This document shows positions 1 to 64,000 of a stretch of DNA of 64,000 nt, in pieces. Location of the stretch: assembly GCF_044647545.1 (NCBI RefSeq), contig NZ_CP172818.1. The stretch is one strand, 5' to 3'. Positions within the stretch are counted from its first letter, which is position 1. Each line of letters opens with the position of its first letter. Origin of the DNA: Escherichia coli (GTDB taxonomy: Bacteria > Pseudomonadota > Gammaproteobacteria > Enterobacterales > Enterobacteriaceae). Under the pieces are notes generated by a model, which was not told where the DNA came from, made no database searches, and saw only the letters and a list, made by a program, of their open reading frames with translations. The position numbers were made by a program, and so were the translations under genes.

Positions 1-243
1 GATAATCACCGGTCCGAGTACGTGGGCCAGAACAGGTGCCAGCGCGGTCATACCAACCATCGCCAGGCCCAGTGCGCCCATCGCCATAAAGCCTTCTTCA
101 AACTGCCCGCCGGATCCTTCGATACTTTTACCGAACTTACCGAGGAAACGAGCAGAACCGCCGAACTGCGACAGGATCCTGTCTACGGCAGCTATCAGCA
201 TAAAGAACATCATGATGTACATGATGATTTCGTTAATTCCCAT
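1..243 (-). CDS. eutH: ethanolamine permease EutH, 5' part only (gene runs off the left edge)
   Basis: Reverse strand from 243 reads ATG GGA ATT AAC... = MGINEIIMYIMMFFMLIAAVD..., a hydrophobic N-terminus; lies directly downstream of eutG in eut operon order. Confidence 0.8.
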   Translation of the reverse strand, partial: MGINEIIMYIMMFFMLIAAVDRILSQFGGSARFLGKFGKSIEGSGGQFEEGFMAMGALGLAMVGMTALAPVLAHVLGPVII

Positions 244-313
244 CGCCTTTACTCCCTGTTAGTTGTTATTTATCCGGCCAACACACCCACGCGGCAAGCG
301 TCGCATCCGGCAT

Positions 314-1501
314 TTATTGCGCCGCTGCGTACAGGCCGACAATCTGCTCCAGGCTGGCGGTACGCGGGTTGCTGCGCAGACAAATATCTTCCAGCGCGGC
401 CTGCGCCCATGCGCCGTAATGCGCAGATGTCGCACCAACATCGCCCAGTCGTTTACCAATCCCAACTTCAGCAATCAGCTCACTTACCGCGTTAATAGCG
501 TCACGATCGTCGGATTTTTTAGTTCGCAGCGCCCGACCAATCTGACTAAACCGATCACGACAAACCATCCGGTTAAATTCCATCACCGTTGGCAACAACA
601 TGGCGTTCGCCAGACCGTGCGGAATATGCAGCGCCGCCCCTGGCTGATGCGCCATCGCGTGGCATAACCCAAGCCCGGCGCTGGAAAACGCCATTCCCGC
701 CATACATGAAGCCAGCAACATGCTCTCGCGCGCGGCAAGGTCATGGCCGTAGCCCACCGCTTTCGGCAGTGATTTGCCAATCATCGCAATGGCACCAATC
801 GCCAGGCTGTCGGTAAACGGTGTAGCGTTCAGCGCGCTGTACGCTTCAATGGCATGGGTTAACGCATCAATGCCAGTCATCGCCGTGACATGCGACGGCA
901 CGCCTTCGGTCAACGCGGCGTCGAGAATCGCCACATCCGGCATCAGCGAGGCATGGGCTAACACCTGCTTGCGCCCGCTCACCGCGTCGATAATCACCGT
1001 TACGTTGGTGGTTTCAGAGCCGGTTCCGGCGGTCGTTGGAATGGCAATCAACGGCAGGCGCGGTTGCAGAACGCTGGTTTCTGACATTTCTGCCAGCGTG
1101 CTATCGGGGTTCGTCACCAGCAACGCCACGGCTTTCGCCGCATCCAGCACCGAGCCGCCGCCAAACGCGATCACCCCGTCACAACCTGATTCACGCAACT
1201 GCGCCACGGCTGCACACACGTCGGTGATGCATGGTTCGCCCACCGGACATGGCCAGAGCGTCATGGCGATACCTTTAACGGCCAGGCTACGCGTCAGCCC
1301 GGCGGTCATCCCTGCCTGATGCAAAAAGCTGTCTGCCATCACGAACAGATGTTTCAACCCACGCGTTTGCGCTTGCTGCCCACAACTGCTCACCGCGCCC
1401 GGACCGCAAAGCGTCACCGGTGGAACGCTAAATGTTTTTACCCGTTGCAGATTCAGGGTATCGAACGCCTGAAAGAGCGCGGTCTGCAATTCATTTTGCA
1501 T
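314..1501 (-). CDS. eutG: iron-containing alcohol dehydrogenase EutG
   Basis: 395-aa ORF, Fe-ADH family features (GGGSVLDAAK), position in eut operon. Confidence 0.93.
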   Translation of the reverse strand: MQNELQTALFQAFDTLNLQRVKTFSVPPVTLCGPGAVSSCGQQAQTRGLKHLFVMADSFLHQAGMTAGLTRSLAVKGIAMTLWPCPVGEPCITDVCAAVAQLRESGCDGVIAFGGGSVLDAAKAVALLVTNPDSTLAEMSETSVLQPRLPLIAIPTTAGTGSETTNVTVIIDAVSGRKQVLAHASLMPDVAILDAALTEGVPSHVTAMTGIDALTHAIEAYSALNATPFTDSLAIGAIAMIGKSLPKAVGYGHDLAARESMLLASCMAGMAFSSAGLGLCHAMAHQPGAALHIPHGLANAMLLPTVMEFNRMVCRDRFSQIGRALRTKKSDDRDAINAVSELIAEVGIGKRLGDVGATSAHYGAWAQAALEDICLRSNPRTASLEQIVGLYAAAQ

Positions 1502-2327
1502 ATAGCCCCTCCGCTTTCTCTCGCCCGCTACTGGCGATCGCCAGCGGGGTCATAAACAAACTGTGCTGCGGTAAATGCACCTGTAACGCCGGGAATTGTT
1601 TGCGAAACAGTTCCGCCACGCCCGGTTGCATACAAGAGCCGCCCGCCAGCCATAAATCAGTAATGCCCTGCCCTTCAATATGCCGGGCGACAATGTCCGC
1701 CATTTTTTCGTACACTGGTTTCACCGCGGGCCAAATCTCTTCACCGTGACCGCGCTTGTACTGCTCTGCCTCTTCCAGCGAAATACGACGATTTCCGGCG
1801 AGAGTCAGAGAGATGTGATGTCCGCCGGTCGCTTCATCCGCCGAGTACGTCACCTTGCCCTTTTTCACGATGGCAATACCAGTAGTGCCACCGCCGATAT
1901 CCACTACACCAGCGTTGTCCAGTTGCAGCAGATCCGCGACTGCGGTTGGCTCATCCAGTACATGGCTCACTTCCAGTCCGGCAGATTCCAGCACGTTGAT
2001 GGAAATACGCGGGTCCGTACCAGGAGGAAATGAGGTCGCCGCATGGCTAAAACGGCGACCGAATTGCTGCTCAAGGGTGTCGAGATGGCGACGAACAATG
2101 GTGACCGCACCGAAGAAATCCCAGACGATGCCGTCGCGGACCACATCGGCCCAGTCGAGGCATACCGCCACCGGCAGACCGTCGCGGTCGACAACCATCG
2201 ACACCACATCGCAAGTGCCCAGATCCACCCCCAGCCACAGCGGAGATTCCGTCGCGGCGGGCGTCTGGTTACACAGCGTTGCCGCCGTTTGCAGACGTGG
2301 GGTGAGCCATTGTTCATCGTGCGCCAT
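1491..2327 (-). CDS. eutJ: ethanolamine utilization chaperone-like protein EutJ (actin/Hsp70 fold)
   Basis: 278-aa ORF, DLGTxxxxxxV and DIGGGTT motifs, overlaps eutG start by 11 nt. Confidence 0.92.
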   Translation of the reverse strand: MAHDEQWLTPRLQTAATLCNQTPAATESPLWLGVDLGTCDVVSMVVDRDGLPVAVCLDWADVVRDGIVWDFFGAVTIVRRHLDTLEQQFGRRFSHAATSFPPGTDPRISINVLESAGLEVSHVLDEPTAVADLLQLDNAGVVDIGGGTTGIAIVKKGKVTYSADEATGGHHISLTLAGNRRISLEEAEQYKRGHGEEIWPAVKPVYEKMADIVARHIEGQGITDLWLAGGSCMQPGVAELFRKQFPALQVHLPQHSLFMTPLAIASSGREKAEGLYAK

Positions 2328-2337
2328 CGGTTACTCC

Positions 2338-3741
2338 TTAAACAATGCGAAACGCATCGACTAATACACAGCGACGCAGACGGACAAACGTCCGCGCGCT
2401 GGTTACCCCTTCACCGGTTGGCGTGGTGATGGTCATCGTGGTCCAGCCTTCCCCGCCCAGCCCCAGCCCGGCAATGCACGGTCCGTTCTTAACGAAAATG
2501 CTGGTATCAATGGCATTCGCCATCTGGTTCATGTTCTCGATATTGCGCGAGTGCATTGCCGCCGTGTGGTGGCAACCGCCTTCCAGTTTCACCGCCAGCG
2601 CAATGGCATCCGCCACGTTGGCGACGCGCACGACGGGCAGCACCGGCATCATCAGTTCAGTCACAGCAAACGGATGTTCTGCGGTGGTTTCTACAAACAG
2701 CAGTCGCGTTTGTTCCGGAACTTTAAGGCCGATTGCCGCCGCGATTTTCGCCGCATCGCGACCAACCCAGTCACGGCTGACGATGCTTTTTCCGCGCTCG
2801 TCGATATTTTTCAGCAACACCGGTTGCAGCTGCTGCGCCTGCTCTGCGGTCAGTTTCACCGCGTGCTGGCCTTCCATCAGACGCATCAGTTCATCGGCTA
2901 CGCTATCCACAACAATCAGTACCTTTTCGTCGGCACAAATGATGTTGTTATCGAAAGACGCGCCTTTGACGATGGACTGAGCAGCACGGGCGAGGTCGGC
3001 GGTTTCATCCACCACTACCGGCGGGTTGCCAGCGCCTGCGGCAATCAGACGTTTATTGGTGTGTTTACGCGCCGCTTCTACTACCGCTTCGCCGCCGGTC
3101 ACCACCAGCAGGCCGATGCCCGGAAACTTGAACAAACGTTGAGCGGTTTCAATATCCGGATTTGCCACAGTAACCAGTAAGTTTTCCGGCCCGCCTGCGG
3201 CAACAATCGCCTGGTTGAGCAGCGTGATCGCCCGCTGGGAGACTTTTTTCGCCGCCGGATGCGGGGCAAAAATGACGCTGTTGCCCGCGGCAATCAGGCT
3301 GATGGCGTTATTAATGACGGTTGCCGCCGGGTTGGTGGACGGAGTTACCGAAGCCACCACGCCCCAGGGCGCGTTTTCAATTAAAGTCAGGCCGTTGTCG
3401 CCAGTCAGCACTTGCGGAGAGAGGCACTCAACGCCTGGTGTGCCGCGCGCCTGAGCGACGTTTTTGGCAAATTTATCTTCAACGCGCCCCATGCCGGTTT
3501 CACTGACGGCAAGTTCCGCTAAATCTCTGGCGTGTTTTTCGCCTGCTTCACGAATGGCAGCAATGGCTAACTGGCGCATTGCCACGCTTTTTAACCCTTG
3601 CTGGGCGACTTTGGCTGCCGCAACGGCGTCATCCAGGGACGCGAAAACGCCCATCTCATGAACGGCGGCGGGCGGCGTGTCACTGCTTTGCATTTTCAGC
3701 AGTACCGCTTTCACCACCTGTTCAATATCCTGTTGATTCAT
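2338..3741 (-). CDS. eutE: CoA-acylating acetaldehyde dehydrogenase EutE
   Basis: 467-aa ORF, aldehyde dehydrogenase family, operon position. Confidence 0.93.
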   Translation of the reverse strand: MNQQDIEQVVKAVLLKMQSSDTPPAAVHEMGVFASLDDAVAAAKVAQQGLKSVAMRQLAIAAIREAGEKHARDLAELAVSETGMGRVEDKFAKNVAQARGTPGVECLSPQVLTGDNGLTLIENAPWGVVASVTPSTNPAATVINNAISLIAAGNSVIFAPHPAAKKVSQRAITLLNQAIVAAGGPENLLVTVANPDIETAQRLFKFPGIGLLVVTGGEAVVEAARKHTNKRLIAAGAGNPPVVVDETADLARAAQSIVKGASFDNNIICADEKVLIVVDSVADELMRLMEGQHAVKLTAEQAQQLQPVLLKNIDERGKSIVSRDWVGRDAAKIAAAIGLKVPEQTRLLFVETTAEHPFAVTELMMPVLPVVRVANVADAIALAVKLEGGCHHTAAMHSRNIENMNQMANAIDTSIFVKNGPCIAGLGLGGEGWTTMTITTPTGEGVTSARTFVRLRRCVLVDAFRIV

Positions 3742-3752
3742 GATGTTCTGCC

Positions 3753-4040
3753 TTATTTGTGGAAAATGACCTGACCGCCAGACACCACCTCATCGACAAT
3801 GCCAATCACGCACAGATCGACCGGTGACGTTTCGCTTTTATGCGCCTGGCGGGCGGAACTGCCACTCACCAGTAACACCCACTCCCCGGTTCCCGCGCCA
3901 ATATTGTCGATGGCGACGGCGCATTGCCCGTCAGGATTACCTTGTGGATCAATCATTTCCACCATCAGCAATTTGTCATGCGCCAGTCCGTGATGGCGTA
4001 CGGTACAAACAATTTGTCCAGTGACGACTGCCAGTTTCAT
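3753..4040 (-). CDS. eutN: microcompartment vertex protein EutN
   Basis: 95-aa ORF, EutN/CcmL family sequence, operon position. Confidence 0.9.
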   Translation of the reverse strand: MKLAVVTGQIVCTVRHHGLAHDKLLMVEMIDPQGNPDGQCAVAIDNIGAGTGEWVLLVSGSSARQAHKSETSPVDLCVIGIVDEVVSGGQVIFHK

Positions 4041-4146
4041 ACCCGCCTCCGTGGCGTATTTCAGGTAAAAGCTCCCCCTACCCTCCGCAGAAGGTAAAAT
4101 GAAAAAGGAGAGAGCGTGACGCCCGAATCGACGTCACACAGGGTGA

Positions 4147-4440
4147 TTACAGGTTGCTGCTATCGCCTTTCAGGCCGATCGGGAAGACTTCTTCCAGGTC
4201 GCCGTGCGGACGCGGGATAACGTGTACAGATACCAGCTCGCCGATACGCTGTGCCGCTGCAGCACCTGCGTCGGTCGCGGCTTTACAGGCTGCAACATCA
4301 CCACGAACCATGGCAGTACACAGGCCGCCGCCAATCTGCTTAACACCAACCAGCTTGACGCGCGCAGCTTTCACCATCGCGTCAGAAGCCTCAATCAGTG
4401 CAACCAGGCCCCGGGTTTCGATCATTCCTAATGCTTCCAT
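4147..4440 (-). CDS. eutM: microcompartment shell protein EutM (BMC domain)
   Basis: Track ORF is 111 aa; the internal ATG at 4440 is preceded by GAGGA and gives the 97-aa BMC protein [11 protein letters not shown]... Confidence 0.88.
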
Positions 4441-4478
4441 TGTGCTTTCCTCTTTATCAGGGTCCAGAACGGGACCGT

Positions 4479-5495
4479 TCATTCAACCAGTGTTTGTAAA
4501 CTGCTTTCGCGGTTCACTTCTGTCTGACGCGGCACAGCTGCCACCAGCGCCAGTTCGATAATTTCCTGCACGCTACAACCACGAGAGAGATCGTGCATCG
4601 GCGCGGCAAGTCCTTGTATCAATGGCCCGACGGCACGATATCCGCCAAGTCGTTGTGCGATTTTGTAGCCAATATTTCCTGCCTCCAGCGACGGAAAAAC
4701 CATCACATTGGCTTTGCCCTGTAACGGGCTGGCTGGCGCTTTTTGCGCCGCCACTTCCGGCACGAAGGCGGCGTCAAACTGCAACTCGCCATCGACAACC
4801 AGCTTTGGTGCGCACTCACGGACGATTTCTGTCGCCTGCTGGACGTTGGCAACGCAGGGGTGACGGGCACTACCGTTGCTGGAAAACGACAGCATCGCCA
4901 CGCGCGGTTCTTCTCCGGTGATGGCGCGCCAGGTTTCGGCGCTGGCAAGCGCGATATCCGCCAGTTGTGCCGCCGTCGGCTGCGGCACCACGCTGCAATC
5001 GGCAAAGCCCAACGCCGGACCGCTGTACTGTGGCAGCATCAGGAAAATGGATGAGAGCGTTTTACAGCCTGGCTGCAAGCCGATAATGCGTAATCCGGCA
5101 CGCAGCACATTCGCCGTGGAAGAGAGGTTGCCCGCGATACAGACATCCGCTTTGCCGGCGCTGACCATTGCGGCGGCGAACATCAGCGGATCGGTAAGTT
5201 TTTCCAGCGCATCCGGCGGCGTTTTTTCGCCCGCGCGGGCCAGCCAGCGATGAGCAAATTCTTCCCGCATTGCGAGGTTGCCATGCGGATCAATCACCTG
5301 TAGCCCGTCCATCGCCACGCCATGACTGAGCGCAAACTGACGAAGTTCAAACGGATTGGCGACCAGAATGGGCGTTGCCAGACCTTGTTGATGTAAATAT
5401 TGCGCAGCTTTCAGCACACGTTGATCTAACGCATCCGGAAAAACTACTCTGGCGGGCGCTCGCAACGCCAGTTCACGACAACGTTTAATAATCAT
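4479..5495 (-). CDS. eutD: phosphotransacetylase EutD
   Basis: 338-aa ORF, Pta family, operon position. Confidence 0.93.
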
Positions 5496-6295
5496 TGCGT
5501 TTCCCCCAGTCGTTGTTGGATCTGCTTCACCGTTAGCGGTTGTTTCGCTACGCTCAGGATCATCATCACGTAGACCGTGCTCGAAAGGCGGTTCAGCGCC
5601 TGCAAAATGTCCGGGCGTAATACTTCAAAGCTGCGGGTGATAAAGACCTGCGCCGCTACGGTTTCGGTTTCCCGCACTTTGGTGCGTAGCAGATTTAGCA
5701 ACGCCGCATCGCGCCCGTGGCTGGCTTCCGGCACCAGATGATCGTGGTCGAGATAACGCAGCGGCTGGTGAGAAAGCCGATGCAGATCTTCGTCAGAAAG
5801 CCCGACAATCGCCTGGCAGGCCAGCGGTTCCCCCAGCGCATCGGCACGCATAATGTTGCCAAGACGCGAACGGATATCCGCCAGCCACGGCTGCCACGGT
5901 TCCGCCAGTTCAATTTGCAGCCACACTGCCAGCGCAATGGTGCTGTCGAGAACCGCGCGAAAAGCCAGGCGCGGATCGCTTTTGGCAACCATTTTTTCCG
6001 CCGACAGGTGAGTCAGCGTATCCGGCTTTTTTGCCACCGGCTGGCGGCACAGTTCGCAGCACGCCTGCGGATGTTCATCGCTACTGGTAAGCCCGTGAAC
6101 GGGCTGCGGCTGCTGCTGTTCATCGTCAACAAACAGGCGGCCCTGCTCGTCAATAAACTTGATGCGCAGATGGCGGCTTTCCAGTAACTCCCGGGCAGAG
6201 GGCGTCAGGCGACTGTCCGCAGGGAGATGGATCTCTGCGCCTTCGCTGAGCGTATGGTTCGCTCTTAGCCATGCTTCGGTGATGAAATCTTTCAT
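5492..6295 (-). CDS. eutT: ethanolamine utilization cobalamin adenosyltransferase EutT
   Basis: 267-aa ORF, 4-nt overlap with eutD start (ATGA coupling). Confidence 0.9.
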
Positions 6296-6993
6296 AGGGA
6301 TTGCCAGTTAGCCGGCCAGGCGACATACAGGAATTTCACGCTGGATGTCGTACCAAATTCGATACTGGAGCCTTTCGGGATAAACATCACATCGCCCGCT
6401 TTGGCGATCATAGTTTCGCCTTCGTGGCGAACATGCAGCTCCCCTTCCAGCACCATGTCGATTTCGTCGTAGTTCAGGGTCCACGGAAAGAAGGCGTTCT
6501 CCCACTGCATAAAACCAGCGGCCATACTGCTGCCGTCGTCTCCGGTCACGAGATCAGTCAAGCCTACGCAGTGCGGTTCCGCGCCATCGAAACGACCAAA
6601 CTTGACGCTGCTGCCATCAATCACTTTGATGCCGCCTTTGCCGGTCACCGATTTGAAACTCGGCTGCATTGCACCCTGCTCCAGTGACTGTTTTTCCTTC
6701 ATCACTTTTTCCATCAGCTGCGCGACCAGGCTTTCGGTAAACTGGCCTTCCGGTAGCTGGGCGATGATGGTTTCGCGGATGCGCTGGCTTTCGGTTTTAT
6801 CGGCTGGCACGCTGGCGGGAACGGACGTCGTTACCGCAGTCGATTCATCACATTCGGTGATGGTAAAACCCAACAGATCAGCCACTTCACGAGCTTCCGG
6901 GGTAATAATGCTGGCGCGCAGAACCACGGACATTGCCAGTTCGCCGCGCGCGTGTGCTTCACGAATATCATTCGCTGTGATGAGTTTTTTCAC
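6292..6993 (-). CDS. eutQ: ethanolamine utilization protein EutQ (cupin)
   Basis: 233-aa ORF, operon position. Confidence 0.9.
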   Translation of the reverse strand: MKKLITANDIREAHARGELAMSVVLRASIITPEAREVADLLGFTITECDESTAVTTSVPASVPADKTESQRIRETIIAQLPEGQFTESLVAQLMEKVMKEKQSLEQGAMQPSFKSVTGKGGIKVIDGSSVKFGRFDGAEPHCVGLTDLVTGDDGSSMAAGFMQWENAFFPWTLNYDEIDMVLEGELHVRHEGETMIAKAGDVMFIPKGSSIEFGTTSSVKFLYVAWPANWQSL

Positions 6994-7447
6994 CTGCTTC
7001 CTCCTGTTTGGTGAGAGATGCCAGATAATCCACCAGTTGCTGCACGCTTTGCGGGTCGTGGCTGTTTAGCTCGAAAATCGGCTCTTCGAAGCCCGTCTCA
7101 AGCAATAACTTTCGCGTTGCGGCGACGTCAGCATCTGGCATGTCCGTTTTACTGATGACGGCGATTTGCCGTTTGCTGACGCCAATATCCAGCAACCCGG
7201 CAGGCAACCGACTTTCCGGGTCATTCGCGCCGTGGACATAGATCAGCATGTCCACATCCTGTAGCGTGGTAATTAAGGCGTGATACCAGCGGGGATGGCT
7301 AAAATATTCACCCGGCGTATCAATATCGCCCTTATCATTAAATTCCACGGCCTGTGTTTTTCTGGCGAGGGTATAATTCCCCTGCAACGCATTAAATAAC
7401 GTTGTTTTTCCTGCCCCGACGGTACCCACAAACGCAATTCGTTTCAT
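6968..7447 (-). CDS. eutP: ethanolamine utilization P-loop protein EutP
   Basis: 159-aa ORF with Walker A GTVGAGKTT; 3' end overlaps eutQ start by 26 nt. Confidence 0.9.
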   Translation of the reverse strand: MKRIAFVGTVGAGKTTLFNALQGNYTLARKTQAVEFNDKGDIDTPGEYFSHPRWYHALITTLQDVDMLIYVHGANDPESRLPAGLLDIGVSKRQIAVISKTDMPDADVAATRKLLLETGFEEPIFELNSHDPQSVQQLVDYLASLTKQEEAGEKTHHSE

Positions 7448-7459
7448 GAATGCCTCGTA

Positions 7460-7795
7460 TTAACTTTTGGTCATTTCACAAAGCGTATAATTTAATAAGC
7501 GTCCTAAACCACTGACGGTTTGTGATAACGCTTCTTCTACTGCGCCCACCGAGCCATAAATCACCAGCGCGCCGCTAAAACGGTCGAGAAAACCGATATG
7601 CACATCGGCGGCTTTCAACGCTAAATCACCGGCGATCATCGCCGTTTCTCCGGGAGTTAGCGTCATAATGCCGATTGCGCCCGCATCCGGAACGCCGATT
7701 TTCTTCGCCAGTTCCTCGCCGGGATGCGCGATGAGATGCGCCAGTGTGACCTGTTTACCGGGCACAAATTCCTGAATGATGCGTTCTTTATCCAT
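7460..7795 (-). CDS. eutS: microcompartment shell protein EutS
   Basis: Track ORF (135 aa) begins at a TTG; the ATG at 7795 gives the 111-aa protein [10 protein letters not shown]... Confidence 0.88.
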
Positions 7796-7958
7796 GAGTC
7801 GCCGCCTGTGAAAAACTTTCGTGTATCGTGACAATTTTTCGTCAGAGTAAATAACAAAATTCGGCAAGCGCGTTTAAAAGGTGAGGTAGATCACTAAGAA
7901 TGGAGAGATATTTTATGTTAAGAAAAAAAACATACATTGTATGAATATAAACGGGAAC

Positions 7959-8699
7959 CAATAAGTTTTGTTTATCATATTATATAGACTTCTTTAATTT
8001 TTAATAATTAGCAGAATACATATTTAATTACTGTTGTATTCTAAAAATATTTATCTTCACCCCATTTAAAATAATCTAGGATTTTATTCAGAAAATAAAA
8101 AAGACCCGAAAAAATCCTTCCCCCCCAAAGGCGCTAATTCATCCATATTAACTCAAGACTTCATAGAAAATTTTCTTAACCCCCATATAGAGCCTCTCTA
8201 AGCCTATTATCCTTTTATTATCAAATCTCTAACCCATCTTTACCTATCTGCAAAAACACACACAAACCACTATTTTATTTTTTTTAAAAACGGAAAAAAG
8301 CATAAGGAAACGAAACAAATGAGAAAAATTTCAAAAAAAAAGAAAAATAGAAAAAAAATAATAAAAAAAACGAAAGCGAATACGAAAGGAAGAAAAAAAA
8401 AAACAAAAAATTTCAAATTCCCCAACCCACAGCCACAAAGCAAAACGAACAAACCTGAGGAACTTAAAGAAAAAGAGTATATGAAACTTAAACTAACACC
8501 TAGCTAACTATAGTAACCGAAGAAAGAACACAAAAAAGAAACAAAAATACAAAAAAAAACTAAACAAAAAAAAAAGAAAATCATAAAATTTTTATCTCAA
8601 CATAAAAAAAAAATTGAACAAAAAAAAAATGACCCCAAAAAAAACACCCCAAAAAACAACAAAAGGAACACAACAAAACAAACAAAAAACACCCCAACA
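7959..8699. other. anomalous non-coding low-complexity block: left part AT-rich, right part (about 8281-8699) strongly A-rich/C-containing on + strand; putative foreign or artefactual insertion
   Basis: Hand tally of 8521-8700: A about 68%, C 19%, T 8%, G 4%; A-runs of 9-11 nt; only poly-Lys/poly-Phe pseudo-ORFs; eutS-maeB spacer is 978 bp here. Boundaries approximate. Confidence 0.6.
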
Positions 8700-8728
8700 C
8701 CACAGGAAGGGAGAGGAATCAGCTAAAC

Positions 8729-8756
8729 CGCTTACCCTGAATATTCAGGGTAAGCG
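8729..8756 (-). terminator. perfect 13-bp inverted repeat just downstream of maeB stop (candidate maeB terminator hairpin; weak U-tract)
   Basis: cgcttaccctgaa / ttcagggtaagcg, 17 nt from the maeB stop codon. Confidence 0.4.
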
Positions 8757-8773
8757 TGAGAGTTAAAAAAGAA

Positions 8774-20278: not shown

Positions 20279-23200
20279 ATGGCGAATTTCTTTATTGATC
20301 GCCCCATTTTTGCCTGGGTGCTGGCAATCCTGTTGTGTCTGACAGGGACCCTGGCGATTTTTTCATTGCCCGTTGAACAATACCCCGATCTCGCGCCACC
20401 GAATGTGCGAGTGACCGCTAACTATCCCGGCGCATCGGCCCAGACGCTGGAAAACACCGTGACCCAGGTTATCGAGCAAAATATGACCGGCCTCGATAAT
20501 CTGATGTATATGTCATCTCAGAGCAGCGGCACCGGTCAGGCATCTGTCACGTTAAGTTTTAAAGCAGGCACCGATCCGGACGAAGCCGTGCAGCAAGTAC
20601 AAAACCAGCTACAATCAGCCATGCGAAAGTTACCGCAGGCGGTGCAAAATCAGGGCGTGACGGTGCGTAAAACCGGCGATACCAACATTCTGACCATTGC
20701 CTTCGTCTCTACCGATGGTTCGATGGATAAACAGGATATTGCCGATTACGTTGCCAGTAATATTCAGGATCCGTTAAGCCGCGTGAATGGCGTCGGGGAT
20801 ATCGATGCCTATGGTTCGCAATATTCCATGCGTATCTGGCTGGACCCGGCGAAACTCAACAGTTTCCAGATGACGGCTAAAGATGTCACTGATGCCATTG
20901 AGTCACAGAACGCGCAGATTGCGGTTGGGCAACTTGGTGGTACGCCTTCCGTCGATAAGCAGGCGCTCAACGCCACCATTAACGCCCAGTCACTGCTGCA
21001 AACACCAGAACAGTTCCGCGATATCACCTTGCGGGTGAATCAGGACGGCTCAGAGGTAAGGCTGGGCGATGTCGCCACCGTCGAAATGGGGGCGGAAAAA
21101 TACGATTATCTTAGCCGCTTCAATGGTAAGCCAGCCTCCGGGCTGGGGGTAAAACTGGCCTCCGGCGCGAACGAAATGGCGACAGCGGAGCTGGTGCTCA
21201 ATCGTCTCGACGAGCTGGCGCAGTATTTCCCGCACGGACTGGAATACAAGGTGGCGTATGAAACCACCTCGTTTGTTAAAGCCTCCATTGAAGACGTGGT
21301 GAAAACGCTGCTGGAAGCTATCGCTCTGGTTTTCCTCGTTATGTATCTGTTCCTGCAAAACTTCCGCGCCACGCTGATACCCACTATCGCCGTGCCGGTG
21401 GTGTTGATGGGAACCTTCTCCGTACTTTATGCCTTCGGTTACAGCGTCAACACCTTAACCATGTTCGCGATGGTGCTGGCGATCGGTCTGCTGGTGGATG
21501 ATGCCATCGTGGTGGTGGAAAACGTCGAACGTATTATGAGTGAGGAAGGACTCACTCCTCGCGAAGCCACACGTAAATCGATGGGGCAGATCCAGGGGGC
21601 ACTGGTCGGGATTGCGATGGTGCTTTCGGCGGTATTTGTACCAATGGCCTTCTTCGGCGGCACCACCGGTGCCATCTATCGCCAGTTCTCTATTACCATT
21701 GTTGCAGCAATGGTGCTGTCAGTACTGGTAGCGATGATCCTCACTCCGGCTCTGTGTGCCACGCTACTTAAGCCACTGAAAAAAGGTGAGCATCACGGGC
21801 AAAAAGGCTTTTTTGCCTGGTTTAACCAGATGTTTAACCGCAACGCCGAACGCTACGAAAAAGGGGTGGCGAAAATTCTCCACCGTAGCCTGCGCTGGAT
21901 TGTGATTTATGTCCTGCTGCTTGGCGGCATGGTGTTCCTGTTCCTGCGTTTGCCGACGTCGTTCTTGCCACTTGAAGACCGTGGCATGTTTACTACCTCG
22001 GTACAGTTGCCCAGCGGTTCAACCCAACAACAGACCCTGAAAGTCGTTGAGCAAATCGAGAAATACTACTTCACCCATGAAAAAGACAACATCATGTCGG
22101 TGTTTGCCACTGTTGGTTCTGGCCCTGGGGGTAACGGGCAAAACGTGGCGAGAATGTTTATCCGCCTGAAAGACTGGAGCGAACGCGACAGTAAGACCGG
22201 CACCTCGTTTGCCATTATCGAGCGTGCAACGAAGGCGTTTAACAAGATTAAAGAAGCTCGCGTTATCGCCAGCAGCCCGCCAGCAATTAGCGGTCTTGGT
22301 AGTTCTGCGGGTTTTGATATGGAGTTGCAGGACCACGCTGGAGCGGGTCACGATGCGCTGATGGCAGCACGAAACCAGTTGCTGGCGCTGGCAGCGGAAA
22401 ACCCGGAGCTAACCCGTGTGCGCCATAACGGCCTCGACGACAGTCCGCAGTTGCAGATTGATATCGACCAGCGTAAAGCTCAGGCGCTGGGCGTTGCTAT
22501 CGACGATATTAACGACACACTGCAAACCGCCTGGGGTTCGAGCTATGTGAATGACTTTATGGATCGCGGTCGCGTGAAGAAAGTCTATGTGCAGGCAGCT
22601 GCGCCGTATCGCATGCTGCCAGATGACATCAATCTCTGGTATGTCCGAAATAAAGATGGCGGCATGGTGCCCTTCTCTGCTTTCGCGACCTCACGCTGGG
22701 AGACAGGCTCGCCGCGTCTGGAACGCTATAACGGTTATTCTGCGGTAGAGATTGTAGGGGAAGCCGCACCGGGGGTCAGTACCGGTACGGCGATGGATAT
22801 TATGGAATCGTTAGTGAAGCAGTTACCAAACGGCTTTGGTCTGGAGTGGACGGCGATGTCGTATCAGGAGCGGCTTTCCGGCGCGCAGGCTCCGGCGCTG
22901 TACGCTATTTCCTTGCTGGTGGTATTCCTGTGTCTTGCGGCGTTGTATGAAAGCTGGTCGGTGCCGTTCTCGGTAATGCTGGTCGTGCCGCTGGGGGTTA
23001 TCGGCGCGCTGCTGGCAACCTGGATGCGCGGGCTGGAAAACGACGTTTACTTCCAGGTGGGCCTGTTAACGGTCATTGGTTTATCGGCGAAAAACGCCAT
23101 CCTGATCGTCGAGTTTGCTAACGAGATGAACCAAAAAGGCCACGACCTGTTTGAAGCGACGCTCCACGCCTGCCGTCAGCGTTTACGCCCGATTCTGATG

Positions 23201-23392
23201 ACTTCGCTGGCATTTATCTTCGGCGTATTGCCAATGGCAACCAGCACGGGTGCCGGTTCCGGTGGTCAGCATGCGGTGGGTACTGGCGTAATGGGCGGGA
23301 TGATTTCGGCCACTATTCTGGCTATTTACTTCGTGCCGCTGTTCTTTGTGCTGGTGCGCCGCCGCTTCCCGCTGAAGCCGCGCCCGGAATAA
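20279..23392 (+). CDS. acrD: RND aminoglycoside efflux pump AcrD
   Basis: 1037-aa ORF, AcrB/AcrD family 12-TM transporter. Confidence 0.95.
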
Positions 23393-23403
23393 GCAATAAA
23401 AAA

Positions 23404-23430
23404 GGCGACATGCTAATGTGTCGCCTTTTT
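23404..23430 (+). terminator. rho-independent terminator after acrD
   Basis: ggcgaca tgctaatg tgtcgcc followed by ttttt. Confidence 0.8.
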
Positions 23431-23490
23431 CAACTTTCCGATTAAGAACCTGCTCAGCGGGTTCTTGCTGTTTGTACTTTGTCTCAGGAA

Positions 23491-23550
23491 TTACTTACGA
23501 AGCATAACTTCGATAAAGTCTTTCCAGTTCCCCAGTTCACGTTCAATCAT
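23491..23550 (-). CDS. ypfM: 19-aa small protein YpfM
   Basis: Reverse strand ATG ATT GAA CGT GAA CTG GGG AAC TGG AAA GAC TTT ATC GAA GTT ATG CTT CGT AAG TAA = MIERELGNWKDFIEVMLRK; below the track's size cut-off. Confidence 0.7.
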   Translation of the reverse strand: MIERELGNWKDFIEVMLRK

Positions 23551-23912
23551 AACAACCTCTCTTATAATTATGGGTATTCTACGGAAACAATATACCGTGG
23601 TGAAGCTAATTTACTCGATTGCTGCGATGACTACCTCCGGGGGACAAACCTTATGTAAATACTATGGTCCTGCGGTGATAATTTGTATGTGATACACAGC
23701 AACATTTCGAGATATTCATACGGCATCTAATACTGATTTAATTCTGGTTAAAATACAGACAGATAACAAGATGAATATTCTTAATGTTTACGTTAAAAAT
23801 GTTTAATGTTATTTAATAGTTGTTAATTTGAATACTTCGATAATGTTATATTTCCTGATAATCATTTGCAGGCAAAATGTTTTCACCCTTAAATGAGTAT
23901 TTATTCTCATAA

Positions 23913-24287
<375 letters not shown>

Positions 24288-24290
24288 TCT

Positions 24291-25418
24291 ATGTCGTGCC
24301 CGGTTATTGAGCTGACACAACAGCTTATTCGCCGCCCTTCCCTGAGTCCTGATGACGCAGGATGCCAGGCTTTGTTGATTGAACGTTTGCAGGCGATCGG
24401 TTTTACCGTTGAACGCATGGACTTTGCCGATACGCAGAATTTTTGGGCATGGCGTGGGCAGGGTGAAACGTTAGCCTTTGCCGGGCATACCGACGTGGTG
24501 CCGCCTGGCGACGCCGACCGTTGGATCAATCCGCCGTTTGAACCCACCATTCGTGACGGCATGTTATTCGGGCGCGGTGCGGCAGATATGAAAGGCTCGC
24601 TGGCAGCGATGGTGGTAGCGGCAGAACGCTTTGTCGCACAACATCCCAACCATGCAGGTCGACTGGCATTTCTGATCACCTCTGATGAAGAAGCCAGTGC
24701 CCACAACGGTACGGTAAAAGTCGTCGAGGCGTTAATGGCACGTAATGAGCGTCTCGATTACTGCCTGGTCGGCGAACCGTCGAGTATCGAAGTGGTAGGT
24801 GATGTGGTGAAAAATGGTCGTCGCGGATCGTTAACCTGCAACCTCACCATTCATGGCGTGCAGGGGCATGTTGCCTACCCACATCTGGCTGACAATCCGG
24901 TACATCGCGCAGCACCTTTCCTTAATGAATTAGTGGCTATTGAGTGGGATCAGGGCAATGAATTCTTCCCGGCGACCAGTATGCAGATTGCCAATATTCA
25001 GGCGGGAACGGGCAGTAACAACGTTATTCCGGGTGAACTGTTTGTGCAGTTTAACTTCCGCTTCAGCACCGAACTGACTGATGAGATGATCAAAGCGCAG
25101 GTGCTTGCCCTGCTTGAAAAACATCAACTGCGCTATACGGTGGATTGGTGGCTTTCCGGGCAGCCATTTTTGACCGCACGCGGTAAACTGGTGGATGCGG
25201 TCGTTAACGCGGTTGAGCACTATAATGAAATTAAACCGCAGCTACTGACCACAGGCGGAACGTCCGACGGGCGCTTTATTGCCCGCATGGGGGCGCAGGT
25301 GGTGGAACTCGGGCCGGTCAATGCCACTATTCATAAAATTAATGAATGTGTGAACGCTGCCGACCTGCAGCTACTTGCCCGTATGTATCAACGTATCATG
25401 GAACAGCTCGTCGCGTGA
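24291..25418 (+). CDS. dapE: succinyl-diaminopimelate desuccinylase DapE
   Basis: 375-aa ORF, M20 peptidase family. Confidence 0.95.
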
Positions 25419-25445
25419 TGAGTGGTTCCGCAAGAGGAAATAAGC

Positions 25446-25646
25446 ATGGACTGGCTGGCTAAATATTGGTGGATTCTGGTGATTGTCTTTTTGGTAGGCG
25501 TCCTGCTGAACGTGATTAAAGATCTCAAGCGCGTCGACCATAAGAAATTTCTCGCCAACAAGCCGGAGCTTCCCCCGCATCGTGATTTCAACGATAAGTG
25601 GGACGATGACGACGACTGGCCGAAAAAGGATCAACCGAAGAAGTAA
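25446..25646 (+). CDS. ypfN: small membrane protein YpfN
   Basis: ATG at 25446 gives 66 aa [21 protein letters not shown]... (one TM helix, acidic C-tail). Confidence 0.85.
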
Positions 25647-25653
25647 GCTAAGG

Positions 25654-25684
25654 GCCGGATAAGGCGTTAACGCCGCATCCGGCC
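25654..25684. repeat. REP (repetitive extragenic palindrome) element
   Basis: gccggataaggcgttaacgccgcatccggcc. Confidence 0.8.
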
Positions 25685-25725
25685 ATGATGCCTGATACAG
25701 TCTTATCAGACCTACCCGGCTATTA

Positions 25726-26424
25726 TTACATCATTTCAATCACATCATCATCGCCAGGCTTACCGCCGCTTAGCGCTTCGTCGAAATAATGTTTCGGAAT
25801 GGTATAACGCAAGTGATCCAGAGCAAATTGCATACTGCGATTGTCGATCGCATGGCCTAAATCCTCCACGATATCCAGCGTCACGTCACCACCGGCACTG
25901 ATTAACGCTTCCTGCGCCGCAACCGCATGCGCCAGATCGATAACCGGATCTTCACCGCCATGAATCAGGTGAATTGTCGTGGCTGTAGACGCGGTTTCCG
26001 GCAGGCTCGCATAGCGTCCGTTAAAGGCAATGACGCGTGAGGCAAGGCCCGGTTCGGCTTTAATGCTCTCCAGCGCCATAATCGCGCCTTGAGAGAAACC
26101 GATTAGCGCCGTGGCGTTAGCCCCTACTCCGCTCTGTTTCTGCCAGTAGCGCACCGTCTCAATAAACGTCGGCATGATGGCATCCACACGCGCCTGGCGA
26201 TTATCTTCCGTAATACCCTGCACCGAAAACCACTGACGCCCCGCCGGATTACCGCTCGGCTCCGCGCCTCCGACACTCACCACCAGCGCATCAGGAAATA
26301 GCGGCGCAAACCAGCTACCTATTTCCCCCATTGCCACCGGGTTATCCCCGACACCGTGGAAAAGCAGTAACAACTGTTGCGCAGGTTTATCCGGGCTTTG
26401 AACAACAAAATGGTCATGTTTCAT
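25726..26424 (-). CDS. ypfH: esterase YpfH (alpha/beta hydrolase)
   Basis: ATG at 26424 gives 232 aa; GFSQG serine-hydrolase motif. Confidence 0.9.
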   Translation of the reverse strand: MKHDHFVVQSPDKPAQQLLLLFHGVGDNPVAMGEIGSWFAPLFPDALVVSVGGAEPSGNPAGRQWFSVQGITEDNRQARVDAIMPTFIETVRYWQKQSGVGANATALIGFSQGAIMALESIKAEPGLASRVIAFNGRYASLPETASTATTIHLIHGGEDPVIDLAHAVAAQEALISAGGDVTLDIVEDLGHAIDNRSMQFALDHLRYTIPKHYFDEALSGGKPGDDDVIEMM

Positions 26425-26497
26425 GGCGAACTCCTTAACTGATGTCATTAATTTTACGCCGCTGACTCACAATGACCATGGGAGAAAATTGAAGGAG

Positions 26498-28513
26498 TCA
26501 GTGAAAAAATTGCCATTGCGTTATGCGATCGCGCAAACGCTCAGTGCGAACATCATCAAGTGCGTATAGCGCCTGCGCGGCCTCTTCCCGCTGACGGACC
26601 AGTAACAGCTTACGGCCTGAAAGTTTAAGTGTGGTACATAACTGCGCGTCACTGGCGTTTTTCTGTAAACGTCCACGCAGCGCCGGTAATGCCATTTCGC
26701 TGGTTTGTAACAGACGCATTAAGCAACCTAACGACGTTAATAGCGGACGATGAGCGAAAGCAAAACCGGCCAGTTCAAGCCAGTCGTCGTCAGAAAGGAC
26801 GGCATCGTTTAGTGGATCAACAGGAAGCGTTTCGCCATTCCACTTTGCGAGAGCTTGCGCATCGCGACGTAAACGGTAATGCTCACCTTCAGCCAGTTGT
26901 TTACCCGCATCACTCATCGGTAACAGCGCCATCGCCGTATAGCAACCGCTGCTGGCTTCACGATGATTACCCATTCGCACCAGCACAAAACCGCAGCGTT
27001 GCCAGAAACGCCATAATTCCCCGGTGTAACCAAAACTCACCGAAAGATAGTCGAGGTCATGCGTATATTGCAAAGCACCAGCAATCAGTTGCTGACCTGT
27101 GCCTTCCCGCTGACGAGCCGGATGAACTGCTATCCGGCTAACCCGCCTTCCGCGCAATGTCGCCGCCAGTGGATTGCTGCCGTGCGCCGCCAGCGACTGG
27201 GCCACCAGATTACCCCGCGGGCGACGAAAACCTGCCCATACCGCCTGACTGAGTTCTTGAGATAATCCGCCCTCATCCACCAGCCACAGCGCCCCGGCAA
27301 TCGCGTTTTCGCCAGCCGCCTGTAAAAAATGTTGCCCTGGTGCATCCATCATGCGGCGTAAATCCAGCGGCGAAGTCCGGTAGTGCGCACCAGACAATAA
27401 TTGATAAACCTTTAACGGCGTTTGTGGCTCGCTTCGCCATAACGTCTGTTCAAATGCGGAAATGACGATATTGCCTTGTGGTGTGTGGGTGAAGTTTTCA
27501 TCGTCAAAAACCAGTGCCTCACTAACCATTTTTTCCAGCGGGCATCCCTGTGCCCAGCGGATCGGCTGTTGCAGTTCAAAACGGTGTAAATGCGGAAAGC
27601 GAGCGCAAAATTTCAGCAAAAAACCACGTCCCGTGCCTTCGTAGCCCTGCACCGTAGTGGTTAACAACGTTCGAGGAAAACGCGATACCAGTTGATGCAA
27701 CAACGGCGCAGGTATGGCTGCGGCTTCATCGACCACCAGCCAGTCGGCTTGCTCATCGCTGGCTATCAAGGCATCCGGTGCAATAAAGCGAAACTTCTCG
27801 CCCGCAAATTGTGCCAGTACATCCGTTGCCGCTTTTGCGGGCGCGGTGACAATCGCACTGCCCGCAATACGAGAAATAAGTTGCCCTGCCAACGCCGACT
27901 TACCGCGCCCACGCGCAGCAGTTACCGCTGCCACGCCCGGCGGCATGGTCAGTAGCTGCTGTAAGAGTTGCTGTTGTTCTGGTTGTGGTGCGCCGGTCGC
28001 GGGGTGCCAGTCAGTACGGGGAGTAAAATGCGCCAACGAGAACGGCTGGTTTTGCCGCCAGAGGATAGCGTCGTTATTCGCCGTAATTACGCGTTTGAAA
28101 TGCTGGACAAAATGCGGCGTCGCAATAGGGTCAGGGCAATCACTCCAGCGCAGCGAGTCGGCATCAGGTTGGTTATCCCACTCTTCCCATACAGGGAGTA
28201 ACAAAACCAGCCAGCTTCCCGCTTTCAACGTTCCGCTAAGTGCCGCAAAGGCAGCGGCATCAAAGCCGTGGCGGGCGTCGAATACCGCATGCCGGAACTC
28301 GCGCCCAAGTAAAGTTTGTAGCGCCGAGGGAAAACAGTGGTTTTCAGCGACTGGCTGCGGCGAAATCCACAGCCAGTCGCCAGGTAAGGCATCACGCAAC
28401 TTAAGCGCATGATCAAAACACCAACCCTCTTCCCCGCTCAACACCAGCAAGCGGCGGATCCCTTCACGTTTCATTTGCGCTGTTAATGTGTGAAGCGCAG
28501 TCAGTTCAGCCAT
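26498..28513 (-). CDS. tmcA: tRNA(Met) cytidine acetyltransferase TmcA (formerly ypfI)
   Basis: 671-aa ORF, helicase-like ATPase plus GNAT region. Confidence 0.92.
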   Translation of the reverse strand: MAELTALHTLTAQMKREGIRRLLVLSGEEGWCFDHALKLRDALPGDWLWISPQPVAENHCFPSALQTLLGREFRHAVFDARHGFDAAAFAALSGTLKAGSWLVLLLPVWEEWDNQPDADSLRWSDCPDPIATPHFVQHFKRVITANNDAILWRQNQPFSLAHFTPRTDWHPATGAPQPEQQQLLQQLLTMPPGVAAVTAARGRGKSALAGQLISRIAGSAIVTAPAKAATDVLAQFAGEKFRFIAPDALIASDEQADWLVVDEAAAIPAPLLHQLVSRFPRTLLTTTVQGYEGTGRGFLLKFCARFPHLHRFELQQPIRWAQGCPLEKMVSEALVFDDENFTHTPQGNIVISAFEQTLWRSEPQTPLKVYQLLSGAHYRTSPLDLRRMMDAPGQHFLQAAGENAIAGALWLVDEGGLSQELSQAVWAGFRRPRGNLVAQSLAAHGSNPLAATLRGRRVSRIAVHPARQREGTGQQLIAGALQYTHDLDYLSVSFGYTGELWRFWQRCGFVLVRMGNHREASSGCYTAMALLPMSDAGKQLAEGEHYRLRRDAQALAKWNGETLPVDPLNDAVLSDDDWLELAGFAFAHRPLLTSLGCLMRLLQTSEMALPALRGRLQKNASDAQLCTTLKLSGRKLLLVRQREEAAQALYALDDVRTERLRDRITQWQFFH

Positions 28514-28527
28514 CCCTGCCCCGGAAG

Positions 28528-29391
28528 TTAAATGCTTTTACCAAAAGTATTGCATTGTGCCGGATCGCCACTGTCGAAACCACGTTTAAACCAGCTGTAG
28601 CGTTGCTGAGAAGTGCCATGTGTGAAACTGTCTGGTACTACTCGCCCCTGACTTTGCTGTTGTAAACGGTCATCGCCGATGGCCTGCGCCGCGTTCAGCG
28701 CCTCTTCCAGATCGCCGGTTTCCAGAACACCTTGCTGCTGCATACTATGCCCCCAGACACCGGCAAAACAGTCGGCCTGGAGTTCCATACGCACAGATAA
28801 GCGGTTCACTTCCGCCTGCGTCGCGTTTTGTTGCAGTTGACGAACTTTCGGCTCGATGCCTAACAGTTTCTGCACATGATGACCGACTTCATGGGCGATA
28901 ACGTACCCCTGGGCAAAATCGCCATCCGCGCCAAGTTTGTCTTTCATGTCATCATAGAAGGAGAGATCGATATAAACCGTGCCATCCGCCGGGCAATAGA
29001 ACGGTCCCATAATGGATTGGCCCGCCCCGCAGCCGGTGCGCGTCATTCCACGGTACATGACCAGCTTCGGTTGCTGATAGGTTTTACCCATCTTCTCGAA
29101 TTGCTGTCCCCAGGTGTCTTCCGTGGTTGCCAAAATCACCGAAGTGAATTTTGCGGCTTCGTCTTCATTAGGACTAATTGACCGTGTTGATTGCTGTTGG
29201 GAAACCGGCTGTCCGGTCATCAACCCGGTTAAATCAACGCCATAGTAGCCTGCAACCAGCACGACTATCAGTAAAATCAGCCCGCCTTTACCGCTTGGCA
29301 GGCGAAAACCTGGACCGCCCATTGACGGACCGCCGGAGCTATTGCGCCTGTCTTCAACATTGTCACTTTCACGTCGCCCTTGCCAACGCAT
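28528..29391 (-). CDS. ypfJ: putative zinc metalloprotease YpfJ
   Basis: 287-aa ORF with HEVGH zinc-binding motif and N-terminal TM segment. Confidence 0.9.
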
Positions 29392-29558
29392 AGATACCTC
29401 AACAATATATTCATTATAGAAATGATCGTAGGTGGTTCAGAGGAAGATTACCACAGGAAAGCGGGATGAAATGGCGGAGGAATGAGCGTTCAATACTCAT
29501 CTTATGAGAGCGGTTGTCTTGCCGTGCCAGCAGCACGGCAAGATGATGAATAAAAAAA

Positions 29559-30272
29559 TCAGTCCAGCTGTACACCCAAGCGGCGGGCAACGGCTTCATA
29601 GGCTTCGATCAGGCCACCGAGGCTCTGGCGGAAACGGTCTTTGTCCATTTTCTCCAGCGTTTCTTTGTCCCACAGACGGCTGCCGTCCGGGGAGAACTCA
29701 TCGCCCAGAACTACTTCGCCTTTGTACAGACCAAACTCCAGCTTGAAGTCGACCAGAATGAGACCAGCATCATCGAACAGTTTTTTCAGCACGTCGTTCG
29801 CTTTGTAGGTCAGCTCTTTCATACGCGCCAGGTTCTCTTTGCTCACCCAGCCAAAGGTTTCGCAGTAAGATTCGTTGACCATCGGATCGTGCATGGCGTC
29901 GTTTTTCAGGAACAGATCGAACAGTGGCGGGTTCAGCTCAATACCTTCTTCGATTCCAAGACGTTTCACCAGAGAGCCAGCAGCACGGTTACGCACGACA
30001 CACTCAACCGGCACCATATCCAGCTTTTTCACCAGACATTCGGTATCGGAGAGCAGACGCTCCATTTGAGTCGGGATACCCGCTTCAGCCAGTTTGCTCA
30101 TAATGAAGTAGTTGAACTTGTTGTTCACCATACCTTTGCGATCAAACTGCTCAATGCGCGCGCCATCCCCTGCTGACGTATCATTGCGGAATTCGAGCAC
30201 CAACAGGTCCGGGTTTTCCGTGCTGTATACGGTTTTCGCTTTACCACGATACAACTCAGCTTGCTTTTGCAT
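29559..30272 (-). CDS. purC: SAICAR synthetase PurC
   Basis: ATG at 30272 gives 237 aa [18 protein letters not shown]... Confidence 0.93.
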
Positions 30273-30335
30273 CTTTATCACTCCTGGGTGTGAATTAACG
30301 TTTTAAAATCTATTGCTGTCTGGTGTGCCGGATGT

Positions 30336-30374
<39 letters not shown>

Positions 30375-30425
30375 CCGACAAACAAATTTCGTGCGAATTA
30401 CCGCTAAAATCGCGTTTTTCTGCCG

Positions 30426-30441
30426 ACGCACACGTTTGCGT
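30426..30441. promoter_or_regulatory. PurR operator (pur box) upstream of purC
   Basis: acgcacacgtttgcgt versus palindromic consensus ACGCAAACGTTTGCGT (15/16). Confidence 0.6.
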
Positions 30442-30484
30442 ATCATATCAGAAAAAAGGGCCGGATGACTCCAGCCCTGTATTT

Positions 30485-31519
30485 TTACTTGCTAAACGCA
30501 GCCTGGAAGACAGCTACCAGCGCGTCGTTCTGACTCTGAGTCAGAGTATGACCTTTCGGATCGATGAACTGTAGGCTGCTGCGGTTATCTAAATCGCCAA
30601 CCTGCAGTTTATAGTCACCGGATGCCAGACCTGGATCGCTCGCGCCCAGTTCGTGCCATTCGCTGTCAGACAGCGGCTTGTAAGTTACGGCCATGTTGCC
30701 CTGCGAACGGGTGCTGTCGGTCACTTTCATGCCCACTTTTTCCAGCGCAGCTGGCAGACGTTGCCAAACCACATTGAACGGCCCGCGTACGACCAGCATT
30801 GGTAAACCGGTGTCATCAGCTGCACTTTGTACGTCCATAGTGGTGGAGGCACGATTTTGCGCAGCGTTCGCGGCGTCAGTGGCAGATTTATCCAGACCGG
30901 CGGAAATAACGTTCATCATCTCCGTGCTGTAACGCTGCATGGAAGCCGCGTCTGCAACCGGTTTGCCCGCCTGTTCCAGGTTCAGCAGTTTAACCGTAAC
31001 CGCCTGCTGATAACCCTGCGGCTTAACAGAGATTTGATAACGACCACGATACTGCTCGTCTTCGTCCAGACGGTTCCATTGTACCCAATCGGTGGTCAGT
31101 GTCTGACCAGCATCATCACGTTGGGTGATGGTGTAGTTTTTCGCCTGCAGCACGCTAACCACCTGCGGCCACAGAGTATTGCCACGACCATTTTCCACCA
31201 GCAATGAAGCGGTATCGCCCGTGAACTGGGTACGCGCGCCAGAAACCAGTGCCAGCGGCTGGGCTGGTGGACGAATGTCCAGCGCCTTACCGACAGCACC
31301 ACTACCGTTGGTCACCGGGATTGCATAATCACCGGAGGTCACCGGCAAAATCATTCCAGCCGGGGCATGAAGCTCCGCAAGCGGTGCCGCTTCCAGGTAG
31401 GCTTCATCACCACTGACCTGACGCTTATAGCGTGAGTCAGAACTACAGGCAGCGAGTAATAAAACAAGCGAAACACCCGCAACCTTTGCCAGGCGCGACT
31501 TTTGAACAGAGTAAGCCAT
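30485..31519 (-). CDS. bamC: outer-membrane lipoprotein BamC (formerly nlpB)
   Basis: 344 aa from ATG at 31519; lipobox LLAAC. Confidence 0.93.
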
Positions 31520-31535
31520 CAAATCTCCCTAAACT

Positions 31536-32414
31536 TTACAGCAAACCGGCATGCTTAAGCGCCGCTCTGACCGTCTCACGACCACTGTCGGTGATTGGTG
31601 TCATTGGCAGGCGCAGCGTATCGGTCGCCACAAGACCCAGTTCCTTACATGCCCATTTCACAGGGATTGGATTGGGTTCGACAAATAGTTTGTTGTGTAA
31701 TGGCATCAGACGCTGATTAATAACGCGTGCCTCGGCAAAATGCCCTTCTGCTGCCAGTTTGCACATCTGGGCCATATCACGCGCTGCGACGTTAGCCGTA
31801 ACGGAAATAACCCCATGACCGCCCAATTGCATGAAGTCCAGCGCGCTCGCATCATCGCCGCTCAGCAGAACAAAATCATCTGAAACCAGCTCTTTGATCT
31901 GGTTTACACGCGTTAAGTTCCCTGTTGCCTCTTTGATTCCGATAATATTTTTTACTTTCGCCAGACGGCCCACCGTTTCCGGGAGCAGATCGCAGCCAGT
32001 ACGGGACGGCACATTATACAGAATTTGCGGCAGGTCAGTATGTTCAGCGATGGCTTTGAAATGCTGATACAAACCTTCTTGCGACGGACGATTGTAGTAA
32101 GGGGTTACCGTCAGGCAGCCGACGATACCGCTGTCATTGAAGCGCTGCGTCAGGCTAATGGCTTCCGCAGTAGCGTTAGCACCGGTCCCGGCAATCACCG
32201 GAATGCGCCCGTCAGCCAGCTCCAGCGTCATCATCACCACATCAGCATGTTCGTCATGATTTAAGGTAGCGGACTCGCCAGTGGTGCCAACAGAAACGAT
32301 CGCCGAAGTACCGCTGGCGACATGATAATCAATCAGTTTTTTCAAGCTAGCCCGACAGACATTACCTTTTTCATCCATCGGAGTAACAATCGCGACAATA
32401 CTTCCCGTGAACAT
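31536..32414 (-). CDS. dapA: 4-hydroxy-tetrahydrodipicolinate synthase DapA
   Basis: ATG at 32414 gives 292 aa [13 protein letters not shown]... Confidence 0.93.
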
Positions 32415-32559
32415 GGGCCATCCTCTGTGCAAACAAGTGTCTCAATGGTACGTTTGGTATGGCATTAAAAGCAAGCAGACAGAACCGTTCTGATTGTTGT
32501 ATGCATGTTTTTTTTATGCTTTCCTTAAGAACAACTCACCCCTTGAAGGAATAACCAGT

Positions 32560-33132
32560 TTGACACTGTCATCGCAACATTATCTGGTGATCACTGCGTT
32601 GGGTGCCGATCGCCCTGGAATAGTGAACACCATCACCCGTCATGTCAGTAGTTGCGGCTGTAATATTGAAGACAGTCGCCTGGCGATGCTGGGAGAAGAG
32701 TTCACGTTTATCATGCTGCTTTCCGGTTCATGGAATGCCATTACTCTGATTGAATCAACGTTACCGTTGAAAGGTGCCGAACTGGATCTTTTAATCGTGA
32801 TGAAGCGCACGACGGCGCGTCCGCGTCCGCCAATGCCAGCATCTGTCTGGGTTCAGGTCGATGTGGCAGACTCCCCGCATTTAATTGAACGCTTCACAGC
32901 ACTTTTCGACGCGCATCATATGAACATTGCGGAGCTGGTGTCGCGCACGCAACCTGCTGAAAATGAACGGGCTGCGCAGTTGCATATTCAGATAACTGCC
33001 CACAGCCCCGCATCTGCGGACGCAGCAAATATTGAGCAAGCGTTCAAAGCCCTATGTACAGAACTCAATGCACAAGGCAGTATTAACGTCGTCAATTATT
33101 CCCAACATGATGAACAGGATGGAGTTAAGTAA
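32560..33132 (+). CDS. gcvR: glycine cleavage system transcriptional repressor GcvR
   Basis: TTG at 32560 gives 190 aa (M)TLSSQHYLVITALGADRPG..., ACT-domain protein; track ORF starts at an upstream ATG. Confidence 0.8.
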   Translation: MTLSSQHYLVITALGADRPGIVNTITRHVSSCGCNIEDSRLAMLGEEFTFIMLLSGSWNAITLIESTLPLKGAELDLLIVMKRTTARPRPPMPASVWVQVDVADSPHLIERFTALFDAHHMNIAELVSRTQPAENERAAQLHIQITAHSPASADAANIEQAFKALCTELNAQGSINVVNYSQHDEQDGVK

Positions 33133-33602
33133 TGAATCCACTGAAAGCCGGTGATATCGCACCGAAATTTAGCTTGCCGGATCAAGACGGAGAACAAGTT
33201 AATTTGACCGACTTCCAGGGACAGCGTGTTCTGGTTTATTTCTACCCGAAAGCCATGACCCCCGGCTGTACCGTACAGGCCTGCGGCTTACGCGATAACA
33301 TGGATGAGTTGAAAAAAGCGGGCGTTGATGTGCTGGGTATCAGCACCGATAAACCCGAAAAACTCTCCCGTTTTGCGGAAAAAGAGCTGCTTAACTTTAC
33401 GCTCCTGTCTGATGAGGACCACCAGGTGTGCGAACAATTCGGCGTCTGGGGTGAAAAGTCCTTCATGGGCAAAACCTACGATGGTATTCATCGCATCAGC
33501 TTCCTGATTGACGCTGATGGCAAAATCGAACATGTTTTTGACGATTTCAAAACCAGCAATCACCACGACGTTGTGCTGAACTGGCTGAAAGAACACGCCT
33601 GA
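33132..33602 (+). CDS. bcp: thiol peroxidase Bcp (peroxiredoxin)
   Basis: 156-aa ORF with peroxidatic motif PKAMTPGCT. Confidence 0.95.
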   Translation: MNPLKAGDIAPKFSLPDQDGEQVNLTDFQGQRVLVYFYPKAMTPGCTVQACGLRDNMDELKKAGVDVLGISTDKPEKLSRFAEKELLNFTLLSDEDHQVCEQFGVWGEKSFMGKTYDGIHRISFLIDADGKIEHVFDDFKTSNHHDVVLNWLKEHA

Positions 33603-33656
33603 TTACTTTGCTCCATTCCGTGCTGGCTGCGCTTGCGGTCAGCACACCTCACTTCT

Positions 33657-33672
33657 CGTGATCAAGATCACA
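33657..33672. promoter_or_regulatory. CRP/FNR-class palindrome upstream of hyf promoter
   Basis: cGTGATCaagaTCACA: perfect GTGA-N6-TCAC core, 14-bp perfect inverted repeat gtgatcaagatcac. Confidence 0.4.
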
Positions 33673-33797
33673 TTCTCGCTTTCCCCTGCGACACGGGTGT
33701 CGAATCCATTTATTGCTGAACGTTAATGACCATCATTTTTGTACCGTTCAGAATCCAGTTAACACATAAATTATTGAATATATTAAATTAATCAGAC

Positions 33798-33814
33798 TGG
33801 CATCCTTTATGCAA
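33798..33814 (+). promoter_or_regulatory. sigma54 (-24/-12) promoter of the hyf operon
   Basis: TGGCATC-N4-ATGCA with GG and GC 12 nt apart; about 40 bp upstream of hyfA ATG, which has an AAGGAG SD. Confidence 0.6.
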
Positions 33815-33854
33815 TATGAAATGCAATGTTTCATATCATTTTCAAGGAGCCGAC

Positions 33855-34472
33855 ATGAACCGCTTTGTGGTGGCCGAACCACTGTGGTGTACAGGATGTA
33901 ATACCTGTCTCGCTGCCTGTTCGGACGTGCATAAAACGCAAGGTTTACAGCAACACCCGCGCCTGGCCCTGGCGAAGACGTCAACACTCACTGCCCCTGT
34001 CGTGTGTCATCACTGTGAGGAAGCCCCTTGCCTGCAGGTCTGCCCGGTCAATGCCATCTCCCAGAGGGACGATGCGATCCAACTCAACGAAAGCCTCTGT
34101 ATTGGCTGCAAGCTTTGCGCCGTGGTCTGCCCATTTGGCGCAATCAGCGCTTCAGGAAGCCGTCCGGTGAATGCCCCTGCGCAATATGTTTTTCAGGCTG
34201 AGGGCTCACTCAAAGACGGCGAAGAAAACGCGCCAACCCAACATGCTTTGCTGCGCTGGGAACCGGGTGTCCAGACCGTCGCGGTGAAATGCGACCTGTG
34301 TGATTTCTTGCCAGAAGGTCCGGCCTGCGTTCGCGCTTGTCCGAATCAGGCGTTACGGCTGATCACCGACGATAGCCTGCAACGTCAGATGAAAGAAAAA
34401 CAGCGCCTTGCCGCAAGCTGGTTTGCCAATGGCGGGGAGGATCCCCTTTCCCTCACTCAGGAGCAACGCTAA
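33855..34472 (+). CDS. hyfA: hydrogenase-4 ferredoxin-type subunit HyfA
   Basis: ATG at 33855 gives 205 aa MNRFVVAEPLWCTGCNTC...; four Cys clusters. Confidence 0.9.
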   Translation: MNRFVVAEPLWCTGCNTCLAACSDVHKTQGLQQHPRLALAKTSTLTAPVVCHHCEEAPCLQVCPVNAISQRDDAIQLNESLCIGCKLCAVVCPFGAISASGSRPVNAPAQYVFQAEGSLKDGEENAPTQHALLRWEPGVQTVAVKCDLCDFLPEGPACVRACPNQALRLITDDSLQRQMKEKQRLAASWFANGGEDPLSLTQEQR

Positions 34473-36490
34473 TGGATGCCCTGCAATTATTAACCTGGTC
34501 GCTGATCCTCTATCTGTTTGCCAGTCTGGCTTCGCTATTTTTACTCGGTCTGGACAGACTGGCTATTAAGCTTTCCGGCATCACATCGCTGGTGGGCGGC
34601 GTGATTGGCATCATCAGCGGAATTACGCAATTACATGCAGGCGTAACTTTAGCCGCCCGTTTTGCCACACCTTTTGAATTTGCCGATTTAACCCTGCGAA
34701 TGGATAGCCTCTCGGCATTTATGGTGCTGGTTATCTCCTTGCTGGTGGTGGTTTGTTCGCTCTATTCATTGACTTATATGCGCGAATACGAGGGTAAAGG
34801 CGCGGCGGCGATGGGCTTCTTTATGAATCTTTTCATCGCATCGATGGTTGCCCTGCTGGTGATGGACAACGCTTTTTGGTTCATCGTGCTGTTTGAAATG
34901 ATGTCGCTGTCTTCCTGGTTTCTGGTCATTGCCAGGCAGGATAAAACGTCGATCAACGCTGGCATGCTCTACTTTTTTATCGCCCACGCCGGATCGGTGC
35001 TGATTATGATCGCCTTCTTGCTGATGGGGCGCGAAAGCGGCAGCCTCGATTTTGCCAGTTTCCGCACGCTTTCACTTTCTCCGGGGCTGGCGTCGGCGGT
35101 GTTCCTGCTGGCCTTTTTCGGTTTTGGCGCGAAAGCCGGGATGATGCCGTTGCACAGCTGGTTGCCGCGCGCTCACCCTGCCGCACCATCGCACGCTTCG
35201 GCGTTGATGTCTGGCGTAATGGTCAAAATCGGTATTTTCGGCATCCTTAAAGTAGCGATGGATCTGCTGGCGCAAACGGATTTGCCGCTGTGGTGGGGCA
35301 TTCTGGTGATGGCGATCGGCGCAATCTCCGCGCTCCTGGGCGTGCTATATGCGCTGGCGGAACAGGATATCAAACGGCTGCTGGCCTGGAGTACCGTCGA
35401 AAACGTCGGCATTATTTTGCTGGCGGTCGGTGTGGCGATGGTCGGTCTGTCACTGCACGACCCGCTGCTCACCGTTGTTGGACTGCTCGGCGCGCTGTTT
35501 CATCTGCTCAACCATGCGCTGTTCAAAGGGCTGCTGTTTCTCGGCGCGGGCGCAATTATTTCGCGTTTGCATACCCACGACATGGAAAAAATGGGGGCAC
35601 TGGCGAAACGGATGCCGTGGACAGCCGCAGCATGCCTGATTGGTTGCCTCGCGATATCAGCCATTCCTCCGCTGAATGGTTTTATCAGCGAATGGTACAC
35701 CTGGCAGTCGCTGTTCTCACTAAGTCGTGTGGAAGCCGTAGCGCTACAACTTGCGGGTCCTATTGCTATGGTGATGCTGGCAGTCACTGGTGGGCTGGCA
35801 GTAATGTGCTTCGTCAAAATGTACGGCATTACTTTCTGTGGTGCGCCGCGCAGTACACACGCTGAAGAGGCACAGGACGTGCCAAATACGATGATCGTCG
35901 CCATGCTACTGCTCGCGGCACTCTGCGTATTCATTGCGCTTAGTGCCAGTTGGCTGGCACCGAAGATAATGCACATTGCCCATGCGTTTACCAATACCCC
36001 TCCCGTCACTGTCGCCAGCGGAATAGCACTTGTACCCGGCACGTTTCATACACGGGTCACTCCCTCATTACTGTTGCTGTTACTACTGGCGATGCCTTTG
36101 CTGCCTGGCCTTTACTGGCTGTGGTGTCGTTCGCGCCGCGCAGCGTTTCGTCGCACAGGAGATGCCTGGGCATGCGGCTACGGCTGGGATAATGCGATGG
36201 CCCCGTCAGGCAATGGCGTGATGCAGCCGCTGCGTGTGGTCTTTTGTGCGCTATTTCGTCTACGACAACAGCTCGACCCTACGCTGAGGCTGAACAAAGG
36301 TCTTGCGCACGTCACCGCCAGGGCTCAGAGCACAGAACCCTTCTGGGATGAGCGGGTGATCCGCCCCATCGTGAGCGCCACCCAACGGCTGGCCAAAGAA
36401 ATACAGCATCTGCAAAGCGGCGACTTTCGTCTCTATTGCCTGTATGTGGTCGCCGCACTGGTTGTGCTGCTAATCGCTATTGCCGTCTAA
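34472..36490 (+). CDS. hyfB: hydrogenase-4 membrane subunit HyfB (NuoL/Mrp antiporter-like)
   Basis: 672-aa polytopic membrane ORF. Confidence 0.93.
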   Translation: MDALQLLTWSLILYLFASLASLFLLGLDRLAIKLSGITSLVGGVIGIISGITQLHAGVTLAARFATPFEFADLTLRMDSLSAFMVLVISLLVVVCSLYSLTYMREYEGKGAAAMGFFMNLFIASMVALLVMDNAFWFIVLFEMMSLSSWFLVIARQDKTSINAGMLYFFIAHAGSVLIMIAFLLMGRESGSLDFASFRTLSLSPGLASAVFLLAFFGFGAKAGMMPLHSWLPRAHPAAPSHASALMSGVMVKIGIFGILKVAMDLLAQTDLPLWWGILVMAIGAISALLGVLYALAEQDIKRLLAWSTVENVGIILLAVGVAMVGLSLHDPLLTVVGLLGALFHLLNHALFKGLLFLGAGAIISRLHTHDMEKMGALAKRMPWTAAACLIGCLAISAIPPLNGFISEWYTWQSLFSLSRVEAVALQLAGPIAMVMLAVTGGLAVMCFVKMYGITFCGAPRSTHAEEAQDVPNTMIVAMLLLAALCVFIALSASWLAPKIMHIAHAFTNTPPVTVASGIALVPGTFHTRVTPSLLLLLLLAMPLLPGLYWLWCRSRRAAFRRTGDAWACGYGWDNAMAPSGNGVMQPLRVVFCALFRLRQQLDPTLRLNKGLAHVTARAQSTEPFWDERVIRPIVSATQRLAKEIQHLQSGDFRLYCLYVVAALVVLLIAIAV

Positions 36491-36500
36491 GGAAATCACC

Positions 36501-37448
36501 ATGAGACAAACTCTTTGCGACGGATATCTGATCATTTTTGCGTTAGCACAGGCCGTGATTCTGCTGGCGCTAACCCCGCTTTTTACGGGGATTTCCCGGC
36601 AGATACGCGCGCGTATGCACTCCCGTCGCGGACCGGGGATCTGGCAGGATTATCGCGATATCCACAAACTGTTTAAACGCCAGGAAGTTGCGCCGACATC
36701 TTCAGGTCTGATGTTCCGCCTGATGCCGTGGGTATTAATCAGCAGCATGCTGGTGCTGGCGATGGCCCTACCACTATTTATTACTGTTTCCCCTTTTGCG
36801 GGCGGCGGCGATCTGATCACCCTTATCTATCTTCTTGCCCTATTTCGTTTTTTCTTTGCTCTTTCCGGGCTGGATACCGGAAGCCCCTTTGCGGGAATCG
36901 GTGCCAGTCGCGAGTTAACGCTCGGCATTCTGGTCGAACCCATGCTCATTCTCTCACTGCTGGTATTGGCGCTGATAGCGGATTCCACGCATATCGAGAT
37001 GATCAGCAAGACGCTGGCGACGGGCTGGAACTCGCCGCTAACCACCGTACTGGCGTTACTGGCCTGTGGTTTTGCCTGCTTCATTGAGATGGGAAAAATT
37101 CCCTTTGATGTTGCTGAAGCAGAACAGGAATTACAGGAAGGCCCGCTGACCGAATATTCCGGTGCCGGGCTGGCGCTGGCGAAGTTGGGGCTGGGGCTGA
37201 AACAGGTCGTGATGGCATCACTGTTTGTGGCCCTGTTTCTGCCCTTTGGGCGCGCGCAAGAGCTTTCTCTCACCTGCCTGCTGACTTCACTTGTCGTTAC
37301 GCTGCTCAAGGTTTTGCTGATTTTTGTTCTGGCCTCTATCGCAGAAAACACGCTGGCACGCGGGCGATTTTTACTCATTCACCATGTGACCTGGCTTGGC
37401 TTCAGCCTTGCTGCGCTTGCCTGGGTCTTCTGGTTAACCGGTCTGTAA
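36501..37448 (+). CDS. hyfC: hydrogenase-4 membrane subunit HyfC (NuoH-like)
   Basis: ATG at 36501 gives 315 aa MRQTLCDGYLIIF... Confidence 0.9.
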   Translation: MRQTLCDGYLIIFALAQAVILLALTPLFTGISRQIRARMHSRRGPGIWQDYRDIHKLFKRQEVAPTSSGLMFRLMPWVLISSMLVLAMALPLFITVSPFAGGGDLITLIYLLALFRFFFALSGLDTGSPFAGIGASRELTLGILVEPMLILSLLVLALIADSTHIEMISKTLATGWNSPLTTVLALLACGFACFIEMGKIPFDVAEAEQELQEGPLTEYSGAGLALAKLGLGLKQVVMASLFVALFLPFGRAQELSLTCLLTSLVVTLLKVLLIFVLASIAENTLARGRFLLIHHVTWLGFSLAALAWVFWLTGL

Positions 37449-37464
37449 GGAGCACTAACGGAAT

Positions 37465-38904
37465 ATGGAAAATCTTGCTCTGACGACGTTATTGCTGCCT
37501 TTTATCGGCGCACTGGTCGTTTCGTTTTCGCCACAACGTCGGGCCGCCGAATGGGGGGTTTTGTTCGCCGCGCTGACCACGCTGTGCATGTTGTCACTGA
37601 TCTCCGCGTTTTATCAGGCCGATAAAGTTGCCGTCACGTTGACGTTGGTCAACGTGGGGGATGTGGCGTTGTTTGGCCTGGTCATTGATCGCGTGAGTAC
37701 GCTGATTCTGTTTGTGGTGGTGTTCCTCGGTTTGCTGGTCACGATCTACTCCACGGGTTATCTGACGGATAAAAATCGCGAACACCTGCATAACGGCACG
37801 AATCGTTATTACGCATTTTTGCTGGTTTTTATCGGCGCGATGGCGGGACTGGTACTCTCCTCGACGCTGCTCGGTCAGTTGTTGTTTTTTGAAATTACGG
37901 GCGGCTGCTCCTGGGCGTTGATCAGTTATTACCAGAGCGATAAAGCGCAGCGTTCAGCACTAAAAGCGTTACTTATCACTCATATCGGTTCGCTGGGGTT
38001 GTATCTTGCCGCCGCCACGCTGTTTTTGCAGACCGGAACGTTTGCGCTTAGCGCGATGAGCGAGTTACACGGCGACGCACGTTATCTGGTTTATGGCGGC
38101 ATCCTGTTTGCCGCGTGGGGGAAATCGGCCCAGCTACCGATGCAAGCGTGGCTACCGGATGCAATGGAAGCGCCAACACCGATCAGCGCCTATCTCCACG
38201 CCGCATCGATGGTGAAAGTGGGCGTTTACATTTTTGCCCGTGCCATTATCGACGGCGGCAATATCCCGCATGTGATTGGCGGCGTTGGCATGGTTATGGC
38301 ACTGGTCACCATTCTTTACGGCTTCCTGATGTATTTGCCACAGCAGGATATGAAGCGGTTGCTGGCCTGGTCGACCATCACTCAACTTGGCTGGATGTTT
38401 TTCGGCTTGTCGCTCTCCATCTTCGGCTCGCGGCTGGCGCTGGAGGGCAGCATCGCCTACATCGTCAACCACGCGTTCGCTAAAAGCCTATTTTTCCTTG
38501 TAGCAGGTGCGCTGAGTTACAGCTGCGGCACGCGCTTGTTGCCGCGTCTGCGTGGCGTATTGCACACCCTGCCGTTGCCAGGCGTGGGTTTCTGCGTAGC
38601 CGCGCTGGCGATTACTGGCGTACCGCCGTTCAACGGCTTCTTCAGTAAATTCCCGCTGTTTGCCGCCGGTTTTTCGTTGTCAGTGGAGTACTGGATCCTG
38701 CTGCCCGCCATGATTCTGCTGATGTTTGAATCGGTCGCCAGTTTCGCCTGGTTTATTCGCTGGTTTGGTCGCGTCGTGCCTGGCAAACCGAGCGAGGCCG
38801 TCGCCGATGCCGCACCGCTGCCAGGATCAATGCGCCTGGTGTTGATTGTACTGATTGTGATGTCGCTGATTTCCAGCGTAATCGCCGCGACCTGGTTGCA
38901 GTAA
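37465..38904 (+). CDS. hyfD: hydrogenase-4 membrane subunit HyfD (antiporter-like)
   Basis: 479-aa polytopic membrane ORF. Confidence 0.93.
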   Translation: MENLALTTLLLPFIGALVVSFSPQRRAAEWGVLFAALTTLCMLSLISAFYQADKVAVTLTLVNVGDVALFGLVIDRVSTLILFVVVFLGLLVTIYSTGYLTDKNREHLHNGTNRYYAFLLVFIGAMAGLVLSSTLLGQLLFFEITGGCSWALISYYQSDKAQRSALKALLITHIGSLGLYLAAATLFLQTGTFALSAMSELHGDARYLVYGGILFAAWGKSAQLPMQAWLPDAMEAPTPISAYLHAASMVKVGVYIFARAIIDGGNIPHVIGGVGMVMALVTILYGFLMYLPQQDMKRLLAWSTITQLGWMFFGLSLSIFGSRLALEGSIAYIVNHAFAKSLFFLVAGALSYSCGTRLLPRLRGVLHTLPLPGVGFCVAALAITGVPPFNGFFSKFPLFAAGFSLSVEYWILLPAMILLMFESVASFAWFIRWFGRVVPGKPSEAVADAAPLPGSMRLVLIVLIVMSLISSVIAATWLQ

Positions 38905-38915
38905 GGAGATGATGA

Positions 38916-39566
38916 ATGACCGGTTCTATGATCGTAAATAATCTGGCGGGACTGATGATGCTGACATCGCTGTTTGTGATTAGCGTCAAAAGCTATCGCC
39001 TGTCATGCGGATTTTACGCCTGCCAGTCGCTGGTGCTGGTGTCTATTTTCGCCACCCTCTCGTGCCTGTTCGTCGCAGAGCAACTGCTGATCTGGTCCGC
39101 CAGCGCCTTTATCACCAAAGTGCTGCTGGTACCGTTAATCATGATTTACGCTGCACGAAATATTCCCCAGAACATCCCGGAAAAAGCGTTATTCGGTCCG
39201 GCTATGATGGCATTGCTCGCGGCATTAATTGTCCTGCTTTGCGCATTTGTCGTTCAGCCCGTGAAGCTACCGATGGCTACCGGGCTGAAACCGGCGCTGG
39301 CGGTGGCGTTAGGTCATTTTCTGCTTGGCCTGCTGTGCATTGTCAGCCAGCGCAATATCCTGCGGCAAATTTTTGGTTACTGCCTGATGGAAAACGGCTC
39401 CCATCTGGTGCTGGCGCTTCTTGCCTGGCGTGCACCGGAACTGGTGGAAATTGGTATCGCTACCGACGCCATCTTCGCCGTCATTGTGATGGTGTTACTG
39501 GCAAGAAAAATATGGCGTACCCACGGCACGCTGGACGTGAACAACTTGACCGCGCTGAAGGGATAA
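38916..39566 (+). CDS. hyfE: hydrogenase-4 membrane subunit HyfE
   Basis: 216-aa membrane ORF. Confidence 0.92.
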
Positions 39567-39570
39567 TGAG

Positions 39571-41151
39571 ATGAGTTATTCTGTGATGTTCGCTTTACTC
39601 CTGCTCACGCCGCTGCTTTTTTCGCTGCTCTGTTTTGCCTGCCGGAAATGGGGACACTCTGCGACTCGCACGGTGACAGTACTACATAGCTTAGGGATCA
39701 CACTGCTGCTGATTCTGACACTGTGGGTGGTCCAAACTGCCGCTGATGCGGGAGAAATATTCGCTGCGGGACTGTGGCTTCATATTGATGGTCTGGGCGG
39801 TTTGTTCCTCGCCATTCTTGGTGTGATTGGCTTTCTCACCGGTGTTTACTCGATTGGCTACATGCGTCATGAAGTGGCACACGGCGAGCTTTCACCCGTT
39901 ACGCTGTGCGATTACTACGGTTTCTTCCATCTGTTTTTGTTCACCATGCTGCTGGTTGTTACCAGCAATAACCTGATTGTGATGTGGGCGGCGATCGAAG
40001 CCACCACCTTAAGCTCGGCGTTTCTGGTAGGCATTTACGGTCAGCGTTCATCGCTGGAAGCTGCATGGAAGTACATCATTATTTGTACTGTTGGTGTCGC
40101 TTTTGGTCTGTTCGGTACCGTGCTGGTATACGCCAACGCCGCCAGCGTTATGCCGCAGGCAGAAATGGCGATATTCTGGAGCGAGGTTCTTAAGCAATCG
40201 TCCTTGCTTGACCCAACATTAATGCTGTTGGCCTTTGTGTTTGTGCTAATTGGCTTTGGCACCAAAACCGGGCTATTCCCCATGCACGCCTGGCTGCCAG
40301 ATGCTCACAGTGAAGCGCCGAGTCCGGTCAGCGCCCTGCTCTCCGCCGTATTGCTGAACTGCGCGCTATTGGTGCTGATTCGCTATTACATCATTATTTG
40401 CCAGGCCATCGGCAGCGATTTCCCCAACCGGTTGTTGCTCATCTTCGGCATGTTGTCGGTTGCCGTGGCGGCATTTTTCATTCTGGTACAGCGGGACATT
40501 AAGCGTCTGCTGGCGTACTCCAGCGTGGAGAACATGGGACTGGTCGCGGTGGCGTTAGGCATTGGCGGGCCGCTGGGAATTTTTGCCGCGCTGCTGCACA
40601 CCTTAAACCACAGTCTGGCAAAAACGCTGCTGTTCTGCGGTTCCGGCAATGTACTGCTCAAGTACGGCACGCGCGATCTCAACGTCGTCTGCGGAATGCT
40701 CAAAATCATGCCATTTACCGCCGTGCTGTTTGGCGGCGGTGCGCTGGCGCTGGCCGGGATGCCGCCCTTCAACATTTTTCTTAGCGAATTTATGACCGTT
40801 ACCGCCGGACTGGCGCGTAATCACCTGCTGATTATCGTCCTGCTGTTATTGCTGTTAACGCTGGTGCTGGCGGGCCTGGTACGGATGGCTGCGCGGGTGT
40901 TAATGGCGAAACCGCCGCAGGCCGTTAACCGGGGTGAACTTGGCTGGTTGACCACCTCGCCAATGGTGATTCTGCTGGTCATGATGCTGGCGATGGGAAC
41001 GCATATTCCACAACCTGTCATCAGGATCCTGGCGGGCGCTTCCACTATAGTCCTCTCAGGGACGCACGACCTGCCTGCACAACGTAGCACCTGGCATGAT
41101 TTTTTGCCTTCAGGCACCGCATCTGTTTCGGAGAAACACAGTGAACGTTAA
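39571..41151 (+). CDS. hyfF: hydrogenase-4 membrane subunit HyfF (antiporter-like)
   Basis: 526-aa polytopic membrane ORF. Confidence 0.93.
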
Positions 41152-42856
41152 TTCATCGTCAAATCGTGGCGAAGCGATTCTCGCCGCCCTGAAAACGCAG
41201 TTCCCCGGCGCGGTGCTGGATGAAGAGCGACAAACGCCTGAACAGGTCACCATTACGGTGAAAATCAATCTGCTGCCTGACGTTGTGCATTATCTTTATT
41301 ATCAACATGATGGCTGGCTTCCGGTCCTGTTTGGCAACGACGAGCGGACACTTAACGGTCATTACGCGGTTTATTATGCCCTTTCTATGGAAGGGGCCGA
41401 AAAATGCTGGATCGTGGTGAAGGCACTGGTCGATGCCGACAGTCGGGAGTTTCCGTCAGTCACACCGCGCGTCCCTGCCGCGGTCTGGGGCGAGCGAGAA
41501 ATTCGCGATATGTACGGGTTGATTCCGGTTGGCCAGCCGGATCAGCGTCGGCTGGTGTTGCCCGATGACTGGCCGGAAGATATGCATCCGCTGCGCAAAG
41601 ACGCGATGGATTATCGACTGCGCCCAGAACCGACGACTGATACCGAAACGTATCCGTTTATCAACGAGGGCAACAGCGATGCGCGGGTGATCCCTGTCGG
41701 CCCGCTGCATATCACCTCCGATGAACCAGGTCACTTCCGCTTGTTTGTGGATGGCGAGCAAATTGTCGATGCTGATTACCGCCTGTTTTATGTCCATCGC
41801 GGCATGGAGAAACTGGCAGAAACGCGGATGGGCTACAACGAAGTGACCTTCTTATCCGACCGCGTGTGTGGGATTTGCGGTTTTGCCCACAGTGTGGCCT
41901 ATACCAACTCGGTTGAAAATGCACTGGGGATTGAGGTGCCGCAACGAGCGCATACTATTCGCTCGATTCTGCTGGAAGTCGAACGGCTGCATAGTCATTT
42001 GCTCAACCTTGGCCTCTCCTGCCATTTTGTTGGTTTTGATACCGGCTTTATGCAATTTTTCCGCGTGCGGGAAAAGTCGATGACGATGGCGGAATTGCTG
42101 ACCGGGTCGCGTAAAACCTACGGTCTGAATCTGATTGGTGGTGTTCGCCGCGATATTCTCAAAGAGCAACGTCTGCAAACGCTGAAACTGGTGCGCGAGA
42201 TGCGCGCCGACGTGTCGGAGCTGGTAGAGATGTTGCTTGCCACGCCGAATATGGAACAACGCACTCAGGGCATTGGCATTCTCGACCGACAAATCGCCCG
42301 TGATTATAGCCCCGTAGGGCCGCTGATCCGCGGCAGTGGCTTTGCCCGTGATTTGCGCTTTGATCACCCCTACGCCGACTACGGCAATATTCCCAAAACG
42401 CTGTTTACCTTTACCGGCGGCGATGTCTTCTCCCGCGTGATGGTCCGTGTCAAAGAGACGTTTGATTCGCTGGCAATGCTGGAATTTGCCCTCGACAACA
42501 TGCCAGATACCCCACTGCTGACCGAAGGCTTTAGCTATAAACCTCACGCATTCGCGCTGGGCTTTGTTGAAGCGCCACGTGGTGAAGACGTGCACTGGAG
42601 CATGCTCGGTGATAACCAAAAATTGTTCCGCTGGCGCTGTCGTGCCGCCACCTACGCCAACTGGCCAGTGCTGCGTTACATGCTGCGCGGCAATACCGTT
42701 TCTGACGCACCGCTGATTATCGGTAGCCTTGATCCCTGTTACTCCTGTACCGACCGTGTGACGCTGGTTGATGTGCGCAAGCGCCAGTCAAAAACCGTGC
42801 CGTATAAAGAGATCGAACGCTACGGCATTGATCGTAACCGTTCGCCGCTGAAGTAA
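41141..42856 (+). CDS. hyfG: hydrogenase-4 [NiFe] large subunit HyfG
   Basis: N-terminal [11 protein letters not shown] and C-terminal DPCYSCTDR Ni-Fe ligand motifs; start placed at GTG 41141 ([13 protein letters not shown]...), exact start uncertain. Confidence 0.85.
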
Positions 42857-42865
42857 GGACAGAAA

Positions 42866-43411
42866 ATGCTGAAGTTACTGAAAACTATTATGCGCGCCGG
42901 AACCGCGACGGTGAAATATCCCTTCGCGCCACTGGAGGTCAGCCCAGGCTTTCGCGGGAAACCGGACCTGATGCCCAGCCAATGTATTGCCTGCGGTGCC
43001 TGCGCCTGTGCTTGTCCGGCAAATGCGCTGACTATCCAGACCGACGACCAACAAAATACGCGCACCTGGCAGCTCTATCTGGGGCGTTGTATTTACTGCG
43101 GACGTTGTGAAGAAGTGTGCCCGACCAGAGCCATTCAGCTTACCAATAACTTTGAACTGACCGTCACCAATAAAGCCGATCTCTATACCCGCGCGACGTT
43201 TCATCTACAACGTTGCAGTCGTTGCGAACGCCCATTTGCCCCGCAAAAAACCGTCGCACTGGCTGCAGAACTGTTGGCACAGCAACAAAATGCGCCACAA
43301 AACCGCGAAATGTTGTGGGCGCAAGCGAGCATCTGCCCGGAATGCAAACAACGCGCGACGCTGATCAACGACGATACAGATGTACCGCTGGTGGCTAAGG
43401 AGCAGCTATGA
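42866..43411 (+). CDS. hyfH: hydrogenase-4 2x[4Fe-4S] ferredoxin subunit HyfH
   Basis: 181-aa ORF with [12 protein letters not shown] and [12 protein letters not shown]. Confidence 0.93.
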
Positions 43412-44166
43412 GTCCAGTGCTTACGCAACATGTCAGCCAGCCCATAACGCTGGACGAGCAAACGCAAAAGATGAAGCAGCATTTGCTACAGGATATCCGT
43501 CGCTCGGCTTACGTTTATCGCGTCGATTGCGGCGGCTGCAACGCCTGCGAAATCGAAATTTTTGCCGCCATCACACCCGTATTCGACGCAGAACGTTTTG
43601 GCATTAAGGTTGTTTCATCACCGCGTCACGCCGATATTTTGTTATTTACTGGCGCAGTCACCCGGGCGATGCGTATGCCTGCACTTCGGGCATATGAGTC
43701 TGCCCCCGATCATAAAATCTGTGTTTCCTACGGCGCGTGCGGTGTCGGCGGCGGTATTTTCCACGATCTTTACAGCGTCTGGGGCGGCAGCGACACCATT
43801 GTCCCCATTGATGTTTGGATCCCCGGCTGCCCGCCAACACCGGCCGCCACCATTCACGGTTTCGCCGTGGCGCTCGGTTTGCTGCAACAGAAGATTCACG
43901 CGGTGGATTATCGCGATCCCACCGGGGTGACCATGCAACCGCTGTGGCCGCAGATCCCGCCATCACAGCGTATCGCCATTGAGCGAGAAGCGAGGCGGCT
44001 GGCGGGCTATCGTCAAGGGCGAGAAATTTGCGATCGGCTCCTGCGCCATTTAAGCGACGATCCTACAGGAAATCGGGTTAACACCTGGTTGCGCGAAGCT
44101 GACGATCCACGTCTCAATAGTATCGTTCAGCAACTCTTTCGCGTTCTCCGGGGGTTACATGGCTGA
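43408..44166 (+). CDS. hyfI: hydrogenase-4 small subunit HyfI (NuoB-like)
   Basis: 252-aa [13 protein letters not shown] and GCPP motifs; 4-nt overlap with hyfH. Confidence 0.93.
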
Positions 44167-44572
44167 GGAGTGCAGGGAAATTGTTTTCTGGACGCTGCGA
44201 AAAAAATTTATCGCCAGTAGCGACGAGATGCCGGAACACAGCTCCCAGGTAATGTATTACTCGTTGGCTATCGGTCATCACGTTGGCGTGATTGATTGTT
44301 TGAATGTCGCCTTCCGCTGCCCACAGACGGAATACGAAGATTGGCTTGCACAGGTCGAAGAGGAGCAAGCCCGACGTAAGATGCTGGGGGTGATGACTTT
44401 TGGTGAGATTGTTATTGACGCCAGCCACACCGCCCTGTTGACCCGGGCATTCGCGCCACTGGCAGATGACGCGACGTCGGCGTGGCAGGCGCGTAGCATT
44501 CAATTCATTCATCTGTTGGATGAAATTGTGCAGGAACCGGTCATCTATCTGATGGCCAGAAAAATTGCGTGA
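44159..44572 (+). CDS. hyfJ: hydrogenase-4 accessory protein HyfJ (HycH-like)
   Basis: 137-aa ORF, 8-nt overlap with hyfI. Confidence 0.9.
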
Positions 44573-44601
44573 GAAGGATTTCTCATTAATAAGGACTGTT
44601 G

Positions 44602-46614
44602 ATGGCTATGTCAGACGAGGCGATGTTTGCCCCGCCGCAAGGAATAACAATTGAAGCGGTAAACGGAATGCTCGCGGAGCGGTTAGCACAGAAACACGGC
44701 AAGGCGTCTTTATTACGCGCCTTCATCCCGCTGCCGCCGCCGTTCAGCCCGGTACAACTTATTGAACTGCATGTTCTCAAAAGCAACTTCTATTACCGCT
44801 ACCATGATGATGGCAGCGATGTGACGGCAACAACAGAGTATCAGGGTGAGATGGTCGATTATTCGCGCCACGCCGTCCTTCTCGGCAGTAGTGGAATGGC
44901 GGAGCTACGCTTTATTCGCACCCACGGCAGTCGTTTTACTCCCCAGGATTGCACACTGTTTAACTGGCTGGCACACATAATCACTCCGGTTCTGCAATCA
45001 TGGCTCAATGATGAAGAACAGCAGGTGGCGCTGCGTTTGCTGGAGAAAGATCGCGATCATCATCGGGTACTGGTGGATATCACTAATGCAGTGTTGTCAC
45101 ATCTTGATCTCGACGATCTGATCGCTGACGTCGCTCGTGAGATCCATCATTTTTTCGGTCTGGCTTCAGTCAGTATGGTACTGGGCGATCATCGAAAGAA
45201 CGAGAAGTTCAGCCTGTGGTGCAGCGATCTTTCTGCCTCACATTGTGCGTGTCTGCCACGCTGTATGCCTGGCGAAAGTGTATTGCTGACACAAACGCTA
45301 CAAACCCGACAACCGACCTTGACGCACTGTGCAGACGATCTGTTTCTCTGGCAACGCGACCCGTTATTACACTTACTTGCATCTAACGGCTGCGAATCTG
45401 CGCTCCTTATACCGCTCACCTTTGGCAACCATACACCGGGTGCATTGTTGCTGGCGCATACCTCTTCCACTCTCTTTAGTGAGGAAAACTGCCAGCTACT
45501 ACAACATATTGCCGATCGCATCGCTATTGCCGTTGGCAATGCCGATGCCTGGCGCAGCATGACCGATTTGCAGGAAAGCTTGCAGCAAGAAAACCACCAG
45601 CTTAGCGAGCAGCTCCTTTCGAATCTGGGCGTCGGTGACATTATCTATCAAAGCCAGGCAATGGAAGACCTGCTCCAGCAGGTAGATATTGTGGCGAAGA
45701 GCGACAGTACGGTGTTGATTTGTGGTGAAACCGGAACCGGCAAAGAGGTGATCGCCAGAGCGATCCATCAACTTAGCCCACGACGCGACAAGCCACTGGT
45801 CAAAATCAACTGCGCTGCCATCCCCGCCAGTCTTCTGGAAAGTGAGTTATTCGGTCATGACAAAGGGGCATTTACTGGTGCGATTAATACCCATCGTGGT
45901 CGTTTTGAAATTGCCGATGGCGGCACGTTGTTTCTCGATGAAATTGGCGATCTGCCGTTAGAACTTCAGCCTAAACTGCTGCGCGTATTGCAGGAACGGG
46001 AGATTGAGCGTCTCGGCGGGAGTAGAACGATCCCGGTAAATGTCAGAGTCATTGCCGCCACCAACCGTGATTTGTGGCAAATGGTTGAAGATCGCCAGTT
46101 TCGCAGCGATCTCTTTTATCGCCTGAATGTCTTCCCACTGGAACTGCCGCCACTGCGCGACCGTCCGGAAGATATCCCTCTTTTAGCAAAGCATTTCACG
46201 CAAAAAATGGCGCGCCATATGAATCGCGCAATTGACGCCATCCCGACCGAGGCGCTACGCCAGTTGATGTCGTGGGACTGGCCGGGCAACGTGCGCGAGC
46301 TGGAAAACGTGATTGAGCGAGCGGTACTACTGACTCGCGGTAACAGTCTGAATTTACATCTTAATGTCCGACAAAGCCGTTTACTGCCGACGCTAAATGA
46401 AGATTCAGCGCTTCGCAGTTCAATGGCGCAGTTACTGCACCCGACGACGCCAGAGAATGACGAAGAAGAACGTCAGCGCATTGTTCAGGTATTGCGAGAA
46501 ACCAATGGCATTGTTGCCGGGCCCCGTGGCGCGGCGACACGATTAGGGATGAAGCGCACCACGCTGCTGTCACGAATGCAGCGTCTGGGGATCTCGGTTC
46601 GCGAGGTGTTGTAA
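44602..46614 (+). CDS. hyfR: sigma54-dependent transcriptional activator HyfR (FhlA-like)
   Basis: 670 aa from ATG 44602; AAA+ sigma54-activator domain ([14 protein letters not shown]) and C-terminal HTH. Confidence 0.93.
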
Positions 46615-46635
46615 TCTGTTTTTGCAGGAGTATGC

Positions 46636-47484
46636 ATGAGAAACAAACTCTCTTTCGACTTGCAGTTGAGCGCCAGAAAAGCGGCAATCGCTGAACGGAT
46701 TGCCGCCCATAAAATTACCCGCAGCAAAGTGTCGGTCTTTTTAATGGCGATGTCCGCAGGCGTGTTTATGGCGATCGGATTTACTTTTTACCTTACCGTT
46801 ATCGCCGATGCCCCGTCTTCACAGGCATTAACCCATCTGGTGGGCGGCCTTTGCTTTACACTCGGCTTTATTTTGCTGGCGGTTTGCGGCACCAGCCTGT
46901 TCACCTCGTCGGTAATGACGGTGATGGCAAAAAGTCGGGGCGTTATTAGCTGGCGAACATGGCTGATTAATGCACTTCTGGTGGCCTGCGGTAATCTGGC
47001 AGGTATTGCCTGTTTCAGTTTGTTAATCTGGTTTTCCGGGCTGGTGATGAGTGAAAACGCGATGTGGGGAGTCGCGGTTTTACACTGCGCCGAGGGCAAA
47101 ATGCATCATACATTTACTGAATCAGTCAGCCTCGGCATTATGTGCAATGTGATGGTTTGCCTGGCGCTGTGGATGAGTTATTGCGGACGTTCGTTATGCG
47201 ACAAAATCGTCGCCATGATTTTGCCCATCACCCTGTTTGTCGCCAGTGGCTTTGAGCACTGTATCGCCAATTTATTTGTGATTCCGTTCGCCATTGCCAT
47301 TCGCCATTTCGCCCCTACCTCCTTCTGGCAACTGGCGCACAGTAGCGCAGACCATTTTCCGGCACTGACGGTCAGCCATTTTATTACCGCCAATCTGCTC
47401 CCGGTGATGCTGGGTAATATTATCGGCGGTGCAGTGCTGGTGAGTATTTGTTATCGGGCTATTTATTTACGTCAGGAACCCTAA
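46636..47484 (+). CDS. focB: formate channel FocB (FNT family)
   Basis: 282-aa membrane ORF, last gene of hyf cluster. Confidence 0.93.
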   Translation: MRNKLSFDLQLSARKAAIAERIAAHKITRSKVSVFLMAMSAGVFMAIGFTFYLTVIADAPSSQALTHLVGGLCFTLGFILLAVCGTSLFTSSVMTVMAKSRGVISWRTWLINALLVACGNLAGIACFSLLIWFSGLVMSENAMWGVAVLHCAEGKMHHTFTESVSLGIMCNVMVCLALWMSYCGRSLCDKIVAMILPITLFVASGFEHCIANLFVIPFAIAIRHFAPTSFWQLAHSSADHFPALTVSHFITANLLPVMLGNIIGGAVLVSICYRAIYLRQEP

Positions 47485-47516
47485 AAATCAGCCCGGCGAA
47501 ACAGTTCGTCGGGCTG
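47484..47516. terminator. bidirectional stem-loop terminator between focB and perM
   Basis: agcccggcg ...loop... cgtcgggct (9-bp stem, one G-T); T5 follows on the minus strand. Confidence 0.5.
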
Positions 47517-47520
47517 AAGA

Positions 47521-48582
47521 TTATTCTTGCGCGATTTGCCCATCGGGCCAGGCGTGAATCACGGCTTTGATCAGCGTCGCCAATGGAATGGCGAAGAATA
47601 CGCCCCAGAATCCCCACAAACCACCGAAGATCACCACCGATAAAATAATCACCAGCGGATGCAGGTTAACCGCTTCGGAGAACAACACCGGCACTAGCAG
47701 GTTGCCGTCCAGCGCCTGAATGATCAGATACACCGCGAAGCAGCTCCAGAATTCCGTGCCAGCACCAAACTGGAATAGCGCCACGCCAATCACCGGAATG
47801 GTCACCACAAATGCGCCAATGTACGGAATAAGAACCGAGAAGCCGACCAGCACCGCCAGCAGCAGCGAATAGTTCAGCCCGAAGAGTAAGAACCCCAGCC
47901 AGGTGGCGATCCCCACCACGATCATCTCCAGCACTTTGCCGCGGATATAGTTGGTGATTTGTTGATTCATCTCCTTCCACACCTGTCCTGCCAGTCCGCG
48001 GTTACGCGGTAGCACCCGACGAACGGCGTTCAGCATCTGCTCTTTGTCTTTCAGCAGGAAGAAGACCATCAATGGCACCAGCACCAGATAGACAGCTATG
48101 GTGAGCAAACCGACCAGCGAGGCGAGGGAAATTTTCACCACCGAATCGCCCATGGTCAGCATCCGACTGCGCATATTTTCGGCCATTGCATCAATAATGC
48201 CCGCGTCCATTAACGCCGGATAGCGGCGCGGCAACGTGGCGGCAAAGTCAGAAAGCTTATTGAGCATCCCCGGCATATCGCGAATTAAGTAGATGCCCTG
48301 CTGCCAGGCGATAGGCAATACCACGAACGCCATCAGTAGCAATATACCGACGAAAACCACCAATACAATCGACGTCGCCCAGCGGCGGGAGCAGCCAATA
48401 GATTGCAGGCGCACGGTTGGCCATTCCAGCAAATAGGCCAGCACAATAGCCACCAGCAACGGAGCAAGCAGGCCACTAAAGAAAAAGATAATGCCAAATC
48501 CGGCAACTAAAATAACCAGCAAGGCAATCGCTTCCGGGTCGCTAAAACGGCGGCGATACCATTGCATCAACATTTCGAGCAT
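47521..48582 (-). CDS. perM: AI-2E family permease PerM (formerly yfgO)
   Basis: 353-aa polytopic membrane ORF. Confidence 0.9.
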   Translation of the reverse strand: MLEMLMQWYRRRFSDPEAIALLVILVAGFGIIFFFSGLLAPLLVAIVLAYLLEWPTVRLQSIGCSRRWATSIVLVVFVGILLLMAFVVLPIAWQQGIYLIRDMPGMLNKLSDFAATLPRRYPALMDAGIIDAMAENMRSRMLTMGDSVVKISLASLVGLLTIAVYLVLVPLMVFFLLKDKEQMLNAVRRVLPRNRGLAGQVWKEMNQQITNYIRGKVLEMIVVGIATWLGFLLFGLNYSLLLAVLVGFSVLIPYIGAFVVTIPVIGVALFQFGAGTEFWSCFAVYLIIQALDGNLLVPVLFSEAVNLHPLVIILSVVIFGGLWGFWGVFFAIPLATLIKAVIHAWPDGQIAQE

Positions 48583-48735
48583 AAAGACCTTCCCTGAACC
48601 TCAAGAGCGGGATTGCGATCCGCAATTGTATCGAAATGTCACAAAAAAGACTTCGCTTTTTATGACGGATTCAGGAAACTGAAAAGTCATTTGAGTGGGC
48701 TAATCTTCGCCGTTACACTCAAAGGCGGCGCGGTG

Positions 48736-48763
48736 GGAACGATATTTCACAGTATCGGTCAAA
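48736..48763 (+). promoter_or_regulatory. sigmaE-type promoter for bepA
   Basis: GGAACga -N16- TCAAA (consensus GGAACTT-N16-TCAAA), about 30 nt upstream of bepA ATG. Confidence 0.5.
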
Positions 48764-48794
48764 TGACTATCTTCAGAAATACAGGATAGAGGTT

Positions 48795-50258
48795 ATGTTC
48801 AGGCAGTTGAAAAAAAACCTGGTTGCAACCCTCATTGCTGCTATGACCATTGGTCAGGTAGCCCCGGCGTTTGCCGACAGCGCAGACACCTTGCCGGATA
48901 TGGGAACCTCCGCAGGAAGCACGCTTTCCATTGGTCAGGAAATGCAGATGGGCGACTATTATGTCCGCCAGCTACGCGGCAGCGCGCCGTTAATTAATGA
49001 CCCGCTGTTAACGCAATATATTAATTCGCTGGGTATGCGTCTGGTTTCGCATGCCAATTCGGTTAAGACACCGTTTCATTTCTTTCTGATCAACAACGAC
49101 GAAATTAACGCCTTTGCTTTCTTTGGCGGCAACGTGGTGCTGCACTCTGCCCTGTTCCGTTATTCCGATAACGAAAGTCAACTGGCTTCAGTTATGGCGC
49201 ACGAAATCTCCCACGTCACCCAACGTCACCTGGCGCGAGCGATGGAAGATCAACAGCGCAGCGCGCCGCTGACCTGGGTCGGCGCGTTAGGTTCTATTTT
49301 ACTGGCGATGGCCAGTCCGCAGGCGGGGATGGCAGCGCTGACCGGTACACTGGCGGGAACGCGCCAGGGGATGATCAGTTTCACCCAGCAAAATGAACAG
49401 GAAGCGGATCGCATTGGTATTCAGGTGCTGCAACGCTCAGGATTCGATCCGCAGGCGATGCCGACCTTCCTCGAAAAATTGCTCGATCAGGCGCGTTACT
49501 CCTCGCGTCCGCCGGAAATTTTATTGACTCACCCGTTGCCGGAAAGTCGTCTGGCAGATGCCCGCAACCGTGCTAATCAGATGCGCCCGATGGTGGTGCA
49601 GTCGTCGGAGGATTTCTATCTGGCGAAAGCGCGCACACTGGGGATGTATAATTCCGGACGTAATCAGCTCACCAGTGATTTGCTGGATGAATGGGCGAAA
49701 GGAAACGTTCGTCAGCAACGAGCGGCGCAATATGGTCGTGCTCTACAGGCGATGGAAGCCAATAAATACGATGAGGCGCGTAAAACGCTGCAACCGTTAC
49801 TGGCGGCAGAACCTGGTAACGCATGGTATCTCGATCTGGCTACCGATATCGATCTTGGGCAAAACAAAGCCAATGAGGCAATCAATCGCCTGAAAAATGC
49901 CCGTGATTTGCGTACCAATCCGGTGTTGCAGCTCAACCTGGCGAACGCTTATCTGCAAGGCGGTCAACCACAAGAAGCGGCCAATATTCTGAATCGCTAC
50001 ACTTTTAATAATAAAGATGACAGCAACGGCTGGGATTTACTGGCACAGGCGGAAGCCGCGCTAAATAACCGCGATCAGGAACTGGCTGCGCGAGCAGAAG
50101 GTTATGCGCTCGCCGGGCGACTCGATCAGGCCATTTCCTTGTTGAGTAGCGCCAGTTCGCAGGTGAAATTAGGCAGCCTGCAACAAGCGCGTTACGATGC
50201 GCGCATCGACCAGTTGCGCCAGCTGCAGGAACGCTTTAAGCCTTATACCAAGATGTAA
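48795..50258 (+). CDS. bepA: periplasmic beta-barrel assembly-enhancing protease BepA (formerly yfgC), M48 peptidase + TPR
   Basis: 487-aa ORF, signal peptide, HEISH zinc motif. Confidence 0.93.
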
Positions 50259-50278
50259 TTCGCATTAAAGGAAGAACA

Positions 50279-50638
50279 ATGACCAAACAGGTAAAAATCT
50301 ACCATAACCCACGCTGTTCAAAGAGCCGGGAAACGCTGAGCCTGCTGAAAGAAAACGGCGTGGAGCCAGAAGTGGTGCTCTACCTTGAGACACCCGCCGA
50401 TGCGGCAACGCTGCGTGATTTGCTGAAAATGCTGGGAATGAATAGCGCTCGTGAATTGATGCGCCAGAAAGAGGATCTTTATAAAGAACTGAACCTGGCT
50501 GACAGTTCGCTTAGCGAAGGGGCGCTGATTCAGGCAATGGTGGATAATCCAAAGCTAATGGAGCGCCCGATTGTGGTCGCGAATGGCAAAGCGCGGATTG
50601 GTCGTCCACCGGAGCTGGTACTGGAAATCGTGGGTTAA
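50279..50638 (+). CDS. yfgD: ArsC-family protein YfgD
   Basis: 119-aa ORF, N-terminal catalytic-Cys motif HNPRCSKSR. Confidence 0.9.
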   Translation: MTKQVKIYHNPRCSKSRETLSLLKENGVEPEVVLYLETPADAATLRDLLKMLGMNSARELMRQKEDLYKELNLADSSLSEGALIQAMVDNPKLMERPIVVANGKARIGRPPELVLEIVG

Positions 50639-50668
50639 GAAGTGCTCCATCGCTAGTTGAAGCACATT

Positions 50669-50702
50669 GCCGGATGCGACGCTTGCCGCGTCTTATCCGG
50701 CC
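50669..50702. repeat. REP element
   Basis: gccggatgcgacgcttgccgcgtcttatccggcc. Confidence 0.8.
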
Positions 50703-50743
50703 GACGAATACTATGGGTGCATATCCGACAATAAACGTCTTGT

Positions 50744-51445
50744 CTACAGTTTCAGAATTTCTTTCACAAACGGAATGGTCAGCTTACGTTGCGCGGTAAT
50801 CGACGCACGATCCAGCTGATCCAGCGTCATAAATAACGTGCGCATTTCTCTGTCGAGCCGCTTCAGCAAGAAACGCCCCACATCTTCCGGCAGTTCAAAA
50901 CCACGCAAACGCGCGCGTAACTGTAGCGCCTGCAACTTATCTTCATCAGAAAGTGGCTGCAATTTGTAGATCTGCCCCCAGTCGAGTCGCGACGCGAGAT
51001 CCGGTAATCCCAGATTCAACTGCCGCGGTGGACGATCGCCGGTGATCAACAACCGTGTTTTGCCCGATTCCAGAATTCGATTGTAGAGATCGAAAATCGC
51101 CATCTCCCACAACTCATCGCCTGCAATACACTCAATGTTGTCGATACAGACCAGCGACAAATGCTCCATACCGTCGAGCACTTCCGGAACAAACCAGGTG
51201 CGTTTATCCAGCGGGACATAGCCCACCGCATCGCCACGCTGCGACAATTCCGCGCAAGCCGCGTGCAGCAGATGGCTGCGCCCCGCGCCTTCGCGTGCCC
51301 AGAGATAGATGTAACCGCTATGTTCCTGACGCAGCACGTTTTGCAGCGCGGCCAGTAAAGAGGAGTTATCCCCCGGCCAGAAACTTGCAAAGGTTTCGTC
51401 GTCAGGAAGATAAAGTGGCAAAGAGAGCTGTGCCGGTGTGTTCAG
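50744..51445 (-). CDS. hda: DnaA-inactivating factor Hda (AAA+)
   Basis: Track ORF is 248 aa from ATG 51490; I recall the functional Hda as 233 aa initiating at the in-frame CTG (51445). Either start gives the same AAA+ protein. Confidence 0.8.
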
Positions 51446-51510
51446 AGATACCTCAACCAGGATTTCACAAAATCGCGAGAAGTTTACCACAGAATCCCAT
51501 GATGTTTGAA

Positions 51511-51531
51511 CCGGGCAGCAACACTGCCCGG
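51511..51531 (-). terminator. stem-loop immediately downstream of uraA stop (candidate terminator, weak U-tract)
   Basis: ccgggcag caacac tgcccgg. Confidence 0.35.
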
Positions 51532-51539
51532 TCGGTACA

Positions 51540-52829
51540 TTATTTGTCTGTTATATCCGCGTCTTCTGCGTCCAGCACCACTTCTTCAGGGCGCAGCATA
51601 CTAATCAGTTTGAAGATCAAACTTAAGCCGATACCGACGATGGTCGCCAGCGCCATACCTTTCAGCTCCGCCGCGCCAATGTTTACCTTCGCGCCACTGA
51701 CGCCGATGATCAAAATAACGGAAGTCAGGATCAGGTTCTGTGCTTTGTTGTAATCCACTTTCGATTCGATCAACACACGAATACCGGAAGCACCGATGAC
51801 ACCGTAAAGCAGCAGCGAAACGCCGCCCATCACCGGCAATGGAATCATCTGGATAGCAGCAGCCAGTTTACCGACGCAGGAAAGCAGGATAGCGAAAATC
51901 GCCGCCCCGCCGATAACCCAGGTACTGTAAACACGGGTGATCGCCATCACGCCAATGTTTTCTCCGTAAGTGGTGTTTGGCGTGGAGCCAAAGAAGCCGG
52001 AGATCACGGTCGACAAGCCGTTAGCAAACATCGAACGGTGCAGACCTGGATCGCGCAGCAGATCTTTTTTGACGATATTAGCCGTTACCACCAGGTGCCC
52101 TACGTGTTCGGCAATAACCACTAACGCCGCTGGCAGAATAGTCAGAATGGCAAACCACTCGAAGCGCGGCGTATAGAGGGTCGGCAGCGCAAACCAGTGA
52201 GCATTAATAATCGGCGTGGTATCGACAATTCCCATTGCGAAAGAGAGCGCGTAGCCCACCAGCACGCCAATTAAAATCGGGATAATTGCCAGGAAACCAC
52301 GAAACAGCACGGAACCTAAAACCGTGACTGCCAAGGTGGTAATGGAGATGATGATGGTTTTGGAGTCTGGCGTTTGCCCTTCAGCCGGGAGTAAACCTGC
52401 CATACCGGCAGCTACGCCCGCCAGCTCCAGACCGATGACGGCAACGATTGCGCCCATTGCCGCAGGTGGAAACAGCACGTCCAGCCAGCCGGTCCCCGCT
52501 TTCTTCACGATAAAAGAAACCAGGCAGAACAGCACGCCGCACATAATAAAGCCGCCCAGCGCGACTTCATACCCTAACGGCAACAGTAACAATACCGGTG
52601 AAATAAAGGCAAAGCTGGAACCAAGATAAGCCGGGATTTTCCCTTTACAGATGAAGAGATACAGCAGCGTTCCTATACCGTTAAATAACAGTACAGTCGC
52701 CGGGTTAATATGAAATAAGACGGGCACCAGGACGGTTGCACCAAACATGGCGAACAAATGTTGCAAACTAAGCGGGATTGTCTGTAAAAGTGGCGGTCTT
52801 TCACTCACCCCGATAGCACGGCGCGTCAT
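51540..52829 (-). CDS. uraA: uracil:H+ symporter UraA
   Basis: ATG at 52829 gives 429 aa [16 protein letters not shown]...; NCS2 family. Confidence 0.92.
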
Positions 52830-52869
52830 AGAATTATCCTCTGTATTATGTGTTATAGGCGCTTTACTC

Positions 52870-52897
52870 AAAAAAAAGCCGACTCTTAAAGTCGGCT
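52870..52897 (-). terminator. rho-independent terminator between upp and uraA
   Basis: Minus strand: agccgact ttaag agtcggct followed by T8. Confidence 0.8.
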
Positions 52898-52914
52898 TTA
52901 ATTATTTTTATTCT

Positions 52915-53541
52915 TTATTTCGTACCAAAGATTTTGTCACCGGCATCGCCGAGGCCCGGAATAATGTATCCGTGCTCGTTCAGTCCCTGGTCAATCGATG
53001 CGGTATACAGTTCGACGTCCGGGTGCGCTTTTTCCAGCGCAGCGATACCTTCTGGCGCAGCTACCAGTACCAGAACTTTGATGCTGCTGCAGCCCGCTTT
53101 TTTCAGCAGGTCGATGGTCGCGATAACGGAACCACCGGTTGCCAGCATTGGGTCAACGATCAGCGCCATACGCTCATCGATGTTAGAAACCAGTTTCTGG
53201 AAGTACGGTACCGGCTCCAGCGTTTCTTCATTACGGTACATACCGACGACGCTGATACGCGCGCTCGGAACGTTTTCCAGCACACCGTCCATCATCCCCA
53301 GACCGGCACGTAGAATTGGCACAACGGTAATTTTCTTACCTTTGATCTGATCGATTTCTACCGGGCCGTTCCAGCCTTCGATAGTTACTTTTTCCGTTTC
53401 GAGGTCGGCGGTCGCTTCGTAAGTCAGCAGGCTACCCACTTCGGAAGCGAGTTCGCGAAAGCGCTTGGTGCTGATATCTTGCTCACGCATCAGTCCCAGC
53501 TTGTGTTTGACGAGTGGGTGTTTGACTTCCACGATCTTCAT
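52915..53541 (-). CDS. upp: uracil phosphoribosyltransferase Upp
   Basis: ATG at 53541 gives 208 aa [20 protein letters not shown]... Confidence 0.95.
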
Positions 53542-53566
53542 ACTCTTTCTCCTTTGAGGGGCAGCC

Positions 53567-53612
53567 ACAAAAAAATCGACGGATTATACCTCCTTTCTTC
53601 AAGGCGGCAATA
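53567..53612 (-). promoter_or_regulatory. upp promoter with T-tract initially transcribed region
   Basis: Minus strand: TTGCCG -N16- TATAAT ccgtc GATTTTTTTGTGGCTGCC; perfect -10, T7 run right after the likely start site. Confidence 0.6.
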
Positions 53613-53785
53613 TTATTTTCGTTGACTTTAGTCAAAATGATAACGGTTTGAGATAAAGTTATTTTGTATTCAAATGGTTATGGAAGAAGATTATTCCATC
53701 CGAAAACGATCCTTTGCCCTGGTACAAGTATTCTTTTGCCGCGCGCCTGGGGAAAAGACGTGCAAAAAGGTTGTGTAAAGCAGTC

Positions 53786-53801
53786 TCGCAAACGTTTGCT
53801 T
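53786..53801. promoter_or_regulatory. PurR operator (pur box) upstream of purMN
   Basis: tcgcaaacgtttgctt, core GCAAACGTTTGC perfect; about 65 bp upstream of purM start. Confidence 0.65.
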
Positions 53802-53846
53802 TCCCTGTTAGAATTGCGCCGAATTTTATTTTTCTACCGCAAGTAA

Positions 53847-54901
<1,055 letters not shown>

Positions 54902-54902
<1 letters not shown>

Positions 54903-55540
54903 TGAATATTGTGGTGCTTATTTCCGGCAGCGGAAGTAATTTGCAGGCAATTATTGACGCCTGCAAAACCAACAAAATTAAAGGCACCGTACGGGCAGTT
55001 TTCAGCAATAAGGCCGACGCGTTCGGCCTTGAACGCGCCCGCCAGGCGGGTATTGCAACGCATACGCTCATCGCCAGCGCGTTTGACAGTCGTGAAGCCT
55101 ATGACCGGGAGTTGATTCATGAAATCGACATGTACGCACCCGATGTGGTCGTGCTGGCTGGTTTTATGCGCATTCTCAGCCCGGCGTTTGTCTCCCATTA
55201 TGCCGGGCGTTTGCTGAACATTCACCCTTCTCTGCTGCCGAAATATCCCGGATTACACACCCATCGTCAGGCGCTGGAAAATGGCGATGAGGAGCACGGT
55301 ACATCGGTGCATTTCGTCACCGATGAACTGGACGGTGGCCCGGTTATTTTACAGGCGAAAGTCCCGGTATTTGCTGGTGATACGGAAGATGACATCACCG
55401 CCCGCGTGCAAACCCAGGAACACGCTATTTATCCACTGGTGATTAGCTGGTTTGCCGATGGTCGTCTGAAAATGCACGAAAACGCCGCGTGGCTGGATGG
55501 TCAACGTCTGCCGCCGCAGGGCTACGCTGCCGACGAGTAA
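54902..55540 (+). CDS. purN: GAR transformylase PurN
   Basis: 212-aa ORF; start overlaps purM stop (TAATG). Confidence 0.95.
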
Positions 55541-55556
55541 TGCCCCCGTAGTTAAA

Positions 55557-64000: not shown

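Follow-up and report, generated by a model that had tools for sequence, protein, structure and literature searches.

Promoters recognised by sigma-E (RpoE, sigma-24) follow a well-described model. According to Rhodius 2006 (PMC1312014), this model comprises a -35 element of the form GGAACTTTT and an extended -10 element of the form (T/C)GGTCAAAA, separated by a spacer of 15-19 nt, with 16 nt strongly preferred. The same text gives a preference for a discriminator of 5 or 6 nt and for a purine start, a distance of 25-28 nt (mainly 26 or 27 nt) from the -35 element to +1, and A/T-rich upstream peaks at -48/-49 and -57/-58. The strong sigma-E promoters rpoHp3, micAp, rybBp and degPp have in common a GGAAC -35 element, a 16-nt spacer and a GTC-containing -10 element.

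The closest described system for the locus studied here is bepAp1, formerly yfgCp, which is catalogued in RegulonDB and EcoCyc and belongs to the regulon of Rhodius 2006. Overexpression of rpoE was found to increase the expression of yfgC (bepA) 2.4-fold and that of yfgD 1.5-fold, and both genes were flagged as Rhodius regulon members in the same study (Bury-Moné 2009, PMC2731931). Lacoux 2020 (PMC7075262) refers to the 'sigmaE-dependent bicistronic operon bepA-yfgD'. In addition, the list of RegulonDB RpoE promoters in Table S4 of Shimada 2017 (PMC5493296) contains the entry 'bepAp1, forward, 2614090, AIPP(W), TIM(S)'.

In this work we focused on a motif upstream of bepA in the window, by which we mean the whole stretch of 64,000 nucleotides of Escherichia coli chromosomal DNA that was analysed. 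The original prediction had described GGAACga-N16-TCAAA at positions 48736-48763 as a sigma-E promoter lying about 30 nt upstream of bepA, and had assigned bepA to the sigma-E regulon. Direct reading of the sequence showed the coordinates and the description to be exact, and the distance from TCAAA to the bepA ATG (48795) was measured as 31 nt. We conclude, with a probability of about 0.95, that the motif is the catalogued bepAp1, the sigma-E promoter of the bepA-yfgD operon. The sequence, the spacing, the evolutionary footprint, the catalogued transcription start site (TSS) and a sigma-E ChIP peak all agree with the promoter reading, and the regulon membership is backed by Bury-Moné 2009, Lacoux 2020 and further published statements. 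The sigma-E promoter of bepA is already known, and its recovery here is a correct but ordinary finding.

The elements of the promoter all lie on the plus strand. The -35 element, GGAACGA at 48736-48742, matches the consensus GGAACTT at 5 of 7 positions; read as GGAACgata, it contains the critical AAC core and carries GA instead of TT in its distal half. It is followed by the 16-nt spacer tatttcacagtatcgg (48743-48758), whose 3' end, cGG at 48756-58, forms part of the extended -10 element (T/C)GGTCAAAA. The -10 element TCAAA occupies 48759-48763, with its GTC core at 48758-60, and cGGTCAAAt agrees with the extended -10 element at 8 of 9 positions. A discriminator of 5 nt (tgact, 48764-48768) leads to the +1, an A at 48769, which corresponds to the converted RegulonDB start (about ±2 nt) and is a conserved A in the alignment described below. 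The spacer of 16 nt, the discriminator of 5 nt, the distance of 26 nt from the -35 element to +1 and the purine A48769 thus all take the values preferred in the published model, and a 5/6-nt discriminator and a purine start are also shared by the four strong promoters named above.

Two features set the bepA site apart from these strong promoters, namely GA in the distal half of the -35 element where the canonical strong sigma-E promoters have TT, and a G+C-rich upstream sequence where they have A/T-rich UP elements. No A/T-rich UP element was found in the segment 48720-48735, caaaggcggcgcggtg, which is G+C-rich. The distal GA together with the G+C-rich region from -40 to -55 leads us to predict a modest strength, and bepAp1 is thus probably a functional promoter of modest strength; the missing UP element bears on its strength and not on its membership in the class.

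The motif by itself discriminates only weakly. In the window, searched on both strands, the strict pattern GGAAC-N18-TCAAA occurred once, against 0.14 matches expected from shuffled sequences, and 14 of 100 shuffled windows contained at least one strict match somewhere. With up to two mismatches to GGAACTT-N16-TCAAA, 10 matches were found against 5.5 expected. The site stands above chance because of its placement, geometry and conservation, together with the experimental data, and not by virtue of the motif alone. One of the other sequences in the window, GGAACTTAAAGAAAAAGAGTATATGAAA at 8459-8486 on the plus strand, combines a perfect -35 element with a 16-nt spacer and has TGAAA in place of TCAAA, a single mismatch that leaves it without the GTC core.

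We read the bepAp1 entry in the RegulonDB list as an experimentally mapped start with strong transcription initiation mapping, given in U00096.2 coordinates. The offset from U00096.2 to NC_000913.3 was calibrated on two sRNA genes, cyaR (+1976) and micA (+1978), between which bepA is located. The step of 2 bp between these offsets presumably reflects the correction of gatC, near 2.17 Mb. As this would put the step before bepA, the offset of +1978 was applied, which places the TSS at 2616068, i.e. 26 nt before the bepA ATG (2616094), corresponding to position 48769 of the window. This is the same conserved A that was predicted independently from the alignment. A further calibrator, yfeYp, is good to ±1 nt only and points to a C with an adjacent G, for which reason we quote the TSS to ±2 nt; all conversion options place it 3-5 nt after TCAAA.

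We also considered bamCp, the second RegulonDB sigma-E promoter in the window, as a coordinate control and rejected it, as the window strain has an indel somewhere from bamC to bepA, which spoils the subtraction, and the consensus match is poor. Its TSS (2597036 in U00096.2; ChIP peak SigE_6 of Cho 2014) falls at about 31668 on the minus strand, inside dapA and approximately 149 nt upstream of bamC, and the spacing from bamC to bepA, mapped by eye, differs from that in K-12 by about 47 bp. The sequence upstream of this TSS is a poor match to the strict GGAAC-N16-TCAAA, with a possible GTCGAA -10 element, so that the pattern of the original prediction would miss bamCp.

Published genome-wide data were mapped onto the site. 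The sigma-E ChIP-chip region SigE_54 (2613790-2614190) covers the bepAp1 TSS (Cho 2014, PMC3923258, supplementary file 3), as does the RNA polymerase peak RNAP_1223 (2613740-2614090) of the same study, and sigma-E thus occupies the bepA site in vivo. A sigma-70 ChIP peak, SigD_1057, which is 687 bp wide, spans the same region (Cho 2014, PMC3923258), and in view of this overlap sigma-E is probably not the sole source of bepA transcription. In the genomic SELEX experiments with RpoE holoenzyme (Shimada 2017, PMC5493296), rybBp, micAp and rpoHp3 were recovered, whereas bepAp1 was not and appears in list A, the list of RegulonDB RpoE promoters missed by the method. Recognition by E-sigmaE alone in vitro, as assayed there, is not a defining requirement for a sigma-E promoter. 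List A also holds degPp, bamAp, rseAp3, bamDp and bamEp (Shimada 2017, PMC5493296), and as these promoters were missed as well and few classic sigma-E promoters are picked up by the assay, we regard the SELEX result as weak counter-evidence. The 2.4-fold induction of yfgC, which is modest, and the deviating distal -35 half also count on this side.

Downstream of the promoter, a 5' UTR of 26 nt (48769-48794, plus strand) contains the Shine-Dalgarno sequence AGGA at 48783-48786, within an ACAGGA that is at least 90% conserved; a search for RNA structure in this UTR gave no significant signal (z = +0.55). The first gene of the operon, bepA (yfgC; 48795-50258, plus strand), is an ORF of 487 aa that was assigned by the NCBIfam equivalog model NF052400 (742.6 bits; cut-off 570) and by RefSeq, and it is annotated as bepA in 5,425 E. 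coli genomes. The second, the ArsC-family gene yfgD (50279-50638, plus strand; TIGR00014), starts 20 nt after the bepA stop codon, and no terminator-like site was detected on the plus strand between 48300 and 50800. In the mechanism that follows from this reading, the anti-sigma factor RseA is cleaved in response to unfolded outer-membrane proteins, and the sigma-E set free joins core RNA polymerase. As expected from general knowledge of such factors, region 4 of sigma would read the -35 GGAAC, and region 2 would read and melt the -10 element at GTCAAA, 16 nt downstream. Initiation at A48769 would then yield an mRNA with a 26-nt leader followed by bepA and yfgD, and the outcome would be an increased amount of BepA, a periplasmic protease/chaperone associated with BAM.

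The site was then compared among E. coli genomes. Among 5,426 complete E. coli genomes, 5,425 matched a stretch of 601 bp around the site with at least 95% identity, the flanks being annotated as yfgO and bepA, and the exact 34-mer from the -35 element to +1 was present in 4,852 of the 5,426. Within the 34-bp core promoter just one polymorphism is common, the spacer allele C48748A, found in 570 genomes, and the two alleles, which differ at this one base, cover 5,422 genomes; the remainder consists of two genomes with a single mismatch elsewhere, one with a deletion and one without the region. GAAC and GTC are thus effectively invariant in E. coli. The segment 48690-48800 is 100% identical to the O157:H7 and O55:H7 genomes. 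The window represents another E. coli lineage than K-12, from which nothing substantive differs at bepAp1: the yfgO-bepA intergenic region is that of K-12 MG1655 except at 48773 (+5), which is T instead of the C of K-12. It is this near-identity that allows the mapped start to be transferred to the window.

The single genome with a deletion is that of E. coli strain A24 (NZ_CP028751.1, about 2460-2562), which has lost approximately 187 bp between two CGATA microhomologies. The deletion corresponds to about 48558-48744 of the window; the start of yfgO, all of the intergenic region and the GGAAC -35 element are gone, while the spacer, the -10 element and the +1 are kept. Strain A24 is also without hyf-focB. 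Either the promoter has been knocked down naturally in this strain, or the assembly is in error here.

For the footprint at the level of the family, upstream regions were aligned from 80 bepA loci representing distinct Enterobacteriaceae species, with BepA proteins 84-99% identical, and column conservation was computed over 76 distinct Enterobacteriaceae sequences. GAAC (48737-40) was conserved in 96-100% and GGTCAAA (48757-63) in 87-100% of these sequences. Values for the first G of GGAAC (48736; 42%), the distal GA of the -35 element (62-71%), the middle of the spacer (24-63%) and the discriminator (22-47%) were lower, and A48769, the +1, was conserved in 92%. This refines the GGAAC motif of the original prediction: its first G is weakly kept, and the constrained core is GAAC...GGTCAAA. 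A palindrome within the spacer, CGATA-N8-TATCG, was considered as a regulator site and ruled out, as it is not conserved.

Of 81 loci, 78 have GAAC-N17-GTC at 56-61 nt upstream of the start codon, compared with 0.0035 occurrences per locus expected from the empirical background, and the distance from GAAC to GTC is exactly 17 nt in 77 of these 78; Salmonella carries GGAAC-N18-TCAAA too. The sigma-E core was missing upstream of bepA in three of the 81 Enterobacteriaceae loci. Two of them (L041 and L056), from Enterobacteriaceae UBA7338 / 'Escherichia sp. ESNIH1', have in common a shorter, rearranged intergenic region of 151-152 bp. The third, from Kosakonia arachidis (L052), has a decayed motif, GAAAT...GCTC, while its sister species retain the motif.

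Beyond the family, orthologues were drawn from a search among 50%-identity representatives, as a direct homologue search gave relatives of at least 86% identity only. The core was present in three of the six evaluable distant lineages: at 71% BepA identity it was found together with GGTCAAA, at 51% it lies within the upstream gene, and in a Photobacterium carnosum cluster with 49% BepA identity it accompanies a retained yfgO...bepA-arsC synteny. These are the only occurrences of GAAC-N17-GTC in 46.4 kb of distant loci, both strands included. The core was not found at the bepA loci of Ferrimonas (47%), Tolumonas (46%) and Gallaecimonas (43%). The sites that were found, which precede bepA orthologues with identities as low as 49%, resemble promoters of RpoE/AlgU-type ECF sigma factors of other gamma-proteobacteria, and judging from their sequences they may be used as such. 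Unlike the E. coli site, that of Photobacterium has GTCGTA as its -10 element and is located 97 nt from the ATG.

Several other explanations of the locus were weighed, and only one of them carries real weight. According to this explanation, bepAp1 is real but secondary, and bepA would be transcribed in unstressed cells mostly from a sigma-70 (or sigma-S) promoter with TACACT as its -10 element and a start near 48726. The TACACT box (48714-48719, plus strand) was noticed by its conservation and may be the -10 element of a separate sigma-70/sigma-S-type promoter that is not part of bepAp1. Conservation reaches 95% for T1, 96% for A2, 75% for C3, 96% for A4, 86% for C5 and 96% for T6, so that the key positions of a -10 element (T1, A2, A4 and T6) are kept in 95-96%, and the box is also found in Salmonella. 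The spacing between the box and GAAC ranges over 15-29 nt, i.e. the box behaves as an independent element. A TTnnCn-like -35 element is located 16-18 nt upstream of it in most genera, and 65 of 74 loci have a -35-like partner that scores 3-4 out of 6; in the window the -35-like sequence is TTGAGT at 48691-48696, 17 nt upstream of TACACT, and is weak. The sigma-70 peak SigD_1057 covers the TACACT region, and the induction of yfgC by sigma-E, just 2.4-fold, also fits a second source of transcripts. The box is absent from one locus (L086) in which bcp precedes bepA with the same orientation, where read-through could give basal expression. On the other hand, no published TSS near 48726 was found in the sources accessible as text, and the two hexamers are weak, scoring 8 of 12 in E. 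coli and falling short of the threshold of our consensus scan. Moreover, the 687-bp peak could stem entirely from the divergent yfgO promoter, and TACACT could be a transcription-factor site instead. We therefore consider a dominant second promoter as a tentative proposal that is somewhat more likely to be wrong than right; as it is compatible with bepAp1, the two are not mutually exclusive.

A perfect 10-nt inverted repeat, AGTCATTTGA / TCAAATGACT, is present at 48685-48694 and 48759-48768, with the arms 64 nt apart. The arm at 48685-48694 copies the sigma-E -10 element and discriminator in the opposite orientation. It is very unlikely that sigma-E acts here in both directions, with the inverted TCAAATGACT serving as a minus-strand -10 element, preceded by GTAACgg-N15, that drives yfgO/perM. 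A perfect inverted repeat of 10 nt within 212 bp has a rough expectation of about 0.02, and GTAAC resembles GGAAC; however, the inverted copy is confined to Escherichia, with unrelated sequence at this place in other genera, most genera have GTAGC in place of GTAAC and thus lack the essential AAC, and yfgO is not among the RegulonDB RpoE promoters as listed in Shimada 2017. The repeat is probably fortuitous, because it is found only in Escherichia.

It is highly improbable that the functional promoter consists of the overlapping sigma-70-like hexamers TTCACA (48746-51) and TATCTT (48768-73), 16 nt apart, instead of the sigma-E elements. The consensus scan of 48300-50800 returned no other sigma-70-type site than this pair (9 of 12 matches), but one such site is to be set against 2.8 expected in shuffles, the hexamers coincide with alignment columns of low conservation (22-63%) and are missing from other genera, and the resulting start would be near 48780, approximately 11 nt downstream of the catalogued TSS. 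Finally, the idea that the motif is a chance match of a short degenerate pattern and that sigma-E induces bepA indirectly has a negligible probability: the relaxed motif is common (10 matches against 5.5 expected), 14% of shuffled windows hold a strict match and genomic SELEX with RpoE missed the bepA site, yet the fixed 17-nt spacing with bipartite conservation across genera whose spacers have diverged, the optimal geometry, the catalogued TSS 5 nt after the -10 element and the sigma-E ChIP peak are jointly incompatible with it.

The best-conserved part of the yfgO-bepA spacer is a block of 39 bp, AATTGTATCGAAATGTCACAAAAAAGACTTCGCTTTTT, at 48624-48662, which is 80-99% conserved in Enterobacteriaceae and still present in the three lineages whose sigma-E motif has been lost. 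An RNA element was considered and rejected for this block, as Rfam gave no hit and neither strand showed a folding signal. The block may be a promoter or operator of yfgO (TACAAT on the minus strand at 48630..48625). Taken together, the TACACT box and the block are apparently uncatalogued elements; on the basis of their sequence and conservation, the former might be a sigma-E-independent basal promoter of bepA and the latter an operator or promoter for yfgO and/or bepA, a joint reading that we put forward with less than even confidence.

In conclusion, the analysis restates known biology, namely that BepA, which acts in the quality control of outer-membrane proteins with the BAM complex, is wired into the envelope-stress response. 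As a positive control, it shows that a sigma-E promoter can be called from raw sequence alone. What is mildly new here is the TACACT box and the 39-bp block near yfgO. The footprint puts numbers on the constraint, which falls on GAAC and GGTCAAA and spares the first G and the distal -35 half, and the sites found in distant genomes suggest that the sigma-E wiring of bepA may reach at least as far as a Vibrionaceae orthologue.

Follow-up and report, generated by a model that had tools for sequence, protein, structure and literature searches.

The hda locus and its gene product

The window, a stretch of 64,000 nucleotides, comes from Escherichia coli and carries hda with its neighbours upp, uraA, arsC (yfgD) and bepA. 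Of 5426 complete E. coli genomes, 5425 contain a match to the 1.1-kb hda region, and its identity with strain FDAARGOS_497 was 100%. The longest open reading frame (ORF) at the locus lies on the minus strand at 50744..51490 and encodes 248 amino acids (aa), an extent that the preliminary description of this DNA had given correctly. Its first codon had been called ATG there; it is GTG, both in the sequence (51490..51488) and in the ORF list, and one has to go to 51500 for the nearest ATG, which stands in another frame.

The gene is E. coli hda; its product inactivates DnaA together with the beta clamp, in RIDA. The window protein scored 476.6 bits against NF005982, the NCBIfam Hda equivalog model (cut-off, 268), and 281.4 bits against the Hda equivalog model TIGR03420 (cut-off, 194.8). 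In the AAA+ core, residues 55, 56, 57, 103, 153 and 156 (233-aa numbering) are G, R, S, N, R and W; the crystal structure of Kim 2017 places Gly55, Arg56 and Ser57 in the P-loop region and Arg153 as the Box VII arginine finger, and also names Trp23, Asn103 and Trp156. The window Hda sequence is identical to that of PDB 5X06. According to the literature on the identical K-12 protein, Hda and the DNA-loaded beta clamp stimulate hydrolysis of DnaA-bound ATP (RIDA). When DnaA is switched off after initiation, Hda is the main protein with which the beta clamp works.

Exactly 15 codons downstream of the GTG at 51490, the same frame contains a CTG at 51445..51443 (minus strand), as had been noted before. 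It is followed by AAC ACA CCG GCA CAG CTC TCT TTG CCA CTT. The coding sequence as really used occupies 50744..51445 on the minus strand and consists of 233 codons plus a TAG stop, with CTG as the start. Its product has a computed mass of 26.63 kDa, compared with 28.37 kDa for a product started at GTG. The RefSeq coding sequence of hda has the same coordinates; it is 702 nt long and its first base is position 51445 of the window. In MG1655, hda (b2496; 2618075..2618776; NP_416991.2) also starts at CTG, and the start region is identical to that of the window.

The CTG start of hda in annotation and literature

The CTG start of hda is already known (2008) and stands in the reference annotation; the window holds the same case and no variant of it. 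According to EcoGene 3.0, which cites Su'etsugu et al. 2008 (J Biol Chem 283:36118), CTG initiation of hda was shown experimentally. The start is curated in EcoGene/U00096.3, and only one other E. coli K-12 gene, yfjD (EcoGene 3.0), has a confirmed CTG start. The older annotation U00096.2 gave hda as 2616097..2616843, that is, with the GTG start. In the tetracycline-arrested ribosome profiling (TetRP) study of Nakahigashi 2016, the start of hda is recorded as having moved by 45 nt between the 2006 and 2014 annotations, and the gene is scored '3. 2014', with the signal at 2616798 (CTG) and none at 2616843, the GTG site of the 2006 annotation. A ribosome-profiling initiation signal was a check that the preliminary description had named beforehand, and these published data place it at the CTG.

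The structural work agrees with this position. Kim 2017 described Hda with the clamp in a 233-residue numbering, with a mass of 26.6 kDa and the clamp motif 6-QLSLPL-11, and in our computed check these residue numbers and this mass fit the CTG-started product only. RefSeq, MG1655, EcoGene 3.0, TetRP, the structure numbering and the comparative analysis given below agree on a functional Hda of 233 aa started at CTG, as the preliminary description had it. The label of established knowledge attached to that claim was correct.

Initiation at CUG uses the initiator tRNA and inserts fMet. Since the CUG is read by the initiator tRNA, Hda begins with Met and not with Leu, and the N-terminus given earlier (LNTPAQ...) has to be corrected in its first residue. 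In agreement, residues 21-253 of the 253-residue chain in PDB 5X06 read M-NTPAQ..., behind a 20-residue leader.

Taken together with the comparisons that follow, we consider it very probable that Hda translation starts at the CUG at 51445..51443, giving 233 residues and 26.6 kDa, that the gene is served by its own extended -10 promoter, and that the GTG at 51490 is no start. What the present analysis adds to the known start is the order-wide conservation of the CTG, of the Shine-Dalgarno sequence and of the promoter, the finding that the GTG once annotated as the start belongs to the extended -10 element, upstream of the mapped transcription start site (TSS), and the observation that the weak codon was never upgraded in 83 species.

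Conservation of the CTG codon across species

We compared hda and its flanks among 80 Enterobacteriaceae species representatives (92-100% protein identity), which together with Yersinia, Erwinia and Proteus made up 83 species. The CTG initiation codon (51443..51445) was kept in 80/80 Enterobacteriaceae species and also in Yersinia, Erwinia and Proteus; ATG, GTG or TTG stood in its place in 0/83. E. coli hda contains 43 Leu codons, 31 of which encode Leu in all species, and the only one of them that is invariant at the nucleotide level is codon 1. Over the whole gene, 3 of the 163 amino-acid-invariant degenerate codons were nucleotide-invariant. As the sole nucleotide-invariant Leu codon is this CTG, it is constrained as a specific triplet, beyond its amino-acid meaning. 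The feature is not a product of chance: it is a specific codon of a known gene, and its invariance was measured.

The position of the start can also be read from the pattern of variation around it. Column entropy, averaged for each codon position, was 0.186/0.041/0.692 over the first 30 codons that follow the CTG, a clear coding signature, and flat (0.80/0.73/0.75) in the 36 nt at -45 to -10. Codon periodicity begins at the CTG. Upstream of it, we found indels whose lengths are not multiples of three, with one extra base relative to E. coli in 64/80 species. An in-frame stop occurs within 15 codons upstream of the CTG in 60/80 species, and in 46/80 species the stretch from the CTG back to the first upstream stop holds no in-frame ATG, GTG or TTG. 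The region reads GAG GTG CTT CTG AAY in Yersinia, Erwinia and Proteus, with the CTG and GAGGT in the same register; there, gene callers placed the start at the GTG overlapping the Shine-Dalgarno sequence and so arrived at 235-aa models.

The beta-clamp-binding motif QLSLPL (Kim 2017) is encoded by codons 6-11 at 51413..51430 (minus strand). In 123 diverse full-length Hda representatives in which the motif can be recognised, its median starting point is residue 5, and in 92% of them it starts no later than residue 12. The E. coli motif starts at residue 6 when counted from the CTG and at residue 21 when counted from the GTG. The Hda profiles span residues 14-248 and 21-247 of the 248-aa ORF. 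As they begin only at residues 14 and 21, residues 1-13 are without a homologous family match.

Within E. coli, the 80 nt around the start are identical in 5358/5426 records. With the start region nearly uniform and the extension open, population data cannot tell the two starts apart. One locus recorded as 'E. coli' (L003) has a frame-breaking 1-nt insertion and found no match of at least 99% identity among complete E. coli genomes; it probably belongs to a cryptic Escherichia lineage, and for this reason we left it out as intraspecific evidence.

Shine-Dalgarno sequence, leader and promoter of hda

A Shine-Dalgarno sequence, GAGGT, lies at 51450..51454 (minus strand), with its GAGG core (51451..51454) 5 nt before the CTG. 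GAGGT was found at -9 to -5 in 79/80 species and is invariant across four Enterobacterales families. We found no significant RNA structure around the start by folding (z = +0.6), and an Rfam search of the uraA-hda spacer gave no match.

The published TSS of hda falls at 51473..51474 (minus strand). It was mapped by 454 sequencing with 3 reads and is listed in Table S1 of Mendoza-Vargas 2009 at +17 from the old GTG start, 7-8 nt after the -10 hexamer. Counted from this TSS to the CTG, the 5' untranslated leader of hda's own transcript measures ~28-29 nt (51446..51474) and has no codon periodicity. The TSS was not reproduced in the list of Kim 2012, where only a 2-read TSS inside uraA, 620 nt upstream, is found, and the Cappable-seq supplements hold nothing for the hda locus.

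Upstream of the TSS, the extended -10 element TGgTAAACT occupies 51481..51489 (minus strand). A TGnTA(A/G/C)ACT sequence is present 42-48 nt upstream of the CTG in 80/80 species, and also in Yersinia, Erwinia and Proteus. The same element had been flagged as extended by Mendoza-Vargas 2009 ('-10 ext (TG): yes'), whose prediction for hda consists of the -10 box GGTAAACT and the -35 box CGGTTCAAA, separated by an 18-nt spacer. The -35-like element (51505..51513, minus strand; core TTCAAA) overlaps the 3' arm and tail of a hairpin that follows uraA. This GC-rich 11-bp hairpin without a U-tract lies at 51509..51533 (minus strand), just after the uraA stop (51540..51542), and has a folding energy of -22.2 kcal/mol (z = -5.06). 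The block CCCGGTTC, which comprises the 3' arm of the hairpin and its tail, is conserved and overlaps with the -35 region.

A simple consensus scan for promoters and terminators over 51300..51750 called nothing, the -35-like element included, and the uraA hairpin was not called as an intrinsic terminator. As the scan does not model extended -10 promoters, we did not take its empty result as counter-evidence. The 9-mer TGNTAAACT was found once in the window against 1.35 expected; it is not rarer than chance, so that the argument for the promoter rests on conservation and the TSS and not on the match itself. These two lines of evidence support the view that hda has its own extended -10 sigma-70 promoter and a leader of ~28 nt with a well-placed Shine-Dalgarno sequence. 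In its build the promoter resembles the extended -10 (TGn) sigma-70 class: the TG, at -15/-14, lies one base upstream of a hexamer that has A2 and T6 and matches at 4 of 6 positions, the -35 is weak, and the published TSS would lie 7-8 nt downstream. It differs from the class in that TSS support for hda is thin (3 reads).

Alternative start sites

The GTG that opens the 248-aa ORF (51488..51490, minus strand) has several points in its favour as the true start of a 248-aa main product. The longest ORF has no canonical start codon before it, the original annotation (U00096.2) used it as the start, the frame that it opens is free of stops in nearly all E. coli, and gene callers still yield a 248-aa Hda, for example in a cluster of 3510 member sequences (P0002). 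The evidence at the site itself runs the other way. The triplet lies within the -10 region, its TG being the TG of the extended -10 element. As the published TSS is 17 nt downstream of the GTG, hda's own mRNA would be without it. TetRP recorded no signal at the GTG site, and the ribosome-binding site before it amounts to a weak GGGA, 4 nt upstream. The 15 codons between the two starts (51446..51490, minus strand) behave as promoter and leader rather than as coding sequence, given the flat entropy, the frame-breaking indels and the stops described above; the xTG triplet that corresponds to the GTG shares the frame of the CTG in just 11/80 species. The lack of a family profile over residues 1-13 points the same way, as does a clamp motif that would start at residue 21 when the family median is 5. 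We therefore regard the 248-aa protein as a very improbable main product. Longest-ORF logic gives the wrong Hda here, a protein with its clamp motif buried at residue 21. Another short frame in this region, a uORF of 11 codons from the out-of-frame ATG at 51500, was considered and rejected; its ATG is not conserved and lies upstream of the TSS.

A weaker form of the same idea is dual initiation, in which the CUG would give the main 233-aa product and the GTG a minor 248-aa isoform on upp-uraA read-through transcripts. Read-through is plausible, the hairpin after uraA being without a U-tract and without a terminator call; there may accordingly be transcripts from uraA that contain the GTG, and small amounts of the 248-aa protein could be made from them. 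E. albertii, like E. coli, has an open extension, and TetRP found dual sites for other genes. Yet the TetRP class of hda is that of the 2014 site, which is separate from the 'multiple' class, a good Shine-Dalgarno sequence before the GTG is absent, and related genera have not kept the extension as coding sequence, so that any 248-aa isoform would be without a conserved function. We hold such a second product to be improbable, though less so than a GTG start for the main protein.

On the other side of the CTG, the first canonical start codon downstream is the TTG of Leu9 (51419..51421, minus strand), from which a protein of 225 aa would result. Such proteins do stand in databases: K. pneumoniae KPN_02819 is annotated as 678 nt, i.e., 225 aa, and several other database proteins have their N-terminus at the position equivalent to the TTG. 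However, this codon lies inside the clamp motif, and a start there would drop QLS from QLSLPL, a clamp contact in the crystal structure (Kim 2017). No more than 52.5% of species have TTG at Leu9, the others using synonymous Leu codons, and strong amino-acid conservation with codon periodicity is already present in codons 2-8. We give this start practically no credence; the best explanation for the 225-aa calls is the use of gene finders in which CTG is disallowed. With 46/80 species lacking a canonical start upstream, and with the TTG of Leu9 placed in the clamp motif and not conserved, no canonical start accounts for the conserved N-terminus, and initiation at the CUG remains the reading that we adopt.

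A possible role of the weak start in Hda dosage

From these features the following course of events can be proposed. A sigma-70 extended -10 promoter (51489..51481) directly behind the uraA hairpin would drive hda, and transcription from about 51473/51474 would produce a leader of ~28 nt with GAGGT 5 nt before the CUG. The initiator tRNA reads the CUG and places Met first, with QLSLPL at residues 6-11. The combination of a weak CUG with a good Shine-Dalgarno sequence may have been kept by selection, which would hold Hda at a very low copy number.

That the weak CUG limits Hda dosage is plausible. In a reporter, CUG initiation reaches ~1-2% of AUG; Hda is scarce, at ~50 monomers per cell versus 250-500 clamp dimers (crystal-structure paper); and the CTG is kept in 83 species. 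All three observations fit a limiting role. One base change would be enough to upgrade the codon, and the fact that this never happened in 83 species argues that low translation is selected. The called starts of seven distant Hda proteins (45-63% identity) were GTG, GTG, TTG, ATG, TTG, TTG and ATG, that is, 5/7 non-ATG; weak starts may accordingly be frequent in the Hda family, though the sample is small and its starts are gene-caller choices.

The CUG could also be a real start without being a dosage device, a tolerated historical accident, with the Hda level set by promoter strength and protein turnover. A full-text literature search found no experiment on Hda dosage, the hda promoter, with few TSS reads, 4 of 6 matches in the -10 hexamer and a poor -35, gives the impression of being weak, and the strong Shine-Dalgarno sequence partly offsets the weak CUG. 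An accident of this kind is harder to reconcile with the third-position entropy of 0.69, which means that synonymous sites are near saturation, and yet the CTG is unchanged in 83 species, even though any change of its first base would make a stronger start. The non-ATG starts called in five of the seven distant homologues speak against it as well, and so does the harm reported for excess of this very scarce protein, the title of a cited paper stating that Hda overexpression inhibits multiplication. We consider the accident rather unlikely, while giving it more weight than any of the alternative start sites, and keep to a CUG that plausibly limits dosage.

A more far-reaching proposal is that the CUG, the strong Shine-Dalgarno sequence and the extended -10 element form a cassette selected throughout the Enterobacterales, and that Hda synthesis would follow the IF3 level or translational status. 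The reasoning is that IF3 discriminates against CUG, so that Hda synthesis, and with it the capacity for DnaA-ATP inactivation, would track both. We regard this as a speculative and doubtful extension of the dosage argument. If it were true, IF3-dependent Hda would be an undescribed link between translation capacity and replication-initiation control.

Comparison with known non-canonical starts

Non-canonical start codons that limit or autoregulate translation in E. coli include the AUU of infC (IF3) and the AUU of pcnB. hda resembles both in having a near-cognate start on a low-abundance regulator, a type of codon against which IF3 is expected to discriminate. It differs from infC in its codon, CUG as opposed to AUU, and in that a feedback loop through IF3 has been demonstrated for infC, whereas we know of no regulatory loop for hda.

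The closest known case is E. coli K-12 hda itself (b2496), with the same gene, start region, 702-nt coding sequence, CTG and 233-aa product; there is no difference of substance, the window coming from another E. coli strain. The second K-12 gene with a confirmed CTG start, yfjD, is likewise a chromosomal gene in which an annotated canonical start was replaced by CTG, on grounds of conservation and the ribosome-binding site plus mutagenesis (EcoGene 3.0). It encodes an unrelated protein, and its wrong start was a downstream TTG at codon 9, whereas in hda it was an upstream GTG.

The start of hda matters mainly as an annotation check. Gene finders that forbid CTG still give inconsistent models, and among relatives the hda models vary between 225, 235, 241 and 248 aa.

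Divergent N-terminal annotations of hda among relatives

The N-terminus of hda, a minus-strand gene (50744..51445), differs between the annotations of its relatives, as seen in the hda loci L082-L084, in the database Hda proteins P0001-P0120 and in K. pneumoniae KPN_02819. Five models were encountered. Besides the 233 aa model, which starts at the CTG (51445 in this strain), there is a shorter one of 225 aa beginning at the TTG codon of Leu9, and a model of 235 aa starting at a GTG that overlaps the Shine-Dalgarno sequence, found in Yersinia, Erwinia, Hafnia and Proteus. A 241 aa model uses an ATG or GTG 8 codons upstream, and the Salmonella and Citrobacter loci do have such a codon in frame. 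The 248 aa model is what gene callers give for E. coli, here opening at GTG 51490. The divergence appears to be an artefact of gene-finding programs in which CTG is disallowed.

We also compared the called starts of seven distant Hda representatives (L085-L091, 45-63% identity), which are GTG, GTG, TTG, ATG, TTG, TTG and ATG, respectively. Non-ATG starts were thus called in 5/7, a share that is higher than usual for bacterial genes, in a small sample whose starts are gene-caller calls.

The upstream gene uraA (51540..52871, minus strand) is a second gene whose annotation and longest ORF disagree. The ORF list gives a longest ORF of 443 aa from TTG at 52871, and the RefSeq gene is 1290 nt (429 aa) with its start at 52829.

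Variation of the hda region in Escherichia

In locus L003, a GTDB species representative labelled Escherichia coli strain SCPM-O-B-8794, the hda leader carries a 1-nt insertion that disrupts the frame of the 248-aa model. The 81-nt start region of L003 had no match at an identity of at least 99% among the complete E. coli genomes, and the best among the matches listed for these genomes was 96.3%. L003 probably represents a cryptic Escherichia lineage, not E. coli proper.

The segment 50600..51700 (1101 nt) aligns with many E. coli strains (matches H3-H11) as two pieces spanning 1133 nt. Therefore, many E. coli strains have approximately 32 extra bases within this region.

Structured elements flanking hda and an antisense site

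A strong minus-strand hairpin (51509..51533; −22.2 kcal/mol, z = −5.06) lies directly 3′ of the uraA stop codon. Its 3′ arm is kept across genera and overlaps the hda promoter at the −35 region. The hairpin has no U-tract, and an intrinsic terminator was not called there. This structure may terminate transcription, stabilise the 3′ end of uraA, or permit transcription to read into hda.

On the other side of the gene, the hda-arsC spacer holds a REP-type palindrome (GCCGGATGCGACGC / GCGTCTTATCCGGC, 50669..50701), which scored below threshold against Rfam naRNA4 (33.9 bits vs a gathering score of 59.5). Within hda itself, Adams et al. (2021) list, in a supplementary table, a plus-strand site at about position 50941 (MG1655 2618272), antisense to the gene. 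This antisense site may reflect convergent transcription from bepA-arsC entering hda.

Follow-up and report, generated by a model that had tools for sequence, protein, structure and literature searches.

The 64-kb window (the whole stretch of Escherichia coli DNA that was analysed, 64,000 nucleotides) carries upp and uraA one behind the other on the minus strand, and both genes were identified by match to annotated E. coli genomes. upp is the promoter-proximal cistron (52915..53541, 208 codons and the TAA stop at 52917-52915 in the ORF list, 100% match to E. coli upp genes), with a 3' end that reads ...GGTACGAAATAA on the minus strand, and uraA is the promoter-distal cistron (51540..52829, 429 codons and a stop, ATG at 52829-52827). 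Ahead of upp, scan and sequence gave a promoter TTGCCG-16 nt-TATAAT with the initially transcribed GATTTTTTTG tract (53568..53610, minus strand), which was the only promoter recognised for the operon. This promoter region is also the known UTP-sensing site, and genetic work of 1995 reportedly described a bicistronic operon with uraA in second place. In the textbook account, regulation of upp-uraA takes place at the promoter only, by UTP-sensitive reiterative transcription. The upp stop and the uraA ATG are separated by 85 nt (52914-52830), identical in MG1655 (2620161-2620245; MG1655 coordinate = window coordinate + 2,567,331).

On the minus strand this gap begins with an A-rich 17-nt spacer AGAAUAAAAAUAAUUAA leading from the upp stop to a stem (52898..52914), and continues with the 5' arm of a hairpin, AGCCGACU (52897-52890; DNA AGCCGACT), the loop UUAAG (52889-52885; DNA TTAAG), the 3' arm AGUCGGCU (52884-52877; DNA AGTCGGCT) and a U-tract of U8 followed by G at 52869 (52877-52869), the first U of which is also the last base of the stem. 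The uraA leader makes up the rest (52830..52868); it is A/C-rich and poorly conserved, bears the Shine-Dalgarno sequence GAGG at 52841-52838, 8 nt from the ATG, and places the ATG 40 nt past the U-tract. The preliminary description had reported an 8-bp hairpin and T8 on the minus strand in the 85-bp gap between upp and uraA, and sequence, folding and scan all confirmed this: the sequence of the sense strand gives a stem of 8 bp with 5 G-C pairs and a loop of 5 nt. Its statement that T8 follows the 8-bp stem was accurate as to the eight T and less so as to their position, because the run takes in the last stem base, which leaves 7 unpaired T after an 8-bp stem or, equivalently, T8 after a 7-bp stem. 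In addition, three flanking A can pair with three T to give an 11-bp stem with a 3-nt loop.

Folding of the hairpin gave a dG of -15.2 kcal/mol, against -4.65 +/- 2.15 in shuffled sequences (z = -4.91; 0/200 shuffles equal), and a consensus scan of 49000-57000 placed it as the top terminator-like site. When sites were defined by a perfect stem of at least 8 bp with at least 4 G/C, a loop of 3-8 nt and 7 or more T among the 8 nt that follow, three sites of this quality were present in the 64-kb window versus 0.01 on average over 100 dinucleotide shuffles. The d'Aubenton-Carafa score was 34.7 (nT 5.21), where a score >0 denotes a predicted terminator. The plus strand was also called by the scan, with the tail AATTATTTTT; a bidirectional terminator was rejected, there being no convergent gene and the upstream A-tract being clade-specific. 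An Rfam search of the hairpin region returned no family at the gathering threshold, and the best candidates, STnc240 (28.1 vs 55 bits), STnc430 (24.9 vs 47) and AbsR25 (23.8 vs 47), with E-values of 0.29-0.66, were rejected.

When one genome per species was scanned, 80 loci, spread over about 30 Enterobacterales genera, were obtained, 79 of them with enough downstream DNA, and in 79/79 the gene order was upp then uraA on the same strand and the same hairpin stem was found. The 5' arm was AGCCGAC in 71 loci, AGCCGGC in 6, GGCCGAC in 1 and AACCGAC in 1, the 3' arm GTCGGCT in 76 and GTCGGTT in 3, and the T-run was exactly 8 in 75/79, with G next in every aligned representative. The same 79 loci had 26 loop variants differing in sequence and length, the flanks could not be aligned, the intergenic length ranged from 56 to 533 nt with repeat elements inserted on either side of the hairpin, and the uraA ATG lay 24-66 nt past the U-tract in most loci. 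In an alignment of 33 sequences, 231/231 stem cells were paired; seven changes were one-sided, all of them to G.U, and one pair was changed on both sides. In the antisense RNA a G.U variant reads as a C.A mismatch, which means that only the upp-sense RNA keeps its pairing and which also speaks against a bidirectional terminator. The covariation statistic was weak (47/500 shuffles reached the observed score), as the stem is too invariant for such statistics, and the case was therefore built on conservation and controls. Xenorhabdus and Providencia (Morganellaceae) possessed the same element, 7 and 5 nt past the stop codon, respectively. Within E. coli the element is single-copy and occurs in 5425/5426 complete genomes; in the E. 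coli variant that was inspected, foreign DNA begins just past the T-run. Judged from this sequence conservation, the upp-uraA hairpin is under very strong selection, and the data support a genuine, strongly selected element of the intrinsic-terminator type within a presumed single operon.

As controls, we compared terminators and an attenuator of related genes. At the convergent pyrE/slmA terminator, E. coli, Salmonella, Serratia, Pectobacterium, Tatumella and Buttiauxella have kept a hairpin with six different stems. In Vibrio harveyi, Photobacterium, Shewanella and Pasteurella, upp has no co-directional uraA after it (in Photobacterium the gene that follows is convergent and encodes a permease with just 41% identity to UraA), and each of these four outgroups has an intrinsic terminator after upp whose stem is unrelated to those of the others, even within Vibrionaceae, and to the enterobacterial one. 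The rph-pyrE attenuator, AAGGCGACU...AGUCGCCUU, was frozen in 6/6 of the same loci used for pyrE/slmA, with a free loop, the U-tract present and the rph stop codon 4-7 nt ahead of the stem in all six; in Pectobacterium a 346-nt repeat-laden spacer was tolerated. Ordinary terminators with a U-tract had d-scores of 19-34. Thus, ordinary terminators turn over while the upp-uraA stem is frozen as the pyrE attenuator is, and the upp-uraA stem evolves like a regulatory attenuator.

Since it is the stem sequence that is conserved, beyond its structure, we also considered that terminator likeness might be secondary and that the dyad is a sequence-specific site, namely a stretch of RNA bound by Hfq or another protein, in which case the upp 3' end would act as a 3'-UTR-derived regulatory RNA, or a palindrome in the DNA recognised by a dimeric transcription factor. 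Features of Hfq ligands are present in the many A-R-N triplets of the E. coli spacer and in the U-tail that the RNA would have, and the stem is one flipped base pair apart from that of the pyrE attenuator. Against this, the distance between the 7-nt arms varies (6 or 7 nt) and so, freely, does the loop, unlike a DNA operator, the G.U variants suit an RNA and not a DNA palindrome, the A-rich spacer is clade-specific, no Rfam family reaches threshold, and the pyrE attenuator is equally frozen with no known binding factor. Similar G(C/G)CGAC stems also occur in ordinary terminators of the window (23426, 59335), and the likeness to the pyrE stem may thus be due to chance; the idea of a special kinship with that stem was toned down for this reason. 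We therefore regard a binding site as highly improbable.

The distance between the upp stop codon and the stem fell into three ranges: 4-12 nt in 32/79 loci (Yersinia, Pantoea, Dickeya, Hafnia, Edwardsiella, Cedecea, Buttiauxella and others), 16-18 nt in 39/79 (the Escherichia/Citrobacter/Enterobacter clade, which has gained an A-rich spacer of about 10 nt) and 93-182 nt in 8/79, where repeats are inserted. In these eight long-insert loci we found no consistent small ORF ending near the stem, and none with a ribosome-binding site. They have kept the hairpin all the same, which indicates that proximity to the stop codon is common and not obligatory for retention of the hairpin.

A further reading is that the hairpin is a full stop for upp, with uraA transcribed from a promoter of its own, located past the hairpin or else near the end of upp. 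For the latter, a 9/12 promoter-like match exists at 52928-52901 (TTGGTA-16-AATAAT), whose transcript would start inside the 5' arm and be unable to form the hairpin; the high predicted terminator strength would also suit a full stop, and the long inserts past the hairpin in some genera could hold promoters. Yet promoter-like matches in the region number 5 as against 7.7 in shuffles (no excess), the A-rich spacer with its -10-like hexamer is missing from the 32 loci of 4-12-nt spacing, the 24-32 nt between U-tract and ATG in seven loci are too short for a promoter and a leader, and the 79 downstream sequences show no conserved -35/-10 in the uraA leader. Moreover, uraA co-varies with upp and has reportedly been described as part of a bicistronic operon. 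An own promoter for uraA is therefore very unlikely in our view. Two further promoter readings were rejected: T8-G with TTG as a -35, given the 24-32 nt to the ATG in several loci and no conserved -10, and a -10 in the loop from which the T-run would be transcribed reiteratively in the manner of the upp promoter, given that the loop is not conserved.

The spacing is informative in the light of the in vivo work of Li et al. (PMC4824070) on the tR2 terminator, whose efficiency was <10% with a stop codon 5 bp upstream, 0.12-0.8 at 17-18 bp depending on sequence, and about 0.9 beyond 30 bp, and in which the repression was lost once translation was uncoupled. With the stem no more than 18 nt from the stop in 71/79 loci, the hairpin lies in the ribosome-sensitive zone. 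By analogy with tR2, the 17 nt of E. coli would fall outside direct cover by the ribosome and in the tunable middle of the sensitive range, and masking by the ribosome may be weak there, 17 nt being further than the 5-6 nt at pyrE.

Published tables provided a view of how the two cistrons are expressed. In RNA-seq under Pd stress (PMC8533678), upp changed -25.0 +/- 4.2-fold and uraA -59.5 +/- 4.0-fold, about 2.4 times more, although larger fold-changes of uraA could stem from differing mRNA stability or low-abundance effects. The mean logCPM in this dataset was 7.65 for upp (627 nt) and 7.82 for uraA (1290 nt), from which the read density of uraA is about 0.55 of that of upp (one study, equal stability assumed). 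This density indicates that the element is leaky and not a strong stop, and the step-down is compatible with partial termination. In rph+ MG1655 treated with AZT (PMC11228462), uraA was induced 5.7-fold, with a LexA dependence of 6.8-fold and an SspA dependence of 8.6-fold, and stood beside carAB in the top-25 list, from which upp was missing even though it was induced; in the same study the effects on pyrBI and pyrE were mapped to their attenuator terminators. Likewise, uraA without upp was tabulated beside pyrL and pyrD in EDL933 (PMC2907692) and beside pyrEIB, carAB and codB in a Salmonella preprint. In a study of the HU regulon, upp and uraA mostly co-varied, with one condition at 0.07 for uraA versus 0.39 for upp, and the iModulon compendium places both genes in one pyrimidine-responsive i-modulon. 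Paired fold-changes of upp and uraA come from one dataset (PMC8533678), and UTP was manipulated directly in none of PMC8533678, PMC11228462, PMC2907692 and the Salmonella preprint.

Maps of transcript ends were also consulted. In the curated Term-seq lists of Adams et al. 2021 (PMC7815308), which are thresholded and comprise only some 1000 ends for each condition, MG1655 26201xx-26202xx is without a 3' end in all three conditions, and neither upp nor uraA is listed in the TERMITe and SMRT-Cappable-seq supplements, which are likewise thresholded; absence from such lists is weak evidence. K-12 is pyrimidine-limited through rph-1, so read-through would be favoured in it, if the element senses UTP. 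The preliminary description had called the terminator strong, and in vivo this was not upheld, since about half of transcription appears to continue into uraA and the lists of Adams et al. mark no 3' end at the site. Its suggestion that the hairpin sets the ratio of upp to uraA fared better, being in keeping with the density of about 0.55 and the approximately 2.4-fold larger swing of uraA in one dataset. The preliminary description did not mention that the element is frozen throughout the order or that its design is that of the pyrE and pyrBI attenuators, points which suggest a conditional attenuator more than a fixed divider.

A fixed divider would be a constitutive partial terminator that also stabilises the 3' end, giving a fixed upp:uraA ratio and protection from exonuclease with all regulation at the upp promoter. 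Such a terminator would agree with the canonical anatomy, with a hairpin kept in the 8 loci that have 93-182 nt to the upp stop, with no U-rich pause region upstream, with the membership of upp and uraA in the same pyrimidine-responsive i-modulon and with the uraA density of about 0.55. It would leave unexplained the unequal fold-changes (uraA -59.5 vs upp -25.0, one dataset), the appearance of uraA and not upp in the high-amplitude lists of three other studies, and the position of 71/79 stems within 18 nt of the stop codon, in the ribosome-sensitive range; furthermore, ordinary terminators are not frozen at such depth, and the regulated pyrE attenuator is. We consider the constitutive terminator rather unlikely, though it deserves to be kept in mind.

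We propose instead that the element is probably a leaky intercistronic attenuator in the upp-uraA operon, with read-through probably set by the ribosome that finishes upp. Its match to the pyrE and pyrBI attenuators in design, together with the freezing of its stem throughout the order, suggests by analogy a conditional attenuator over a fixed divider. RNA polymerase starting at the upp promoter would transcribe upp and then meet the hairpin and U-tract, where a fraction of polymerases would release an upp-only mRNA with a protective 3' stem-loop and the rest would proceed into uraA. The message for the permease would thereby be kept below that for the soluble enzyme, at an adjustable level. 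A ribosome close behind the polymerase would hinder folding of the hairpin and give read-through, as at rph-pyrE, and scarce pyrimidines or UTP would lead to more read-through, in the same direction as promoter control and with a larger swing in uraA than in upp. The sequence, thermodynamic, conservation and geometric parts of this proposal come from the present analysis, and leakiness and the amplitude of uraA from published tables; from these we infer termination at the hairpin and its dependence on ribosome and UTP.

In the searchable literature, outside which the original gene papers of 1992-1995 lie, we found no description of regulation at the upp-uraA junction. The dyad symmetry was very probably already seen when the genes were sequenced in 1992-1995, and terminators inside operons and pyrimidine attenuators are well-known kinds of element. 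New here are the finding, backed by matched controls, that the stem is frozen throughout the order, its resemblance to pyrE and pyrBI in design and geometry, and an indication that uraA is regulated beyond upp. If the element is a conditional attenuator, the textbook promoter-only account is incomplete, and uracil transport is tuned apart from the level of the salvage enzyme. uraA and upp determine the uptake and activation of 5-fluorouracil and serve as counter-selection markers, and because of these roles the upp:uraA ratio matters for engineering and for work on drugs and the microbiome. K-12 rph-1 strains may run the junction in read-through mode, which is a caveat for transcript-end maps made in K-12. 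We also propose a rule, that a frozen stem amid terminator turnover flags a regulatory attenuator.

Compared with known systems, ordinary end-of-operon terminators likewise consist of a hairpin and a U-tract after a stop codon and have a similar predicted strength, but their stems differ between genera and nothing co-directional lies downstream, whereas the upp-uraA stem is invariant and uraA comes next. Partial terminators inside operons (PMC4824070) also place a hairpin and U-tract between co-transcribed genes, terminate incompletely and reduce downstream expression; they are not usually frozen throughout an order, in contrast to upp-uraA, where the stem is frozen and the amplitude of uraA exceeds that of upp. 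The pyrBI attenuator (pyrL) shares its pyrimidine-responsive expression module with upp and uraA, but it is located in the 5' leader and not between two enzyme or transporter cistrons, inside a 44-codon leader-peptide ORF that spans the terminator, with a U-rich pause region upstream. The rph-pyrE attenuator of E. coli and Salmonella, at about 3815801 in MG1655, is a UTP-modulated, translation-coupled intrinsic terminator (Poulsen, Bonekamp and Jensen 1984; Jensen 1993; both as cited in PMC7818426 and PMC11228462). It resembles upp-uraA in its place between two co-directional cistrons of a pyrimidine operon, in an 8-9-bp stem with the inner core CGACU/AGUCG, in a downstream ATG 32 nt after the U-tract (40 nt at uraA), and in a stem that is frozen across Enterobacterales with a free loop and large repeat insertions tolerated in the spacer. 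The stop codon lies 4-7 nt ahead of the pyrE stem, to which the 4-12 nt of 32/79 upp-uraA loci are comparable; within E. coli the distance is 17 nt at upp versus 5-6 nt at pyrE. Dependence on UTP and on the ribosome is proven for pyrE and predicted for upp-uraA, and the upstream gene is pyrimidine-regulated at its own promoter in the case of upp and not in that of rph. A U-run UUUU(U) precedes the pyrE stem and a U-rich stretch is present at pyrBI, whereas the spacer at E. coli upp is A-rich, and neither it nor the short spacers of other genera offer a U-rich pause region ahead of the stem. For lack of the U-rich pause of the pyrE/pyrBI class, we filed upp-uraA as working like this class and not as a proven member.

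Written in one format, the pyrBI attenuator is AGCCCCUC-AAUC-GAGGGGCU-U7-G (d-score 49.7), the pyrE attenuator AGGCGACU-GAUG-AGUCGCCU-U7-G (46.7) and the upp-uraA element AGCCGACU-UUAAG-AGUCGGCU-U7-G (34.7), and all three have in common an 8-bp stem closed by A.U, a loop of 4-5 nt and U8 followed by G. We tentatively raise the possibility, for which we would claim less than even confidence, that upp-uraA is a third UTP-responsive, ribosome-coupled pyrimidine attenuator of enterobacteria beside pyrBI and pyrE, built on the same blueprint and unchanged across Enterobacterales. If so, UTP would control uracil uptake twice, at the upp promoter, through start-site switching and reiterative transcription, and a second time at the junction of the two cistrons, and this double control would explain why uraA swings more than upp. 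More speculatively, the U8-G tract shared by pyrBI, pyrE and upp-uraA might itself be part of the UTP sensor.

When the spacer between upp and the uracil-transporter gene uraA was compared across loci extracted from other genomes (coordinates local to each locus), we observed a hotspot of repeat insertions in Brenneria, Yersinia, Serratia and Symbiopectobacterium, and the conserved hairpin of the junction, an 8-bp stem followed by U8-G, was retained in all of these loci. The spacer of Brenneria roseae (L070, 3128-3660) carried a tandem array of about five units, each about 90 nt long and bearing one AAAAACGCCTTTGGCGTTTTTTT hairpin, and in Yersinia L057, L064 and L067 an element of 152-167 nt separated the upp stop codon from the conserved hairpin. 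The Serratia and Symbiopectobacterium loci (L044/L055) also had repeat insertions in this spacer, with about 175 nt inserted 3' of the hairpin in Serratia. In one of the 5426 E. coli genomes, that of E. coli B1.H1.39 (L097, NZ_CP146556.1), unrelated sequence (GTGCACAGAAAACCCCCAGC...) began directly after a T7 run at the terminator, from position 103 onward; therefore, uraA is displaced or disrupted there. Outside Enterobacterales, the upp neighbourhood was different: in Photobacterium (L096, 2204-3454) upp was followed by a convergent NCS2 permease with only 41% identity to UraA, and in Aeromonas (L084, 3278-5101) upp was followed by a DUF2066 gene and hda, without uraA, and both shared a purMN-upp-...-hda frame.

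The upp promoter (TTGCCG-16-TATAAT, minus strand, window 53568-53610) was followed by the initially transcribed GATTTTTTTG, whose A-T7-G tract is the published site at which start-site switching and reiterative transcription respond to UTP. This tract echoes the U8-G found at the junction terminator. A canonical terminator, AAACCCTCTGT-TACT-ACAGAGGGTTTTTTAT, was located on the minus strand at 63578-63600, and a perfect 11-bp stem, TGCGGGCCGAC-GAGAAAT-GTCGGCCCGCA (plus strand, 59329-59359), lay directly 3' of a stop codon (ORF end about 59325). The latter had a GCCGAC core in common with the upp-uraA stem, but neither strand carried a U-tract; it may be a stem that stabilises mRNA or a hairpin separating convergent genes.

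For the rph-pyrE locus of MG1655 (L088), which contains the pyrE attenuator, the known intercistronic terminator used as comparison, we found the K-12 rph-1 frameshift, with stop codons at 864-866 and 835-837: the TAG stop of truncated rph, as annotated, is 34 nt upstream of the attenuator stem, and the TGA stop of the wild-type frame would fall 5 nt upstream of it. The pyrE attenuator stem was resembled by that of a bidirectional-looking terminator, AAAAAGGCGACA-CATTAGCA-TGTCGCCTTTTTT (both strands, window 23403-23430), shortly past a 1037-aa plus-strand ORF ending at 23392; stems of such type are therefore not special.

Follow-up and report, generated by a model that had tools for sequence, protein, structure and literature searches.

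The promoter of the upp-uraA operon of Escherichia coli is a classic and fully described case of "repression without a repressor". In abstracts from the Turnbough group, its two start sites are reportedly named G6 and A7, high UTP being said to favour A7 and low UTP to favour G6, and regulation is said to fall gradually when the tract of T's at the start is shortened from seven to three. In strain K-12, the initially transcribed region of upp-uraA is 5'-GATTTTTTTTG (PMC7039003), and upp is controlled by UTP-dependent non-productive reiterative transcription together with start-site switching (PMC7039003 and PMC12709180, both citing Tu & Turnbough 1997). The operon, named as such in PMC7039003 and PMC4448216, is grouped with pyrBI and codBA, at which long reiterative RNAs are made that never go back to productive synthesis (PMC7039003). 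A UTP-sensitive start-site mechanism at upp is given in the title of Tu & Turnbough 1997 (J Bacteriol 179:6665), and the title of Cheng, Dylla & Turnbough 2001 (J Bacteriol 183:221) states that a long T.A tract is required for regulation. Rediscovery of this promoter adds nothing new; the modest added value of the present analysis is comparative and lies in the TATAAT-N5-GA-T7-9 design across 80 species and in recurrent flips of tract length within E. coli.

Anatomy of the upp promoter in the window

We analysed a window of 64,000 nucleotides of E. coli chromosome, by which we mean the whole stretch of DNA. A 501-nt query across the upp region was 100% identical to E. coli FDAARGOS_497 and matched 5,424 of 5,426 complete E. 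coli genomes, the match falling on upp/purM in every case. In RefSeq, the identical stretch is annotated with arsC, hda, uraA and upp to one side and purM, purN and ppk1 to the other, which bears out the gene identity upp given in a preliminary description of this DNA. The gene order around upp was the same as in K-12 MG1655, with hda-uraA-upp facing purM-purN. The upp ATG lies at 53541 and the purM ATG at 53865, leaving an intergenic region of 323 nt. The features of the locus are listed in Table 1.

Table 1. Coordinates of the upp-uraA promoter elements and of the genes discussed, numbered on the window
Feature	Position	Strand	Basis or remark
-35 hexamer TTGCCG of the upp-uraA promoter	53605..53610	-	Sequence and consensus scan; same in K-12
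-10 hexamer TATAAT, perfect consensus, spacer 16 nt	53583..53588	-	Scan; 80/80 Enterobacterales upp loci
Discriminator CCGTC, between -10 and start sites	53578..53582	-	Sequence; CCGGC, CCCGC or CTCGC in other genera
Alternative start base G ("G6", position 6 past -10)	53577	-	K-12 identity
Alternative start base A ("A7")	53576	-	K-12 identity
T7 tract (T.A homopolymer), initially transcribed region, slippage-prone template	53569..53575	-	T8 in K-12
upp leader, 36 nt counted from G6	53542..53577	-	Sequence
Shine-Dalgarno AAGGAG inside the upp leader	53554..53549	-	Sequence
upp CDS, uracil phosphoribosyltransferase, 208 aa	52915..53541	-	ORF; WP_001295473.1 in 100% identical region
uraA CDS, uracil permease, second gene of the operon	51540..52829	-	ORF and RefSeq annotation of identical region
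maeB	8774..11053	-	

Read from the window sequence on the minus strand, the promoter is TTGCCG-16 nt-TATAAT-CCGTC-GA-T7-GTGG, 36 nt upstream of the upp ATG. The string TTGCCG-N16-TATAAT-CCGTC and the seven T's at the upp start are exactly as the preliminary description had quoted them, but its coordinates, 53567-53612, were about 2 nt off: the promoter spans 53565-53610, the GTGG directly 3' of the tract occupying 53568..53565. The two start bases were assigned by identity with the K-12 promoter and from its published initially transcribed region (PMC7039003). In a consensus scan, this was the sole sigma-70-like site in 53300-54000 (10/12 matches, spacer 16) and the only promoter-like site of the upp/purM intergenic region. 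As in the upp/codBA class, where the start lies 6-8 nt past the -10 on purines directly before a non-template T run, the bases G6 and A7 stand directly before the T run, and the T.A tract is long, its seven T's falling inside the natural range of 7-9 found in 80 species. On both strands of the whole window we counted 14 perfect TATAAT hexamers and 22 runs of at least seven T's, ten of these runs being clustered in one T-rich block at 7.9-8.7 kb. Within the 64-kb window, TATAAT and a long T run at start-site distance occurred together only at the upp promoter, and the probability of such a coincidence by chance was estimated from the window counts at ~0.002-0.007. The conservation in 80 upp loci described below is a stronger argument than this estimate for the promoter being real.

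From the -35 to the ATG, 72 of 73 positions were shared with K-12 MG1655. The -35, spacer, -10, discriminator, GA start bases, leader and Shine-Dalgarno were the same, and the one difference was a T missing in the window, where the tract is T7 as against T8 in K-12. Outside this segment, the window has T at 53615 where K-12 has G, a SNP 5 nt before the -35, and two more SNPs are found further upstream. Position, divergence from purMN, synteny and near-identity all agree with the K-12 upp promoter. Judged from its sequence, the window feature is therefore an allele of the K-12 upp-uraA promoter, a feature already known. Set against the published upp promoter, it matches base for base except for T7 in place of T8; the characterised tract is T8, and the T7 of the window is a natural allele.

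The feature is almost certainly the sigma-70 promoter of the upp-uraA pyrimidine salvage operon, at which the UTP pool acts on RNA polymerase without a protein repressor. In the proposed mechanism, polymerase would open the promoter and take as its first base either G 53577 or the adjoining A 53576. With abundant UTP, starts at A would be favoured, UTP being the second nucleotide, and the resulting AUUUU... transcript would slip backward with repeated addition of UMP because nothing but weak rU:dA pairing holds it on the T.A tract; poly-U products would then be released, and no upp-uraA mRNA would be made. With scarce UTP, starts at G would be favoured, and these transcripts would largely escape slippage and yield upp-uraA mRNA. 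For its start sites, its dependence on UTP and its dead-end poly-U products, this scheme relies on the literature on the K-12 promoter; the present analysis established the sequence anatomy, the identity with K-12 bar one T, the deep conservation and the natural tract range of 7-9. The preliminary description had taken the promoter to be pyrimidine-regulated and UTP-sensing, which both the near-identity with K-12 and the literature support. It had offered reiterative transcription or start-site switching as alternatives, whereas in the published mechanism they are both at work, the UTP-sensitive choice between the alternative starts G6 and A7 being coupled to reiterative transcription. The sequence, conservation and structure analyses gave no evidence against the start-site UTP-sensing explanation.

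Several other sequence elements were observed in the window. On the minus strand, a perfect palindrome, TTGAC-TAAA-GTCAA (53622-53635), precedes the upp -35 by 11 nt and is shared unchanged with K-12. It might bind a protein or supply an alternative -35, and it was not kept outside Escherichia in the upp loci examined. A near-perfect palindrome, AGCAAACGTTTGCGA (53786-53800), located 65-79 nt upstream of the purM ATG, shares the intergenic region with the upp promoter; we take it to resemble the PurR operator consensus, as would presumably be expected if PurR controls purMN. Between upp and uraA, a gap of 85 nt holds a terminator-like hairpin, AAAGCCGACT-TTA-AGTCGGCTTT, followed by T's (8-T run overall; 52875-52899, minus strand). 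This hairpin stands inside the described upp-uraA operon and may act as a partial terminator, setting the ratio of upp to uraA. Far from upp, a T/G-rich low-complexity block of ~700-800 bp (window 7900-8760, read on the minus strand) lies just downstream of the maeB stop and holds ten runs of 8-11 T's. With a 951-nt query covering this block, nearly all of the 5,408 E. coli genomes matched in the two flanks only, joined over ~265 bp, so that most strains seem to lack the block. In FDAARGOS_497, no annotated feature was found under the matching part of the query (699-951, the edge of the block), the rest being hidden by low-complexity filtering.

Conservation of the start-site region in Enterobacterales

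One genome per species was scanned with the Upp protein, which gave 80 loci in Enterobacterales at a Upp identity of 92% or more, in genera running from Escherichia, Citrobacter and Enterobacter to Yersinia, Dickeya, Pantoea, Erwinia, Hafnia and Edwardsiella. TATAAT-N5-(G/T)A-T7-9 preceded upp in all 80 species; in Brenneria and in loci labelled Serratia marcescens and Candidatus Symbiopectobacterium, the motif was simply further upstream. The tract was T8 in 46 species, T7 in 25 and T9 in nine, and no run shorter than seven T's was found among the 80. The start dinucleotide was GA in 79 species. Among the non-coding columns, conservation was highest at the -10 and the GA, whereas drift was evident in the -35 region and the leader. 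The register between the -10 and the tract was fixed in 80/80 species, whereas the distance from the tract to the ATG varied from 25 to 81 nt and reached ~170 nt in Brenneria.

The one species with TA in place of GA was Escherichia albertii. In strain NBRC 107761, the sequence reads CCGTCTA-T8, ~37 nt upstream of upp, so that the G start, which is productive in E. coli, is missing.

Tract length within E. coli

Tract lengths in 5,426 complete E. coli genomes were counted as exact matches of 71-74-nt queries differing only in tract length. T8 was found in 4,738 genomes, T7 in 438, T9 in 19 and T6 in four, and the remaining ~225 genomes carried other differences in the segment. Taken with the lack of any tract below seven in the 80 species, the rarity of T6 (4/5,426) fits selection for a long tract. 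All four T6 genomes came from pigs or their manure. Seven of the 19 genomes with T9 were O157 (six typed as O157:H7), whereas T8 is the length in most O157:H7 genomes. The rare lengths are thus not randomly spread, which suggests small clades fixed for the extremes T6 and T9.

Local haplotypes of 7 kb were then compared in 20 genomes, one of which carried T9. The window haplotype was the same as that of strain ST648 and differed by at least 69 substitutions from all others compared. Over the 7 kb, K-12 MG1655, with T8, was free of substitutions against Sanji, WCHEC005237 and 26561, all with T7, and so were S88 and ATCC 11775 (T7) against 729_xx_1_3_yolk (T8). Further T7 backgrounds were 2013C-3492 with 90-3040, and C8, so that T7 was present on at least five local haplotypes. 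Fitch parsimony on a neighbour-joining tree of the 20 local haplotypes required at least six length changes. Furthermore, when the SNP at 53615, 40 nt from the tract, was crossed with tract length, all four combinations were present: genomes with T at 53615 comprised 197 with T7 and 2,149 with T8, and those with G comprised 241 and 2,582, respectively. The frequency of T7 was ~8.4% on either allele. The several T7 haplotypes, the T7/T8 pairs without substitution and the equal frequency on the two SNP alleles indicate that tract length changes recurrently. This change, which stays within 7-9, is as expected of replication slippage at a homopolymer, and T7 is a common, recurrent natural allele that is the normal state in many related genera.

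The haplotypes, the tree and the SNP crosses reject T7 as the marker of a single clade. Spread of T7 by recombination is less parsimonious: the T7 genomes of the K-12-type haplotype are free of substitutions over 7 kb, and in the nearest other haplotypes with T7 the tract is flanked by SNPs within 25-56 nt to one side and 206-530 nt to the other. No report of natural variation in upp tract length was found in the literature searched, and a paper on O104:H4 mentioned only a coding SNP in upp.

We expect the T7 allele to work as T8 does, although slightly more of its transcripts may escape at high UTP. A possible but less probable reading is that T7 is a functionally distinct variant, with more escape at high UTP, a raised basal level of upp-uraA and a narrower range of regulation, and with the tract serving as a mutable rheostat. 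Its occurrence in 438 of 5,426 genomes on at least five haplotypes, two of them without a substitution over 7 kb against T8 genomes, is in keeping with such a variant, as are the six or more length changes on the 20-genome tree and the four combinations with the SNP (197, 241, 2149 and 2582 genomes). The gradual loss of regulation that is said to accompany shortening from seven T's to three points the same way. So does the requirement for a long tract named in the title of Cheng et al. 2001. However, T7 is normal in 25 of the 80 related species, which is compatible with a working switch, and its equal frequency on both SNP backgrounds has the look of a mutation-drift balance and not of selection.

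We consider it rather doubtful that tract length is a recurrently mutating and possibly selectable rheostat, toggled by slippage between 7, 8 and 9 on otherwise identical haplotypes. On this reading, T7 would have become the norm in several successful lineages, namely the ST648-type genome of the window and the S88/IHE3034/UM146 and Sanji/WCHEC005237 groups. If one T altered upp-uraA expression under pyrimidine excess, uracil salvage would vary between strains as a heritable trait and, because Upp activates 5-fluorouracil, so would fluoropyrimidine sensitivity and bioconversion. This could bear on how strains of gut E. coli differ in activating 5-fluorouracil; PMC5406385 discusses drug conversion that depends on Upp. 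The natural allelic series from T6 to T9 is a resource on how tract length relates to the gain of a polymerase-intrinsic nucleotide sensor.

Other readings of the T run and comparison with related promoters

U-rich leaders can enhance translation, and productive starts place the tract at the 5' end of the mRNA. The T run might on this ground be no transcriptional sensor at all and act instead as a translational enhancer bound by ribosomal protein S1, as the tail of a terminator or attenuator, or as bent DNA for the divergent purM promoter. We regard this as very improbable. The tract keeps its distance to the -10 in all 80 species while its distance to the ATG is free (25-81 nt, ~170 nt in Brenneria), a combination expected of a start-site element and one that argues against a role in ribosome binding. 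No hairpin precedes the T run, and a consensus scan found no terminator-like hairpin in 53300-54000. The leader gave no significant RNA structure (MFE -8.3 kcal/mol, z = 0.63), and no Rfam family matched at E <= 1 in 53200-54000; the lack of a structure signal, of an Rfam match and of a terminator-like site led us to reject a leader attenuator or riboswitch. The purM ATG is ~290 nt away from the tract.

In long-read assemblies, no error is commoner than an indel in a homopolymer, and some of the 438 T7 calls, like the single T8 call within the S88-type haplotype, could be errors. That the T7 of the window is such an error, the true tract being T8, is nevertheless exceedingly improbable and was rejected: its haplotype is identical in two independent assemblies (FDAARGOS_497 and strain ST648), T7 recurs in many independent assemblies of the same lineages, including the early finished genomes S88, UM146 and IHE3034, and it is found in 25 other species.

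The upp-uraA promoter, read as a start-site UTP sensor, follows the same logic as that of codBA (ATTTTTTG; Qi & Turnbough 1995), which shares UTP-sensitive switching between adjacent starts and non-productive addition of U's, on a T6 tract (PMC7039003, PMC12709180). Unlike upp, codBA is a separate operon outside the window, with a shorter tract and other start bases and spacing. The promoters of pyrBI (AATTTG; Liu, Heath & Turnbough 1994) and carAB P1 (GTTTGC) share UTP-dependent reiterative transcription at a T run after the start, but they have three T's, and high UTP triggers slippage directly, without start-site switching (PMC12709180). Sensing of a nucleoside triphosphate by slippage at a start-site homopolymer is also shared with Bacillus subtilis pyrG (Meng, Turnbough & Switzer 2004). 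By contrast with upp, pyrG is sensitive to CTP and G's are added, and the slippage is productive, the extra G's forming an antiterminator (PMC7039003, PMC12709180), whereas the slipped transcripts of upp are dead ends.

Follow-up and report, generated by a model that had tools for sequence, protein, structure and literature searches.

The 16-bp sequence TCGCAAACGTTTGCTT at positions 53786–53801 (also written tcgcaaacgtttgctt) is almost certainly the PUR-box operator of the purMN operon. It was read directly from the window, by which we mean the whole 64-kb stretch of the E. coli chromosome that was analysed. The purMN PurR operator is already known in the literature and nothing in the feature is new; the identification rests on the published K-12 site, on the location of the box in a short intergenic spacer and on its conservation across species.

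Sequence and genomic context of the PUR box

The core of the box (53788–53799) is a perfect 12-bp palindrome, GCAAACGTTTGC, with the central CpG at 53793–53794. The 323-bp upp–purM spacer contains the box, and 63 nt separate its end from the GTG start codon of purM, corresponding to 64 bp from the last base of the box to the first base of the GTG. A sequence-only reading of this DNA had placed a PurR operator here, upstream of purMN, and had described a perfect core about 65 bp upstream of purM. The operator is borne out by the exact 16-mer, the published ChIP-chip motif and conservation; the core was correctly recognized, and the distance was a fair estimate. The further statement that the site lies in a region shared with the divergent upp promoter holds in so far as the two occupy one intergenic spacer, but they do not overlap, the upp promoter being situated about 175 bp away.

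Gene coordinates (Table 1) were taken from the RefSeq annotation of a 100%-identical genome together with the list of open reading frames (ORFs). A 701-bp query around the box was 100% identical to several complete genomes, including that of strain ST648, and was matched in 5,425 of 5,426 E. coli genomes. In the second gene of the operon, residue 10 of PurN (54929–54931) is Ser (GSGSN), whereas Asn (GNGSN) occupies this position in 13 of the 14 relatives compared; Ser-10 is also found in one Enterobacter species (L013), and the RefSeq accession of the variant protein is WP_022645973.1.

Table 1. Coordinates of the purMN operator, its promoter, the neighbouring genes and the purC operator in the 64-kb window.
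Feature	Position	Strand	Basis
PUR box, 16-bp PurR operator TCGCAAACGTTTGCTT	53786..53801	.	sequence, published identical 16-mer, matrix score, conservation
-35 hexamer TCGCAA of purMN, weak (3/6 to TTGACA), 17-bp spacer, wholly in left operator half	53786..53791	+	inferred from -10 position
Extended -10 element TGtTAGAAT of purMN	53806..53814	+	starts 4 nt past operator; fixed offset, at least 95% conserved columns
purMN transcription start	53821..53822	+	inferred: 7–8 nt after -10 hexamer
purM (AIR synthetase), GTG start, first regulated gene	53865..54902	+	ORF, RefSeq annotation of identical genome
purN (GAR transformylase), second operon gene; start overlaps purM stop	54902..55540	+	ORF, annotation
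ppk	after purN	+	RefSeq annotation, ORF list
upp promoter	-35 53610-53605, -10 53588-53583	-	promoter scan
upp	52915-53541 (start 53541)	-	RefSeq annotation, ORF list
uraA	51540-52829	-	RefSeq annotation, ORF list
purC PurR operator ACGCAAACGTGTGCGT	30426-30441	-	top matrix match (18.3 bits), published purC ChIP-chip motif (PMC3159470)

Identity with the K-12 operator

Exactly TCGCAAACGTTTGCTT is listed in Table 1 of Cho et al. 2011 (PMC3159470) under the purM-purN PurR ChIP-chip peak, at K-12 positions 2,619,140–2,619,155, and the same sequence is named as a PurR site by Liu et al. 2011 (PMC3266220), where the K-12 purM start is given as 2,619,219. Taken together, the coordinates of the two papers yield a motif-to-purM offset of 64 bp in K-12, equal to the offset in the window. 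The K-12 peak has a log2 value of 2.08 with adenine and 0.98 without it, and the paper counts purMN as one of the IMP-pathway units under repression by PurR-hypoxanthine (PMC3159470). Removing the PurR site from a multicopy clone of the upp-purM spacer weakens the protective effect of the clone, an effect that the authors attribute to PurR titration (PMC3266220). The purMN site ranks among the strongest targets of PurR in E. coli.

All of these experimental data come from K-12, on DNA identical to that of the present strain: the window equals K-12 MG1655 from about 53727 through to the purM start. The K-12 purMN operator thus shares the 16-mer, the 64 bp to the GTG and the flanking promoter with the one described here, and this strain differs only further upstream in the spacer, by several SNPs and by one T fewer in the upp T-tract. 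The primary paper on PurR binding in vitro, cited in these studies, is He et al. 1990, and Meng et al. 1990 is reportedly also associated with the K-12 purMN PurR operator.

The nnAAnCGnTTnn core of the palindrome is common to LacI-family operators, among the relatives of PurR whose structure is solved RbsR is the closest (E 4.6e-95), and at purR itself GalR operators overlap PurR operators; these points would fit a palindrome that serves mainly another regulator of the LacI/GalR family (RbsR, GalR/GalS or CytR), with PurR as a secondary ligand. We regard such an assignment as very unlikely. The half-sites CGCAAAC represent the PurR-specific form, whereas GalR sites end in GTG...CAC, and in the window the box tracks promoters of purine biosynthesis (purC and purM). 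The PurR ChIP-chip signal at this site is maximal and adenine-responsive (PMC3159470), and GalR cross-binding as the main function was rejected because purMN has no entry in the GalR ChIP-chip table.

Motif score and comparison with other PurR operators

The exact 12-mer GCAAACGTTTGC occurs once in the 64-kb window, against 0.0038 occurrences expected per 64 kb from base composition. The matrix scan that the sequence-only reading had proposed as a check was carried out with a weight matrix trained on 25 ChIP-chip PurR motifs of PMC3159470, from which the three sites located in the window (purMN, purC and yfgO/yfgC) were left out. With the motif oriented as published the purM site scored 16.7 bits, and a symmetric matrix gave it 18.2 bits, the training sites (n = 25) spanning 11.6–24.9 bits, and it ranked among the three best matches over the 128,000 positions scanned. 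The best match was the known purC operator, which is also the sole intergenic match in the 64 kb to exceed the purM site. Under a zero-order model, 0.14 matches per window are expected at the purM score, or 0.05 with the symmetric matrix; when a first-order Markov null was applied, 63 of 200 simulated windows reached 16.7 bits, and the matrix score by itself is not significant over the whole 64 kb. The case therefore rests on location and conservation; with the search restricted to the 323-bp spacer, the expectation falls to 0.0002–0.0007.

Compared with the consensus ACGNAAACGTTTGCNT, the purM box matches 13 of the 14 specified positions, the exception being position 1 (T for A); its departures from the consensus are situated in the flanks, at positions 1 and 15. 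Four properties expected of a PUR box were found at this locus: a dyad-symmetric 16-bp sequence with a central CpG that matches ACGNAAACGTTTGCNT, a position at, or overlapping with, the promoter of a transcription unit for purine or nucleotide metabolism (purM-purN, with an inferred transcription start), a discrete conserved footprint in species that use PurR, and a cognate purR in the organism. The last of these lies outside the window and is seen through E. coli genomes, as K-12 purR DNA matches 5,424 of 5,426 complete genomes of the species, several of which are 100% identical to the window over the stretch tested.

The purC operator shares its regulator and motif with the purM box. It lies directly after the bamC stop codon, between bamC and purC, about 145–155 nt upstream of the purC start, a distance that depends on the start codon called in the ORF list (purC taken as 29559–30281). 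It has one mismatch in the palindromic core, and its flanks are nearer the consensus than those of the purM box, with A at position 1 and G at position 15. The purF operator present in the PurR-hypoxanthine-DNA crystals (1PNR, 1WET and related entries) is likewise a 16-bp pseudo-palindrome with a central CpG, bound by a PurR dimer; its sequence is AAGAAAACGTTTGCGT (PMC3159470). The left half of the purF site is imperfect, whereas the purM site has a perfect 12-bp core and weaker outer positions. Several wild-type and mutant PurR entries, 1PNR and 1WET among them, are available in the PDB. Details of the PurR-DNA structure, the structural basis for the mechanism assumed below, are reportedly given by Schumacher et al. 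1994. The operators of purB and purR, which act as roadblocks in the coding region or leader, employ the same protein and motif, but they block elongation downstream of the promoter, whereas the purM site, by its overlap with the core promoter, should prevent initiation.

Conservation across species and within E. coli

A single PurM scan over species-representative genomes gave 80 gammaproteobacterial loci, and a box was called where the symmetric matrix yielded 14 bits or more in the 300 nt preceding purM. A box was detected upstream of purM in 64 of the 80 species, compared with 5 of 80 coding-region controls. It was present in all sampled Enterobacterales except two representatives of the Orbaceae (Gilliamella and an unclassified member of the family), in most Pasteurellaceae, in the Vibrionaceae and in one Aeromonas species out of two. 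Scores under the 14-bit cut-off were obtained for the other Aeromonas and for the Pasteurellaceae Cricetibacter and Spirabiliibacterium (1.4 bits), and the purM upstream regions of Alteromonas, Shewanella, Rheinheimera, Pseudoalteromonas and similar genera had no box in the same 80-locus scan.

When 32 Enterobacterales were aligned, the box averaged 96% identity to the window, the 91 nt upstream of it 25% and the stretch from the box to the start codon 68%. Within the species, 5,316 of 5,424 E. coli genomes show at least 99% identity over the 60 nt that include the box and the promoter (53778–53837); over the neighbouring 60 nt (53718–53777) just 105 genomes reach this level, and about 1,300 have no megablast match. 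In view of this conservation, the purM site is no chance match.

Architecture of the purMN promoter

In 47 sequences, comprising the window and 46 of the 80 loci, a TGnTAGAAT-type element follows the box by 4 nt. The n of this motif varies among T, A, C and G while the TG is constant, which in these alignments is the signature expected of an extended -10 promoter. The purM promoter was not called by a generic promoter scan, which did find the upp promoter; the -35 sequence matches the consensus at 3 of 6 positions and the scanner needs 4 of 6, which accounts for the miss, and the promoter was therefore inferred from the conserved TGnTAGAAT. On this geometry, the operator would be centred at about -28 and would extend from about -36 to -21 of the purMN promoter. 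Published descriptions agree with both points: the PurR site is stated to be 28 nucleotides upstream of purM (PMC3266220), and PurR sites in general are described as lying between the -35 and -10 elements (PMC3159470).

In Vibrionaceae (L045, L050, L057, L064-L068, L070, L074-L076) the purM box is kept and stands upstream of the TGnTAGA -10 motif at a distance about 11–14 bp greater than in Enterobacterales, which brings its right half (TTGCTA) to the -35 position. Judging from the aligned promoters, the predicted core promoter is overlapped by the box in both the Enterobacterales and the Vibrionaceae arrangements.

This overlap with the inferred -35 hexamer, together with the fixed distance to a conserved extended -10 element, could be taken to mean that only RNA polymerase elements (the -35 region and the spacer) are conserved and that the palindrome is incidental. 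We judge this even less probable than recognition by another LacI/GalR-family regulator. TCGCAA at the -35 position is invariant despite its poor match to TTGACA (3/6), and at least 14 contiguous dyad-symmetric bases are conserved, including spacer positions that sigma-70 does not read. In addition, Vibrionaceae retain the palindrome though it is shifted relative to the -10 element, and ChIP places PurR on the box (PMC3159470).

A role for the palindrome as an RNA or DNA hairpin (a terminator, an attenuator or a riboswitch-like leader) rather than as a protein site has a negligible probability, since a 12-bp palindrome can fold in principle but the predicted RNA hairpin (-6.1 kcal/mol) is weak (z = -1.75, with 13 of 200 shuffles folding equally well), and the box precedes the inferred start of purM transcription and is therefore outside the purMN mRNA. 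RNA explanations were rejected on account of this weak hairpin, the lack of terminator-like sites in 53500–53900 and the lack of any Rfam match even at E <= 1. No evidence contradicting the purMN operator reading was met in this analysis.

Proposed mechanism of repression

PurR is a repressor of the LacI/GalR family and is encoded elsewhere on the chromosome. When hypoxanthine or guanine builds up, these purines would bind the PurR dimer as corepressors, and the corepressor-bound dimer would then occupy the palindrome at 53786–53801. Each helix-turn-helix is expected to read one CGCAAAC half-site, while the hinge helices would widen the minor groove where the central CpG lies and introduce a bend into the DNA. 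In the extended -10 promoter, both the weak -35 hexamer and the greater part of the spacer appear to be covered by the operator, so bound PurR would keep RNA polymerase off the promoter, and both purM and purN would be repressed. That occlusion is the blocked step is what we infer from the promoter geometry and established knowledge of PurR. Adenine-enhanced occupancy by PurR in vivo and repression of purMN may be expected in this strain by analogy with K-12, whose literature describes them on identical DNA (PMC3159470).

The upp side of the spacer and other PUR-like boxes

The initially transcribed T-tract of upp (53570–53576) has 7 T in this strain, compared with 8 in K-12 MG1655 and E. albertii; the 7-T variant is common to the 100%-identical genomes and is therefore no sequencing error in the window. 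The upp T-tract is a target of UTP-dependent reiterative transcription. A published FNR box, TTGACTTTAGTCAA, is located in the upp-purM spacer at 53622–53635, 165 bp from the centre of the PUR box. In at least 15 other Enterobacterales (loci L008, L010, L012, L014, L015, L021, L025, L027, L031, L035, L037, L039, L040 and others) an FNR-type palindrome, TTGATCnnGATCAA, is found at a nearly fixed distance of 68–71 bp from the PUR box. From the sequence comparison, the interval separating the FNR and PUR sites appears to be about 95 bp longer in E. coli and E. albertii.

The coding region of uraA contains a strong PUR-like box, ACGGCAACGATTGCGC, at 52438–52453, which differs by a single base from the published yieG/purP site. 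Oriented as published, it scores 17.6 bits, more than the purM site; the symmetric matrix gives it 14.4 bits. The published purMN ChIP-chip peak stops about 1 kb short of this box, and upp is not mentioned at all in that study (PMC3159470). By analogy with purB, PurR might also control the divergent upp-uraA unit through this putative box, as a roadblock to elongation, a proposal that we consider improbable; if it were true, both arms of the divergent locus would be PurR targets. The purM box is an unlikely route to upp-uraA control because some 175 bp separate it from the upp promoter; to our knowledge, PurR dimers do not loop DNA.

Two weaker matches were noted elsewhere in the window. The sequence CCGGAAGCGATTGCCT at 48522–48537 on the minus strand (13.7 bits) is identical to the motif under the weak yfgO/yfgC PurR ChIP-chip peak (PMC3159470). 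The sequence ACCGGAACGTTTGCGC at 38032–38047 (13.8 bits) lies inside a 479-aa ORF (37465–38904, plus strand), and about one match of its kind is expected by chance per window.

Implications

The purMN operator is a standard example of promoter-occlusion repression in the purine regulon. It changes no open question, and its value here is that a textbook operator was correctly read from raw sequence with exact coordinates. A small refinement concerns the promoter, in that purMN would be served by a promoter of the extended -10 type, with the operator occupying its weak -35 position. Enterobacterales and Pasteurellaceae appear to share one fixed geometry between the box and the -10 element, which is shifted in Vibrionaceae.
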